A stretch of DNA of 63,437 nt, filler included, from Ministeria vibrans ATCC 50519 (GCA_943704425.1; 4 parts of 4 records of this genome joined end to end with filler, not necessarily neighbours in it); one strand, 5' to 3'; numbered from the whole stretch's first letter, positions 1 through 63,437 are shown. Translations and numbers: made by a program. The notes: generated from the sequence alone by a model not told the origin.

Positions 1-189
1 AAAAAAAAAAAAAAAAAAAAAAAAGGCACGTTCAGAGAGGAAACAGCGACACGCTTTGATATTGGCGGAGATTGAAGAATAATAGTTGGTTAATGGGCTG
101 GTTGGCGTGATTCGGGGCGCGAGGGTATAGTTTGGGCTTTTTTTTTTGGGTAATACTATTCTAATTACAATAATTCGGTGTTTGCTTAC

Positions 190-402
190 CGAAATTACGT
201 CGGATTTCATGGAAACGAAGCCGTTGGTGCGGGGATCGTCGGGGCTGGGACCATTGGGGACAAAGCTGTAGACGCTGTTGGCAATGGTGTGGTTCACAAG
301 CACGCGGCGGGCGCAGGGGAGCGACCGGGCGTCAACGAGGGCGACGTTGAGCAGCAGGAGCAACGCGATTGCCAGCGCACACGCGAGTCTTGTACGATCC
401 AT
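190..402 (-). CDS. First exon of a putative secreted protein (3' part unresolved, runs toward the window edge)
   Basis: ATG at 402 gives MDRTRLACALAIALLLLLNVALVDARS... (signal-peptide-like). The frame is open for 71 codons up to a GTAAG donor at 189. Confidence 0.6.
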
Positions 403-739
403 TTCCACTGTCGTACACTTTGAGGAAGGGTGCTTTGGGAGTGCGTTGTTTCGTATTTGTTGTTTTTTTTTTGTTTTTTTTGGTAAACGTAGTGTTAAAA
501 ATGGAAAAAAAATTGAAAAAAGATGATTAGCATCCGATTAGCAAACGTTTCACAACGATCAAAATTCCCAACACCATTGAGCCTGCCAATTTAAGAATAA
601 AGGAAACAAGACGACCAATTTCTTATCTCGCCTGTCTAGGCTGGGGAGACCAATAATCGAGCCGTGGGGGTTAGGGGTTGTTTTTTTTGTTAGTCCTCCT
701 TGACAAAATTCGGCAAAAAAAAAAGAAACGATGTTTATT

Positions 740-1913
740 TTACAATAAGAGAGTGGCATGGGCGGCGTCACGCAGGTCGTCGATGATGCGACGACGCTGG
801 GAGCCAATTTGGCGGGCAAGATCGCGTTGTTCGAGGAGAGGCAAGTGTAGGTAGCGCGCAAGGAGGTCGCCGTCGACGATGTTCTTCTCGCGGTTGACAT
901 GCGGGTAAGGGTCGCGCGCAAGACGATAGGACTTTGGGTTCAGGCCGGCGCGGTGAGGCAAGAGCACGGTGAGCTTGGCGTGGAGCATCTGCAGACGACG
1001 GTAGGTGCTCTCGGGGAGCGGCAGGAGCGAGCAGACGCCACCGTCGAGGGTGCCCAGGACCGAGACAAAGCGCGACGACCGTTGTGGCACTGCACCACGA
1101 TAGGCTAGCACGGGGGCACAACGCAGACGCAAAATGGTGTTGACGTGCGCCCCAATGTGGATGTCGCCGACACGGATGAGCTTTTGACCGCCCATCGAAT
1201 CAGCATCTAAATGACGAGAGAAAAGACAAGGAGTTCAGTGATCGAGTGCGATTATTGTAGTGTGTACGATGGCGGTCGTAGTGAAAGATGACAGCGTTTT
1301 TGTTCTCGTCGGTGGCAAGGAAGGCCAACTGGTCGTCGTTGACCATAAACTCCACAGCATACGTGACCATGTGGTTGAAGTCGCGGCCAATGAAGGCAAG
1401 CGTGCGCCCGCGCTCGTTGTACATGACAAGGGTGATGCTGCTGTGCGAGTCGGCAAGTATGATGAACCGCTTAAGCGACACAATGCGGTGGATATACGCC
1501 TGTGTGTCGAGAAATGCCATGCCTTCGATGTCTTCGTTGTCCTCTGCCAGACGCCATACCATCGCCTGGGAGACACAGTGATGAATAACGTGCGTGTGTA
1601 TGTGTGTGTATGTGGGTGAGTGAGTGAGTGAGTGTGAGTCAGTCGGGGCCGTGAGAATAGTCGTATGTCTCTTACGCGTTGCCCATTGGCGGCAGTCACA
1701 AGATAGCCATTGCAGCTGTTGATGGCCGTGACGGGGAAGGTCTGGTCGCGCTTGACAAACTCGCGACGCACCAACAGCCGCAGTTTGCTGTCGGTCAACG
1801 AGTTGTCTGCCTCAGCCACAACAGAATTCACCCCAAACACATAAATCTACAAAAAGAGCGACATAGAAAAAAGGGAGAGAGAGAGAGTTAGTGAGCTATG
1901 TAAAAAAAACAGA

Positions 1914-1947
<34 letters not shown>

Positions 1948-4900
1948 ATACAAATCCCTCTACGGTAACTTCTTCGCCGTAATTGGATGATGTCGCAACA
2001 GCAACAAACTCTTTGAAGCCCGAGACAGTCTCTTCGCTCAACAGATTCACCACTTTCGCTGACGTCACAAATTCGTGTGCAGGAAACTCGTAACTAGATA
2101 AAAAAACAGAGACAAACGAGATGAGTTGATATTTTTGTTATTATGATTAGCTCGTCTTACTTGTGAATGGTGCTCCAGTTTTTGGGAGTGACCAGCTCAA
2201 GCTGGAACTTGTCTTCAGTGGGAAACATCAAACGTGGTTCTATATAGTTATATATATACAACACACACATGATACAATAATTAAAAAAATATCATTATTA
2301 TTGTCAATTGAAGGATATGGAGGTTTCTGTACCGGCGGAAATGGGTTCTTCCTCCCATTCTTCGTCGTTTGACGGACGCGCTTGCATCTGTGTCTCCACA
2401 GCCTGCACAGTGATGAGTGCATATTTCTTGCTGGAGAGATGATAGTCGATGGAGACGGGTGTGCGACGGAGATTGACTTTGCGCGTGGGCCACTCGTGGT
2501 TGAGTGCGTTGTGGCTGGGCAGCATGGCAAAGTTGAGCGCACCTTGGCGCGTGAGAAAAACAAATCCGTGCGGGCAATTGGCATGATTGAACGCCGCTGC
2601 GGCCACCGCACCACCCTCGGGTGCCTGGAAGGGATGCAGACGCACATGTTTGCTGCGTGGCACCACAATCATCAATGGTTGGTCTTCGTCACACAGGAAC
2701 ACGCCGCTGTAGCCATTGATATCCGTGAAGGTACGCAGTTGTCGTCGATGTCGCACATTAAGAGTGTCTCCCTCGCCTCCCGTCTCCATCATGCTCGGCG
2801 CATCGCGTTCCCCCTCCGTTGCCTCACCCGCACCCTCACTGTGGCTGTCGCGCGTCTCTCTTCGGTGCAGCACTACATCATGCTCAATCTTGAAAAACGC
2901 CACAGCAAGCCGCGAGTCGTCGAGTACCGCACCAATGGCGGGTGCGGTTTGTCCTGTCGCTGTCACCGTTGCTGCCGAAGAGGATGAAGGTCCATTGCCA
3001 CTGTTGGCAGATGATCCGTTCTGGACGCGTGACCACACAAACGCCTCGTACATGACCAAGTCGCCAGAGGCAAGCAAGACCAGGAGAATCGGGCGTCGTC
3101 CGTCACTATGAGGTGCCACCAACAGTGTCTCTGCCACCTGCTCTTCGTCACCGCGCGGTCCACTCGTGCTCACTCCTCCCGTGTCATTCAACACCATGGC
3201 TCCACCTTCGGTGTGACCCACGCTAAAAACTCGCTCCAGCGCAGGCAGTGAAAAGATCTCAAAGGCGCCATTCTCACGGCACATCTGAAGCCAGTAGGTG
3301 GGCTCGCCTAGAACAAGGAAAAAAAAAAAAAAACGCATTAAGAAATATGTTGCCTTTTTCCTTTTCGTTCAGTGTATACCAGTGTTCAGCAACGCTCCAT
3401 CAACATCAGCTGCGTCGTCATCGTCGCCCGATGTGTCGGCACCATCGCCAACCGGCTCCGACAGCCCATAGAGGGCTGCATCATCATCGTCAAGGTCCAT
3501 AGCGACACTCAGCCCGAGTCCCATACTGGCTCGCTCGCGATTGCGCGCATCTCGCGCCTCCGTTTGCGCGCGCACTGCTGCCTCACTGACAAATAGGCCA
3601 CTGCGATCACAGTACACATTCGCAGATATGACAGACCCACCACCCTGCACAGAAAAAAAAACCCCCCCAATACGCTCAAAACAGCACATCACCACAATAA
3701 TTATTATAGTGCTCACCTGGTCGAAGGGCATGACATGGAACCGCGCACGACTGTTTGTCATCTCTACAACAATGACACGCACCCGGCCGTTCTGCATGCG
3801 CACCACAAGGTAAGGGTCAATGGCATGACAGTCCACTATCACATCGCCTTCGGCCATTTGCGGCAAAGACTGCACTTCTTTGCCTGACAAGTACAATATA
3901 GTTTAGATACAATCACAATAACTTCACGTGTTAATTTTTTTGATATGTGCTCCGTACTTCCTTTAAAGAGGTAGAGCCCACGAGGACACACCTGGACAAC
4001 ATAGCGGTTTGAAAGAACATTGGTGACGAGCACGGTGGGCACAGTGACGTAAAATGGGGACTTGGTGACCACTTGGACGGCATCGTTGTCGCTGCGCAGG
4101 ACGAGGGTGCGCTGACGGCCCGAGAGCACCAACAGGCCCTGTTGAGTGCTGCGGTCTCCTTCGTACACGGCCCACAGGTTGGTGTAGTCTTCCATGTGGA
4201 AGGTGCCCACAATGGACGGGAGCACACTGCGTCGCACAATCGAGAGTGCGCCATTCTTGCCGTGGCCACTGCCGCAAACGTACTCGAGGACGGGCCGCCC
4301 GTCGACGGGACGCAGTGCGTCGTGCACGTCAATCACCTCGCCTACGCTCATCCACGCAATAGGCCCAATGTTGATCATGGAGTCCAGATAGCGCAGCTTG
4401 TACGAGGCCCAGCCTTGCTGGAGGACACTCGAAGTGGTTGCGAAAATAGTGTCAAGGTCGTCAAAATCGTCGGCCTGTTCCGTCTGTGCTGCCCCGGCGC
4501 CATCCGTCCCTGGTAGCGCCTCGACACCTTCCTCCAGTGCTGCTGTGGTGGTTGTCTTAGCATAGCTGAAAAGGAGCGAGTCGCCAAGACGCGAGCCAAG
4601 GAAGATGAAGCGGTCGCGAACGGTGCAGACGCACGAAGGGAGCACGGAGGTGCCTGGTTTGTCCATGGCAAAGCGATTGACGGTGGTTCCGTCCGAAATG
4701 AGAGTGACCACGTAGAGTTCACCGGAGCGCAGTGCAAAGAGGATCTGATCGGGGGCAATGAGGGTGTAGTAGGGGGCGTCGAAGCAGGCGACGACATCCT
4801 CCTGCGGTGTCATGGGGAAGTCGGTGGTGACAGTGGCAAAGGCATTGAGAGAGGCAGCATAGCCGGTCACGCTCTGGTTGAGGTAAATGAGTTCGTTGCA

Positions 4901-5639
4901 CGCGACAAAGACAAGGCCGCCGAGGGGGCGTGGAATGGGGATGAGGGCAACGGGATCGTAAGGGAGCGACGTGAGAGTCCAAATGACGGCGGCACGCTGG
5001 CGCACGACATCCAGCGAGACGGCCACAAGGGAGCAAGTGTCTTTGCGCATGGCAAGGCGACCTGTCCACGTTGGCTCTGGCTCGTACACAATCACGAGGG
5101 TGGGCTCGCTGAAGCCGTGCAGGAAGGCCACCGAGCGTATGTTGCGCAAGTTGGTGTCGATTTCATCAAGTTTAAGAATGTACGAGGCAAGCAGTTGACG
5201 ACGCTTCGGCATGGACGCGGCTGTTGCGGTGGTGTTGGTGGTGACGGACACAGGTGCTGCTGCAGATGCGACTGAGGACGAGGAAGTTCCTTCGTGTGAA
5301 AATGGCAAGACGACCAGTTGTCGCGCGTAAACGAGCGCCACAGCACAGCGCATGCCGGGATCGACAAAGATCTGCGGGGGCAAGGCAGGCCCAGCATAGC
5401 TGGCACGGATGTCGGGACCCTCGAGGAAGTGAAGGCTCTTGGTTTTGAGATCGCGACGTTGCGGATCGTAGTCGACAATGGAGATGCACGCGTCGGGAAA
5501 GGCAAGGATCAGCGAGTCTCGCGCGTTGCCGGTCAGCCGCGCCACGGCAATGTCCATGATGTTGCCAAACAGCGAGAAGCTGTTGAGCAGCTCAAGGAAG
5601 CCGTCGGTGCGATTGCCTGAAATGCCCAAAAGAACAACA

Positions 5640-5679
<40 letters not shown>

Positions 5680-5931
5680 GATTGGGTTCGAATGTGATCG
5701 CTTACCAACGACATTGTACACTTCAAGCACATTGGCCTTGACCACGATGAGGTTGCGAGCCTGTGGGTGGGTGAACACTGCTTCGCAACAGATCTCAACG
5801 CCTACACGAAGCGCAGCAAGAGAGAGAGAGAGACAGACAGAGAGGTGAGAGGTGAGAGAGAGAGTGGGAAGAATATGCGACAGATCATTTTCACCTGTTG
5901 GCTTGTGACCCGTTCGGAAGAGCGAGAACAT
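740..5931 (-). CDS. CPSF1: Cleavage and polyadenylation specificity factor subunit 1 (CPSF160), multi-exon
   Basis: N-terminus MFSLFRTGHKPT|GVEICCEAVF..RNLIVV; SFSLFGNIMDI..RDSLILAF; GSRLGDSLL; GHGKNGALSI; C-terminus PESTYRRLQML..HRAGLNPKSYR..IVDGDLL. All match CPSF1, with GT-AG introns between exons. Confidence 0.95.
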
Positions 5932-6368
5932 CACGAGTCCAAATCACAGTAACCACCACGCAAAAGCAAGGGTGATGAGGCGGAGCGGAAATAAAAGTGA
6001 GTGACTGTGAGTCGAATGACTCGAATCGAAACTCGAAACTCGAAAGCAAATGAAAATAAATAGTTTAGGATTTATTATTGAGCTCTCTTCTTTCTTGAAG
6101 TTCTTTTTATCTTTTCACTTTGTTTATCCCTAATTCCCATTTTCTGTGAATTATTATTATAAACATTATTAATTTCTTTGATAATAAAATATTTGTGTGA
6201 AGCAAGGAGAGAAATAATACAACAATAATACAACGCTTCCGCTAATATGTCGCTATCGACTATATGATGGAGCGCGCATAGGCTCACACAAAGAATACAA
6301 AGATAGGCGCGAACATACAACCCATTTATAAGAATTTTCATGATGCGAGTTGTGGATGTATTTCACAA

Positions 6369-8539
6369 TTAGACGGGTTTCTCAAGGAGAAAGGAGAGGG
6401 ACCTTGAGCTGGTGGCGGCAGCGGACGAAGGGGTTGCGGGCGAGAGAATGCCGCACGAACAAGTGCCCATTCGTTGAGTGAGTGCCTGAAGAATTTCCAA
6501 GAGCAATTCCTTCTTCAACTATGCATTTGCGAGTGTAAGTTTGAGGGTGTGCGTGTCACTCTGAGTCTCTTTGTACCAATTGGAGTTGTTCCATCGGGGC
6601 GCACATGAGAAAGTTGTCCATGATCATGTCGAGTGCGTGTTGCTTGAGATCGTGTGCGTGGACACAGTGCGCCGCCTCAAAAATCTGCGGGAAGAGACAG
6701 AGTTGAGTGAGTTGGGGATTAGGGATTCTGAGTGTGAGTGCGTTCGAGTCAACGTGATACCTGAAGGATACAGACATGGGAGGTGTCTTCTTCAAGGCTC
6801 TGCTTACACAAGACCTAAGTATACGATATAAGAGTCAGAATGAGAATCAGCATGAGAAAGTGATGAAGAGGAAAGAAACAAATAGAGTAAGACCTGCAAC
6901 CGGGCATTGGGAAAGGCTAAGTAGTCGTGTGCGACAAAGAGATAGACGGCATCAGCTGGACCCACACGTACTGTGTCAGTATACAGATACTCCACAAGTG
7001 CACGGGCAGCCCGGGGGGATGGAACCACATCGCCAATGGTGATCTATACGAAAAATTAATCAGCCGTGTGTGAACAGTGCAATCAAACCAGAGACTGTGT
7101 GCGTGCTTAGTGCTTGGTGCTTAGTGAGTGAGTGAGGGAGTGAGTGAGTGAGGGAGTGAGTGAGTGAGTAAGTGTGTGTGTGTGTGTGTGTGTGTCACTT
7201 GCGAGTCGTACTTCGCAACTGTTTTGACGACTGTCACTCATGTTCGATCGGAAGAAACCCGCATAGTACTCTGACCGCGCAATGAGAATCGGCTACACAA
7301 ATAAACATAAAGAAATGACCATTCAATTGATAATTCAAAGACACAAACAAACAGACTGACCTTATGTACACTCAACTTCTCTCCATTGCACGTGAGAGTG
7401 AAATCCGCCAAACGAACGCCCACGTCACTGATGAGAAACGCACCAAGATCCGCCGCAAGAGTGCTTGTCCACTCGCCCAGTGCGGCAATCCACTGTGTTT
7501 CGCGCGAGGGGTCTTGCTGTTCACGCACCAGTTCGACTATGAGCGCCTTGTCGAGCAGCTGGAATTCCGGCTGTTGGATTATAGCACGGTAAACGGCACC
7601 CTGAACCGCAAACGACAAGCTATGAATTGTGGTGTGTCAACTTTATTCACACACACACACACTCTCTCTCTCTCTCTCTCTCTTCTCCTAAATCAATACA
7701 GCAGTCTGTTGCTTACCAAAAGCCTTTGAGGTGGTCCAGAGCAAGGCGCGACACCGCCTGAAGTACACGCACAATGTTGTCCTCGGAGATAGATGTGACC
7801 ACCCACTGTTCACACCGCCGCTCAAGGGCACTCATCTCGAGGTCCCTATTCGTTGGTTAAAATAAGAAAGAGAGGAGAGAAAGTTTGAGAGAGTTTGAGA
7901 GAGTTTGAGAGAAACAGAAGGGAGAAACAAAGAGAGTGTAAGAAACAAAGAGATGCAGAAAGTAAGAAACAAAGTGAGAGAGAACGGAGAGGATTTCTAC
8001 TTTGCAAGAGCACAGACGACGGAGATGAATTCCAGTTGGACACAAGACTGATCGACAGCGGAAAGATCGGTGGGTGTGGGTGCAGGAGGAGTGGAGGGAG
8101 TAGAGGCGGGAGAAAAAGAAGAAATAGAGGAATCTGCAGGAAGGTGGCGACGGGGCGGACCGGGCGAGGTAGTCATGGTGGCACTATTGCTGTTGTTGAG
8201 GCTGAGGGTGGTGGCGGTGCGGGTGGGACGGGCCTCCTGGTCAAGTTCGTCGGTGTACATAAAGTGGATGGCGGTGCGGAAGGCACGCAGGTCGCTGATG
8301 GTGTCCAAGACGACCTCGAGAGGACAAGTTTTCGTCTCTTGTTGTCTGTCGAGAGCAGCGCAGATGTGACGAGAGAGAGCGGGAGAGCGTGCAGCAACAA
8401 TGCTCCGATGAGCAGAGACACGCGCGTTGGCCAACGGGAGCACAAACTCCACGTCAAAGGCAATGCCATTGCTCAGTGCCCGTTCCAGGTCACGCGAAAG
8501 TGTCGGCTAAAGTTAAAGCGTGTGTATGAGTGACTATAC

Positions 8540-8596
<57 letters not shown>

Positions 8597-8989
8597 GTCA
8601 CGATGGAAACAAAAAGAGCTCACCTGAGGAATGGGAGTGAACGTGAAGGAGAAGAGCTCACTACTCTTCATCATATGGTAGAATGAAATGGTTCCTCCAA
8701 AGATGTATAGGACATCGTCGATCATATCGCAAGCGTGAAAGCAGCGGCCGCGTGGACGAGGACCGTCCGGGTGTGGCTGAACAACCTATGTTGTGGTGAC
8801 AGTGAGCGGGGAACACACTAGCTTTCAATTCTCCCTCTCAGCTCTTACTTCCCAGGTGCTAGAGTGGAGATGAAATGCATAGAGATCGTTTGGAAGTGTG
8901 TTGTCGGCGGAGCCACCAAAAACGTAGAGGGAGCCTGCAGAGTGTGCCATGGTGTGGCCAAAGCGGCGCGGAGGAGACAGACTCGCTCC
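6369..8989 (-). CDS. LZTR1: LZTR1, 3' half (last Kelch repeats plus two BTB-BACK modules), multi-exon
   Basis: PPRRFGHTMAH..LYVFGGSADNTLPNDL; GRCFHAC..LYIFGGT; DVEFVL..AHRSIVAARS; second BTB (LSVHK, VPSPRAARALVEYLY); C-terminus ELLLEILQAL; stop at 6369-6371. Confidence 0.9.
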
Positions 8990-9091
8990 CTGATTGACAC
9001 GATGAGCATTCACACAGAAGTTGTATAAGCGGGATCTGCGGCCCTCTCTATCACTTTGTCTCTCTCTCTATCACTTTGTTTCTTTCTCCCC

Positions 9092-9094
<3 letters not shown>

Positions 9095-9160
<66 letters not shown>
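9095..9160. repeat. (CT)n microsatellite at the left LZTR1/ankyrin junction
   Basis: Pure CT run flanked by CTCTATCACTTTGT motifs. Confidence 0.9.
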
Positions 9161-9163
<3 letters not shown>

Positions 9164-9278
9164 CTTCCTCTCTCTCTCTATCACTTTGTTCTTTCTTTCT
9201 CTGTCACTTTCACTTTTTTCTTTCTCTCTCCTTTCTCTCTCTCCTCCGTACTATACTCATTTTAACACTTTGGTGTAG

Positions 9279-9607
9279 CGAACCACACACCACTTCACTC
9301 GGCGGCCTACCTCGGGCACGCGACGGTCTGCAGGAAACTCGTTGAGGCGGGCGCCAACGTGAATGCACAAGCAAAACGCGGCTCGACGCCTCTGTACGCG
9401 GCGTGCGTGACAGGCCACGAGGACATTGTGCGTTTTCTCTTGCACCATGGCGCAGACAAGTCATTGAAAAACGTTGACGGGAAGACACCCTACTTTGCGG
9501 CAGTCGAAGGCGGCCACACGGCCATTGTGGCAATGCTTAGCGAGTCTGATCCGGCAACAGTCACTGCTGTACACTCTGTCACGGGCGTTGCAGTCTCTCT
9601 TATGTAG
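9279..9607 (+). CDS. Terminal exon of an ankyrin-repeat protein (5' exons absent)
   Basis: TAG acceptor at 9278, then NHTPLHSAAYLGH..GANVN..GSTPLYAAC..GH..GADKSLKNVDGKTPYFAA (three ankyrin repeats); stop at 9607. Confidence 0.85.
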
Positions 9608-9713
9608 TGGAATGAATATTCTCTCTGTGGATCGGAGGGGAGGGGGGCTGTCTTTTGTTTTATTTAATTATGTTTCAGTGTTTGCAATCGAGGATTTAAC
9701 CTTTTTGTTTACG

Positions 9714-12700
9714 TTACAGAATGCGTGTGAGACACTCACGCGTGAGAACTGTCTCGCTCTGGCGAGTCGGTGGGAACAGTAGAGCAATGGAGGGTGTTTC
9801 TGCGTGTGCCAGAGCAGTCAAATGCGCAATGGAGTGCACTGCGTCATCCTTGTCGTTGTGCGTAGCCCACTTAAGCACAGTGTCTCGTGCGCCGGTGCTC
9901 AGCCATTGCGCAAACACAGTGCGGCTCACACCCGGGTACACTGCCAAAGCACGTCGCAGCACCGTCTCCACTGCAACCGCACGATCCGCAACACCCACAC
10001 TTTCAGAAGCAGCAGCAGAAGCCACAAGCGCACACACAGCACCGCTCACCTGCTCGTCTTCGTCCTGGCACAGACGCACCAGCGCACTCACAAGTAGCAG
10101 TGACATGGTGGCACCCTTATCTGTCCTGGACTGGAACACCTTCTCGTAGCCATACTCACGCAGCGCACACACTGCTGCGTCGCGCGCATCACAGTTCTCA
10201 ACGGCCATCGACCACTCGGCAAGGGCGCAAGCCCACGTCACACACACCTCTCCGGGTGCCAACAACGCACCAACGAGACTCGCAAGCGACAGACGCGCCG
10301 CAGACGCCCCGCGTGACATCTCCAGAGCAGACCAGGCACGCAGTGCGCTGCGATGGACCGTGTCACGGTGGGGACACTGACGAGAGCGCGTCAGGCGTAC
10401 GAGCACAGAGGTGGCCGCTGCCACAAGACGGGGGTAGCGGAGCGCATCGGAGAGGGCATGCTGCGCAACGGCGTCCGCGAGAGACGACACGACGAGCGGA
10501 AGACAGCCGCGCATGGTCATTAGGTGAAAGAGACACTCTGCAACGAGCTCCTGACTGCCAGAGTCCAAGAGACAACGACACAGTGCGGCATTGAAGGGCG
10601 CAATGGCGGTCAGTGCAAGGGTACAGAGATGGGCGAGACAGCGCGACTCGCTCGGGTGTGTGTCGGTGAGGGATGCAGTCAGAGCCGAGTCCATGAGCAC
10701 ACGCTGGGCAAAGGGAACCACATGCTCGCGCGTCAGTTGCTTATCGTCGTGTAGGGTCACCACGTCAAGAAGGATATCCAGGATGGCGGGTGGGGGCGAC
10801 GCACTGAGGCAGGTAAGGAGCGCACTGGAGAGTTTCGACCGCAGCGACTCACTCAAGCGTGCTTCAGTTTTTTTGTTTCGCTTGAGAATCTCACGCAGTT
10901 GGAGCAGTATGCCATGTGTGGCATTGGTATTGTGTGACTCAACGAGTTGCGAGGCAAGCGCGTCAACAGAGTCGTGGTCAAAGGGCGCAAATGGCAGGGC
11001 AGTAAGAGCGCGAGCGGCAGCGACACGTGAGAAGTGACCCGACGAAGCAGCGACGCGCCGTTGCCAGTCACGCGCCTCACGACTCGCTGCGTTTGGCGTG
11101 CGGTGGCGACTGAAAGCACTCTCGGCACACGCGAGAAGAGCAATGGTGGTGGTTTCGGCAGTGACGGTGGCGGTCGTGGTGGACTCAGCTGGCAGTGTGA
11201 TGGCATCGGCAAGGCGTGCCACATGCACCAGCGGCGCCTTCTGGATGCGAGCAGCACACTGCGACAAGGTCATGTGTGCGGCATTTTGCAGTGGGAAGGA
11301 AGCGCCGATTGTGCGCGAACACGCCACACAGACGCGCACAAGATCGCTCAGTGCAAGCGACAGCGTTGACGTGGGACCCGTCACACTGTCGCGCACCAGA
11401 GCAAAGGCAACATAGAGCGCCGAGATGCAGTGCGACTCGTCGTCGAGCGACAGCGTGTCGGTCTGCAAACGCGCCACAGTACGCTCGCACACCCGAATAA
11501 TCACTGCAAGCGTCTCACCAATGACCTCGTTGAGCGTCGCCTCCTCATCGTCACTGTTGACACTACTACTGCCGCGCACCAGAACCATAATCATTTGCGA
11601 TAGACCCGCGCCGCGACGCGTCATCGAATCGGCACCTTCCACCAGCTGGCGTGCCTCAGCGTCCTCTGCGTCGCTCCGCTCGGCAAGTGTACCGTCAATG
11701 GAGGCAAGAAAGAGCGCCAACCAGCGGCGTGGACACGACGGAGCACAGTGCCAAAGTGCCTGACACACGGTCGCAAAGGCCTCGCTTGCCTTGGACAGGG
11801 CTCCCTTGTGCGCCACTTGCTTGAGCAGACGCATCAAGATGAGACCGGCACGGGAGAGACGCGCAGGTGAAACAATCTTGGACGAGGAGGAGGCGGCGGC
11901 GTCGGCAAGAAACGAACAGGCTTCGCACACCATGCGCCAGGCACACACGGCAAAGGTGGGTGCAACGGAGCCCTCGGGAGCGGGAGCACACACGTAGATG
12001 GCAGCAACGGCAAAGACGCGTTCGCTCCATTCGAACAGTTGAACCCAGTGTGTGTCATTGACATCCTCATTCTCATTCGTGAAGCTTGTGATGTGGCGCA
12101 GAGCACACAGCGGACCGTGAACGGGTGCGTGCAACGAGGCATCGGTGAGATTGCGCTCGGCGGTGCTTAGGTGATGTTCAAGTTGCGACACAACAAAGTC
12201 GCGCACTGTGAGTGCGCTAGAAGGATCTGCTGCGACACCGAGACGAAGAGCGGAGACGGCGGCGGTGCATCGAGGGCCACTGAGACTCGACAGGGCCACA
12301 GAGAGCGCCTGTTGATCCATGGCAGTGGGATGGAATGTGCGACACAAGTGAGAGGAGGCGCCACCGGACATGAGTGGCATGACCTGTAGGGCGATGGCAA
12401 CGGCCGCCTGTGCGACAGCGTCGGCGTCGTCGTCGACCACACAGTCGGCATGAAGAGCGCGCGTGCACCACACACAGACAGCCTCTTCGACGGATGTTCC
12501 ACAGAAGAGCAGCGGGTGAGCGCGCAAGAGAGCGTGTGCAAGTGACAAGCCAACGTGCACGTGTCGTCCGTGCATGTGTTCAGGATTGGTGAGGCGCTCA
12601 ACGAGTGCTGTGAGCGTTGAAGTGGGAATGAGAGGCGTGGGCAAACGGTCGACGAGCGCCTGAAGAGCTTCGTTGGCCGAGTGCGACAAAGCGACGTTGT

Positions 12701-14510
12701 TTGCGGCAAGCGACTCGAGGAACGACCCAATCATGTTCCAGCGCGATTCACGACAGGCCAGGAGAAACACACGCTCTTTGGTGGTCCAGTCACAGCCACT
12801 GGCGAACACGAACGAGGAGCCTTCCACATCATTATCATTGTCGCCGCCGCCGCCGCCGCCTCCTTCAAGCACTCGCCAGAGGGACTCGTCGACGGCACGC
12901 TGAAGACTACCGCCACAAACGGCGAGCAGAGCAGGAATGGCGGTGCCTCCCATGCGCGTCAGATGAGCACGCATGACCGACGCAGCGGGTGTCTTGACCA
13001 GACCCGGAAGGAGGTAGCGCACAAGCACAGTGACGCGTGTGTGGGCGACAGACACAGCATCGCCCACACGGTGCTGACTGCGCGACTCAATGAGACGCTG
13101 TTGCAAGAGCCCCACTTGCCACCAGGTAGGCGGAGGAAAGGGCAGTGCTGCATAGCTCTCAAGAACGTCCGTTGCGTCGACTGGCTCTTCGTGTTGCGTT
13201 GTTGTTGGTGTGGGTGTGTCTCCACTGCTCGCGGGCACCTGACCAGTGACACACGCGTTGGCAACGAGCGGTACCCAGTGTGTTTCGAGTCCTTGCAGAC
13301 GATCGACGGTGCGCAGAAGCAGTTTGGTGCACACAAGGGACTCGTCCGTGTCGGCTGTGAGGCCCGCGAGGACAAGCAGGTCACGCAAGAGTCTGAGAAG
13401 GACCTTGTTGACCGACGAAGTAGGTGAGGGTGTAGTTGTTGTTGTTGTTGGTGATGATGCTGATGATGATGATGATGGGTCGCGTGGGAGCGCATGAACG
13501 AGTTCTACGAGACAGAGCAGAGCGTTGGGGTTGCCAATGGTCACACGACGCGCAAAGGATTCGACAAGACGCGTGAGCCACACGACGTGGTTATCACTGT
13601 CATCATTGCCTGTTGTTGGTGTCATCGTTGGTACAGAGAGAGCTTCGTGAAGAGAGCAGGCGACGCGCAGGGCGTTGCGCATGAGGGCCGAGCTTGAAAA
13701 GGATTCGGCGTGTTCGTCGACTGCGTTAACAATGAGCTGAGCGAGGGACATGGCAAAAGGGCGCACTTGGACAAAAACTGCTGGACCCAAAGCTTGGTGT
13801 GTGGCTGACGCGGGCGTGACGAGCGGCGCGATTGCCTCGGCATACGACGCAGCGAGGCTCACAGCTTCGGCACGAAGGACCGACGACTCGAGCCAACGCG
13901 GTACTTGGTCGCGAAACACTTGCACAATGCACGAGGACTCGACAAACAGCTGGAAGGGCGTGTAGGCGCTGGCCAGGGCGCGAACATAGGCGACGCGTGC
14001 AGGGGAGGCGTCGTCAGGCGGAAGTCGATCGACGAGCGCAAGGGCTTTGTCGACCGACACGACGGCCGACACAAGCGACGCGGCCCCCGTGAGGATCGGC
14101 GTGGCCACGGTCGGACGCGACGCAAGCTCGACTGCTGCCTCGTACACAAAAGGGTGTACTTCACGCAGAGTGGAGCTGGCGCCGTAGAGTTCTTTCGACT
14201 TGAGGATTCGCGTGGCGAGTCGAAGAGACACAAGAGTGCCGCGTTGGACGAGTTCGCGCACAAACGACGCATGAAGACGCTCAAAGGCAACGAGCAGGCC
14301 CAACTGTCCAATAACACCGGTGTCGAGCTTGTCTAGGGGCGTGGTAAGCAAGTCGGCGCACCAACGTGTGAGAGTTTCACGCGTCGCAGTGTCCTTTGCC
14401 ATCAACGACAGCACGGCAACGGCAGGGCCCCGTTGACGCTTGTCTGGCAAGACAACCAAACGGCATTGCTTCTCGACCTGCTCCCGAGACAGCCCAACCT
14501 CAGACGACAT
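9714..14510 (-). CDS. THADA: THADA/Trm732-like ARM-repeat protein (DUF2428-type), intronless
   Basis: Long helical-repeat ORF with CAWRMVCEA, HKGA and MTRRGAGL (compare the THADA/Trm732 RRSAGLP motif). Likely ATG is MSSEVGL at 14510. Confidence 0.7.
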   Translation of the reverse strand: MSSEVGLSREQVEKQCRLVVLPDKRQRGPAVAVLSLMAKDTATRETLTRWCADLLTTPLDKLDTGVIGQLGLLVAFERLHASFVRELVQRGTLVSLRLATRILKSKELYGASSTLREVHPFVYEAAVELASRPTVATPILTGAASLVSAVVSVDKALALVDRLPPDDASPARVAYVRALASAYTPFQLFVESSCIVQVFRDQVPRWLESSVLRAEAVSLAASYAEAIAPLVTPASATHQALGPAVFVQVRPFAMSLAQLIVNAVDEHAESFSSSALMRNALRVACSLHEALSVPTMTPTTGNDDSDNHVVWLTRLVESFARRVTIGNPNALLCLVELVHALPRDPSSSSSASSPTTTTTTPSPTSSVNKVLLRLLRDLLVLAGLTADTDESLVCTKLLLRTVDRLQGLETHWVPLVANACVTGQVPASSGDTPTPTTTQHEEPVDATDVLESYAALPFPPPTWWQVGLLQQRLIESRSQHRVGDAVSVAHTRVTVLVRYLLPGLVKTPAASVMRAHLTRMGGTAIPALLAVCGGSLQRAVDESLWRVLEGGGGGGGDNDNDVEGSSFVFASGCDWTTKERVFLLACRESRWNMIGSFLESLAANNVALSHSANEALQALVDRLPTPLIPTSTLTALVERLTNPEHMHGRHVHVGLSLAHALLRAHPLLFCGTSVEEAVCVWCTRALHADCVVDDDADAVAQAAVAIALQVMPLMSGGASSHLCRTFHPTAMDQQALSVALSSLSGPRCTAAVSALRLGVAADPSSALTVRDFVVSQLEHHLSTAERNLTDASLHAPVHGPLCALRHITSFTNENEDVNDTHWVQLFEWSERVFAVAAIYVCAPAPEGSVAPTFAVCAWRMVCEACSFLADAAASSSSKIVSPARLSRAGLILMRLLKQVAHKGALSKASEAFATVCQALWHCAPSCPRRWLALFLASIDGTLAERSDAEDAEARQLVEGADSMTRRGAGLSQMIMVLVRGSSSVNSDDEEATLNEVIGETLAVIIRVCERTVARLQTDTLSLDDESHCISALYVAFALVRDSVTGPTSTLSLALSDLVRVCVACSRTIGASFPLQNAAHMTLSQCAARIQKAPLVHVARLADAITLPAESTTTATVTAETTTIALLACAESAFSRHRTPNAASREARDWQRRVAASSGHFSRVAAARALTALPFAPFDHDSVDALASQLVESHNTNATHGILLQLREILKRNKKTEARLSESLRSKLSSALLTCLSASPPPAILDILLDVVTLHDDKQLTREHVVPFAQRVLMDSALTASLTDTHPSESRCLAHLCTLALTAIAPFNAALCRCLLDSGSQELVAECLFHLMTMRGCLPLVVSSLADAVAQHALSDALRYPRLVAAATSVLVRLTRSRQCPHRDTVHRSALRAWSALEMSRGASAARLSLASLVGALLAPGEVCVTWACALAEWSMAVENCDARDAAVCALREYGYEKVFQSRTDKGATMSLLLVSALVRLCQDEDEQVSGAVCALVASAAASESVGVADRAVAVETVLRRALAVYPGVSRTVFAQWLSTGARDTVLKWATHNDKDDAVHSIAHLTALAHAETPSIALLFPPTRQSETVLTRECLTRIL

Positions 14511-14619
14511 GGAAGGACTGAGTGGGAAATTAATTGAGTAACAATTAACAAAGTAACAATAATAATTAATATTACACAAACGTTTATTCGATTTGTCACT
14601 TTGACAGTTCAGTTTCAAC

Positions 14620-14780
14620 TCATCCGTTTTTGGTCTTTTCGAGGGTCGCAAGAAGCTCTTTGCGAGCGGTTCCGTTCACAAGAGGATCACCATGGGCACT
14701 GTCAATAAGAACAAAACAATTAAAAAATCAGATAACATAAACAAAACTCATATATATATATAATTATTGTATATTATAAC

Positions 14781-14825
<45 letters not shown>

Positions 14826-15710
14826 GATTGAGTACGAGATCAAGTTGTGCCAATCGAGCTGGGCAATTTCGTCAAACTCCTCAATGAGTTTCTGCGAGTC
14901 TTTGGCAATGAATTTGAACCAAGCAGGACCCCACTAAGACGAACAAACACACAAACAGTCAGCCACGAAAATTGGACTTTGAACAAACGTCAACAACTGA
15001 CCTGAACGGGATGGGCGTTGAAACCCATCTTGTTCATGACAAAGGAGGCGAGAAAGGTGCAGTCGGCGCGGGGAGTGCGTGTCATGAGCGAATCACAGCT
15101 GAGCAAGAGTCCGTGACGCCCGAGCAGTAGACACGCACAGGGCCGTCGTGTCGTCTCAAAGACAAGGACGGACAACGATGCAACCGGTGGGAGGTGTTGC
15201 GGCGACATGTACTCAACTTGGTCCGTGAACAGCGCAACGGTGTCCCCTTTGGGTTTGCTCTTCGCGTCACACGCACCCGGCAGCACCCAGTACACCGCGC
15301 CAAACGTTTCCACGTAAAAGCGGTCGTCGGCGCCGTGGAAATGACCAATCTTCACCACATGGCCAATGCGGCCGTGTCGTTGGAGTTCCTCTATTATATG
15401 TGTAGAATACGTGTGAGACGAGAGTTGTTTCTGCGTTTTCTCAGTCTTACCGAGTCCCTCCTGGTTGAGCCGAACTGCGTTAATCAGAGTGAGCACTCCT
15501 TTGTGTCGCAGCACTACCATGTTTCGACCGAAGCGGATCAGGGCGTTCATTCTAAAAGAGACGATCAAGAGAGCGACTGATTTCCTGATTTCGCGACTGT
15601 GTCACTTCGTACGTTGCTGTGCCCTTGACAAAGAAGACGTCGGGAAGGATTTCCTTGACGGGACTGTGTGGGAGGGCAACAGGGTAGCCGCGCGAGTCCT
15701 TGTTTCTCAT
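14620..15710 (-). CDS. Metallo-beta-lactamase-fold (DUF4336-like) protein, 5 exons
   Basis: Spliced product LPHSPVKEILPDVFFVKGT..RNMVVLR..LTLINAVRL..HVVKIGHFHGADDRFY..LLSCDSL..LIS|AHG; stop TGA at 14620-14622. Confidence 0.7.
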
Positions 15711-16021
15711 GGTGGGGCCGAGGGATCTACAGACACACAAAGTGTGAAGAGCGAACAGTGAAAGAGTGTCAGGAGAATTCTACCGGCCATAGGCTGAGAT
15801 TGCGCCATAGACGACGGCAGCAGTGCCGGCAGCGAGTCCTCCGTAAAACGCCAGAGCCATGCTTAAAAAAAAGAAAGTGAGAGTACTTCATAGTTGTTCT
15901 ATGGAGACTTGAGAAAGGATTGGCTGAAATCATTGTATTATTGTTGTATTTATTTGGTGGGTATCAAAATGAATGTATTAATATATTAGTAAGGTAATGT
16001 GTAGCAGTTAAAGTTACTTTA

Positions 16022-17550
16022 TTAAACAATTGAGTACTGTAGCAAGGCAGCAAACTGACCGTCGGGCTTAGTCTGCACGAGCACCTTGACGTCGTCCTTG
16101 GCGTTGCTGTCGCGGCTGGCCATGGTGACGTCGCCGGTCCAGGGGTCGTCGGGGGAGGCGCGGACGAGATGAGTCCAGACGCCGCCTGTGGTGACGGCAA
16201 CCTTGGTAGCGTGGGGCACGCGGATGGCAAAGCGTTGGGTGGAGGCGGCGGTGAGGGTGCCGTCCAGCGGCTCAATGAGCTCTGCCTGTTGCAGGAGGAA
16301 GTCATTGAAGGGGATGGGGAGGAGCTGCGACGAGGCAGAGAGTTTGCCGGTGACGGTAATGCGGTATTCCATGGCAAACTGTGGGGCGATGCTCGAGTCG
16401 AAGCGCGACACAAAGAAGGGGAGGACGAAGGAGCCGGGCGAGAGGAACGACACGACGACTGTGGCAAGGCGGTCGGGACCCACCTGCACCAGAGTGGAGT
16501 TGGCAATCTCACTGCCGTGCGTGGTGGGGCGTAGAGAGGCGCTGAGACGCACGCCCTCGGGCAGGTACAGCTCGATGCAAAGTGGGTTGCCTGTGGTGCC
16601 ATCGACGGCAATAAAGGGGTGGCTCTTGAGCCGAAGGCCGTGGTGGAAGAAGGGCCGGCGCAGGTAGACGAGACCGACAAACTCCTCGCGCGTGATGGGC
16701 TTCTCGACGAGTTGCCATTTGGGCACGACGGGAAGATGATCGTGGAGAAACTCGAGGGGTGGCGTGCAGAAGAAGCGGTCGCTGACGGCCGGGACAAACT
16801 CGAGCTTCTCTTTGGTCATGGACACGGTCCCCGAGCCCCACGTCATGTCCATCAGCTCCCACTTGCCATCAAGCTCCACGGCAGACCAGTCGTGGTTGGG
16901 TTCGTCGGGGAGGGGCTGGCCCAGCGCGTGGCGATATCCTGCGTAAATACAATAAGCGAGTTCAGATGTTTGAGCAGGATACGTTGTGCGCGCAGCAGAA
17001 GACACAGGACACACACACACGCACACACACACACACATACACAGCTGTGTGCGCCACTGTGTGTGACGGAGTGGGAACACCCAAAGGGTAATCCCGACTG
17101 ACGTTTCCCATTTAACAGAATACTTTGTTTCGATGGTGTGACGTCCGTGCAAAACACGTTACCTTTTGTCCACCCGCAAATCGTGCGCAGTTTCAGTCCC
17201 AGTTTAACGGCGAGCTCTTCGGCGAGGATAGCATAGCCACTGCAGACGGCAAGGCAGTTCTCCAGAACGCTGTCGCCCGTGACGTTCTTGACTGTTTCTC
17301 TGACCGCAGAGGACCGCGCCAGCTTGCTCTTCTCGTAGGCGGGCAAGTCGTATCTGAGGTTGGTGGCGATCCACATGAACATGGCACGCGCACGATCGCG
17401 ATCAGTCTTCCCCGCTTTGCTCAGGTATTTTGCAAGCGCCGTCACACTGGTTTGGACCTTAACGGGTGTTTCTGCGACATACTTGTCAACGGCACTGTAG
17501 TCGAACACACCCGGCTTTGCCGCCCCCTGCTTCTTCTTTCCGAAGACCAT
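16022..17550 (-). CDS. Transglutaminase-like (KY/CYK3/Hillarin-type) cysteine peptidase
   Basis: RAMFMWIATNLRYD, AVCSGYA (Cys), NHDWSAV (His), MDMTWGSG (Asp), FFCTPPLEFLHDHLP. One intron at 16939-17162 joins WTK|GYR in frame. Confidence 0.85.
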
Positions 17551-17818
17551 TGGTGTAAAGACTCGGATAAATTTTGTGTTATTCACGATTCAGTATTCAG
17601 AGGTCAACCAGCAAACAAAAGGAAAAGCTGATTTGCGATCGACTATGAATCGGCCGTCTAAGGGGAAGTGAGGGCTCGGCCAGCACTAGATCTTAACACA
17701 CGTTAAAACTTTTAAACCGTTTATGAGTTTGAAGTCGATTGGAGGCATTTTTCAAGCAAAGCTGCGCACCGTCTTTTGTTTGGTACAGCCAGTCATAAAC
17801 ACAATAAAAAATAATACT

Positions 17819-18864
17819 TTACACACGGAAGTTGATGATCACCCACTGCGCAGACCCCAGACACTGGCGAGATGCTGCGCATGCAACATGACACTCATAG
17901 AGATGCTGTTGGCCACAAAGGAGCGGGTGAGACCGGGCGTAATGCCGCGGTACAGCCCGCGCACGCCCTCCCGCTCGATGGTGGCGCGCAGATGCGTCCA
18001 TGCACTCACTCGCCTAACACACAAGAAGAAGAAGAAAAAGAAGAAAAAAAAAGTTACACATCCCATAATATTATCATTCTATGGGTGTCTTACGTGAGGG
18101 AACTGCGCTGCTCAATGTTCTTGGCCAGCTCAAGGGGCCACGAGACAAACCATCCAAAGGAGGACGCAGAGCCGCTGACAAGCAGTGGGCCCACCAGCGG
18201 ATACGCTTCATACAACCCATTGCGTCGTGCCCCGTCAATCAGTATAAAGTACGTTCCCAACAGTACTTGAGTTCGCTTTGAAAAGACCACAAAAAAAAAA
18301 AACACAATCACCACAGTGCTCATGATTGGCACTGAGTGGCTTCATGCTTCTCTTCCGTTTCTCCTTCTTACCCCCCACGTAATGCCAAACCCTCGAGTAA
18401 GCTCCCGCACCTGCCAACTTGCACCTGTTTGTCTTCGCACCTGTAGTGTCAGAAGAGCACATCACTCATCAGTTTTCCGTCATGATGTGGGGTTAGTCTA
18501 ATTTTTGTGGCAACCTTGACAAGCTCAAGTGGCGTTTCGATGATGGCTCTTACAGTGGATGCAATCATTGACGCGGCAATAACCCTGTGTTCAAGACCGC
18601 CGACAAGATGCCGTTTGAGTGCCGGATGGTCCAGTCCCGTGTAGCACGCCTCAAAGACAGCAAACTGCGCGACACATTCGCTGTCAAAAGACATTTCCTC
18701 GTCGGGGGAAGGGGGTTGTTGTTCCTTCTCACCTGGACACTGCGATATATCCCCGAGCCAAACAGAGGCGGAATGAACCCGCGGTAGAGTCCGCGGAGTC
18801 CTTCGCTGCGGATCGTCCGTTTGAAGGCGCCTACCATCGAATCTTTCTCGTAACCCGACTGAGT
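17819..18864 (-). CDS. Mitochondrial carrier (SLC25 family), 5'-truncated
   Basis: EGLRGLYRG, TPLELVK, WPLELAK and EGVRGLYRGITP carrier signatures. The first PxD/ExxK motif and the start codon are missing upstream, where there is a (GA)n tract and an N gap. Confidence 0.85.
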
Positions 18865-18983
18865 CTGGCAGAGAGAGAGAGAGAGAGTTTGAGAGTTTGA
18901 GAAAGTTTGAGAGTTTGAGAGTTTGAGAGAGTTTGAGAGAGTTTGAGAGTTTGAGAAAGAGAAAGAGAAAGAGAAAGAGAGAA

Positions 18984-19023
<40 letters not shown>

Positions 19024-19025
19024 AG

Positions 19026-19030
<5 letters not shown>

Positions 19031-19105
<75 letters not shown>

Positions 19106-19114
19106 NNNNNNNNN

Positions 19115-19210
<96 letters not shown>
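19031..19210. repeat. (GA)n-gap-(CT)n microsatellite at the right LZTR1/SLC25 junction
   Basis: GA run, 9 N at 19106-19114, then CT run; the repeat strand flips across the gap. Confidence 0.9.
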
Positions 19211-19212
<2 letters not shown>

Positions 19213-19221
19213 TAGTCATAC

Positions 19222-20305
19222 CTGTAACGATGTTCTTACGGCCAGTCTAGACCAAGACTCTGTAGGAAAGTGGAATCGGAAAATATCATTGCTGGTCTTT
19301 GAGCCGGAGTGGCCACTGAAAAGATAGAGTGAGTCGTCAGCGACGGCCACTGGAAAGTTGCAGCAGGTAGGCGGGGAGTTTTCACGCTGTTCGACGCGAG
19401 ACCAGCGTGCAATAGGCTGCCCCTGGGAGTTGTGTTGGCGTGCAGTGTCGGTGTCGAGTCGCATGCGCCACATGTCGTTGAGGCGCATCTTGCCGTCGTA
19501 GCCACAGAGGATGTAGAGGTAGCCTTTGTAGACAACAGAGCCGTGCGCTGAGCGCGGCGCTGGAATCGATTCAGGATTGGCTTCGCTTGCCCAGTGAACC
19601 CAAGTTTCTACATTGAATGAACATTGGATTTGAAAAAAAAGAAATCAATCACCTAAAACAAACAAAACAAAAAACTACACTAGTTAGTTGTTTACTCGTC
19701 GCAAACCGATATTCGATCAGATCGCTGCGATTCTCCAAGTTGGTGTTGGCCAGCAAGTCGCCAGAATAGCCACCAAAGATGAACATGCTATCGCCGTGGA
19801 CCACAGCCGAGTGATGGTAGCGTGGACTGGGGGGCACGCCGACCGTGTCAACCACACTCCAAGTTGCACTTCTCGTGTCGAAGCGCAGAAGGTCGTTGAG
19901 CATTTTCGAGCCGTCGTCGCCGCCAAACACATACAGTGACGAACTTTCGTCCGTTACGTGCGCTCGCATTGTGTGTTTACTGCGACTGTACGCAGCAGAG
20001 TCCATACGAGTCAGCACAGCAGAAGTCAGATCTTGACGAATCTGTGGCCCAGCCCATCAGCTGGCATCCTACCTTGTCCCCACAGAGCACAGGGCTTGTC
20101 GGTTCCACCGATTAGATGCTTTTGCGGCCAGATTGACGGCGAGGTGTCCCTGGACGCGCCCAGACGTGGTTTGCGCAGGGGTGAACTTGACATCGTTTGT
20201 GACTGTGTGCGCTGCTGTCTCCGTTCGCAGCGGCGATTCTCGGTATGCCCCGGCGTACGGAATTTGCGGGGTCACCGCTGACGACGTAGACGACGAGCGG
20301 CTCAT
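19222..20305 (-). CDS. LZTR1: LZTR1, 5' half (Kelch repeats)
   Basis: [75 protein letters not shown]. These are near-diagnostic LZTR1 Kelch blades. GTATG donor at 19221. Confidence 0.92.
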
Positions 20306-20385
20306 TATCGTTCTTTTTTCTTTCTGAAAAGACTGAATTCTGAAAAGTGAATTATTATTATTGATTATTCGACAAATTTATTGCA

Positions 20386-22310
20386 ATGATGAGCAGCTCA
20401 ACACCTGAACAAGACATGTCGTCTGACTCAGTACTACTGAAACGGGATCAGGAGGAGGAGGAGGAGGAGGAGAGAGAAGCGCAACCGCCGCGGCGCCAAA
20501 AACGAAAATACGTGTGGCGTACGGCAGAAGAGAAGGAGCGCCCGAAGAGGAAGTACACACGACGGGATCCCGACGAGCTTGCCCGACCCAAGCGCAAGTA
20601 TGTGCGTCGAGATCCGGCCCAGAAAGCGCGTCCGAAGCGAATGTACGTGCGAAAACTTGGTGTGGACACGGCCGAAGCAAAACGCGAACACGCTCGCGAC
20701 TACGCAGCCGCCGAGTACATCCGCACCTTGCAACAGCGCACCGACGAGGATCTGGCGCTGCAACTTGGTGAGTGGGGCGTGCCGTTGCCTCACCCTGAGG
20801 AGCGGCAGAAGCGACTTCGACTGCTGTGCCGTCATGCGCACTGCGGCCGCATCGACCCGAAGTGTCTTGCCGATTTCAACTCCTGGCGCGAAACTGAGTC
20901 GCACAATCTTTTGGCAAGACTTTCAATTGCCCAGATGCGAACAGCATACTCTTGGATCAACGGCGGCATTGTAAAGCAGCTCAGAGCACATCATAACGGT
21001 GACTGCCCCGGCAGGCCGAGTCCTGACCACGAACAACTCATTGCCGGTCTTCTGCCTCACACTCTTGGCTATCGAATGTGGCACACGGTTGACGACACGC
21101 TCAGTTGCGTAAGCACGTAGACGGGAAGAAAAGAGCACATACAACATTAAATATTCTTTTTTATTTGTATAGATTTTCCGCTTTCTCGATGCACGCTCTC
21201 TGTTCATCTGTGGCTCAGTGTCGCGGTCGTGGCGCGCTACAAGCGAGTGCAACATGTTGTGGCGGCCCATTGCCCAGCGATTGTTTGGTTCGGAGAAGGA
21301 GTACTTATCTGTCCTATGGCCTTCTTTTCCCTTTACCCAATCGCGCTTGACGCCTTTCGCTGCTGCGTTCACCAGCGTCTTTGGTGAGTCCTTCTTCACA
21401 TTGCCGGCCATCTCGATCAAGTCAGTGCTGCTTGACGGTAATATTTGTCGCAGCTGCTTCAATTCGTATTTCACCATGGCAACGGGCGTCTGCTTCGATT
21501 GCTCAATTTCGTCGAAACTAGCGCGTGGCTGGCCTAGATTACACTGCTGCATCTCACGCAATGACATCCAACCGCAGGCGGCGGGATTTGACTCTTCTGG
21601 TACGCGTTTTACCTGTGCCGAGCACACCATTATCAAGGACGCGAACGCGACAGACAAGCAGCGAGAGAAGATGACCAACACACTCGTCACTACCACTCGT
21701 CGTTTTGTGCAGCCTCGCTTCGATGCGCGTCTCTGCATCGAGGAGGTCATTATTCGACACTCTCTTCCAGAAATTGCCGTAAGAGACGCACACGATTATT
21801 ATAATTCAGTTGGAAAGAGATGGTGACAGGGCGAGAATGATCAAACAATGTGTTGTGTGTGTGTGTGTGTGGTGTGTGTGTGTGTGTAGCATCCTTTTCT
21901 CCGTGATGCATGGGAGCGTTACCGCGAGAACGCACTTGGGCCGTGGATGAGGCGTATGACACGCCCCGTAGATGCATGGCGGCTCAGGAGCACCGACGAG
22001 GCGGTGTGTCAGAAGGAGGTGACGCCACTGCTCAAGGTACATTTTCATTTTCCGCTGTCTCGGTATGTTCTGACTCGTTGGTCAGGGAACTGCTGTGCGC
22101 CTATGGGAGAGGTACCAGCAAAAAGCGCTTGATGAGAAGGCCGCAGAGTTAGTGGCCAGTGCGGAATTGACGCGCGAGAAGGACCTGACGGTGTTGAGCG
22201 TGCGCCTGGGCGAGGTACTGCGCCAGACTATGGACTGTGTTGAGTCTGTGTCGGCGCGTGTCGCCGAGGCACTTGTGATGAGTCATTTGAGCCAGGTCCA
22301 CCCTCAATAA
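20386..22310 (+). CDS. F-box protein with N-terminal basic repeats and a Cys-rich region, 4 exons
   Basis: Exons 20386-21108, 21173-21778, 21890-22036 and 22086-22310 all splice in frame. The F-box spans exons 1/2: VDDTLSC|IFRFLDARSLFICGSVSRSWR..LW. Confidence 0.75.
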
Positions 22311-22472
22311 CTCACAATGAGTCTTTCTGTTTTTGTGACATTACTATAAATATGACGTACGAATTAATGTTGTTGTTCACTCTGCGACAGCGACTTTCGA
22401 GTTAGTTTCGACCACACACGCACACACACACTTTCGACACTGATCAATTATCAAATCATTTATTTCTGTTTC

Positions 22473-24855
22473 ATGTCTGTGATATCTGACCAAGTCCATC
22501 AGTTGGTGGAGTTTGTCAATTGCGATGCGCCAACCGCCCGAAGGCTGCTTGAGGTACGCGAGACGTCTCGACCCGTCTTCGTCTCGCAGTTCGCGAACGA
22601 ACGTGAAAGCTCACACGCCCGCTTCTCTGCTTGCTCTCTCCTGATGTATGCAGATGTCCAGTGGGAACCTTGATTATGCTGTGAGTCTTTTTCTGGAGGG
22701 TGTCGTTCCAGGCGGAGGCGCGTCGGATTCTGGCGACAAGAAACGATCCAAACCTGTTCGTCGCGATACAGACCTTCCTGTTTCCCAAGCTGCTCCGCCT
22801 ACCCGTGCACCGCACGACAATGACAGCCGCGAATCGTTTGGCGACGACCCCGACGAGTATGTGCGTGCGCCTATTCCGTCACGACGGGTGAGACCTTTTT
22901 TTAAAAAACCTGTTTGAAACGGTCGTCTTTTTTTTTTGGCCTAAGCAAGACATGCCATGTGTCGACACGCCACTGCATCCACATGGCCACACACCTACCT
23001 TGTCAGTCTAATACCTCTTCCATATATTTTCTCTTTTTCTCTCTCTCTCTCTTTCTTTTTTTTTCTNNNNNNNNNNNNNNNNNNNNNNNNNNNNNNNNNN
23101 NNNNNNNNNNNNNNNNNNTTTTTTTTACAGGCGGTTCTTGTCGACCAGATGCCACACGATTTCAGTCCACCCTCCCGTACGCGCCGCAATACCCCTCCTC
23201 CCTCTGCTCACCACACACATCCTCTCTTTCTTTCTCTCTCTTTCTCTGTATGGATGCCATTGGTGTGTGCTACAGGCGCGTATCGCGAACGTGGGCGAGC
23301 GCGCGTGCCTGTCCGCGCCGGTAAATGTTTCACAAACCGTCAAAACATCTCAAGACGTTTTTTATTCTTTTAGCATCGTTTCATTTGCCCAAAGGAGCGA
23401 CTCAAGACGAGCTTCTTTTTCAGTTGTTCTCGCCGCCGATCGAGCTCATGTTCAAGGGCTCCTTTGACCAAGTACACTATATTTTGTTGGATACCGGCTT
23501 GCTTTTGCGCTGATCTTCTTTTTTTTTGAAGGCGAAACGGTGTGCTGCCCAGGAAGACAAATGGCTAATGGTGAACATTCAATCGAGCACCGAGTTTGGC
23601 TCGCAGATTCTCAACCGCGACGTGTGGAAAGACAAAGTGGTGACGGATTTGGTGCGGCGACGCTTTCTCTTCCTTCAGGTGCAGCAGGAGTCTCGCGAGG
23701 GCCTGCGACTGCTGCGTCTCTATCCGCAAGACACGCTTCCCGCTGTATTTATAGTCAATGGACGTACTGGTGAGGCTATGTCGAGCATCCGAGTGCCTCC
23801 TGCTTGTTCCAAGGGCTGTGATCCAGCCGACATCCGAAAGCAACGTACCGCTTCTTTTGATTTTTTTTTGTTTCTTTTCTAATTCTTGTGCCAAACCTGC
23901 GTTTGTTTTGGTAGTGAGCGAGTTTTTAGCGGCGACCAATGCTCAGAGCAGCCATGGTGATGCGGATGGAGAGGGAAAGGGAATGTTGAGCGTGGTTGAT
24001 CAGTCTGAAGATGAGCAGGTTCGTTTGGCGATTCAGGCGTCGCTTGCTGCCGAGACGAATGGGAGTGGTCGAAGGAAACGAAAGAGAACGGTGGTGTTGG
24101 ACGACGACGACGACGATGATGATGATGACGAAGACTCATTGTTGCTTGAGAGTGACATTGAAGGAGACACCGAGACGATGACACCGAAGAAAAAAGGCAA
24201 TGGAGTCGAGACTGTTGGCGACAATAGCCATGGCGACGACGACGACGGCGACCGCAACTCAAGGTTATCCGGGACGGGCTTTGCGCTGGCCTCGTCGGGT
24301 TTCAAGCGTCTCCGATTGGCCAGCAACAACGAAAGTGCCAGTGGGAGTGACCGGCTGCTAACACCACGGCAACCGCAGCAATCAACAGTTGACCTCACAG
24401 GCCCCTCTCTTGTGCCACTACGAAGTGAACCTCCGCAAGAAACTGACGCCGATCTTGTGACGCGACTTCAAATTCGCTTCAGCGGTATCCAAAAACACAC
24501 TGCATATGTGAACTATAAGATTACTTTGCATTCTCATTTTTTTTTCTCTCTCTCTCTAGATGGATCGCGTTTGATACGTCGGTGCTACAAGGACGATCGT
24601 GTGTGCGATTTGTTCACTTTTATTCATGACCAAGACCCCTTTTTTAAGAATCAGACCAACTCAGACGAGGTCGAATTTCAGGTAGTTCTTATATATTATA
24701 TATTTTGTGCAGGTTTTCTTCAGGAAATGTATTCATTTTTTTGTTTGTTCTCGTTGCAGATATTGATGCATCGCACTCAGCTTGAAGCGAATGACGAGTC
24801 GTCATTGGCACAAGCTGGCGTGCTTGGCACTGTCCTTTCCGTAAGAATATTGTAA
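22473..24855 (+). CDS. UBXN7: UBX domain protein 7 (UBA-UAS-UIM-UBX)
   Basis: N-terminal UBA-like ARRLLE|MSSGNLDYAVSLF; VRAPIP; LFSPPIELMFKGSF..KWLMVNIQ..LNRDVW (UAS); SEDEQVRLAIQASL (UIM); TRLQIRF..DGSR (UBX). Confidence 0.9.
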
Positions 24856-24864
24856 CCATTGTAA

Positions 24865-25036
24865 AATTTATTATTGGCGTTTCCTCTTTTTCAATTGCGT
24901 GTTGACATTCGAGTCGTGTGCCAACGTGTTTCAAGCGTAATCGTAATTTTATTATTGGCGTTTCTTCTTTTTCAATTGCGTATTGACATTCGAGTCGTGT
25001 TCCAACGTCTCTTGCTGCCGTTTCAAGCGTATTCGT
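24865..25036. repeat. Imperfect tandem duplication (~80/92 bp) of the archaemetzincin 3' end
   Basis: TTATTATTGGCGTTTC..TTTTTCAATTGCGT.TTGACATTCGAGTCGTGT.CCAACGT..TTTCAAGCGTA.TCGT occurs twice in tandem. Confidence 0.85.
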
Positions 25037-26498
25037 GCAGTCAAAGGCAGCGGCGAGTCATCGTGCGCGTCATCGGCGTCGTTTTGTGCAGGCGGCGACG
25101 AGTCGTCCTGCTCGTCGCTGTTATCGTGTGTTGTTGTAGTGCACTGGGCGATGCGCTGTTGGAGCCAGCGCGAGTCATTGTGCAGCTCCCACTGACTGAA
25201 GAGTGCCTGGAGTTGTTGGTATCGCCTGACAATGTTGAAACCAAGGCGGAATTGAAGTTTGCGAAGACATACAACACACAGGCGATGTGGTGCGGCAAAA
25301 TCCTCGCCAAGATGGCCCGTACCCTGCATGAGGCACGCGTGGAAGATGCAATGGTCGAGGCCATACAGATGACACAGTTCGTGGACGAGCAGTTTGCATG
25401 CACGTGAAAGCATGAGACGCGTGGCGTCGTGACATGACACAGCGGGCGGTCGTGTTTGGTGGCTCGAGGGTCGCTCGCACGGCTCAAAGTAACTGTCGGT
25501 TGGTGGTGCCTCGACGTACACCACATCGTGCCAGTCTTCGGGTGACATTCGAATGAGTGGATGGTAACGATGAAACGAGAAGACCGCGACACCTGAGCCT
25601 CCTGCCGCCATTCCCGCCACAAACAAATCGGGGTTGCTGGAGTAGAGATCTTCCATCCTGTGCGAAAAATTAAAGGGAGGCAAAAGTATAGAGAGGCATG
25701 AATGGCATTGGCGGGGGGGGGGGGGGGGGGGCACCGACTGCGCAATGACATCGAAGTCGCGCAGACGAATGTTGCGTTCAAGGAGTTAGGTATTTTTTAC
25801 GTGACACCCACAAGGCAATAAGGGGATTCGAGGTCGGAAGAATAGTCACGGCGGTTCGAGAGTTCGCGCAAGAGTGGATCGACGTGCAACTGCAGATTAG
25901 CGGATGGGGTGTTGTAGCGCCCACGCAGGACGCCCGGAGAACTGACGGCTGTACCCGGAAAACGTAGTACAAGACGAAGCGGTCTGGTGTTGGCAACGTC
26001 AATGGCGGCAGCAGGAAGAATGACAACGGGGCGTTGGAAGAAGGCACGAGTGTACTCGCCGAGAAGTTCGAGCGATGGACCGTGCACTGGCCAGTTTTTG
26101 GCTGCTTCGTCAGGGGTACGGGCACGCACAAGTGGTTGAATGTATATGGTATGAGAATCGGGACTTGCGCGAGGCTTGAGGCGTCCATTGCGCAGAGTCA
26201 ACAGTTGGACGTACTCGTCGAACCGCTGGCCTTCCTCGGGGACGGACGCCAGCCAATCAGACTCGCCTGTGGGCACCGGCAGTGGGCCATACAGCTCATC
26301 ACTCGACTCGTACAACATAGGCTTGTTCAGATCGTCGACGGCACAGCTCACAGCGTCGGGTTGAGCAAGCTGAGTCGCGAGACGTTGCGCTGCCGACGCC
26401 ACTGTGGCCCTCCACGCCGGATCCTTTCGCGCGGGAAACTCTCCACGGGCGTCGTCTACCTCCTTCACAGTGGGTGTGCGGAAATCGGGGTGCCACAT
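24952..26498 (-). CDS. Archaemetzincin (AMZ1/AMZ2-like zinc metalloprotease)
   Basis: HELCHLYGLDHCIFHACLMQG..LCVVCLRKL (HExxHxxGxxHC plus Cys cluster); DWLASVPEEGQRF; TIYIQP; GVT|MEDLY across the intron. Confidence 0.9.
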
Positions 26499-26775
26499 CG
26501 TGAAACGAGGGAGAAATAAAAGTGTGAAATCACTGAAACTTCTTTTGAGCTTTGATTGAAATGTTTTTTTTGGTTTCGGAAACACCAGAAAAAAAAAAGG
26601 TTTCCGAAACAAGCAAGCAGACTGAAGCAGCGACAAATAAATGCCAGTTGGCCGGTGGCAATTGAGAAAAAAAAAATCAAAAATCAAAAAATCAAATGGG
26701 GGGCTTGGTGCGGTCAGAGTGAGACTCAGTGAGTAGAGGAAGTGCTGGGGTGAATTTTAATTTTATACATTTAGA

Positions 26776-27962
26776 ATGCTTTCGAAGAAAGAATGCTACT
26801 CTACAACGTGTCCTAATCGAAGTACAGCGGACGGATCAGGCGTATCGGCCCTGAACCAGCCTGTGTCGGTCAAAAAGCTTGAGATCAACTTCTTCTATCC
26901 GATTCAGCTCACAGAGAACGCCGCTCCCAACATCATTCAATCGGGGCTTGCCATTGCGGGCACCTCGACTCGTGTCGATACGTCTGAGGTATGTGTTGTT
27001 GCTGTTGCTGTATTTTTTTTTTCTTCTTGTTTTGAACTTTTCAACCCTCTCTCACGTCATTAGCTTCGTGCCATGCTCGGCGACGATGGGCACGCGCTTG
27101 CACTGGACGACATCAAGGAAAGCGTGGTTGTGCAGCGCGTCCCGGCGTTTTCGGGCAAGGAGGAGACGATTCCGAGGCGGAGGAGCAAGTCGAAGTGGGC
27201 AGTGGCGCAGACGCGGTATCGCGCTGTGATGGCGATTGCGGCATCGCCGTCGAGTCTGGCGTCCAGTAGTGAACTGGGCATGCCTTTGGAAGAGCGGGGC
27301 TCTGGCATGAGGCTGCCAATTCCGCTGCAGGACCGCCACGACAATGCTTTCGAGTTGCAAGCGATGTATATGCACCGCTGCTCGTTCGATGTGATTGTCG
27401 TGCAGTTCTCCATTGTGTCGATGGGCCCTGTGAATGTCCAGGCGGTGCTTGACCTTCAAAATGCCGTTATGCGACTCGGGGTAAATAACTCAGTGGAGTG
27501 TCCACCAGCCGAGTGCGTATGCTTGGAGCGCTGAAAAGATTTGTCTTTCCATTGTGCACAGGCACCGAAAAAGTCAGTGGGGCGTCTGAGTGTGCTGATG
27601 GGCCAAAGAAGAGTTCCGTTTGAGCCCAAACTGTTCATCGAGAGTGTTATCGAGGCTCATCTGGTAGAAACAATCTCATTGAGAGTGCCAAAGCAGCGAA
27701 GAAGTGGGACTCAGAATTTTGGTTTGCGTTTGTTTGACAGCCCAAGGACGCGTACAAAGTGGACGAGCAGACGGACCGTCTGTTTCTGTTCACACTGGCG
27801 GGAATTTCGGGGCTGAATAACGCCCCGACTAAACTCGAGAGTGTATGCTACACTATATCGCACATGGAAGACACGTGGGACGAGCGCATTGACGAGCGAG
27901 AACTAAGCGAGTGGAAGGCCCGCTCGTGCTATCACCGATTCGCACGGTCGGACGGGGGAGTT
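26776..27962 (+). CDS. Hypothetical protein, 4 exons, 3'-truncated at the scaffold end; possible CorA-like effector N-terminal domain
   Basis: Exons 26776-26988, 27064-27480, 27562-27663 and 27741-27962 splice in frame with GT-AG. The product call is only a remembered motif resemblance. Confidence 0.6.
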
Positions 27963-28057
27963 GTACGTGTGTACTTGGCGTGTTTTTAGTGCTTAGTGTG
28001 CTTAGTGCTTAGTGTGCTTATTGTGTGTGTGCTTATTGTGTGTGTGCTTATTGTGAG

Positions 28058-28157
28058 NNNNNNNNNNNNNNNNNNNNNNNNNNNNNNNNNNNNNNNNNNN
28101 NTTAATTAATTAANNNNNNNNNNNNNNNNNNNNNNNNNNNNNNNNNNNNNNNNNNNN
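28058..28157. other. Artificial scaffold linker (N44-TTAATTAATTAA-N44)
   Basis: An identical 100-nt cassette with stops in all six frames recurs at 50369 and 54017. Confidence 0.95.
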
Positions 28158-28359
28158 TTCCATGTTAACTCATAAGTCCAACTGTCTCTTTTTTTTTTCT
28201 TTTTCTTGTCGAGCGAAAGTGTTTCCCTTGACCCTGTCGCCCAGAGCCACTCGGGCACGAGCGAGGGGGCTGCAGACCCCCACCGCCGAGATACAAGCAC
28301 ACACTTACCAAGGATGAGGCTAAAAAAAGAGACAGTTGGACTTATGAGTTAACATGGAA
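28158..28359. repeat. ~38-bp perfect inverted repeat enclosing ~125 bp (MITE-like)
   Basis: TTCCATGTTAACTCATAAGTCCAACTGTCTCTTTTTTT at 28158 and its reverse complement at 28322-28359. Confidence 0.75.
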
Positions 28360-28479
28360 CGACTAAGACAAATTCAGCGAATAAGTTAATAGGTATTCGT
28401 GTGGCATTCATTGTTCAAGGATCAACGGCCCGTCCAAGCTCAACGACTTTGTTTATGAAATATGAAGAAGCGTTGACTG

Positions 28480-28630
28480 TCAGACGTAGAGCGCCTTGTT
28501 GGCCCAGATGTGCTCAAAGAAGGCTCCGGAATGAAATGCCCAATAGTAACACAAAGTGGTGATCACAAACATCACGTATGCCGTATGGGACCTTCGGTGC
28601 TTCGGAGTAGTCTTCGCGTTCAACTGCCAT
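28480..28630 (-). pseudogene. Frameshifted, truncated tandem copy of the TMEM254-like gene
   Basis: MAVEREDYSEAPKV, then a +1 shift to ..LCYYWAFHSGAFFEHIWANKALYV*. The neighbour reads MTGEREDYYEAP..FYFWAFHPTMFFEQMWANRMLF. Confidence 0.7.
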
Positions 28631-28849
28631 AAGCCATTGTATAATTGAAAATTAATGAAACAAACCGTCAAAGACTCAGCGATTTAAGCGGCACAGAACG
28701 AAACAGTGTCAGTGAGTGTCTACGCTGCAGAATGATCAGCCTTCAAGTCAAAGAAGCGTCGAGAATCGCCTCAAAGGCACTCCAGACTGTCAGACACCCA
28801 GTCGAGAGTTGGCTCGGTTGAGAGGGGCAATAGTTTTTACAAATCATGG

Positions 28850-29262
28850 TTACAAGCGTCTCTCTGCCTTCATCGCTCTCGCGTGCGCCGTAAGCATACG
28901 CAGCGAGCCAAAGCCAAAGAGGAACACCGTGAACACCCACAGGAACGTGGTGCGCATGCGTGCCGACGTAGCTACTTCGTATGCGTATCGAGCCTTCACT
29001 CAAAAGGTTAGGGTTAGGGTAAGGGTTAGGGTTCTGTTTTTGCTACCTCAAGCGCATGCACAAGCCATGCAAGCAAAAAAAGCACAAGCGGTATTGTAGG
29101 GTAGGCAGTCGCAAAGTCAAACAGCATCCTGTTCGCCCACATTTGCTCAAAGAACATTGTGGGATGGAAGGCCCAAAAGTAAAATAGTCCCATCCCAACG
29201 GAGACAGCGAATATATAAACGATCCCCGGCGCTTCATAATAATCTTCCCGTTCGCCAGTCAT
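28850..29262 (-). CDS. TMEM254-like (DUF4499) small membrane protein, 2 exons
   Basis: AWLVHALE|ARYAY..LWVFTVFLFGFGSLRML; 53-nt intron at 28994-29046. Confidence 0.75.
29006..29033 (+). repeat. Interstitial telomere-like (TTAGGG)n inside an intron
   Basis: GGTTAGGGTTAGGGTAAGGGTTAGGGTT. Confidence 0.8.
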
Positions 29263-29640
29263 TGTGGTGTCCACTGACGAGTGACGAGTGAGATGGGGCT
29301 AGAAAACAAACTGAAAATTACAAATTTACAATTAACAACTAAGCTCAAAGAGTTTTTCCCATACTTCCCTCACTTCTCGTGTGCTGCACTCCTGCTGTAG
29401 GGCTCTTTCGTGCGCAATTCGCTTGGCTCCTGCCTGACTGCCTCCTGCTGAGTGTAGTCACCCTACTGCCTAGTGAGCTTATTTCTTCGTCTTCTGCTGC
29501 TGCGTCGCGAAGGAAAACCATAACGCACAACAAACACCGACAACAAACGCCCACGAGCGATTTTGATCTTCGTGCTCGCCGGGAGCGCTAGAAAAGAATT
29601 AGCGTGCGTGAATTAAGTTGTATTCATCGGTGCGGAGTCC

Positions 29641-32600
29641 ATGTTTCATCGGTAAGGGGCATTCTCGATAATTTCCCACGAAGCCAAAACAGTTCACTGA
29701 TATTATTTTTTTTCTCCCCTAATCTTTATATACAGGTCTCTTCGAACCTTATTGGTAACTACATGCATTCTCTTGCTTACGACAAGCGCGCTGGCTCAGT
29801 CGAACGCGGACCACGCGGCGCTCATTTCGTTTTACGGCGATGTGTCGCCCCTGCCGTGGAACATCACCGAGGCGCCCTGCCGCAACAACACCAGCGCGTA
29901 TCTCGGCATACGCTGCAGCCACGGACGAGTGGTTTCCGTGGTCTTGCCTGGCGCTCGAGTTAAGCTCGTCGGCTCCGTCAATGCGCTGTGTCAGCTTGAA
30001 ATGCTTCAAGGCGTCTTCATGCCTCTCAATGCGCTCTCGGGCTCTCTCCTTCCGTGCTGGTGCAATCTAAAGTACCTCAAGACGCTGCAATTCACCAGCA
30101 ACCACCTTGACGGCGCCCTCCCCGACTGCTGGAGCCCCGCGTCGGCTCTTGCTTTCGTCGAGTTGGCCTTCAACAAGTTTACTGGCGAAATTCCTCCAAC
30201 GTTTTGTCTCGCCGCAACCCTCGAGTCTCTGCGCCTTGCTTACAATAATCTCTACGGTTTGATTCCAGACTGCTTTGGAGTCCATGCCTTTCCGACGCTG
30301 AGAACCCTCGACCTCTCTGACAACGCTCTCGGCGGATACTTTTCACCGCTTCTCTGCTCCCTCTCCTCTCTCACGACGCTCGCCCTCTCGAAAAACAACC
30401 TCGGGGGTGTACTGCCCCCATGTATCCATTTGATGGTGTCTCTTCAGTGGCTCGATCTTGCCCACAATTCCTTCGACGGCGACTGGCCCGCAAGCGACTT
30501 GAGCTTGTTGGACTTACGGCACGTGAACCTCGACTTCAATCGCTTCACAGGCTCCCTACTCTGGCTCATTCCCCTCAACAAGGCGGAAACGCTCATTTTG
30601 AGCAACAATCGCTTCTCGGGTCACCTTTATCTGCCCGATAATGCCCCTTTCCTGCAGACCTTTGTTGTCGCCAACAATTTTCTCGTCGGCCAGTTGCCTA
30701 GCAACCTCTTTGCTGACTACCCGAAGCTGACCTCGTTCGTCGCCAGCAACAACCGCCTCAGCGGCTCGCTACCAACCACACGCACACCATACTACCGCAA
30801 CTCGTCACTTCAGCTGTTCTCAGTGCAGACCAACTCCATTGGTGAAACCCTTCCTTCCGCACTCGAGCATCTCACAAGCATGCGTGAACTTGTGCTCTCT
30901 GACAACCGCTTCAAAGGCCCCATCGATGTCATCTACAGCATGCATGCTCTTGAACGTGTCAACCTCGACTACAATTTCTTCTCCGGCACCCTTGACTCGC
31001 TCAACCTTTTGCCTCAATTGCGCGAATTCACCGCCTCGACCAATCGCCTGTATGGCCGCTTCCCCGAGTCCCTCGTGCCACTCTTACCTCGCATGACTGT
31101 TCTTTCGCTCACCTACAACACCTTTACATGCTCGTTGCCGCCAGCTTTGAACAACATCTCCTCCATCAATGCCAACCTATCTCTCGACCTTTTGGAGGGC
31201 AACTACTTCGCGTGCCCCACTGTCGAAGAAAGCGAGGCCTTCAAGGGCGACTGTCTCCGTTTCGAACTGCTCAGCTCGCTGATTGTGGGCGCCGCCGCAG
31301 CCGTCGTCTTTATTTTTGTTTCCCTTTTCATGTTTTTGCGCTACCGGCGTCTCATCAACGCCAACCAACGTCGCGCGCAGTATGGTCTTCTTGCATCGCC
31401 TCATAACGACAACGACGTTGTTGACGACGCCAACGATGACGACGACAGTGCCAGTGCCAGTGGCGACACATGGACCAACGCATATGCGACGCAACCATCC
31501 CTAGACGTCTCCCATACCCCAACCGCTGCCACAGACTCCCATAGCTTTGATGGTGGTGATACAGACGAACTGCGTGAAGGATACCCTGCACTTCAGCCTG
31601 GCTCTGTCATGGACCCCCGTGTTTGGGCATTTTCTCGTTCGCTTCGCCACTTTTTTGTTCACCTGTTGGCGGCCCTCCGACGCGATCGGTTTCCTCAGGA
31701 GTGGTCTTTGTTGCGTCGCCACTGGCACCTGCTTGAGTTTGCACTTCTCCTGGCACTCGTTGCCAGCGCCAGTGCCATTATGATTTGCGCCATTCTCGTT
31801 CCCTACTATTTCTACTTGCTCAAAACGGACCCCAGCAGCTGTCCGACGCCTTTTGCCCTCAGTGCCATTGTACTTAATGTGGGAGAGGATGTGTCCAGTA
31901 CGTGGGTGTACCTGGCCATTGTGATGGGCCTCATTGTGCCCCTGGTCATAGTTTTTTTCTCCATCGCCGCGGTGGGTCTCGGTCATGTAGGTGTGCCGAG
32001 TCTGCTCAAGAAGCAAGCCTACAGCAATACCCTCTCCCGCCACGCTATCATCCTCAATCCCCTGCCACCCCTACCCATTGCCCACTTGGAGAACGAAGCG
32101 GCGAGGCGCAGCGCCGCCCGCTACTGGCTGCGCGACTACTTTGTGTCGCTCTACGGCCATCGCGAGATTGAGTCGCTTGACATTGTGCATCCGGGAACGC
32201 AACTGCTTGCAAAAGACGAAACGCGCTCGCTTTCCCAGCGCATGCTTGAATGGCATCGTTACGGCATGGAGAACGAGGCGTCCTTTGCCATCATCAAATT
32301 CAAACATGCCACCACAGCCAAGCGTTGTCTGCACGACCACAACCTGTCGCGACGCCGTGTCGCTTGCAACCTAAACATCACCTACTGTAGTGTGTGCCAC
32401 GTTCTGTCGACCAGCATTGTTCATGAGTCAATGCAGTCAACCGCACCACAACAAGGCACTCGAGCCAATCACAACAACGACATTGCTCTTGACCCGCTCA
32501 GCACCCCTCTTCTTGAACAGGTTCATGGACCTGGCAACGGGCAGCGCACCAATGTCAGCAACACTAGTGATGACTCGATAGACCGTCCCAACACCAACAT

Positions 32601-34458
32601 CAGCAGCAGCAGTGGCAGTAGTAACATTCACATTATGGAGAACGACGACGAGGAGGAAGAAGTACCCTTGTCGTGGTTGAGCGATCGTGTGCAGTCATCG
32701 GCCTATCGTCATACGCCCCTGATTTCGCGCTGTCGCTACACGCACATGGTGCACATGCGACCTGCGCCTTTACCTATCGACATTGAGTGGCACCATCTTG
32801 ATGCTGATCCCATTGGTGCATGGAAGCGTCAGATTGCTGCCTTTCTCGTGACCGTTGTTACCATTCTTTTTATGGCCTTCGTTAATGTTGGCTTCGTCAT
32901 TGCCGAGGACTCGCCTAAAGTCTCCGACAAATACCAGCCCCTCCTTGTGGTTGCGTTTGCCGCGCTCCATGAACTCACGGCGCACAAGGTGCTGCATCGT
33001 GCCATTCACTTGCAGCAGAGTCTCTTGCGCGAGCCGTCGCGTCGCCGCCATGTCCAGTGGTTCTTCCGCTTCTCCACCCTTCTCCACCTCTTCAACTCGG
33101 TCCTCCTCCCAATCTTTGCCCAGCTTGTCTTCTCAGGCGACTGCCTCCTCTTCCTGTGGGAAAAGCCGTCGCAACCCTCCGTCAGCGTCTCTTATACGAC
33201 GTGTCTTGTTGAGAATTTCCAGTCGCCTGGCTGCTTCAAAGAGAGCGACCACACCCTCACGTACACGTCCGACTTTATATTTCGCCTGAGTTCAAACTGT
33301 GCGGGTTCGCTCGAAATGAAATACGCTCCCGTCTTTCTCGTCGCCATGTTCTTTCGCGGGTTCCTCTTGCCCGCCCTCAGCATGGCTCGCCGTGCCATTA
33401 GTAAGTATCGCGAGCCACATCGCATGCAAGGAACAGCGGAGGCATCAGCTGCTTCTTCTGAAAATTCATCCGTTGAGACTGAGACGGCGGCGACAGCACC
33501 AACAGATTTCAATGAGGACGACGTCTTTCATGACTCAGCCGGAGTGACAGAGCCAGTATTGCCCTCGGACCTTGCTGCTGCCAGTGAGTTGGTGCAAGAT
33601 ATAAGAGAGACTCGGCGGGAGCGAGCGCGCACCCGCGCTAGCACGAATGGGTCCTCCCACAGCGCGCCGGGACGACGCACCTCCAGTTCATCGGCGATCT
33701 TTGCGCAAGAGTACGCAGCCGTGTGGCAAATGGAGGACAAGGAAGCAAACGAGCCGCTTGACGACAACGAGATGGCAAGACGCAAAGAGCTACAACATCG
33801 ACTGAAAAGTGTGACGGATGTGACGACGAGTGAGCCATCAATGAATGCACTGCCGAGCCTGAGCTACCGTGCCGTGATGTTGCATCCGCCGTCGCAGCCC
33901 TCGATGCCGCCCCAGTCGGTCATGGCCATGTCCGAGCACATTTGTGTGCTTGCCATCATCCTGACGGTAGGCGTACAGGCACCGTATGTTGCGCTTGCGT
34001 GTGTACTCAGCGAGTGGCTTCGTCTGTGCGCCGCCTGGAATGTCACGCGTTTTGACAAGAGCATGCCTGACGTGCTCAAGAGTGTCCTGGATATTCCTCA
34101 GTTTGTGCCCATGCCTTTCTCATGTGTCGCTTTTGTTCTTTTTGCTGTGCACACATACATTGCCTTTGATGTGTTCATTGGTCAGTGGCCCAGCACGGGT
34201 CTCTTCTTTGGCCTCTTCGTCCTTGACTGGCTTGCATTTTTCGCGGCCATGTACTACGCGGGCCACCACCGCCAACGACCCTGGCCTCGTCTGCGCATGC
34301 ACGACCACGAGACACTCGTTCTTGCGCCTTCCCACAGCGATCCAAATATCGTGCACCGTCTGCGCATCAACGGCGTCTGCATGGCTCACGTCGACTCCGT
34401 CACTCGCAGTGACATGGAGTACCTCCCTCCATCTGCCCCAGATTCTTCCGTTGTGTAG
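29641..34458 (+). CDS. Signal peptide + ~16 plant-type LRRs + OSCA/TMEM63(CSC1)-like multipass channel (~1577 aa)
   Basis: Exon 1 ATGTTTCATCG (29641-29651), intron 29652-29735, exon 2 to 34458. LxxLxLxxNxLxGxxP repeats with N-cap and GNYFAC C-cap; about 11 hydrophobic segments; OSCA-like motifs RHAIILNPLP, LRDYF, FAIIKF and APLPIDIEWHHL. Confidence 0.8.
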
Positions 34459-34502
34459 ACCCCAGCAAAACAATTTGTATGATTGTGTGAATGCGTAAAT
34501 AC

Positions 34503-34554
<52 letters not shown>

Positions 34555-34619
34555 ATTTTTATCATTATAATTTATTATCATTATAATTCTTAGTGAGAGA
34601 AAAGAAAGTGTACTAATGT

Positions 34620-37487
34620 TCAGATGACGCGCTTTGCATTGGTGTTCTTAGCGGCGGCCTCCTCAGCCTCAAGACGCGCCTTCTCCGCCTCGAGCTCCTT
34701 CTCTATGACAGCAGCGCGCTCAAGCACATCCGCCTCGTCTGAGGGCAGCTGACGCGGCGCATACATCAGCAGATATGCAATGTGCCAGTCCCCTACACGG
34801 ACATGCAGATAGATAGATAGATAGATAGATAGAGAGAAAGAGTGGAGGAAGAAAAAACAAAGTGATAAGGAGAGATAAGGGAGAACACAACGGTAGAGAG
34901 AGAAAAAAAAGTGAGAGAAGAGACAAATCAAGACGTGTCAGTGTCGCAGCGTTGTTGACTGAGTGCGCGTACCGCCACCACTGAGGCGAAGGACGTCATC
35001 GGTGGTCGCATTCGACACGGTGTCGTCGTCGTACTTGAGCCAGTGGTCTCCCTTGTTCCGTGCCCACCCGACATAATGCCCTGAGTTGCTTGAGCGGCCC
35101 TTGTGCGTTAGCACCGCAGTCAGTTCGTACAAACCGCTGTTATTGGAGCCAATGTCTGACAGGACACGACGCAAAAAGCAACACAATGAAAAAACAAAAA
35201 AAAAAAAACAAAAAAAAATATAAATAATAATTATAATAATAATCATCATCATAATCAAACGGCGACTAAGTCGTACCGTCCTCAAATGAGTAGGGTGGCG
35301 GAGTCTTGTTGGTCTCGTTCTCGTTGCCAAACGAGTACAGACTGCTCTCGGTCGACTCGTCCGTCTCCATGGGCGCAGCGCCCTTTCCCTTTCGCTATAC
35401 CAATGCGACTATCAGTGCAAGCTACGCTATCAATGTAACGTACCAGCCCCTTTGCACGCTGGGCGAGAATGAGTTGGGCGTCGTCGTACGCCTTGAAGCG
35501 ATCACGCATGGGGACAAGCTTGGCCTGCAGCTCAGGCGTACACAGCGTGTACGTGTCCAGCACAGCACCGTATTTGACATCCTATGTTGCACCATAATCA
35601 ATCATGACCGGATCATCCAACACAACATCGAATGGGCAATTCAAAAATGCAAATGCGTACTCTGAGAATTTTTGCCGAGACATTGCCCTTCCAGCAAAAG
35701 CGAACCTCCTGGACCGTGAGAAAGGCTGGGAGGCGTGAGATGCGCGACTGGCGCACAAAGACAGCGTCACGATCGAGCACCGCCGAGTGTTTCGTGATCT
35801 TCTCGTCGAGTCCGTTGCGCAGACCCGCAAGCAAATGGTTCACTTCGACCGAAATGTGACACGAAAGCATATTGAAGGTCTCGCTTGTCACCTCACGTTC
35901 GTCCGACCCTTCTTCGTCGCACACACGCTCTGTGGCAAACCGACCCGTCATAAATTCCTCGACCACATTGGTTCCGCCAGGAAACAGAGCGGGCAGACGG
36001 CTCGACAGTGTGCGCAGAAACAAATTAAAGCACTCCTGCGCATCCTGTTGCTGCAGACCACCGTTGCCCATCTCTGCAAACTACACGACAACAAATAAAG
36101 ATGAGAGGCAGAAAAGCAGCAACAGTGAGAAATGAAAAAAATTAATAGTGATGGAACGAGAGCATTTAGGGTTTGTGTGTGAACAAGTGAAAGAACACTG
36201 AAATAACACTGAAAAAAACACAAAGGGTTATAAAAATGGGAAAGTGACGAAACAAACACAATAGAATAAAAATAAAGTGACAAAACAAACACAAGAGCAA
36301 AAATGACAGGCCAAGAAATTATTATTACTGTAATAATAACAACAACAATAATAATAATACTAATAATAACTTATAATTATTTTATTATTATTAAAACAAA
36401 CAAAAAAATAATGGAGAATAATGATCATAATGATAATAATACAAATGGGACAGATGAATATAAAATAAAAGTAGATACCGGAGGGTGGAGACTGTGAAGC
36501 ATGCCAAAAAAGCGCAGGGGCTGCACTGAGCCACCGCGCTCCATGTCACGCAAGAGATCGCGCAACGCCCACACAAGATTGCTCTCTTGGTCAAAGGACA
36601 GTGCGCCTTTAAACCTACACGGAGGTGTGATGAGACTCCAGTGTGAGATAAAGCAGGAAATGTGTTGTGCAACAGCCTACTGTGAAATGGCATGACGGAG
36701 CGGCTCAATCTTGCGGAGACACTGGAGCGACGCGTTCATGTAGCACGAATTGCCCAGATTCTCCAGTCCCGACGGCTCCTTCGTCTACAACACACACACA
36801 CACACACACACACACAGTAGTACGCATACGAGCAGATGTCAGTGGCGTTGAAATTAGAATCGGTTCATACCGCAATAGCAAGTTCCTTCTCCGACATATC
36901 TTCGACAAATTTGGTCGCCTGTGTGGGTGCCTGAAGCAGTTCACCAACTGTACCCATCATCATGAGAGTTTGACCCTGAAACAACGCAAAAGAGCACAGG
37001 TGAGTCCTTCACTACGCCACTCCACGTGGTTGCGACGGGCGTACCGGCTTGAGATTGAGCGTCTTGAGGTCGGCCTCGTCCTTCAGCGTTCCTCCCTTCA
37101 CCATGACCTTCTGACGCTCGGGAGCAACACCCGTCAGCGCAAACAACTGTGCCTTGAAGACCAACCCGGGCTCGTCGAGATCCACCTCCACATCCGACAG
37201 CTTCTGTTTGCCCCACTTGACGTTCACTGCACACATTCCAGAGTGTGAGTGAGAAGATGGCGTTTCAGACAGACACATCTCTTCTTGACGCGCAACAACC
37301 CACAGGCGAGACACCGTTGAGCGCCACGCCACACGCACACACGCACATACAGTACACAGTCAACCCTTCCACGAGTTGCAACTCCCACCGCGCACTGTGC
37401 GGTGCAGAATGAGAGATGTTCGCGAACGTTTTCTGTTGCTTTTTTTAAAATAATAATCAGAGTCCATCGACCCAACATTGACGGCAT
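34620..37487 (-). CDS. USP14: Ubiquitin carboxyl-terminal hydrolase 14 / Ubp6, multi-exon
   Basis: VNVKWGK..FKAQLFALTGVAPERQKVMVKGG (UBL); GLENLGNSCYMNA; QQDAQEC; YELTAVLTHKGRSSNSGHYVGW; GGDWHIAYLLMY. The start (MPSML-V, weak GTCGAT donor) is tentative. Confidence 0.92.
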
Positions 37488-37775
37488 TTGCTTCACATCG
37501 CACACAACCCTACGCAAGCCTTTGATCCGTTCTACCTTTAATAGTGGACATGACTGCGAATTTGAATTATTTCAATAAAAGAAGTGAATTTCAAAAATCT
37601 AAAGTGAATCTCACAAACTCACAATCACAAATCAGTGATCGTGATCGGATGAGAATTGAGAAGCGAGTACTGCGAGTTCGCAATAATCACATATGACATA
37701 ACACATTTATTGATTGATAATAACTTATTGCTTAAGCAGTCCTCGGTAGTTGACTTACGTACCCACGACAGGAGA

Positions 37776-38280
37776 ATGGCGCACGAGATTAGGGAACCCG
37801 AGAAGTACAGTGTCACAGTCGAGCTGATGATGGGGCTCGACGGCGAATGGAAAGAGGTATCGCACACGCGCGTGCTGCTTTACTGCTGCCTTGCTGTGTC
37901 TCGGCACCTCGTGCGCTCGGCGAGGGGGCAGGCAGTGGATGCGGATCGGATCGTGGTTTGTTGCAGTATCAGACTGTGTGTTTCTCTGGCATCTGCACGC
38001 CCCCGTCAGCTTGTTATCAGCATCGATGCGTTGGTACAAGCCAGGGGGGGCGTGTGGTGCGGCAGTGGGCGAAGCGTGGTGCTGAACGCACAACGCAATA
38101 ATGTGCAATATGGGTTTCCTGACAATAATGCAACTTTCGCGCTTCCTGTCGCTGTAGATTGGACAGTTCGACATGGACCACAAGGATGTGAAGGAGGAGG
38201 CGCTGGCCGAGAAGGTTTTTGAGCTCGACATCGAGTTCGCCAAGAGGTGAGTGGCGAGAACACAACTCATCTTGCTCACT

Positions 38281-38311
<31 letters not shown>

Positions 38312-38525
38312 CTTAGCATTGTGAAGAAGAACACGTACAAGCGTCAATTGGCCGTGTGGAACTCGGACAACTTGAAGCAGGTATGTTTCGTGTGTGTAAA
38401 ATATGGGCAGGACTGAAGAGGACAACGGGACTTAGGTGGACTTCCAAAAGACCAAAGCGATCGCGGCCGAGTACGAATTTCGGGACGACGGCAAGCTAAA
38501 GATTACGGTGGCTCGCAAGGAATAA
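37776..38525 (+). CDS. Small hypothetical protein, 4 exons, possibly HSP20/CS-like beta-sandwich
   Basis: MAHEIREPEKYSVTVEL..|IGQFDMDHKD..FELDIEFAK|..|VDFQKTKAIAAEYEFRDDGKLKITVARKE*; GT-AG introns. Confidence 0.55.
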
Positions 38526-38640
38526 AACCTACAACGAACGCGAATTGATGCTCCATACTTATACGTAATAATGTATTAATGGGTCATAGTCTATACGAGC
38601 GCGTAAAGGATTTTCAGGTGGAATTGTGAACATTGCATTT

Positions 38641-40770
38641 TCAGTGGGAGTGCGCGCCTTCAGGTTTTGGAGGATCAATGGAGAGCACCCTGATGTTCAG
38701 ATGATCAGCCATTTCCTTAGACGCCTACAGGGCAAAAAAATAAATAGAGAGTTAGGTATAGCGCGCACGCGTGTGTGCGTGAGTGTAAGTGTGTATGCAT
38801 GTGTGTGTACGTGTGTGTATGTGTGTGAAGTGATCATAACAATAATTGTATCATCTGTGTGACTTAACAAGAGCTCAATGCGAACATCAACAATGACAAA
38901 ACGTACCACAACACAGTAGTGGGTGAGGGATAGGCCCGTCCACACACAGCAGGCAGCCAGTAGATACAGCTCATGTAGCCCCAGATGACAGTACAGGTTG
39001 AGCGCAAGTAGCACAGGCGCAAACAGGACAGAGTCTACGCACACGAGTCAATCGCTCACTTAGACACTCCCATCTCATTTTTGTGCGTACCAGTCAGAGG
39101 GAATGGGCTCTTACTCATCATTGCCACAACCATTTGGCATGAGATTTTGGCAAATGCAAAACCAAACGTAAACATAAACAGACAAAAGTGCTCTCTACAC
39201 AACAACGCAAAGTAATTCAGGGACATTTGTCATTCAAAAAAAAAAAAAAAGACCTGTAGTCATCCGAATGAACAAAGGTGTAGTAGACGGAGGCAAGGAG
39301 GACAAGAAGGGGAAATAGTGGCGATGCGACACTGGTGCGTGCGACAGTCGCCGTCGCGTGCTTGACAAAGATGGTGTGCAAGGTGCGCGCCAGCGTGTAC
39401 AACATGCCAGCCAGAGTTAACCCCAGTACAACCTATGAAAGTGCAGAGCCGACTGTCATTTCTCTTTCTGTTTCTTTCAGTGCATTGTACCAGTCTTAAA
39501 GGCACACCCGCCATTACTTCTTGGTCCCACACTTGTGGTCCCATTACCGCTGTCGTCAGCGCCATTGAAATCACTCCATACTGTCCTTCCGTCACATCAA
39601 TTCTATACAAAAAATGAATGATGACGATCGACTTTCTTAGCATTCGCACACGTACGTTCCAAACTCAAGCGTTCCCGTCACATACGCCTGCCAATGCGCA
39701 GCAAAATAACAACACATAAATGTACAGGCGAGTCCAACAGCCAGCGGTGTTCCTCCCATGTTACTGCACACCACTGTCGCAATCACAACAAAGACAGTCG
39801 AGATGGCATCACACCCTACACACAATGTGTTAGACACGCATATGGACACACACTTGAGCAACCATTTGCATGACATAGCATTTCAGTGGTTCCATTTCAT
39901 TTTGACCAACAGGGTGTCGTTTGTGTGTGTATGTGTGTATGTGTGTGTGTGTGTATGTATGTAGTATGTATGTATGTGTGTGTGTGTCTTTTTAGTTTTT
40001 AGTGTGTGTGTGTCTTTGTGGTGTGTGTGTGTGTCTTTGTGGTGTGCGTGTAGCTTTGATAATAATGCGATTGTTCTTAGTTTGAAATACCATGATCAAA
40101 AAGTTCGCCAAGCGGCGATGCTGTTTTAGTTCGTCGCGCTTGCTTGCCATCAATCGCATCAAGCGTCTGATAGAAGAATAAGCCGAGGGCGAATGTGGCA
40201 TAGGCCCACGCTGGTGCCTTGAGGGTACGAGTGAGTTGGTTCACTTGCGATTGCGTCTCTCGTTTCCTACTTCTCCTTTGCCCGTTGGACAGTAGTAGAC
40301 GACCGCTAAAGAGGATCCCACATTCATCGCCAGTCCGACCAGCGTCAGCAGGTTGGGCGCGACCCACAGAGGCACAAGTGTCACAACAAAATTCCAAAAT
40401 GGCTACAACACAAGAAAAATTTATTTCGCGGCACTTTCCTGGTCGCATTCAACGGTGCGCATGCGTGGCAACTCAACAGGAAGTATGATAGCGCGCGTGC
40501 AGGAAAAGACAAGGGGCACCAGGGTCTTCTCAAGGGCGGTGGGGAAGGTAAACAAGACGAGGGGGAAACGCACCCGCACACGCAAGACGCACGGATGCTC
40601 GCGACAGCGAAGGGCCGGTGCCGTCATAGGACACGCTGGCGCAACAGCTGCCTTCAACATAAGAAGGGGCGCCGCGCCGTTCAAACCTGCAAGAGAGTGT
40701 CCAAAATGCTCCGTCCAGTCATCGAATACTGGTGCGACGCGAGTCCTTGCAGTTGTTTTTCCGTCAACAT
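38641..40770 (-). CDS. Choline/ethanolamine phosphotransferase (CEPT1/CHPT1 family), multi-exon
   Basis: [16 protein letters not shown]..|[20 protein letters not shown]; [28 protein letters not shown]|CD (CDP-alcohol phosphotransferase motif); [14 protein letters not shown]. Confidence 0.92.
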
Positions 40771-40977
40771 GACGCGATTGACGTAGCCGATCACTGATCA
40801 GCAACTTGAAATCAACAACAACTGGGGGAAAAAAAAAATAATTGAACTTTTCTTTTTGGGAGTTTGGGGTTGATGATGATCGATCACGACTCACTTTAGA
40901 GTTTAGAGAAGAGAATCTCGGCTGACCTCTCTTTTTGTCCTTTTGTAGACTCTTGTCAACACAAACCTCAACCAAAC

Positions 40978-41005
40978 ATGTCCACCAAGCCCGCTTACAA
41001 GATCG
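40978..41005 (+). CDS. Orphan first exon, probably S-adenosylhomocysteine hydrolase (AHCY)
   Basis: MSTKPAYKI plus G, then a GTACA donor. Resembles the AHCY N-terminus (..KPxYKVADI). Only 9 codons, so tentative. Confidence 0.45.
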
Positions 41006-41052
41006 GTACAAGCACCAGCCCCCCTCTGCTCTGCTCTCTTGCCACATCGTCT

Positions 41053-41087
<35 letters not shown>

Positions 41088-41178
41088 CGGCGTCTATGTG
41101 TATAAGTCTCTTGCAACAACTGCATTGGATAGAGTGCACAAGTGTGATGGTTATGGTCTCTGATTTTGATTGTCGTAG

Positions 41179-41295
41179 GTTCGCGTTGGTGGAGTTGGCT
41201 GTGACAATATGACAGTGATTGTTGTGGCTCTGCTCAACGGGCGCTCCTACGACGAATTCTGCCGATGGGTTGAGTCTCGTCCTTACCACACTTGA
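41179..41295 (+). CDS. Orphan terminal exon of a PP2C (Ptc2/3-like) phosphatase
   Basis: TAG acceptor, then VRVGGVGCDNMTVIVVALLNGRSYDEF..* (PP2C GxDNMT motif). Confidence 0.75.
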   Translation, partial: VRVGGVGCDNMTVIVVALLNGRSYDEFCRWVESRPYHT

Positions 41296-41502
41296 AACAG
41301 CACACGGAAGAGCACTGTCTCCTTCACGATCACTACTTTCTCTCTCTCTCTCTCTCTTTCTCTCCTCTTTCTCTCATTGTTTCTTTTGTGATTTTCTCTC
41401 CTTTTTTTCAACACGAAACCTTTCTTTTCCGAATTCCTTCCTCTCTTCTCTTCTTTTGTATTGGAAATGAATCTTTACACCCTATTTCACACACACTCCC
41501 CA

Positions 41503-42717
41503 TTAGAATGCGAGTTTGTTCTTCTTGCGTCCTTCCATTGTGGATATGTGGCAGTGCACTTTGGCCTGGAACCCGTAACACGCGCGCAGGGCCCTCTGCA
41601 CATCCCCCAGCACTTCCGCAATCTTTTCGCCGTGTCGCCCCAAAATAATTACCTTCTCTCCTTCGCGCTAAATACAAAATGTGTGCGAGTAAGAGAAAGA
41701 GATTTCGAGTGAGATTGAGTTGATAAGTGAGAACGTGAATGAACGAATGACTGGCTGAGTGAGTGAGTGAGATTGAGTGGCGTTCGTTTTTGCGTTTTGT
41801 GTGCACGTACGCCAATCTGGAGGGTATGGCCAATTGACATTCGTCCGTCGGGCATCACAGTCCAAGTTAGAGTCCTACGAGACACACATACACACAGGAG
41901 AGCGATGAATAAAACATTCAAAATTGACTGGTGTGTGAGTACTTTTGACTGTAAGCGTATGGGATTTGTCCATCGTAGCGCTGAAGAATCTGCTCGCGAA
42001 TGAGCTCATGAAAATGAAACAGTGGACTTTGTAGTGTTTTCTGTTGTGGGTTCACTAGAAACGGCTCTTCCTCTCGTTTGTTGCACTCGTCGATGAGATA
42101 CCTCTAAGGTTTTTGAAAAAAGAGTTTCATGAGGAGACATACATGGTCACACACACACACACACACACACCACATTGGTTCTTTTTCCTCTCTCTTTCTC
42201 TCTCTCTCTCTCATCCGTTTGCTTACTCTGAGTTGCGATACTCCGTTTCCACTCTTCGCAGACACAAAGAACACTTCCTTAAAATTGCGATTGTGCTCCT
42301 GCGCCAACTCAGTCACTTTTGCTCGCAGTGCCGTTTGCTCTCCCTTTGACACCAAATCGCACTTATTCAACACTAAAATCTACACAAACCAGCTGAGCTA
42401 CACACACTCTCTCACTCAGCTCATATTTTCTTGTTTTCTGTTACCTGGAAAGTGTTTTCTGGCGGAGCATATTTGTCACTGGTCAGAATCTCCGTAGCGA
42501 GATTAGACAAATCGCGAGACATATCAACGACAACCATTCCTAAACACACATACACACACATGAGTATACATTCAGTCTCTTTACATCCGTGTGCGTCTCT
42601 TTGTACCAATTTGCGCTTCAGCAAGACTCTCTTTGGGAGAAGTGAGAAGACTGCGCGGCAGTCGATATCTAACACAACAAGCAATCAATCAATCAATCAA
42701 TCAATCATCAATCAATC

Positions 42718-42765
<48 letters not shown>

Positions 42766-43085
42766 CTCTCTGTGTCTGTCTTTCCATTTGTCTTACTTCC
42801 GACTAAGTCCCCGCTCAACCACCCCAGGTGTGTCCCACAGCAGCACCTGTGCCGTCTCGCGCGTCAGCACCCCCAGAATACTCTCCCGCGTCGTCTGTGG
42901 TTTTTCCGCCATGGCCATGATGCGCGTTTCCAACAGATGGTTTGCCAGAGTCGACTTGCCAACGTTGGCCTCGCCGAGCAATGCCACGCGCAGCACGTGT
43001 TGGCTGCTCGGCAGTTGACTCGCAATCAGTGGAAGCACAACCGGTTCGCTCAGTTTAGTCAGGTCCATTTCGCCCACAGTTGCTC
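41503..43085 (-). CDS. Era-like GTPase (ERAL1-like), 5'-truncated, multi-exon
   Basis: VALLGEANVGKSTLAN, KPQTTRE, QVLLWDTPG, LNKCD, FFVSAKSGNGV, and a KH-like C-terminus IILGRHGEKIAEV; stop at 41503-41505. Confidence 0.85.
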
Positions 43086-43140
43086 CTGAAAATGACAAGT
43101 AGGACAGTTACAACCTCATCCATCCCTCTCTCTATCACTA

Positions 43141-43144
43141 TCTT

Positions 43145-43228
<84 letters not shown>
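43141..43228. repeat. (CT)n microsatellite at the Era/pecanex junction
   Basis: Long CT run between two opposite-strand gene fragments, each lacking its 5' part. Confidence 0.9.
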
Positions 43229-43231
<3 letters not shown>

Positions 43232-43252
43232 TTTTTTCGATTGTCCGTTTAG

Positions 43253-43427
43253 TAATGCGGAGCGGGGTTCTATCCAGCAAATGCAGGCGGTCCTGCGCAA
43301 CATGATCAGCCAGGCGTGTGACTTGCCTGTCGGCTATCCTATTCACATCTCGCCCGTGACCGTCGCTTATGACCTTTCCGAACGTTGGTTTGACCGCCTC
43401 ATTTCCTCGGCATCTTCATTACTCTAA
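43253..43427 (+). CDS. Orphan terminal exon of a pecanex-family protein
   Basis: [34 protein letters not shown] matches the pecanex C-terminal ERGSIQ..LRNMINSSCDQPxGYPIYVSP motif; TAG acceptor at 43252. Confidence 0.85.
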
Positions 43428-43502
43428 GTAGCATGTTACGTACTTGTATACTATTGTGTGGCGTTTTTGTGTTGTACAACGATGGTGTATTTTCTGATTG
43501 TA

Positions 43503-44332
43503 TCAAAATGCAGGCAGACCATACTTGTCAGGTTGAAAGAGGTCCATAGACGCAAGCGTCTCAGTCGCAGCAGCAAATAATGTCTGGTCTAATCGAGTGT
43601 CGGGAACTGCAACACAGTCCATTCCCGCTGCAACAGCCGCAGCAACACCCGATCTGAGAAAGAAAAAAGAAAAGAAAAAAGTAGGTTGACTTTGAACAAC
43701 TTCTTTGTCCTAACTTACTGCGCATCCTCGAAAACGATGAACTCTTTAACACTCCGATCGGGACAGAGTCGTTGTGCTCCCACAAGAAAAATATCCTACA
43801 GAAACAAACCAAATGAGGATGATGATGATGATGATGATGCAAATGACATGTGACATGAATGTGACATTGCGTCTTTCGAAAGGCGTACGGGAGCAGGCTT
43901 CCCTCTGGTCACCGCCGGGTCATCACCCGTCACAATGACTGGAAAGTACGAGAAGAAGGCTTCGTGGTGCTGCCGCTTCGCAGCCACGGCGGCAGCACTC
44001 GAGGAGGTGCAGATCGCCATTGGCACTTGGTGCTTGTGCAGATGCTCGACAAGGCGCTGGACGCCCGGCAGCAGATGCGCCTCCGCATACAGCGCCTTCA
44101 AGTTGGCCTCCCACTGGCGCACCAGCGCCTCGGGGGACAGCTGGCTCTGGATCCCGTGCTCTTCGACGACGATGGTGGCCCAGTCGACGCCGCGCAGGCC
44201 CAGCAGCTTCTTCTTCAGCGTCCAGTCGATGTGCTTGTCAAAGGGATCCAACGCCAGTTGTATTGCCTTGGTCGAGATGGTCTCAGTGTCAATACACGTT
44301 CCGTCCAAGTCAAACAGCACTGCTCGCGTCAT
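43503..44332 (-). CDS. HAD-superfamily pseudouridine-5'-phosphatase (PUDP/HDHD1-like)
   Basis: VLFDLDGT, AICTSS, RGKPAP|DIFL, FEDA, GVAAAVAAGM, FQPDKYGLPAF*. Confidence 0.88.
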
Positions 44333-44680
44333 GGCCTTCAGCGAGCTACCGATGACACGCGACCTTATCAAAATGTTGACAAAAAAAGTAATCAACTAAT
44401 TCAACTTTGGTCTTTGAGTTAAGCAGAAGGATCAGACGGTCGTGGCCGACAGACGCCTAATCGGTATTCGGTGGCTGATAATAGTGTCCATAAGTCCTTG
44501 GTCTTTGACAGACAGCTTTGTGTCACCTGTGTGTCCTTGTGTCTTACCTTGCTGCATCTCAGCGTGAGGTACCAATCGGGCGACAAACTAACTCGTGCCA
44601 AAGTCCAAACTAATATTTTAATTTTATTCATTTTTTTCTTGTTCCACGAACCAGACTGCGACCATCAACTCTGAAGGATC

Positions 44681-47077
44681 ATGAGTTCTGCGGAAAACGA
44701 CGAGGTTGCAGCGGCGCAGGCCCGTGCCACGGCCCAAGGTGATTTGGTTCGCCAACTGAAATCAAACAAAGAAACGCCCGCCGAAGAGGTACCGTCACCG
44801 TCCACGTGTGCTGCGCTGCGCGGCCGACATCTTGCCCCCTCCCTGTCGTCCCCCGTCAAAACAGCGTGTATTTGCAGCTCCACGTGAAACTATTGCTCAT
44901 CTTTTTTTTTCTCTCTCCCTTTCTGTGCTACAGTTGACGGCCGCCATTGCTCAACTGAAGGAGCTGAAGGCCGCTGTGCAGGCACTCACTGGCGAGGCTG
45001 CGCCAGCCAAGCAGAGCGGCGCAGGGGGCAACAAGAAGAAGGGGAAGCAAGCAGCCAAGGCGGACGAGGGCTCCTCCAGCACCACTGGGCTCAAGACTCC
45101 CAAGGTATGCATGCCTCTCTTCATCCACCCCTCCCCACCTTGCTTTTCCTTTTCCTTTTTTTCTTTTTTTTTTCTTTTTTCACTAACTTTTTTTGGGGGT
45201 TTCAGGGAATGCGTGATTACAGTCCCAAGGAGATGGAGGTGCGCGAGCGTGTGTTTGACATTGTCACCAGTGTCTACAAGCGCCATGGAGCAGTTACCAT
45301 CGCGACGCCGGTTATGGAAATCAAGGTGAGACACGATTGTGCAATGTGATTTTCTGACTGGTCTGCTGTGGCTGTAGGAAACGCTCATGGGCAAATATGG
45401 CGAAGACACCAAACTCATTTACGAAGTCAACGACCAGGGCGGCGAGTTGCTTGCTTTACGTTATGATCTGACCGTTCCGTTTGCCCGCTACGTTGCAATG
45501 AACGGCATTGAGCAAATCAAGCGCTACCACATTGCTCGTGTCTACAGGTACACATTTGTCTTTGTTTCTTTCTTCCTCCTCTTGTGACTTTATTTCTTTC
45601 TCTTCTTTTTCAAATGATGATCATCTGAGATCCATTATCTGAGTGACTTCACTGAAGACAAAAACAGACTGATACCCTGATGAAAAATAGAAGAAACCAC
45701 CAATAACTTTTCTCCCCGTTTCACTACTCTTTTATTTTTTTGCTCACGCCTCCGTTCCTGTTTTGTAGACGTGACCAACCAAGCATGACGCGTGGGCGAT
45801 ACCGCGAATTCTTTCAGTGCGACTTTGACATTGCTGGACAGTACGTCGCAATGGTGCCCGACGCAGAGTGTGTCAAGACAGTGACGGAGATTCTCGATGA
45901 AGTCGACGTCGGCAAGTACACAGTCAAGCTCAACCACCGCTCTCTGCTCGATGGAATCTTTGCCGTCTGCGGTGTGCCAACCGATCGCTTCCGTCCCATC
46001 TGCTCGGCCGTCGACAAACTCGACAAGGTAGGGAACAAGTGTCGCGTCGTCTTTGTTGACCTGACAACACTATTTCAATTGTGCTTCAGATGTCGTGGGA
46101 AGAGGTGCGCAAGGAAATGGTTGTCGACAAGGGACTGGCCGAGGAGGCGGCAGACCGCATTGGCACATATGTGCTGCGTAGCGGCGGACGCGAGTTTGTT
46201 GACGAGCTCATGGCCGACGAAGTGCTTGTGGCCAACAGCGATGCCAAGAAGGGTCTGCAGGACATGGCACTACTTCTCGAGTACTGCGATGTCTTTGGCA
46301 TTGCCGACAAGGTGCGCTTTGACCTGTCGCTCGCCCGTGGCCTCGACTACTACACCGGATGCATTATGGAGGCGGTTCTCGAAGGTGCCGATGTAGGCTC
46401 CGTTGCTGGCGGCGGCCGCTACGACGGTCTCGTTGGCTCTCTCAAAAAGAAGGTATTTTTTGTTGTTGTTGTAGTTGTTGCCTGCATCGCAAAAAAAAAA
46501 TCATTTCCCTATGGTGTTTTTTTTTTTGTTTCTCTCAGGGCAAACCTGTACCGTGCGTTGGTGTCAGTATCGGCATCGAGCGTCTTTTTGCCATTATGGA
46601 GCGTCGAATGCTCACAGGCGAGCCTCCTGTCCAGACGCAGGTCTATGTTGCTTCAGCCGGCCCCCGTACGCACATACGCACCACTCCTAACTGTGCATCA
46701 CACCTACTCACCGATATACAACTCTCCTGTATTTCTGCTAGGTATGCTGAAGGAACGTCTTCGTCTCTCCTCGGAGCTGTGGTCGGCCAAGATTAAGACG
46801 GAAATGCCGTACAAGAAGGACCCTAAGCCACTGGATCAGTTTCAGGTATGCAATGTGATTCATCCTCCCTCTCCTTCATTTTCCCTACGACACATCTCAA
46901 CCTTTGTACTTTTTTTAGTATTGCGAGAAGAACAACATTCCTCTGTGCGTCATCATTGGCGGCGAAGAGTTGGAGCGAGGGATTGTCAAGATCAAGGACA
47001 TGCGCACCACCGAGCGCACCGAGACGGAAGTGCTTCGGAGCGACCTGGTGACACAGCTGCGCACTATGCTCGCCTGA
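44681..47077 (+). CDS. HARS1: Histidyl-tRNA synthetase with N-terminal WHEP domain, multi-exon
   Basis: QGDLVRQLK (WHEP), LKTPK|[64 protein letters not shown]. Confidence 0.96.
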
Positions 47078-47208
47078 TGACCCCCTCACTCACTCCGATT
47101 GTATTATTATTATGAGTGCAAGCTGTTGTTCAATTCCACTGTGTATAATTATACTGGATTGTGATGTTTGCCTTGAGTCCATATACCGGCGTTTCGCTTC
47201 ATTCGTTT

Positions 47209-49977
47209 TTAAACTCGCTCATACACATAGAGATAGGCTAGGTCGAGCGGAGGGGCGCGTGACACTTCGACTTTCTCGTCGTTGAACAGAATCCAGCGAT
47301 CGCTTCCGTCTTGGGCCGTTGTGCGCACATGGCACACGTAGTGGCCCACCAGTGTTGATTTGCCCATGTGCGAAATGAGTGCTCGCAGTCGATAGAGACC
47401 CTTGCCGTCGTCACACCCTGCGGCGTCTCCGCCGGCGACATCAGCGTTGTCGTTCGTGTTATTGTCGTCGTCGTCGTCGTTGGCATCGTCGGGTTCGTCC
47501 ATGTGACTGAAGATCCAGTCGACGGCACGCTCTGCGTTGTTTCCCGTCGACTTAAGCGCCTTGATGGCACGTACACGGGGGAACCCCAAAGCACAAATCT
47601 GTTCAATGAGTGGCTCGGGAATAGCACCACTGGCGGGCGCGGCGCTGCCAGGAACGACAAACGGATCTGCAAAATCTGCGTCGCCCATGTGCTCCATGAC
47701 CCACTGCATGGCCGCCTCGACGCCACCACCCGACGTGCGCGTCGCATACACTGCACGCTTGCAGCCCTCCTCGGCGAATCCCATGGAAGCAAGTTGCGCG
47801 ACAGCAGCTTCGTCCATCACAAAGGCAGTCGCCGCCTCGGCCGCTCCGGCACCCTCTTCGTTCTCGGGCAACTCCGTCTCGCCCTCAACAAGGCCTGTTC
47901 CTCGCAAGTTCTCCAAATCAAGTTCGAGTGGCATGTCGACACTCACATCAAGTTTGCGCGGCGTCCAGTCTTCGGCGACATAAAAGCGACGCAGCTGGAG
48001 AACCAGGACGCGAGGCATCGTCGCGAGACGAGTGGTCTTGAGTGCACTCGTTCGACCCTTGATGGCACTCGAGTAGAAGTCGGGCACAGTCTCGGTGGCC
48101 GCGAGGGCCGCCAGACACGCCGTGTGGGGCACCTTGGGAATGACAGGCTCGTCATTTTGCGTGTGCGTCTGCGTCGACGTCATTGCCTTTTTGGCCTCCT
48201 CGTACTCGCGCACCTCCACCAGATTGGTGGCAGCCTCCATGGGAATGGGCACGGCAAGTATGTTGTCGGTGTGATGGGCGTAGCGAACTGCGTGCGATGT
48301 CGCGCATTCGACGCGCTCCTCGACGGTGTAGGCGTACGCTTGGGCAGGGTTAGGCAAGGCACTGCGCACGCGATGCTCTTCGCGCTCAATCAACGTCAGC
48401 AAATGCTGATAAAACTCGGCGGCGTCCTGTTGTTTCACCGTGCTAAACTCGGGGTGGCCCTTGCCCACAAGTGTCTTGAACATGCGCGGTCGAATGCCAA
48501 GCTGGCTGGTGGTGTCGGCCTCGCCACGAGCGACAGCCACCGGCGACGGCACAGAGTACTCGCCCGACACCAGTGCCTCGCCGAGTTTGCTCATTTGCAC
48601 GGTGAAGTCATTGGCACCCTGCAGCGGGTCGGCGTGCGCACGAATGTCGCGCGCCGCATCGCCACAGTAGCGCGCACGCATTGGCTCCGAGGCGAACAGC
48701 GCTTGCACCACCGAATTAAGGTAGCACGAGTTGCCAAGGTTGTCAACGCCCGTCAGACCGGGTCCGCGAGCCGCCTCGAGTTTCGAGCCACTCTCGGTGA
48801 GACGACTCCACTCGTAGCGAGTGTTCGCCTCGAGATCCAGCTCGGCCATGGTCTTCTCTGTCTTCACCTGAGACGCCACATTGATGCCCCAATGTTCGAG
48901 GTACTGAGCCAGGCGTGGTACTAGCACCATGTCGTCTTCGTCGTAGGAGTACACGTCGGCCGTGCCCTCCGCCGTGATGGTGCCCAGCTTCACAGCGAGT
49001 GGGTATTTGGTGTCGTTGTAGAAGTCAAGCGCATGCCCATTACCACCGCTGCCATCGGCGTACTTGCGACCACACAGCAGCGTGCCGTCCGTCAGGTTCA
49101 GCCAGAGGTTCTGCGTCAGCTCACATCGGCTGCACTTGAGCCCCGTCGGCGGTACCTTGACTCCATTGTCCAGCTGCTTCAGAGTTTCCGCGTGCTTGCT
49201 CACCTTCAGCGGCTCCGCAACCCAGCTCGCAAGCGCATCACTCTTGCTTGCCGAGTCGGCCTGCATCACGCCGTCGATGGCACGGCGGAGCGCACCAGGC
49301 AACAGGTCCGAGGGCAATGCGACACGTACACCCGTACCGTGCACCACAAGTGCATTGTGATCATCGTACTCGACCGGCTTGGCGTCGGCAGCAAAGCCAC
49401 CCTCGACACCAATGCCTAAGACAGTGGGTGCTGGCGCCGTTGTCGTTGACTCTTGGATGGCGGCCGCGGCTGCGTCGTTGTCATCGTCGCTCTTAGCAAG
49501 ACGCACTTCGCGACGCAAGTGGAGAAAGACGCGTGAGCCGGTGCGCTCCACGTACCAGTCGAGCGACGCTGCCGACAGCCCAATGAAATGTTCGAGGCAG
49601 ACGTAGATGCCGTCGCGATGGTCGGGCGAGGCAAACGAGAGCAGGCCTTCGTCTTTGAAGACGCGGTCGGCCGCCGACGGAACACGCACCTTGGCGGTGT
49701 ACGGTGCAAGCTGTGCGGCAAGACTCACGGCGGCCGGGTCGTCCGAGTCTGCATACGCGGTGGCAGACGACGCGTCGCCCGGCTGGTCTTTCGCGTCGTC
49801 GTCGTCGTCGACCATGGGCGCGTCAATGTCGGCGTCGTCCATGTGCTCAAACAGCCACGTCGCCGCGGCGTCTGCGTTGCTATTGCCCGTGGCACGCAGC
49901 GCCTTTTCGCAGCGGACCGACGGAAACCCCATCGCAGTGAGTTGCGACAGCAAATGTGTATCGGCAGCAAAAGGCAT
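47209..49977 (-). CDS. USP5: Isopeptidase T (USP5/USP13/Ubp14) with an extra N-terminal UBA, intronless
   Basis: ZnF-UBP NLWLNLTDG..CGR..GGNGHA..YPLAVKLGTIT..DVYSYDED; NLGNSCYLNS; QQDAAEF; two internal UBAs; ISHMGKS..GHYVCH. Confidence 0.93.
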   Translation of the reverse strand: MPFAADTHLLSQLTAMGFPSVRCEKALRATGNSNADAAATWLFEHMDDADIDAPMVDDDDDAKDQPGDASSATAYADSDDPAAVSLAAQLAPYTAKVRVPSAADRVFKDEGLLSFASPDHRDGIYVCLEHFIGLSAASLDWYVERTGSRVFLHLRREVRLAKSDDDNDAAAAAIQESTTTAPAPTVLGIGVEGGFAADAKPVEYDDHNALVVHGTGVRVALPSDLLPGALRRAIDGVMQADSASKSDALASWVAEPLKVSKHAETLKQLDNGVKVPPTGLKCSRCELTQNLWLNLTDGTLLCGRKYADGSGGNGHALDFYNDTKYPLAVKLGTITAEGTADVYSYDEDDMVLVPRLAQYLEHWGINVASQVKTEKTMAELDLEANTRYEWSRLTESGSKLEAARGPGLTGVDNLGNSCYLNSVVQALFASEPMRARYCGDAARDIRAHADPLQGANDFTVQMSKLGEALVSGEYSVPSPVAVARGEADTTSQLGIRPRMFKTLVGKGHPEFSTVKQQDAAEFYQHLLTLIEREEHRVRSALPNPAQAYAYTVEERVECATSHAVRYAHHTDNILAVPIPMEAATNLVEVREYEEAKKAMTSTQTHTQNDEPVIPKVPHTACLAALAATETVPDFYSSAIKGRTSALKTTRLATMPRVLVLQLRRFYVAEDWTPRKLDVSVDMPLELDLENLRGTGLVEGETELPENEEGAGAAEAATAFVMDEAAVAQLASMGFAEEGCKRAVYATRTSGGGVEAAMQWVMEHMGDADFADPFVVPGSAAPASGAIPEPLIEQICALGFPRVRAIKALKSTGNNAERAVDWIFSHMDEPDDANDDDDDNNTNDNADVAGGDAAGCDDGKGLYRLRALISHMGKSTLVGHYVCHVRTTAQDGSDRWILFNDEKVEVSRAPPLDLAYLYVYERV

Positions 49978-50368
49978 TCTCAATCGTTTGGTCGGCGTGG
50001 GGGGAACTGGCGAGGCAGAGCGTTTCCGACTGTGGTCGCTAATCTTGGCGTTCAACAAATGAAACGAAAGGCGAGTCGCCGCGAGCGAGTAAAGAAAGAA
50101 AGATTGAAGAAAAAAAATGAATCGTTCGTGATTGATCTCTCATCAAAAGAGTATGTGTATGGTCTGTACAATTGATTTTCGTATGCTTGTACTTCAGGAT
50201 GTACTACTGGGAGTCGACGACAGAGGGTCTCCTTTGGCGTTTGTCTATGATACATTCGAGAGGAGTGCGCGTCTGTTGACGATGCACACCATAGACGCCG
50301 TGGCTGCGTCAGGTGCGCAGCGCCATTGGACACGAACCCCAAGCGACCGCCTCACCCCACGCCCCCCC

Positions 50369-50468
50369 NNNNNNNNNNNNNNNNNNNNNNNNNNNNNNNN
50401 NNNNNNNNNNNNTTAATTAATTAANNNNNNNNNNNNNNNNNNNNNNNNNNNNNNNNNNNNNNNNNNNN
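50369..50468. other. Artificial scaffold linker
   Basis: N44-TTAATTAATTAA-N44. Confidence 0.95.
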
Positions 50469-50728
50469 CGGGCACACAGGGCGCTGCAGGGCAAGCTTTT
50501 TGCGCAAAAGAAGGTGAATGCAAGCGGTGCGCAAGCGGTGTGGGGCACTAACCGCCGTACCTGCTGTCCATAAGTGGCGACAATGTAGCACGTTCCGTCG
50601 CCGTGTAGGAGAGCAAGCAGCGGAAGCGAGCCAGGACTCAACACGGCCGTTTCGACTCGCGAAGCGCACACTGCGCCTGCAGCAAAGCGTCCAAAGCGCA
50701 CTGGCAGGGCCACGGTTGAGCCAGACAT
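50469..50728 (-). CDS. 5' fragment of an unidentified gene, truncated at the scaffold end
   Basis: ATG at 50728 (MSGSTVALPVRFGRF...). The GC-rich frame stays open to the gap and follows an AT-rich intergenic region divergent from GALT. Confidence 0.4.
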
Positions 50729-51032
50729 AGCACAATTTGATTGATGAATCGTATTTGACTTTGGTTTGTGCTCCATTTTCTTGTAAATAAACCTTGATTC
50801 TACTAGTCGAGCAGTCAGCATTATATTTATGTATAAATTGACCATGTTATATGTATTACTCTTCATTCATGATTCATCGTTGTATTATACTTATTTTCAT
50901 CATCGATTCTCTATTTATTTTTCTTACTTGAGTTAGTTGAGCAAACTAACACTATATCGCTGATCACTGATCACTCCATTAATCATTATAATTGTTTGCT
51001 TTTTGGTCTGCTGTGGCACTTGTAATTGTACT

Positions 51033-52454
<1,422 letters not shown>

Positions 52455-52472
52455 ATTTATTGAACGTGTGTG

Positions 52473-53587
52473 TCACTCAGTTGCGATTGTGGATGTTTCT
52501 GGAGAGGCGATTTGAGGCGAGGAGAGAACGAGGTCACACAACACGGCGTAATGGTCGGAGAGCAGCCAAAAGGGCTGGTCGTCGACAAGGAAGGGTTCGA
52601 GGCGCACACGCACACACTCGACACGCGTGCTCCATGCGCGCAGGTCGATCAGCAGGTAATCAAGTCGTTTGCCGTCCAACACGGTTTGAGGGTGCTTCCC
52701 GCCGAGAGCGTCAGCCAAAACGTCGCGAAAGCCGGAAAAAATGCTCATCATGGCTATGTACTACAAAAAAAATCAAGGGACGTTTTGTCGCAAACCAAAC
52801 CATTTTGACCATGAACTCACCCTACCTCTGGGTGTGGTTCGGTGCCTGTGTCGACATCGGCATCGTCAATGCACCCAGAGCGTGCAATGACGTTGAAGTC
52901 TCCGGCAAGCACAATGGGGTAGGAGTCGTGGCGCGTCTGCTCTTGCACAAAGAGAGCCATTTGCCGCATTTGCCGCTCGCGGATCTCGTGACAGCGGTCG
53001 TGTGCTTGCAGGTGTGTGTTGAATACATGCAGTTTAAGAACGTCGCCGTGGCTGTCGGTGAGCTCGGTGGGCACCAGCGAGTGGGTGACACCTTTCGCGA
53101 CGATGTACTCGATTTCTTTGTGTTCGCAATCGTCAAAGACTATTCGCGCCGCCTGTCTGCTCTTGGCAGGAAAGCGGCTGTGAATTGAGGCGCCCCCGTC
53201 GATGATTTTGGGTGGGAGACTAAGGAGACGTGTGGCAAGACGCGAGCATTTGCGATAGCCGAACTTGGCGAGACGACGGTCGAAAACGCCCCGAAAATAC
53301 AAGAACAATTCTTGAGCACACAAAATGTCGACATCCAGGTCCGCAAGACGTTCTGCAATGAGAGGCAGACGCTTCCACTTGAAATCACAGAAGTTTAGTG
53401 ACGGAGCGCCTCGTCCTTCGCGCATGTATTCGGGCGAAGTTGACGAGTTCCAGAAGGGACGGCAAAACACGTTGTAGGTGCACAGGCGCACTTTAGTTGT
53501 GTCTTGTGGTCTCAACGGTGTAGTAAGAGGTGCGCCTTCGTCTGTTTCTTCATCGCCAGTGAAGGGGTTCTTATGGGGGAAACACAT
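52473..53587 (-). CDS. Endonuclease/exonuclease/phosphatase-family protein, neutral sphingomyelinase-like
   Basis: TYNV, DILCAQELF, DGG..SRFP, AKGV, FNTHLQA, LAGDFN, RLDY, LSDHYAV. Confidence 0.85.
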
Positions 53588-54016
53588 GCGGAAAAAATTA
53601 CAAAAAATTGAAAAATTAAAATTATTATTATTATTATTATTATTATTATAGTTATTAATTACTCGTACTCTTTATCATTATGATTGTCATTATTGATAAA
53701 ATAAATCATTTGGAATGTCGACAATTGTGCGCGAACTTGTACAGCATCTGTACATGTCTACGACGTGTGTCTAATTCAGCTTCCAACCGAGTTCTCTTGA
53801 CTCGATTCGCGTCAAAGTGAGTGACAACAAATGTGAAGAAGCATCAGCTCAAGAACAACAAGACAGTAGCAACAAGACAATAGTAATACAAAATGAAGGA
53901 GTTTTCGTTCTCTTTGTGTGGGCATGTGGTGGTGTTAAAAAACACCAGGTTGGTTTGTTGTGAAGCTGATGGAGCAGTTGCTGGGAAATCAAAGAACTTG
54001 ATTTACGCGCGCTCAC

Positions 54017-54116
54017 NNNNNNNNNNNNNNNNNNNNNNNNNNNNNNNNNNNNNNNNNNNNTTAATTAATTAANNNNNNNNNNNNNNNNNNNNNNNNNNNN
54101 NNNNNNNNNNNNNNNN
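54017..54116. other. Artificial scaffold linker
   Basis: N44-TTAATTAATTAA-N44. Confidence 0.95.
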
Positions 54117-54203
<87 letters not shown>

Positions 54204-54310
54204 TTGTTTCTTTCTTTCTATCTTCTTTCTCACTTTCTTTCTCTTCTTCTTCTACTTCTCTCTCTCTCTCTCACACACACGCACTTGATACTTTGCGTCT
54301 CCCTTCTTAC

Positions 54311-54975
54311 TCCATCAATCAGAGGCACTCCAACACGTCGACATAACACTCCAAACTGTGCAGTCAAGTCAGCAACTCTCATGTCCGCCCAAAGTGCCTA
54401 AGTGCAGCCCAAAAAGAAGAAGAAGAAGAAGAAGAAGAAGAAGAAGAAGAAGGAGAAGAAGGAGAAGAAGTCAGTCAGTGAGTGTGAGAGTGTCAACAAC
54501 GGAAAGGATTCAATACCAACTCCAGACCACCAGCGACAGAATAGCCTGATATTGCAGCCACCACAGGCTTACTCAAGTTCAGTCGCGTGGGGCCCATGGG
54601 TCCACGCTGCACGTCGTCGGCCGGCTGAAGGTCATTGTCGAATGATTGCAAATCAGCGCCAGCGCAAAAATCACCCCCATCACCAAACAAGACGGCGACG
54701 CTGCTGTTTGGAGACGCTTCAAACTCAAGGAAAGCCTTGGTGAGCGCGCGTGCCGTCGCTTGATTCACGGCATTCCGTCGTCGCGGACGACAGAAGCGGA
54801 TCAGAGACACCGGTCCGATTTGCTCTGACGAGACGGTGGCCACATCGTTTTCTGTTGCGTACACCACAGGCGCTGATCTCTGGTAATCACATGTTCCTGT
54901 CGAAGATGATGATGACGACGACGACGACGAGGAGGTTAAGTGACGTCTGAGGAGAGAGAGACGACGAAGCGACAT
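54311..54975 (-). CDS. Enoyl-CoA hydratase/crotonase with a mitochondrial-type presequence, 3'-truncated
   Basis: MSLRRLSLLRRHL..; RPRRRNAVN; FCAGADL; GPMGPTR..KPVVAAISGYSVAGGLEL|ALWADMRVA..FGVLCRRVGVPLIDG. Confidence 0.9.
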
Positions 54976-55147
54976 ACAACGAATATCAACTGATGAACTT
55001 GACAAAATAAGAGTGTAAAACTGAAACTTTGGATTATTATAATAATTATTATGATAAAATGAGTCGATCCAAAATATTTTTTATTTAGCAATCCTGTTTC
55101 AGACTTTCAGTTTCTTTGTTCACTTGCTCTTCACTCTGGCCTGGGCG

Positions 55148-58100
55148 ATGACCATATCGCTGTTCCTGCCCGAAGGCGGCGACCCCATTCTCTTCCCCAC
55201 GCCAAAGTTCGTCAAACTTTCCGCTCTCCAGCCCCGTCTGAATGCGCTGTTGGTGTCGCTTCGCGCCCGCAACGGGGGCTTTGAGTACCCGCCCCTCGAG
55301 GATGGTCGCTTTGGCATCGAAGGTGACGATTTGCCCGCCGGCGCTTACGATATTGTGACGGCACGTCTCTCTCATTCCAACTCCAACAACGTGTCGACGA
55401 CGCCCGGTCTGCCGCTCCTCCTCCCAGTGTCGACCATGGACATCTCGCGCGCCTTTGTTGCCACACGCGCCATTGTCACCGAGCCTCGTCACAGTCTGTC
55501 CGACGCGCAAAGTCTCGCGAATCTTCTCGACGACTATGCCGACTTTGGCGCCGTTGCCTTGTCCGTGCCCGACGCCGTCGTGCGCCTTCTCGTCACCGTC
55601 TCCCCCGAAGTTGTCACCGTGGCCATCGATGCGTCGCGTCTCACCCGCCAACTCCTTGCCCCGAGCGCCCCTCCCGCCCCGTACAAGTCGGGTCGACTCC
55701 ACGCACTCGCGTTGGAAATTTCCCAAACCATTCCCATTCAGACCCTCCTGCAGCTTTGTACGGACTCCCATCTTCTCGACAACCACGCCTGCTACGACCT
55801 CATCAGTGACCATCAGTCGTCCATCGCAAAGGACCGCGTCCAAAGCGCCGACACCAAACAGCCCCCTTCGTCGACAGGAGACTTGCCATCGGCCGTCTCA
55901 AGCATCACTCCAACCTCTTCAGGCTCAAGTTCGCGTGGTTTTGGTGCACGCGCAGTCGCTGCATTTCGCTCCGTGATTCACCACGAGTCATCATCACCAT
56001 CATCATCATCATCATCGACGTCGGCAGCGCCCACCGGCTCATCTCAAAGTCATGGCTCAGGTGCGGCTGCTTCTTCCGCCGCCACCACCGCCGCGCCATC
56101 GTCCCCGACTCATTTGGTCGCTGACGACATCCATGAGAACACACATCGCAGGCTTTTGTTTACAGGCATATCGTTGAGTGGCATGGTTGCGCACACGGCG
56201 GCACTGCTGGCTCGCGACGCCGCTCAGTCGCGTGACATTACCGTTCGCTGCGTCACATTTGGCGCACCCTTCTTTGCCTCGTCCGAAATCGGTGCGCACG
56301 TCGACACAGCATGTGACACGTCTGCCGACGCCCACGTCAACGTGTGCCACCGTGACGACGCAGCTATTGCCGCCATCAATTTGTGCATGCGCGCCCACCA
56401 TGCCCAGCTCGTCAGTGGCGACACCAGCTTTAACGTTGCCCAACTTGCCGATGCCGTCACTACCCTCATTGGCGACGCTTCTGATGCCTCTCTGGCACGT
56501 GCCTTTGATATGTATACCCAAATGCGCCCCGAAGCGCTTCGTCTTATCGAGACCAATTTGCCGTCGGATGCCGGTGCTCACTCGCCCGTCGGCTGGTTCT
56601 CCTTTCGCTCCCACGACTCCGACCCGTCCGACAGCGACACCGTTTCCTCGACCACAGCAACCAACGCGACTCTCACAACCCTTGCTACAAGCTCCGCCAC
56701 CAATGTCATTTCGACCACAGCGGCAGCAGCATTAGCACACACTGCCAACGTCGGCGCCCACTCTGTCCCGACCATGGCCACAGCCACCAGCCCACCTCCC
56801 GCCTTGCTTTCCAACAATGCTCCTATCAACCTGGTGCTTGAAGACGACTGCGAGCGTATGATTGAGTCGGTGGCCATTCTCAAGCGCAACCTTCGGCGTC
56901 ACCGTACTCTTGCTTGGTCTCCAGAACTCTGCCAGAAAATCAGCTGGCGCTACTCGTGCGAAGTGTCCCCTTTACAGCTGCTCACTCGGCCGCGCATTGA
57001 CCGAGTCGAAATTGTCCAGACGCCTGTCCGTGCCGACGTGGTCGTCACCGGCTTGGGCCTCGAACCACTGTTACGTCGTGCCGACGAGCCGGCGTCGCTG
57101 ATTCTCGACGAGACCGCCTTTGATCTGACCGATGGAAATGTGATCCTTGTGAGTCGTGCCACCACCACCGACGTGCGTTTTAGTGTGCTCGGCTGTCGCT
57201 ACCTGAGCGAGGGTACCGTTCAGGTGCGCACCCTCTTTGGCGAGACCCCTTTGTTCACCGTCGCCCCAAAGCAAGTGCGCTTTGTCGACGATGTCTCACC
57301 CTCGGCCATGATGCACGCACGCGTCGACGCCGAACTGTTACGCACCGTCTTTCTGCGCGGTCTCATCTCTCTCAGCTGTGTGCAACAGCGACAACAACAG
57401 AGAAACATCACCGGCCTGAATCTTTCCTCTGCTTTGCCTCGCTCGTCGCTGTCGTCACCTTCGCCCACTTCGTCCCCGTCCGTCTCCCGCAACACAAGCT
57501 GCAACTCGAATGCCGCCTGGCTTGCCTCTCACGAACTCCTCGCACTTTTGTGTGACCTCGAACAACACTTGTGCGGCAAAACCCAGCTTCGAGCACACCT
57601 CGATGATTTTGCGGCGCGCTGTGCCGCCTCGGACGACCCCGACGTCGCGGCCACCAGCAGCACGCACCTCATCAAGCCCGCAAATCGGATCATCACAAGC
57701 ATTGTCGCGCGTCTCACCGAACCTTTGGTCATTGAGTACCATTCTACGGTGGGACGCGCACTTCGCAAAATCTTTGGAGGTCTCGGTGTGGTGACTGGCT
57801 CGGTGCTATCCATTGTGGGCGCACTTGCCCTCTTGCCGGGCTTCTTCCTCATGAGTCCCGGCTTGCGGCAGATTATGCGGCGCAACGGTGACAGTACCGA
57901 CGAGAATGGTGCATCCTTCTCCATGAGCACCGGTGCAGGCCTGCTCTTTTTGCCGGGTGCTATTGCGTCGTTGCCGGGCGCCGCTGTGTTGGGCGCCGGC
58001 ATGATGATTGTGTCGGCGAGTCGGCGTGGTCTCACCGATCGCACGACGCAGCAGTACTCGCAAATTCTGCGACTGCTCATCACCATGCTGGGAGGCGATC

Positions 58101-61100
58101 CATCCCTTGTGCTTGACGAAGTGCCCTCTCTTGAGGTTGCCCTTGCCACTGCGTACACGACCGCGAGTGGTGGTGGAACCCTTGCGACGGCCACCGAGAA
58201 GGATGTTGCGCGTGTTCTCGACAGCCTTGCCAAAGGTCGTCGTCGCAATGCCCCTTCCAGTAGCTCTCTGACAGCTGGTGGTGCTGGCAGTGGCAGTGGC
58301 ACTGGTAGCAGTGGTGGAGGCGGAGGCGGAGGTGGTGCTTCGTCGTCGCCTCAACACTCGTCGCATGCGCCACATCAACAACTCTTGTCGTCGTCGGTGT
58401 CGCCCCTCGCCACCTCCCAATCTCCCTCCATGGTCACGGCTATTGAGCCCATCATTTCCTTTTTCCCGTCTCCCTCACCCCAACGCTCGCTTAACGATGC
58501 TGTCACGGGTACACCACCGGCCAACACGAGCGACGCCACCAACACCAGTGGCAATGGTCGTGCTGCCTCGCCCACCTCGTCGATGCGCTCGTCGTCACCA
58601 CCCCCCGCAGCGCCCGCCGAGGTCCCCTCGAACATTCAGGGCATTCGATGCTACTCGACGGCTCAGTCTGAGTCGCGCACCAAATTGCGCCAGTGGCTCG
58701 TCACGGCGGGTCGGTTATCGCGCATGCGACGTGTGCTCGAGCGACAGATTGTTGTGGGCTTTGTTGGTGTGCACAACTCGGGCAAGAGTACCTTTGTGTC
58801 GCGTCTCTTTGGAGTCGATGCCGACACGGACATTTTGCGTCGCACCGAGTACCCCCAACTGTACAATGTGTTTGGAGGCGGGGATGCAAGTCGTATGCAC
58901 ATCTCCTCTGCCTCCAGTGACGTCCCCGTGACACTGGACGTCATTGACTTTCCCGGAAGCACCGATCAGCGTCAGCACACGGCCCACATGACCGAGCGGT
59001 TTGCCGGTGCCGCGACGCTCTTTGTGTGTGTGTTTGCGGCCGGCCACATTGCCGAACCCGAACGGCGTGTCGTGAGCATGGCCAAGCTGGCGGGACGCGA
59101 CTTTGTCGTGCTGGTGAACAAGGCGGATGCGATTCGTCACGAACTCGCAGTGCGCGAAGAGTCCATTCGCGACTCGTACGCCTCCGTCCTAGGTGTTTCG
59201 CGCGACCTCATTTTCTTTGTGTCGGCGCACGAGTCGTCGTCGCTCGCGGTGGTGCGCGCCATCCTGTGGAAGGCTATGCGTTTTCTGCTGCCCGACGAGC
59301 AGGCGACACTTGCCTTTGCCATACTTCCACGCACGCTGCGTGAGCAGCTCGTGGACACACACGGGGGCCACAGCGAACACCTTACGAGTGCCGTGACGTC
59401 GCTGCTCGACAACATGCATGAAGTGGACGCGCAAGCGGTGAGCACGCGCATTGCAGCCATGCTGTCCCGCGAAGAAGCGGAAGCAAGGGACGCAGCAGCG
59501 TCGGCGGCGGCTGCACGAGAAGCAACGTTGGCGGCTACATCAGCAGCAGCAGCTGCTGCTGCTGCTCAGTCGACAACGACGCAAACCATCCCCGCCCAGC
59601 TGGCCGACAACCTTGTCTCTATGGGCTTTCCACCATCGCTGGTGGTGGCTGTGTTGCAGTCGATGCAGCTGCAACAGTACCACCAAGTGCTCGAGGCAGT
59701 ACAGCATCAGACACGTCAGCAGCTCTCGTCCTTTTTGCAGACGACGAATCAGGATCAGCAGCGCCACTCGTCGACGACTCCGTCCGCCGAGACAACAACC
59801 ACACCAGAGGTTTCATCGGACCCCGTCACTGCCGCGGTTCCCGCTAATGCTGCTGCCGCTCCTTCGGCAGTTGCGCGCGCCTCGCCCTATTTAGGTCTGC
59901 TGTCCCTTCTGGTGGACCCCGATGCATTGCAAGCGGCTCAAATCAATGTGCAAAATGCGGCTCTTGACATTCTTGGTGAGGCGATGCGACTGCGCGAGAT
60001 GGCTCTGGATCCCGCACAATTGCCGCGGCTCGTTTCGTCGTCGATGCCTGCTTTGTCGTCGTTGTCGCCGTCGCCTTCTGCGACTGCCTCGGTATCATCG
60101 TCGGCAGGGGTGCCCGCCGTGACGGAGGAACTCGTCGACCGGGCGCTTTTTGAAGTGCTCAAGAAGACGCCATCGGCCATTCGCTCACGGTCCTTTGAGA
60201 CGCTGTTTGCTGAGATGCTCGCGCACGAACTGCGCAGTGTGAGTGCCAGTTCGGCGGATGGTTCTGCGGCGGCCGCGGCTGCGGCGGCGCAGACGTCGAC
60301 GCTGAACAATGCCATCACGGGCATTCAGCTGCTGGGGTCGTTGCGCCTTGGCGTGCGCTTTCGCCATGTGCGTCCGCCGCATCGAGGTGTGCGTGAGGTG
60401 TACCCTGACTTTGACAACACCATGTCGTTTGAGCAGCGCGTCGCACTGTTTCATGCGCATCTGAAGAAGCTTGGTCTGGGGCACGGGAGCGAGGCGCAAA
60501 TGCTTGTAGACCCGTCGAATGTGCTGGAGAGCACCATTTCGTCGCTGAGTTCGGTCGACGACATCAAATTGTTGCGGTCGGTGATGCGTGTGAAGCTGAC
60601 GGTGGGCACTGCGGTCGACGTGAACGGGGTGTTGCGTTCGGTCATGACGAGCTGTGCGACTGCGATTCGCGAGGGCAAGCAGAGCTGCTTTGCCGTCTCC
60701 GACGACGGCCATGTGTACTTTGGCGGGCCCATGGCGCACCGAGATGCGACGCAGGTGGCACAAGTGTATCGTGCGGTTGGGCGTATGGTTGGTCTGGTGT
60801 TGGGCCAGCGTCAGGCTCGCGCTACCTTTCCCGCCAACTTCTCGTTGCCTATCTTCAAGTTGATTCTCGGCCAACAGCTAACCATGGACGATCTGGATTT
60901 GGTCGACTCGGGTCTGTGCTCATCGATCAAGCAGGTGTGCATGATGGACAGTGCCTCGGTAGCGGATTTGGACCTGCGCTTTTGCGTTGACCTCCCCGTG
61001 CTCACCGAGACGTCCACGACGACCACGAACACGTACGACTTGGTCAAGGGCGGTGCAGAGGTGCCCGTGAGTGCTGGCAACCGACTTGGCTATCTGGAGC

Positions 61101-61585
61101 GTCGTGTGCGCTTCCATCTTGGTATGGACTTGCCGCTCGATCTGTTTGTCGCGGGTGTCGCCGACTGTGTGCCACGTGAGCTTTTGACCGTGTTCACGCC
61201 CGAGCAGCTCATGATTCTTGTGAATGGGCGACCGACCGTGTCTGCGTCCGAGCTGCGCGCCGGCATGCGTGTGGGCTCGACGGCACCCGCTGCGCACATT
61301 CTTGAGTGGTTTTGGGAGGTGCTCGAGGAGATGAGCGACGACCAGCGAGCGCTTCTGCTCGTCTTCATGACGGGCTCGCCCTCGTTGCCACCCGGTGGCT
61401 GTGCCGCACTGCGTCCGCCCCTGACCATCACTCGGAGTTCGCGCGAGGGTTCAGCGTCGCTGCCCACGGCACACACTTGCTTTAATCGACTTGACTTGCC
61501 GGCGTACGAGTCCAAGGAGGCCCTCAAGAATGGTCTTGAGTGGGCGCTCGGTGGCTGCAGTGCTGCTGATTTTGGGTTTTTGTAA
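55148..61585 (+). CDS. Giant intronless lipase-like + membrane hairpin + P-loop GTPase + UBA + HECT E3 ligase (~2145 aa)
   Basis: LLFTGISLSG..CVTFGAP..NVCHRDD (class-3 lipase-like); GVHNSGKST, DFPG and NKAD (G1/G3/G4); LVSMGFP (UBA); WFWEVL..LLVFMTGS..LP..LPTAHTCFNRLDLPAY..GFL* (HECT). First ATG at 55148. Confidence 0.88.
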   Translation: MTISLFLPEGGDPILFPTPKFVKLSALQPRLNALLVSLRARNGGFEYPPLEDGRFGIEGDDLPAGAYDIVTARLSHSNSNNVSTTPGLPLLLPVSTMDISRAFVATRAIVTEPRHSLSDAQSLANLLDDYADFGAVALSVPDAVVRLLVTVSPEVVTVAIDASRLTRQLLAPSAPPAPYKSGRLHALALEISQTIPIQTLLQLCTDSHLLDNHACYDLISDHQSSIAKDRVQSADTKQPPSSTGDLPSAVSSITPTSSGSSSRGFGARAVAAFRSVIHHESSSPSSSSSSTSAAPTGSSQSHGSGAAASSAATTAAPSSPTHLVADDIHENTHRRLLFTGISLSGMVAHTAALLARDAAQSRDITVRCVTFGAPFFASSEIGAHVDTACDTSADAHVNVCHRDDAAIAAINLCMRAHHAQLVSGDTSFNVAQLADAVTTLIGDASDASLARAFDMYTQMRPEALRLIETNLPSDAGAHSPVGWFSFRSHDSDPSDSDTVSSTTATNATLTTLATSSATNVISTTAAAALAHTANVGAHSVPTMATATSPPPALLSNNAPINLVLEDDCERMIESVAILKRNLRRHRTLAWSPELCQKISWRYSCEVSPLQLLTRPRIDRVEIVQTPVRADVVVTGLGLEPLLRRADEPASLILDETAFDLTDGNVILVSRATTTDVRFSVLGCRYLSEGTVQVRTLFGETPLFTVAPKQVRFVDDVSPSAMMHARVDAELLRTVFLRGLISLSCVQQRQQQRNITGLNLSSALPRSSLSSPSPTSSPSVSRNTSCNSNAAWLASHELLALLCDLEQHLCGKTQLRAHLDDFAARCAASDDPDVAATSSTHLIKPANRIITSIVARLTEPLVIEYHSTVGRALRKIFGGLGVVTGSVLSIVGALALLPGFFLMSPGLRQIMRRNGDSTDENGASFSMSTGAGLLFLPGAIASLPGAAVLGAGMMIVSASRRGLTDRTTQQYSQILRLLITMLGGDPSLVLDEVPSLEVALATAYTTASGGGTLATATEKDVARVLDSLAKGRRRNAPSSSSLTAGGAGSGSGTGSSGGGGGGGGASSSPQHSSHAPHQQLLSSSVSPLATSQSPSMVTAIEPIISFFPSPSPQRSLNDAVTGTPPANTSDATNTSGNGRAASPTSSMRSSSPPPAAPAEVPSNIQGIRCYSTAQSESRTKLRQWLVTAGRLSRMRRVLERQIVVGFVGVHNSGKSTFVSRLFGVDADTDILRRTEYPQLYNVFGGGDASRMHISSASSDVPVTLDVIDFPGSTDQRQHTAHMTERFAGAATLFVCVFAAGHIAEPERRVVSMAKLAGRDFVVLVNKADAIRHELAVREESIRDSYASVLGVSRDLIFFVSAHESSSLAVVRAILWKAMRFLLPDEQATLAFAILPRTLREQLVDTHGGHSEHLTSAVTSLLDNMHEVDAQAVSTRIAAMLSREEAEARDAAASAAAAREATLAATSAAAAAAAAQSTTTQTIPAQLADNLVSMGFPPSLVVAVLQSMQLQQYHQVLEAVQHQTRQQLSSFLQTTNQDQQRHSSTTPSAETTTTPEVSSDPVTAAVPANAAAAPSAVARASPYLGLLSLLVDPDALQAAQINVQNAALDILGEAMRLREMALDPAQLPRLVSSSMPALSSLSPSPSATASVSSSAGVPAVTEELVDRALFEVLKKTPSAIRSRSFETLFAEMLAHELRSVSASSADGSAAAAAAAAQTSTLNNAITGIQLLGSLRLGVRFRHVRPPHRGVREVYPDFDNTMSFEQRVALFHAHLKKLGLGHGSEAQMLVDPSNVLESTISSLSSVDDIKLLRSVMRVKLTVGTAVDVNGVLRSVMTSCATAIREGKQSCFAVSDDGHVYFGGPMAHRDATQVAQVYRAVGRMVGLVLGQRQARATFPANFSLPIFKLILGQQLTMDDLDLVDSGLCSSIKQVCMMDSASVADLDLRFCVDLPVLTETSTTTTNTYDLVKGGAEVPVSAGNRLGYLERRVRFHLGMDLPLDLFVAGVADCVPRELLTVFTPEQLMILVNGRPTVSASELRAGMRVGSTAPAAHILEWFWEVLEEMSDDQRALLLVFMTGSPSLPPGGCAALRPPLTITRSSREGSASLPTAHTCFNRLDLPAYESKEALKNGLEWALGGCSAADFGFL

Positions 61586-61950
61586 TTATTGTTATCATTG
61601 TTTTTAAATAAAGAAATAAGTGTTGTACTCGTGTCAATACAAAACTGAAACAAACACCAAGGAAGCATCAATATAGAGCAGAGAGAGATTGGCAGAGATA
61701 GCCAGAGTGTTGGCATCAATATCGATTGAATTCAACTTCTTCATCAGAATATGTATCGATGAGTATTGAGTGATCAGTAAACTGACATAATAATTATTTA
61801 GTTTTTTACCGGTAACTAGTAACTACTGACTGCGGCTCTATAGTAAGTGAATAAATTATAAAGTGATCTCATCCAATACAATAAATCTCAATTACACTTA
61901 ATATTAATCATACAATTTTTTGCTGTCATTTGCAACACTCTACCGGCAAC

Positions 61951-62710
61951 ATGGGCTCGCATGACAATGCAAACCGCGAACGAGAGTATACGATGGGAGG
62001 CTGAAGGCTCTGTGTGCTTATACAACCAACCTTTTTCTTTTCATAGGCCGACTGTCAAACCAAAGTATCCGCGCAAGGAATCGGAACGAAAGTGCTTCAG
62101 AGTGGTCAAGAAGACCGGCAAGGTGGGCACGCGTCTCGTCACGCCCTTTCAGTTTCGTGTTTACGACGGTACACGCAAAAGCAGAATCGCGTCTCGTTCG
62201 TGTCGCTCTGGCGCCCAACTCATGACCTCGTACGCTCGCATTTGTAGCAACCCTCGCCATTCCCGAAGGCCAGGTGTCTACCTATGGTGAGATTGCCAAG
62301 AAGATTGGCTCGCATGCGCGTGCAGGTGCGGAAATACATTTTGTGGGGGAAGGGTGGTTAGGGTTAGGGTTAGGGTTAGGGTTGGTGTGACTGACTCGTT
62401 TTGCGTGTAGTTGGACAAGCTTTGCGCCACAACCCCTTTGCACCCGAAGTTCCCTGCCACCGCGTTGTTGCTGCAACGGTATCTCTCACGAACATGCCCT
62501 GTGTGTTGTGATTTGTGTTGTGTTGCTCTCTGTAGGGATTCATCGCTGGCTTCAATGGCCAGTGGGGCGCCGGAGCGCTCATTGATGAGAAAAAGGTAAG
62601 GTGGCGGACGAAGAGGGCGCGTTGTGATGCATTGCATTGTGTTTTAGGCTCTCTTGAGGAAGGAGGGTGTTTCGTTTGACAAAGATTCCGTCTTGATTAA
62701 GAAGAAGTGA
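61951..62710 (+). CDS. MGMT: O6-alkylguanine-DNA alkyltransferase (C-terminal domain only), multi-exon
   Basis: TPFQFRVY..IPEGQVSTYGEIA..ARA|VGQALRHNPFAPEVPCHRVV (active-site PCHR); stop at 62708-62710. Confidence 0.88.
62356..62383 (+). repeat. (TTAGGG)4 inside an MGMT intron
   Basis: GGTTAGGGTTAGGGTTAGGGTTAGGGTT within intron 62326-62410. Confidence 0.85.
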
Positions 62711-62810
62711 CCAAATCGAGTCGTGTAAATACAAGAAAAGCAACGATGCTACTTATGATTTTACTTATGAAAGCATGATGAAGTCCCATTCATATTTCAT
62801 GCGGGTTGGT

Positions 62811-62843
<33 letters not shown>

Positions 62844-62916
62844 AGAGCTCGTCTGAGACTCGTCTCTGATCGTAATTCGCAACTAAGTCAACTCATAACT
62901 ATTTTATTTGCTTTCG

Positions 62917-63319
62917 ATGGGCGCTATTGAATCTCGCCCAGCGTGTGCTGTCGGAGACCTTTTGAGAGCTCGTCCGTCCAAGTGCAACACTGGCGGCTGG
63001 CCGTGGGCGCTGCATGCGGGTCTGGCAGGCGAAGTAAGTTTGTGAATCTGATCAACTGTCGATCTTCACGCAACGACGCCTTCCGTCGTCTACGAGGCAC
63101 CCTTTGGTGTACAGATGGCGTGGTGGTGCTCAATAGCAGTGATTCTGTCGCTCTGCCTTTCTCTCTTTCTTCTCATTCTCTCAAATCTTTTCTTTTTTTC
63201 TCTTTTTTTTGTCATCCCTCTTTTGCGTTTGCACAGATCGAATGTGCGGTCTTTGTGTACACGCGTGCGCCCGGTGACTCGGCGGCTCTTGTTGATGCCG
63301 TTGCCAATGGCATTCATGT
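62917..63319 (+). CDS. Possible 5' part of an unidentified gene running off the window
   Basis: ATG near 62917, a polypyrimidine tract with CAG acceptor near 63236, and a GTACG donor near 63318; the frame is unresolved. Confidence 0.3.
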
Positions 63320-63437
63320 ACGTTGTTTGGGCGCAGAGAACCACTGACGAAAAACGGCTCATCTCTCCTTATGTTATATTTGGTCTCCTCTCAATGTGTG
63401 TGTGTGTGTCTTTGTGGTGTGTGTGTGTGTGTGTGTC

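Follow-up and report, generated by a model that had tools for sequence, protein, structure and literature searches.

The window analysed here is a stretch of 63,437 nucleotides of DNA from Ministeria vibrans ATCC 50519 (GCA_943704425.1), in which the gene described below occupies positions 29641–34458; the gene and all of its features lie on the + strand. Direct reading of the sequence, together with an RNA contig, places the ATG at 29641 and the end of the stop codon at 34458, and the gene consists of two exons encoding 1577 amino acids. The coding part of exon 1 (29641–29651) is just 11 bases long, comprising the ATG and eight further bases (Met-Phe-His and the first two bases of the codon for Arg-4), and is separated by an 84-nt GT..AG intron (gtaagg...tatacag, 29652–29735) from exon 2 (29736–34458), which holds the remaining coding sequence with the stop codon and no further introns. 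The original prediction, which described one uninterrupted exon, thus has to be corrected for this short first exon. The open frame extends over 1568 codons in DNA of about 54% GC, far beyond what is expected by chance.

The gene is covered by a single transcriptome contig (X1, 4985 nt), which runs from 29463 to about 29650 and is joined there to about 29735–34493, so that one contig extends from the 5′ UTR across the splice to the end of the ORF, collinear with the DNA to 34493 and with a single joint. This joint omits exactly the 84 bases of the GT..AG intron and has 188 bases on its shorter side, and the DNA neighboring the gene is absent from X1. The start of X1 gives the minimum extent of the 5′ UTR (29463–29640, reading into the ATG), and the part of the 3′ UTR that is seen (34459–34493) ends where the RNA contigs stop at a masked repeat. 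A (TAT)n microsatellite, into which the 3′ UTR runs, was located at 34503–34592 by Tandem Repeats Finder. The stretch is present in runs of three studies; the runs counted as RNA carry that label by guess, and the spliced contig argues that they are indeed RNA. Because a single contig spans both the leucine-rich repeat (LRR) part and the membrane part, the two do not represent separate genes, and the transcripts do not split the halves that the original prediction had placed in one chain. We conclude that the LRR head and the membrane half are encoded on one mRNA and that the gene is expressed.

The N-terminal half of the protein reads as a secreted LRR ectodomain. A putative signal peptide (residues 1–25; 29736–29799, together with exon 1) has its hydrophobic core at residues 6–24, followed by ALA-QS, and precedes the ectodomain proper (29803–31269), which was delineated with Pfam LRR models, phmmer against the PDB and a listing of the repeats. 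The ectodomain begins with a Cys-capped N-cap at residues 27–66 (DHAALISFY...C...YLGIRC, the motif quoted in the original prediction, at residues 29–64), continues with about 17 plant-type 24-residue LRRs at residues 70–484, where about 16 had been claimed, and closes with a C-cap at residues 485–515 carrying GNYFACP at 492–498; the signal peptide, both caps and the repeat array therefore lie where they had been predicted. It contains five N-x-S/T sites and 13 cysteines. Pfam matched LRR_1, LRR_8 and LRR_4 in this region, whereas the LRRNT_2 model did not match the query protein. The best solved relatives of the ectodomain (phmmer against the PDB) are MIK2 (2.8e-80), GSO1 (2.8e-67) and FLS2 (1.7e-66), and BRI1-like receptors were also found. 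No Pkinase match was obtained with Pfam across the 1568 residues scanned, as anticipated. These matches support the view that the protein is kinase-less and has a plant-RLK-type LRR ectodomain. Like the plant LRR receptor kinases and receptor-like proteins (FLS2, MIK2, GSO1 and BRI1), it has a Cys-capped N-cap, 24-residue repeats of the type LxxLxLxxNxLxGxIP and one helix behind the C-cap; in the plant receptors, however, a kinase or a short tail follows, whereas here ten further helices of a channel-type fold are predicted. Plant LRR receptors act on Ca2+ channels, including OSCA1.3, indirectly, via kinases.

The membrane half is predicted to contain 11 transmembrane (TM) helices, in agreement with the number expected; hydropathy alone gives 10 peaks, and the helices of the AF2 model separate TM7 from TM8. 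TM0 (residues 516–538; 31270–31338; Kyte-Doolittle peak 2.76) had been placed at about 31279 and is, as described, followed by RYRR and more basic residues; the loop after it has 10 Lys and Arg in its flanks. It would cross the membrane from outside to inside, and is modeled at a pLDDT of 45–65 both in the query protein and in a compact relative (P0001). An acidic cytosolic linker, predicted to be disordered from its pLDDT of about 29–46 and its composition (residues 539–671; 31339–31737), leads to the TM1-TM2 hairpin with its short outside loop (residues 672–752; 31738–31980; Kyte-Doolittle peaks 2.77 and 2.89), to which relatives align and in which they have the motif LLPxY...C.(F/Y)GW..(S/T)AA(F/Y)L in common. 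The cytosolic segment that follows, with RHAIILNPLP, LRDYFVSLYG and FAIIKF..AKRC, and the eight helices after it are present in the order proposed. The TM3-TM6 core (residues 1029–1229; 32809–33411; pLDDT 88–97) shows the highest conservation within the family and contains Asn-1054, Asn-1124, Pro-1129, Tyr-1200, Pro-1202 and Pro-1216. Its TM5-TM6 loop (33133–33285), modeled as a long β-hairpin (AF2 strands at fragment positions 648–659 and 666–677), holds Cys-1140, Cys-1160 and Cys-1170, and Cys-1192 directly follows it where TM6 begins; these four cysteines are 94–100% conserved in the family. A cytosolic TM6-TM7 loop, also predicted to be disordered (residues 1230–1395; 33412–33909; pLDDT mostly below 50), precedes TM7-TM10 (residues 1396–1516; 33910–34272; pLDDT 85–95), which carries a conserved Gly-1416...Pro-1420 motif (96% for each residue), and the chain ends in a basic tail (34273–34455) assigned to the cytosol. 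The signal peptide, the LRRs and TM0 give the parity of inside and outside required by the fold, all later loops are consistent with it, and basic residues are concentrated on the predicted cytosolic sides; by the same parity, the conserved-Cys TM5-TM6 loop faces outside. On this model, the protein has the OSCA-type trait of an additional TM0 with the N-terminus outside. The conserved polar residues Asn-1054, Ser-1063 and Asn-1124 and the prolines in TM3, TM5 and TM6 would suit a pore or groove.

The original prediction had called the membrane half a full OSCA/TMEM63-like channel. Sequence models did not bear this out: RSN1_TM, PHM7_cyt and RSN1_7TM, like Anoctamin and TMC, gave no match by hmmscan with the whole protein at E ≤ 1 or with three pieces of it at E ≤ 10, none of the Pfam models of clan CL0416 matched any of the 24 family members scanned, and a search of PDB sequences with the membrane half was likewise negative. 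The absence of the three OSCA models means that "full OSCA" membership is not supported by sequence, and the link to the superfamily therefore rests on predicted structure and language-model features. In the predicted structure, a core of about 335 residues has a pLDDT above 90; the alignment behind the models comprises only 32–33 sequences, and the query protein's TM0-TM2 and cytosolic insert are modeled at low confidence. In an unbiased VIA scan of the PDB (48,161 chains), ranks 1–13 were all occupied by TMEM63, OSCA, TMEM16, TMC or Ist2 structures (Z 17.1–9.8), led by TMEM63A (Z 17.1, 307 aa, 4.1 Å) and OSCA1.2 (Z 17.1), and the next unrelated fold scored 8.8. A second VIA search returned TMEM63/OSCA structures in all top 12 positions (Z 18.7–17.2), and the best Foldseek match was TMEM63B with a probability of 1.00, so the comparison with OSCA1.2, TMEM63 and TMEM16 that had been suggested came out in favor of the proposed fold. 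The model of P0001 (pTM 0.74) gave higher scores, with TMEM63A at Z 23.9 and OSCA1.2 at Z 22.9 over TM1-TM10, the superfamily extending down to 14.1 and then a drop to 8.3; in a further VIA search, TMEM63C reached Z 26.1 (341 aa, 3.5 Å) and the top 10 were all TMEM63/OSCA. TM1-TM2 of P0001 superpose on TM1-TM2 of OSCA/TMEM63. We note that the VIA Z gap between OSCA/TMEM63 and TMEM16 is just about 1.5–3 units, with TMEM16F within 1 Z in the unbiased scan of the query protein, and that Foldseek ranked the fungal TMEM16 scramblases nhTMEM16 and afTMEM16, and TMEM16F, first for P0001. PHM7_cyt, Anoctamin or RSN1_7TM is present in each of the ten nearest named ESM Atlas clusters, whose sources are ciliates, haptophytes, oomycetes and green algae. 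Overall, the prediction for the C-terminal half is the 10-helix fold of the OSCA/TMEM63/TMEM16/TMC superfamily (clan CL0416), with OSCA/TMEM63 structures ranked first; the predicted fold, TM0 and this ranking sustain the likeness to OSCA/TMEM63, but an OSCA Pfam signature is missing.

The 276-residue insert between TM2 and TM3 (residues 753–1028; 31981–32808), interrupted by about 130 low-complexity residues, had been taken for an RRM-like cytosolic domain. When it was used alone in an ESM Atlas search, every named nearest cluster was PHM7_cyt (scores 0.88–0.83). Just before TM3, at residue 1014, a regex match placed the motif APLPIDIEWHHL exactly at 32764–32799, where it had been reported to begin; one relative (P0016) has the pattern AP..D.DV.W.NL likewise just before TM3. 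We take this motif to be like that of OSCA proteins, and four collinear motifs of the insert presumably resemble OSCA as well. The insert is therefore in the right place and has the right language-model neighbors, but Pfam is blank, AF2 gives a pLDDT below 60 without β-sheet, and both the insert and the AP.P.D..W motif are missing from nearly all relatives, so that the OSCA-specific cytosolic domain is unproven. Language-model neighbors and motif resemblance make the insert a candidate PHM7_cyt (RRM-like) domain, possibly a degenerate one.

A phmmer search identified 31 distant relatives with the same membrane module, all of which match in TM3-TM6 and are only about 20–30% identical to the query protein; four of them are paralogues in Chlorochromonas danica. 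LRRs are present in the same chain in 11 relatives, in two others LRR ORFs of the same strand directly precede the module, and two truncated relatives start inside the LRR C-cap, so that LRRs are carried or abutting in at least 15 of the 31, including a chrysophyte. The search for this architecture in paralogues and other protists was thus positive, and the query protein is not an orphan but a member of a divergent, unnamed family, where the linkage between LRRs and membrane module recurs.

Among known systems, the OSCA/TMEM63/CSC1 proteins (TC 1.A.17.5; RSN1_TM, PHM7_cyt and RSN1_7TM), which are mechanically activated cation channels gated by membrane tension without needing a tether, provide the best structural match (Z 17–19 for the query protein and 24–26 for P0001, with 300–380 residues aligned). 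The two have in common 11 helices, TM0 with the N-terminus outside, a large cytosolic TM2-TM3 segment and a long cytosolic TM6-TM7 loop. In contrast to the few N-terminal residues of OSCA/TMEM63, the protein described here has a 490-residue LRR ectodomain; further, its family has the Cys-rich TM5-TM6 β-hairpin in addition, and the TM2-TM3 domain is absent from nearly all relatives. TMEM16/anoctamin and TMC proteins have the 10-helix fold in common with it (Z 14–23). TMEM16 proteins have a cytosolic N-terminal (dimerization) domain, where here a secreted LRR and TM0 are found, and conserved Ca2+-binding acidic residues in TM6-TM8, where no Asp or Glu reaches 60% conservation in our family sequence alignment. 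TMC proteins lack TM0 and use separate tether proteins, whereas here TM0 is present and the LRRs are in the same chain. LRRC8/VRAC, the one well-known single chain with LRRs and a channel, has C-terminal cytosolic LRRs and a pannexin-like 4-TM hexamer pore of unrelated fold, and no LRRC8 structure was among the Foldseek or VIA matches. The CSC-L1 and CSC-L2 branches of the Anoctamin Superfamily (TC 1.A.17.3 and 1.A.17.7) are uncharacterised protist proteins with PHM7_cyt and an Anoctamin/RSN1_7TM-type membrane domain (Medrano-Soto et al. 2018, PMC5868767), of which CSC-L2 is restricted to unicellular eukaryotes (PMC5868767). The nearest ESM Atlas neighbors of the query protein are clusters of this kind; CSC-L1 and CSC-L2 are detected by Pfam, whereas the membrane half of the query protein is not. 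The same study mentions possible 'fusion' proteins only generally, and its main text lacks the word 'leucine' and has 'LRR' only in a cited LRRC8A title (PMC5868767). We found no description of an LRR-OSCA-like fusion in the literature searched, in line with the claim that this architecture had not been described. We are highly confident that this is a single-chain protist surface protein, in which TM0 connects a secreted LRR ectodomain with about 17 repeats to a 10-helix anoctamin-superfamily domain closest in shape and topology to OSCA/TMEM63, and that it belongs to an LRR-linked family.

How such a protein might work is less certain. The explanation that we favor as a whole, with a probability of roughly one-half, is an LRR-OSCA-like surface protein acting as a receptor-operated permeation module, and this mode of action, taken by itself, is somewhat less secure, although it is the most likely of those considered. 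Binding by the LRRs of a soluble ligand or of another cell's surface, or pairing induced by a partner, would change the position of TM0. The LRRs may also sit on the family-specific, disulfide-bonded TM5-TM6 β-hairpin, where the TM3-TM7 pore or groove opens to the outside, and this seating may shift too. The pore would thereby be biased open, and cations, probably including Ca2+, would enter, with neither a kinase nor a separate channel needed. We infer conduction, the species conducted and the control of the membrane half by the LRRs, and the ligand gating and the detection of bacterial prey put forward in the original prediction are inferred as well; lipid scramblases and the Ist2 tether have this fold too, which is therefore no proof of ion conduction.

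The strongest competitor, to which we give clearly less weight, is that the LRRs would anchor a force-gated OSCA/TMEM63-type channel to the cell covering, the matrix or another cell, so that displacement opens the pore by pulling on TM0, comparable to the tether gating of TMC channels, which belong to this superfamily too. The mechanically activated OSCA/TMEM63 proteins are the best structural matches and TMC-1/2 match too, the LRRs are joined directly to TM0 with just a short Cys-containing cap between them, and TM6-TM8 lack conserved TMEM16-type acidic residues, as in the force-gated branches. However, nothing points to a binding partner in the matrix, the solved structures most closely related to the ectodomain are those of plant LRR receptor ectodomains that bind ligands, and OSCA/TMEM63 proteins respond to membrane tension without a tether. 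It is rather unlikely that the TM3-TM7 groove would instead move phospholipids, with the LRRs triggering local lipid exposure, for example in cell-cell recognition, mating, feeding or membrane repair. Scrambling is known for fungal TMEM16 proteins and TMEM16F and has been reported for TMEM63B; the Foldseek order for P0001, VIA Z scores of 20–23 for TMEM16 scramblases with P0001, near those of OSCA, and the Anoctamin domains among the ESM neighbors would fit. Against this, the Ca2+-site acidic residues are not conserved in TM6-TM8 of the family alignment, the TMEM16-typical N-terminal cytosolic domain is lacking, TM0 and the N-out topology are of the OSCA type, and each of the four VIA searches, with either model, put TMEM63/OSCA at the top by VIA-align Z, with TMEM16F within 1 Z in one. 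Less probable still is a degenerate, non-conducting pseudo-channel that would serve an LRR adhesion or recognition protein as multi-pass anchor and signaling platform, its disordered loops recruiting cytosolic partners. Divergence so great that no Pfam model matches, about 430 residues of disordered cytosolic loops and the example of Ist2, which has the same fold (by the title of the PDB match) and is mainly a tether, speak for it, but the TM polar residues, prolines and glycine kept at such low identity across the family, and the very high confidence with which the membrane core is modeled, argue that the membrane domain is itself under selection, beyond hydrophobic anchoring alone. An assembly chimera or read-through joining separate LRR and membrane-protein genes is close to refuted: automatic gene calls divide the two parts into adjacent ORFs in two relatives, but the 1568 open codons run without a break, the stretch recurs in runs from three studies, one spliced RNA contig crosses the entire gene, and the same one-ORF fusion is found in the eleven relatives of other sources.

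As to the receptor-operated permeation module, membrane tension, Ca2+ and tethers are the means of gating known so far for the OSCA/TMEM63/TMEM16 fold. It is possible, though on balance doubtful, that this family represents the first known single-chain receptor-channels on that fold, with recognition by the LRRs directly gating the fused pore or lipid groove. If so, recognition would be converted into a Ca2+ or lipid signal within one molecule, without a kinase relay, and the OSCA/TMEM63/TMEM16 fold would also be gateable by a ligand of an ectodomain.

The gene at 29641-34458 (+) is interrupted by one small intron near its 5' end. The 1568-codon open frame at 29752-34458 has no ATG at its head; the start proposed earlier, at 29641, is an ATG followed by 8 further coding bases and then by gtaagg...tatacag, and joining 29651 to 29736 by splicing brings the frame back and yields a product that starts MFHR-SLRTLLV..., a typical signal peptide. 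A 4985-nt contig (X1), from a sequencing run with transcriptome-like behavior (runs are labeled RNA by guess), maps to 29463-29650 and 29735-34493 and leaves out exactly 84 GT..AG bases; it contains this single joint only and does not reach the neighboring genes. A contig that lacks the intron in this way would be difficult to account for if its source were not RNA. A second RNA-type contig (X2) begins within the intron and is collinear elsewhere, and the stretch is present in runs of three studies. X1 therefore establishes two exons and a 1577-aa product (the query), with the LRR and membrane halves on one mRNA; the features originally noticed were confirmed, the one correction being the 84-nt GT..AG intron in what had been described as an uninterrupted exon. 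Because X1 spans both halves, an assembly chimera or two separate genes is rejected, and we consider it extremely improbable that the architecture is an artefact. At position 30816, the third base of codon 364, both G and C occur in the DNA run X6, and C in both RNA-type runs; the G/C difference suggests a heterozygous diploid source.

The RNA contigs stop at a (TAT)~30 microsatellite (34503-34592) directly after the 3' UTR, and the true mRNA 3' end thus lies outside their view. Further long microsatellites are (TG)~64 at 39922-40051, (CAAT)~22 at 42678-42765, and (CT)~51 at 43126-43228. Immediately downstream lies a convergent multi-exon gene (34620-37340, -); its last exon comes within about 160 bases of the LRR gene's stop. 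By eye, its ORF pieces suggest a USP14/UBP6-type deubiquitinase, with a ubiquitin-like piece at the N terminus, a QQDAQE box, and a His box at the C terminus, and a contig over it has a high depth (551) in run X2. A single ORF at 47212-50058 (-) encodes a 949-aa USP5/isopeptidase-T-like protein, in which UCH is accompanied by two zf-UBP-type fingers and three UBA domains. On the plus strand, the ORFs 45740-46396 and 46081-47115 overlap in different frames; each matches the histidyl-tRNA synthetase model tRNA-synt_His, and together they probably form one gene (45740-47112) with an intron or frame change.

The N-terminal half opens with a signal peptide (residues 1-25) and a Cys-pair N-cap, continues with about 17 plant-type LRRs of 24 residues each, ends in a C-cap (GNYFACP), and carries five N-x-S/T sites. 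Pfam placed LRR models only in this half and, in the scan of the query, found no kinase. When PDB sequences were searched with phmmer, the matches were plant receptor ectodomains, namely MIK2 (2.8e-80), GSO1 (2.8e-67), FLS2 (1.7e-66), and also the BRI1 family. We noted that each of LRRs 2-7 (29995-30435, residues 89-233) places a Cys at, or close to, one shared repeat position following (L/I)P, in the stretches LPCWC, LPDC, FCL, IPDC, LLC, and LPPC, which later repeats lack; these residues could form a cysteine ladder on one face of the solenoid.

Hydropathy placed TM0 at residues 516-538, with RYRR next, TM1 and TM2 within 672-752, and more peaks across 1041-1509. No Pfam model was found for the C-terminal half, whether the entire protein (E<=1) or pieces of it (E<=10) were scanned, the sole match with the pieces, SR-25, being attributed to chance; phmmer with the membrane half likewise gave no match among PDB sequences at E<=10. 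An exhaustive phmmer search of 1.8 billion cluster representatives returned only 31 weak matches (best 7e-12, about 30% identity), all falling on query residues of about 1032-1282; the protein collections do not contain the query itself. Little weight is given to the word-index homologue searches, in which residues 520-1568 found no relatives (a weak test), alignment A2 gave a blank, its words probably being drawn from the variable first 500 residues, and alignment A4 recovered only P0001, a compact family member, and one LRR-driven match; the profile of alignment A1 against the PDB was dominated by LRR columns and was uninformative on the membrane part. The family signature consists of N1054 in TM3; LFNS..AP in TM5, which includes N1124 and P1129; cysteines 1140, 1160, 1170, and 1192, all four nearly invariant; Y.P in TM6; and G...P in TM7/8.

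We modeled residues 505-1577 with AlphaFold2 from a 32-sequence alignment. The model was good in the core (pLDDT 88-97) and poor in TM0-TM2 and in three long loops. With this model, the best Foldseek match was TMEM63B (E 0.012, probability 1.00), followed by OSCA3.1, TMEM63A/C, nhTMEM16, and TMC-2. When 48,161 representative chains were scanned independently of Foldseek, ranks 1-13 were occupied only by TMEM63A, OSCA1.2, OSCA3.1, TMEM16F/A/K, afTMEM16, TMC-1/2, OSCA2.3, and Ist2 (Z from 17.1 to 9.8, over about 300 residues at 4-6 A), with unrelated helical proteins from Z 8.8; at a second look, the top 12 were all TMEM63/OSCA (Z 18.7-17.2), with nhTMEM16 behind at 17.2. P0001 (658 aa), which has the LRR C-cap, TM0, and ten helices without large inserts, gave a better model than the query (pTM 0.74). 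It matched TMEM63A (Z 23.9, 367 aa) and OSCA1.2 (Z 22.9) over TM1-TM10, the next score dropping to 8.3, and TMEM63C at Z 26.1 (341 aa, 3.5 A) in a ranking whose top ten were all TMEM63/OSCA and whose best TMEM16 stood at 22.9; Foldseek preferred fungal TMEM16 for this model. The models assign the membrane half to the anoctamin superfamily fold with high confidence and favor the OSCA/TMEM63 branch within it with only moderate confidence. Of the original prediction, the architecture (one mRNA, an LRR ectodomain) and the predicted fold held, and the Pfam match to OSCA did not. Kinship with LRRC8 was rejected, as its LRRs lie on the cytosolic side and its fold is different.

Several traits bear on the branch. 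For a secreted ectodomain to precede a ten-helix core in which TM1 begins on the inside, an extra helix, TM0, is required; OSCA/TMEM63 proteins have the same arrangement, with an extra helix before the ten-helix core. Inside/outside parity is consistent throughout, clusters of basic residues follow TM0, TM4, TM6, and TM10, and the Cys-rich TM5-TM6 loop is predicted to lie outside, where disulfides can form. In the ESM Atlas, the clusters returned for the whole membrane half all carried PHM7_cyt, Anoctamin, or RSN1_7TM, and the named clusters for the 276-residue TM2-TM3 insert alone were all PHM7_cyt (0.88-0.83); by the tool's own standard, both are leads. The insert, a candidate PHM7_cyt-like domain, is blank in Pfam, and its predicted model is poor and helical; in nearly all relatives, TM2 and TM3 are separated by only 40-60 residues. 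Four collinear motifs noticed at the outset presumably resemble OSCA, and one of them, AP.P.D..W..L, may be equivalent to the OSCA motif. It is unlikely to be pure chance, since it stands just before TM3 and P0016, a fragment from another assembly, has AP..D.DV.W.NL in the same place, immediately before TM3. TMEM16-type Ca2+ activation was set aside, as no acidic residue is conserved in TM6-TM8 of the family alignment.

The proposed search for relatives revealed that the linkage of LRRs to the membrane module recurs. In 11 of the 31 matches, LRRs lie in the same chain (one with the LRRNT_2 cap), and two truncated members start within the LRR C-cap. For two seemingly LRR-free members, LRR-rich ORFs end just upstream on the same strand, in one case 13 bases before the membrane ORF, and gene calling in prokaryotic style has probably cut these members in two. 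In two metagenome contigs, L005 (555-7313, +) and L004 (760-7271, +), very long LRR ORFs precede the membrane-module ORF on the same strand (a 1477-aa ORF in one contig; ORFs of 762 and 584 aa in the second), and some relatives may have ectodomains two to three times larger than that of the query. Named sources are the chrysophyte Chlorochromonas (Ochromonas) danica, with four paralogues, and one choanoflagellate transcriptome contig (P0007, EukProt Didymoeca costata); the remainder are metagenomes or unlabeled assemblies. P0007 means either that the family extends beyond stramenopiles or that the contig came from another organism in the culture. Because Pfam does not see the membrane module, source records name members only "LRR protein" or "hypothetical," which suggests that domain-annotation surveys would overlook the family.

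The Anoctamin Superfamily has been divided into seven families, including the uncharacterized CSC-L1 and CSC-L2, both with PHM7_cyt plus Anoctamin and the latter in unicellular eukaryotes only; some large members "may consist of fusion proteins," and LRR domains are not discussed (PMC5868767). Channel surveys in diatoms and brown algae report only ordinary OSCAs (PMC11085791; bioRxiv 10.1101/2024.02.19.579948). In the literature outside subscription journals, we found nothing relevant on a fusion of LRRs with OSCA, TMEM16, TMEM63, or anoctamin, and no OSCA/TMEM63, TMEM16, or TMC member of the papers and solved structures surveyed has a large extracellular receptor domain. We conclude that the query is a new domain architecture and belongs to a divergent new family inside a known superfamily.

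The membrane half may conduct ions or lipids, because conserved polar residues and prolines lie within TM3, TM5, and TM6 and because the core is clearly constrained at 20-30% identity. Control by the LRR ectodomain is likewise suggested, because it is joined directly to TM0 and likely sits over a family-specific disulfide-bonded hairpin at the outer mouth. We favor, at a probability of about 0.4-0.45, a receptor-operated channel in which the predicted LRR ectodomain would gate the fused membrane module. Toward the sensing of bacterial prey, suggested earlier as a possible role, the findings are neutral. A tethered mechanosensor, sharing the direct junction with TM0, is unlikely; a receptor-coupled scramblase, for which lipids would be the conducted species, is somewhat less probable still, and a non-conducting scaffold, at odds with the constrained core and its polar residues, is improbable.

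Osmosensing, touch, hearing, Cl- secretion, and lipid scrambling depend on proteins of the OSCA/TMEM63, TMEM16, and TMC groups, and there is active debate on how force or other inputs are passed to the pore of these proteins. A ligand-binding-type LRR fused to TM0 would be a natural, built-in handle on the gating of this type of fold, and the family allows a direct test of whether pulling on, or binding to, the ectodomain opens the pore. In plants, LRR receptors signal by way of kinases to an OSCA or CNGC channel that is a separate protein; if the receptor-operated channel is true, surface recognition would be turned into ion flux by a route unlike that kinase relay.

Follow-up and report, generated by a model that had tools for sequence, protein, structure and literature searches.

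An intronless gene of Ministeria vibrans for a HECT ligase that combines an EDS1-type lipase-like domain, a hydrophobic hairpin and a small G domain, apparently from a conserved protist family

In a 63,437-nucleotide stretch of DNA from Ministeria vibrans ATCC 50519 (the window; four parts of the genome's four records joined with filler), lipase-like, hydrophobic, GTPase and HECT segments follow one another in a single reading frame. This raises the question of whether they form one protein and, if so, what a ligase built in this way would do. The ORF (55124-61585, + strand) has its first ATG at 55148 and runs for 2,145 codons without an internal stop, a length that cannot have arisen by chance. 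The GC content is 0.58-0.63 within the ORF and 0.39-0.47 in both flanks, the drop from 0.60 to 0.39-0.47 coinciding with the ORF ends, and the composition is uniform over the whole ORF. M1 is invariant in the N-terminal alignment of relatives. The single intronless ORF proposed in a preliminary description of the locus is thus upheld by an uninterrupted frame, a GC step at both ends and ORF ends that match those of relatives, and a motif check located all of the motifs quoted there at their positions (Table 1). From the N-terminus, an EDS1-type lipase-like domain is followed by an Ig-like sandwich and a helical bundle, then by the hairpin, a G domain of the Era/EngA/septin-like kind and, last, the HECT domain.

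Table 1. Features of the gene and its predicted protein, with positions in the protein and in the window
Feature	Residues (aa)	Window position (nt)	Strand	Basis
Complete single-exon CDS	2,145 aa plus stop	55148..61585	+	M1 and C-terminus …FGFL align with relatives' ends
Class-3 lipase-like alpha/beta-hydrolase domain, EDS1 type	91-597	55418..56938	+	AF2, VIA, family profile against PDB, Pfam Lipase_3
FTGISLSG	338	56159	+	
Nucleophile elbow GISLSG, Ser342 kept	340-345	56165..56182	+	Family alignment
CVTFGAP	368		+	
HRDD	401		+	
Asp404, canonical acid position of class-3 lipase triad	404	56357..56359	+	Family alignment
His585, candidate triad His	585	56900..56902	+	Offset to EDS1 H317 in structural alignment; His-x4-aromatic motif as in P0013 and P0036
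Ig-like beta-sandwich	613-712	56984..57283	+	AF2; VIA Z 6-8 to Ig/IPT-like modules (common fold only)
Helical bundle leading into hairpin	718-857	57299..57718	+	AF2; VIA Z ~7, not diagnostic
Gly/Pro-rich hydrophobic helical hairpin	helix 1 875-906, loop 907-929, helix 2 930-957	57770..58018	+	KD
Family-signature helix after hairpin, YxQILKxLLxLLGGDPxxVxDExPxLE	970-996	58055..58135	+	Alignment of relatives
TRAFAC G domain	1194-1384	58727..59299	+	Pfam MMR_HSR1, alignments, AF2, VIA, profile against PDB
G1 GVHNSGKST	1207-1215	58766 (start)	+	
G2 RTE	1232-1234			
G3 DFPG	1267-1270		+	
Family motif AGHIAEPE	1298-1305			
G4 NKAD	1324-1327		+	
G5 SA	1359-1360			
LVSMGFP	1489		+	
UBA-like motif LVSMGFPPSLVVAVLQS, tentative	1489-1505	59612..59662	+	Sub-threshold Pfam UBA
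HECT domain	~1760-2145	60425..61582	+	Pfam, PDB matches, alignment
AHTCFN	2108	61469	+	
Catalytic Cys2111 of HECT, in AHTCFN	2111	61478-61480	+	Aligns with TCF of relatives
GFL	C-terminal end		+	

The lipase-like domain, preceded by a small beta subdomain at the N-terminus (aa 1-72), is broken up at aa 212-331 and again at aa 491-563 by disordered inserts rich in Ser and Ala. The alpha/beta-hydrolase fold expected of a class-3 lipase-like core was borne out by AF2 (pLDDT 80-95 in the core), by VIA and by Pfam Lipase_3, whose 22.8-25.4 bits exceed the cut-off of 22 in a partial match (profile positions 56-131 of 140); no other Pfam family was found in aa 1-870. The VIA Z score was 23 to EDS1 residues 6-330 (22.9 in the structure search that was independent of Foldseek; 262 residues aligned at 3.1 Å with 19% identity), compared with 17-19 for fungal lipases and feruloyl esterase. 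A family profile run against the PDB returned EDS1 (E = 1.4e-15), PAD4 (1.9e-11), SAG101 (1.7e-4) and fungal lipases (0.016), while the EDS1-type match had an E value of 2.9e-5 with the single relative P0015 as query and of only 0.65 with the window protein alone. Among solved structures, the domain is closest to EDS1, PAD4 and SAG101, and an unsolved Lipase_3 subfamily could be closer. With these proteins it shares the N-terminal position and a helical insertion that separates the acid strand from the next PxGxyxF strand and, as among PAD4/SAG101 relatives, retention of the catalytic residues is uneven. However, neither the structural nor the profile alignment extends past EDS1 residue ~330, and the helical EP (EDS1-PAD4) domain, the ligand-binding part of EDS1 heterodimers, is absent, so the protein is not an EDS1-family member. 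The analogy to EDS1/PAD4 proposed in the preliminary description did point to the best match, by profile and by structure, among solved structures. Two further differences are that the domain heads a 2,145-aa predicted membrane-anchored GTPase-HECT protein, and that its carriers are protists rather than seed plants.

Ser342 is retained and the GxSxG motif altered, as first described: the final Gly is replaced by Ser, giving GxSxS and a departure from the class-3 pattern. Together with Asp404 and, probably, His585, Ser342 may form a triad in this copy, which is compatible with an active enzyme as well as with a pseudoenzyme and leaves room for residual esterase activity. If the N-terminal domain were an active membrane-bound lipase or phospholipase, hydrolysing lipid on the same membrane on which the ligase acts, these residues would be accounted for, as would the canonical GHS elbow of the nearest relatives (Codosiga, Balamuthia and P0015) and a Lipase_3 score that exceeds the Pfam cut-off. 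We nevertheless find this unlikely, given the altered elbow, a His585 placed by offset only, and a nucleophile position that is Ser in 9 of 26 alignment rows and one of G, N, L, D, Y or H in the other 17, the rest of the domain being conserved. For the EDS1 family, its closest relatives, the triad is reported to be dispensable for function (Wagner et al. 2013, cited in PMC9153377). Since the nucleophile is lost in about two-thirds of relatives, catalysis, lipid hydrolysis included, is unlikely to be the common function of the family, and the domain probably acts mainly in regulation or in the binding of a ligand or partner protein, comparable to EDS1/PAD4, rather than as an obligatory lipase.

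The EDS1-type lipase-like domain is regarded as an invention of seed-plant immunity, in which its molecular role is debated. The present protein could be viewed as combining an innate-immune sensor with its effector on a single chain: the lipase-like domain would sense a danger signal, a lipid or a small molecule, on a vacuole or lipid droplet, the GTPase would drive oligomerisation and the HECT domain would coat the target with ubiquitin. This follows the preliminary description, in which the protein would sense or modify lipid and ubiquitinate targets on phagosomes, lipid droplets or bacteria. Several points agree with such surveillance of phagosomes or pathogens: the closest solved relatives of the domain (EDS1, PAD4 and SAG101) are nodes of plant immunity, every named carrier is a phagotrophic or predatory protist, and a patchy distribution with divergent low-complexity linkers suits a non-housekeeping, possibly conflict-driven gene. 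It is set back by the missing EP domain, by a G domain outside the GBP, IRG and dynamin types and by a link to phagotrophy resting on too few named taxa, and we judge it improbable. A broader conjecture, which we rate as decidedly doubtful, is that the EDS1-type domain belongs to an older line of eukaryotic sensor domains that lack catalysis and was joined in phagotrophic protists to a GTP switch and a HECT domain as well as to a hairpin. The product, sensor and effector on a single chain, would mark membranes (those of phagosomes, or of vacuoles with prey or parasites) with ubiquitin, its ancestral module being shared with plant EDS1 signalling.

Downstream of the lipase-like domain, the segment previously noted as beta-rich is predicted by AF2 to be a beta-sandwich. 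The two hydrophobic helices were likewise recovered, with KD values of 2.11 (helix 1) and 1.81 (helix 2). The hairpin is conserved in 28 relatives (median KD 2.1 and 2.0, loop of 10-27 aa), with a net charge of +3 ahead of helix 1, and had no match in Pfam or the PDB. This Gly/Pro-rich segment could be a monotopic or buried helical hairpin as an alternative to a membrane-spanning one.

The G domain adjoining the hairpin is of a compact (~190 residues) Era/EngA/EngB/septin-like TRAFAC type. Motifs G1-G5 are complete and the Pfam MMR_HSR1 score of 27.8-32.4 bits exceeds the cut-off of 21.9, confirming the TRAFAC-type assignment. The AF2 pLDDT is above 90, and the highest VIA scores were to EngB, Era and IF2 (Z 17.4-16.6; 17.4 to EngB/YsxC, with 156-163 residues aligned at 2.4-2.7 Å). 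A G-domain profile run against the PDB matched Der (EngA; E = 4.6e-6) and septins (2e-4), with no dynamin, mitofusin or GBP found. Unlike these small GTPases, it sits inside a giant E3, is accompanied by no KH or ribosome-binding partner domain and carries the family's own invariant motif AGHxAxPE after beta-4. The G4 motif of relatives also varies: besides NKxD it is often NQxD or NHxD, and once NTTP, and the nucleotide bound may therefore not be the same throughout the family. The likeness to GBP/IRG proteins in the preliminary description found no support. A dynamin superfamily, mitofusin or IRG-GBP type, with its large G domain of ~300 aa, was considered and rejected on the size of the domain and on the ranking of EngB, Era and IF2 above IIGP1 (Z 15.5, to which the helices add nothing). 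With the whole protein, Dynamin_N stayed below its cut-off of 27 at 21.1 bits; with the excised piece it reached 27.9, as a partial match only.

The G domain also bears on a role in organelle dynamics or quality control, in which a mitofusin- or atlastin-like hairpin-anchored GTPase would tether or remodel a membrane while the HECT domain turns over local proteins. Foldseek, run with the model of hairpin plus G domain, did place mitofusin 1/2, GM4951/IRG and GIMAP among the top matches (E ~4e-6), and the hairpin is next to the G domain. Such a factor seems very unlikely, however, when the short length of the domain, the VIA preference for small G domains and a sequence profile that leads to EngA and septins, and to no dynamin-family protein, are set against this. 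In addition, no animal, fungus or plant was seen among the named sources of the relatives, which argues against a core housekeeping role.

Classes of HECT ligases are defined by their N-terminal targeting domains. Here, a complete HECT domain with its catalytic Cys and terminal GFL was found as described: Pfam HECT (PF00632) matches with 204 bits (E = 4e-60, cut-off 23.9) over profile positions 11-300 of 306, covering both lobes, the Cys is conserved in relatives and the C-terminus …DFGFL places a Phe at -4. The best sequence matches in the PDB were AREL1, SMURF2, NEDD4L and HUWE1 (E from 1e-32 to 1e-26), with alignments starting at aa ~1751. The full bilobed HECT domain, the Cys and the Phe at -4 are shared with the Nedd4/HUWE1/AREL1 group, whereas the window protein has neither a C2 nor a WW domain. 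It also has none of the N-terminal domains precomputed for the plant HUWE1-type (UPL1/UPL2) matches, and no similarity to the remainder of the UPL/HUWE1-type proteins compared was found. A possible UBA-like motif upstream of the HECT domain would be a further likeness to HUWE1/UPL1. The sequence LVSMGFP is present, yet the UBA claimed for it falls short, with a Pfam UBA score of 17.0 bits below the cut-off of 22.4 that covers only profile positions 6-25 of 37. MG[FY] motifs occur in the equivalent linker of five relatives and the Balamuthia relative has a sub-threshold UBA match; a degenerate UBA- or CUE-like helix pair in the linker is possible.

A search with aa 1-1200 gave 37 matches. Per-domain phmmer recovered the order lipase-like, mid, hairpin, GTPase and HECT in relatives, and the same order was seen in ~25 distant relatives, counted as representatives at 50% identity, indicating a conserved family rather than a chance fusion. 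The inventory of domains on a single chain is thereby supported, except for the sub-threshold UBA. The named carriers (Codosiga hollandica, Salpingoeca kvevrii, S. infusionum, Balamuthia mandrillaris, Paraphysomonas and Leptophrys vorax) are scattered single-celled taxa. Choanoflagellates are among them. Further relatives are single ORFs on environmental eukaryotic contigs, and the relatives include complete transcript-derived ORFs. An artefact, either an assembly chimera or neighbouring genes read as one ORF, has a negligible probability: the long low-complexity linkers of the protein could in principle conceal a join, with no other support found, but the ~25 sequences of identical domain order are independent and include both complete transcriptome ORFs and, on contigs ranging from 6 kb to 1 Mb, single ORFs, and the composition of the ORF is uniform. 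Judged from its sequence, the protein is apparently a member of a conserved protist HECT ligase family that appears to be undescribed. No such architecture is described in a eukaryote-wide HECT survey (PMC3673628), in agreement with the claim that the domain set is absent from known HECT subfamilies.

How these parts might work together can be put as follows. The hairpin would anchor the protein in an endomembrane, with all of the globular domains in the cytosol, as two membrane helices leave both ends on the same side and the HECT domain needs cytosolic E2~ubiquitin. With G1-G5 intact, the G domain probably binds GTP and may act as a nucleotide-dependent switch or dimeriser, and it would license the C-terminal HECT domain to ubiquitinate proteins on the anchoring membrane. 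The lipase-like module, through its ligand or partner, would join the G domain in gating this HECT output. An NTPase module and a ubiquitin-ligase domain also share one polypeptide in RNF112/ZNF179 and RNF213, a functional analogy that implies no homology: RNF112 has C-terminal membrane helices, but these proteins are of the RING or RZ type with GBP-like or AAA+ modules and have no HECT or lipase-like domain. For the account as a whole, an intronless HECT ligase gene of a conserved family together with a hairpin-anchored, GTPase-gated mechanism, we see the chances of being right and wrong as evenly balanced.

Through a conserved class whose members carry a hairpin, a GTPase of their own and a lipase-like head, HECT ligases would gain a new regulatory logic, that of nucleotide-gated, membrane-resident ubiquitination. 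The kinship of the head domain with EDS1/PAD4/SAG101 offers a concrete non-plant comparison, in which the origin of the domain is testable by phylogeny. The family is so far restricted to free-living phagotrophs, including the human pathogen Balamuthia, which suggests that it helps to handle membranes or prey, a role that can be tested in culturable choanoflagellates or amoebae.

The combination of a lipase-like head, a membrane hairpin, a GTPase and a HECT domain is the architecture of a conserved family. When residues 1–1200 of the 2145-residue protein encoded at 55148–61585 were the query of an exhaustive phmmer search against 1.84 billion representatives, 37 proteins were returned, the best at ∼30–33% identity. 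Local per-domain phmmer showed that ∼25 of the 37 share one collinear order (lipase-like, mid domain, hairpin, GTPase, HECT), and the remaining matches were fragments of this series. The named carriers are the choanoflagellates Codosiga hollandica, Salpingoeca kvevrii and S. infusionum, the amoebozoan Balamuthia mandrillaris (KAL6055612.1, annotated 'hypothetical protein'), the chrysophyte Paraphysomonas and the vampyrellid Leptophrys vorax. The other relatives come from environmental assemblies, where they too are single ORFs and adjoin eukaryote-type genes such as F-box, Ras, Atg4 and split YchF. Separate transcription of the domains, raised in the preliminary description, fails as an explanation at the family level, since several relatives are complete transcriptome ORFs. 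Viral and prokaryotic genome contigs scanned with the G-domain profile yielded no relatives, and the metagenome scan added only three loci. Word-index homologue searches with the whole protein, aa 860–1430 or aa 1192–1400 missed the family, giving generic HECT matches or nothing. Lipase, GTPase or transmembrane architectures are not mentioned in a eukaryote-wide HECT survey (PMC3673628), and no description of the lipase-like, GTPase and HECT combination was found in the literature searched.

In Ministeria the architecture is carried by a real and complete gene. Within the piece spanning 54117–63437, a single very long ORF occupies 55124–61585 on the plus strand, and its first ATG, at 55148, opens 2145 codons followed by TAA. 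GC content is 0.58–0.63 across the whole ORF, 0.47 upstream and 0.39 downstream, so that the compositional step matches the gene ends. Upstream and divergent lies an enoyl-CoA hydratase/isomerase exon, the remainder of which heads to or past the left end of the piece, where the DNA is rich in microsatellites. On the other side is an MGMT-like gene (O6-methylguanine-DNA methyltransferase), whose exons 62250–62324 and 62410–62478 matched consecutive segments (11–36 and 37–58) of PF01035 (MGMT DNA-binding) in an exon-by-exon search, the latter exon containing the PCHRV active-site motif. Because these adjoining genes show spliceosomal introns, the large gene is intronless within an intron-containing eukaryote. 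An intron of the MGMT-like gene holds four tandem copies of the telomere-type repeat TTAGGG (62358–62381), and (CA/GT)n and (AAG)n microsatellites occur between genes and at both piece ends (54117–54205, 54415–54470, 62815–62835 and 63398–63437).

Features of the HECT ligase and of the genes on either side
Feature	Nucleotides	Residues	Strand	Evidence or remarks
Enoyl-CoA hydratase/isomerase exon	54493–55005		−	ECH_1, E = 5e-17, profile positions 6–108 of 251
Lipase_3		327–405		Pfam, 22.8–25.4 bits, cut-off 22, partial match
Ig-like sandwich		613–712		After lipase fold; Z 6–8, common fold
Helical bundle		718–857		After Ig-like sandwich; Z ∼7, to unrelated four-helix sensors; not diagnostic
Hydrophobic Gly/Pro-rich helices		875–906 and 930–957		Hydropathy, strongly hydrophobic
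MMR_HSR1		1203–1325		Pfam, 27.8–32.4 bits, cut-off 21.9
AGHIAEPE motif	59039–59062	1298–1305		After beta-4 of G domain
HECT		1844–2137		Pfam, E = 4e-60
MGMT-like gene	62250–62707		+	At least 4 very short exons, GT-AG introns of ∼55–85 bp

Pfam was run both on the full-length protein and on pieces cut from it. All motifs quoted in the preliminary description lie where it placed them, and five of its six domain calls stood; the other, a UBA, is sub-threshold in Pfam (UBA-clan models at 14–17 bits, under their cut-offs), so that the UBA-like motif is only tentatively assigned. This segment showed no similarity to the UPL/HUWE1-type proteins retrieved by the word-index search with the whole protein. 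An MG[FY]-centred motif in the GTPase–HECT linker recurs in Balamuthia (twice), Leptophrys and two further relatives, P0032 and P0048 (P numbers denote relatives among 50%-identity representatives), and the UBA match in the Balamuthia protein is likewise sub-threshold. The long linkers between domains are of low complexity, rich in Ser, Ala, Thr and Gly, and are predicted by AlphaFold to be disordered. Against PDB sequences the HECT region aligned from ∼aa 1751 to 2142, best with AREL1, SMURF2, NEDD4L and HUWE1 (E 1e-32 to 1e-26), E6AP and UBE3C reaching only ∼1e-18. The domain retains Cys2111 and the Phe at −4.

The lipase-like head is an EDS1-type domain, EDS1 being its nearest relative among solved structures, the only set compared. 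In an AlphaFold2 model of aa 1–870, for which 25 family sequences were used, the folded parts have pLDDT 80–95, and the model's best 15 PDB matches by Foldseek are EDS1 chains throughout, with fungal class-3 lipases next. The structural aligner VIA-align gave Z 21–23 for EDS1 (∼262 residues at 3.1 Å and 19% identity, model 91–597 versus EDS1 6–330), 17–19 for fungal lipases and feruloyl esterase, and 15–16 for plant PLA1; a Foldseek-independent structural search of 48,161 representatives produced the same ranking. A profile of eight N-terminal sequences matched EDS1 over ∼200 residues with E = 1.4e-15, PAD4 with 1.9e-11 and SAG101 with 1.7e-4, and Thermomyces lipase with only 0.016. As single queries, the relative P0015 matched EDS1 alone (E = 2.9e-5) and the Ministeria protein reached EDS1 only at E = 0.65, while aa 1–601 found only generic Lipase_3 clusters in the ESM Atlas (score 0.85). 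The likeness to EDS1, PAD4 and SAG101 is confined to this head, whereas their C-terminal helical EP domain had no matched counterpart in the Ministeria protein; thus the protein has an EDS1-type domain yet lies outside the EDS1 family. The helical bundle that follows the Ig-like sandwich was considered as EP-like and rejected, as it gave no alignment to the EDS1 EP domain.

Judged from the alignment, the catalytic nucleophile is lost in most relatives. Ser occupies its position in 9 of 26 rows (the Ministeria protein, Codosiga, Balamuthia, P0015, P0051, P0016, P0018, P0021 and P0036); elsewhere G, N, L, D, Y or H is found, with the flanking FTG…SG.vAH..A still conserved. The canonical Asp is retained chiefly by the proteins that have the Ser and by those neighbouring them. 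In the Ministeria protein, P0013 and P0036 a His is found with an aromatic residue at +5 (HRTLAW); P0012 and P0014 have His residues close to this position, and the large clade without the Ser lacks a His of this type. The function common to the family therefore cannot be hydrolysis. The Ministeria copy, which has Ser342, Asp404 and a GxSxS elbow, may have kept its activity or lost it; its candidate triad His, His585, was placed solely from an offset in the alignment of structures. One environmental relative, P0017 (L004:8001-13748), has lost the Ser nucleophile (GKYVSG) as well as the catalytic Cys of HECT (…NTANH…), with the 1915-aa ORF still intact; it may be a pseudo-ligase paralogue.

In a second model, of aa 840–1440, the G domain has pLDDT >90, and GTP_EFTU and Dynamin_N matched this domain more weakly in Pfam than MMR_HSR1. 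Foldseek placed GM4951/IRG, mitofusins, GIMAPs and FeoB at almost equal E values, and the dynamin, mitofusin or IRG affinity that this suggested was rejected by VIA-align and by profile search. VIA-align ranked small G domains at the top (EngB/YsxC, Z 17.4; Era, IF2 and EngA), with IIGP1 at 15.5, and a six-sequence profile matched Der/EngA (E = 4.6e-6) and septins (2e-4), and also EngB, HflX and Era. On these rankings the domain is a divergent Era/EngA/septin-like TRAFAC member, not a dynamin-type large GTPase. It carries the family motif AGHxAxPE, in which the Gly, His, Ala, Pro and Glu do not vary across the six-sequence alignment and are kept in most, though not all, of 27 relatives; no counterpart of this motif is known to us from other families of GTPases. 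The family keeps G1, G2, G3 and G5. The guanine-specificity motif G4 is NKAD in the Ministeria protein, NQxD or NHxD in many relatives (P0016, P0017, P0022, P0026 and P0030 among them) and NTTP in P0036, so nucleotide specificity may vary across the family.

The hairpin and the helix after it (YxQILKxLLxLLGGDPxxVxDExPxLE) belong to the most strongly conserved stretches of the family. Across 28 members the median Kyte-Doolittle maxima of the two hairpin helices are 2.1 and 2.0, the loop is 10–27 residues long and the median net charge just before helix 1 is +3. A profile of the module matched no family or solved structure in Pfam or the PDB. A two-helix hairpin places both flanks on one side of the membrane, and HECT domains work with cytosolic E2∼ubiquitin; from this we infer that all the globular domains are cytosolic. 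With its conserved Pro-Gly pairs, the hairpin may instead be inserted monotopically (re-entrant).

The hairpin would thus anchor the protein in a membrane with its globular domains on the cytosolic side, GTP-dependent switching or dimerisation would control the HECT domain, and the lipase-like head would act in binding or regulation. The membrane-surveillance role put forward in the preliminary description is a possibility for such a ligase; the named carriers are phagotrophs throughout, and the nearest relatives of the head are immune nodes.
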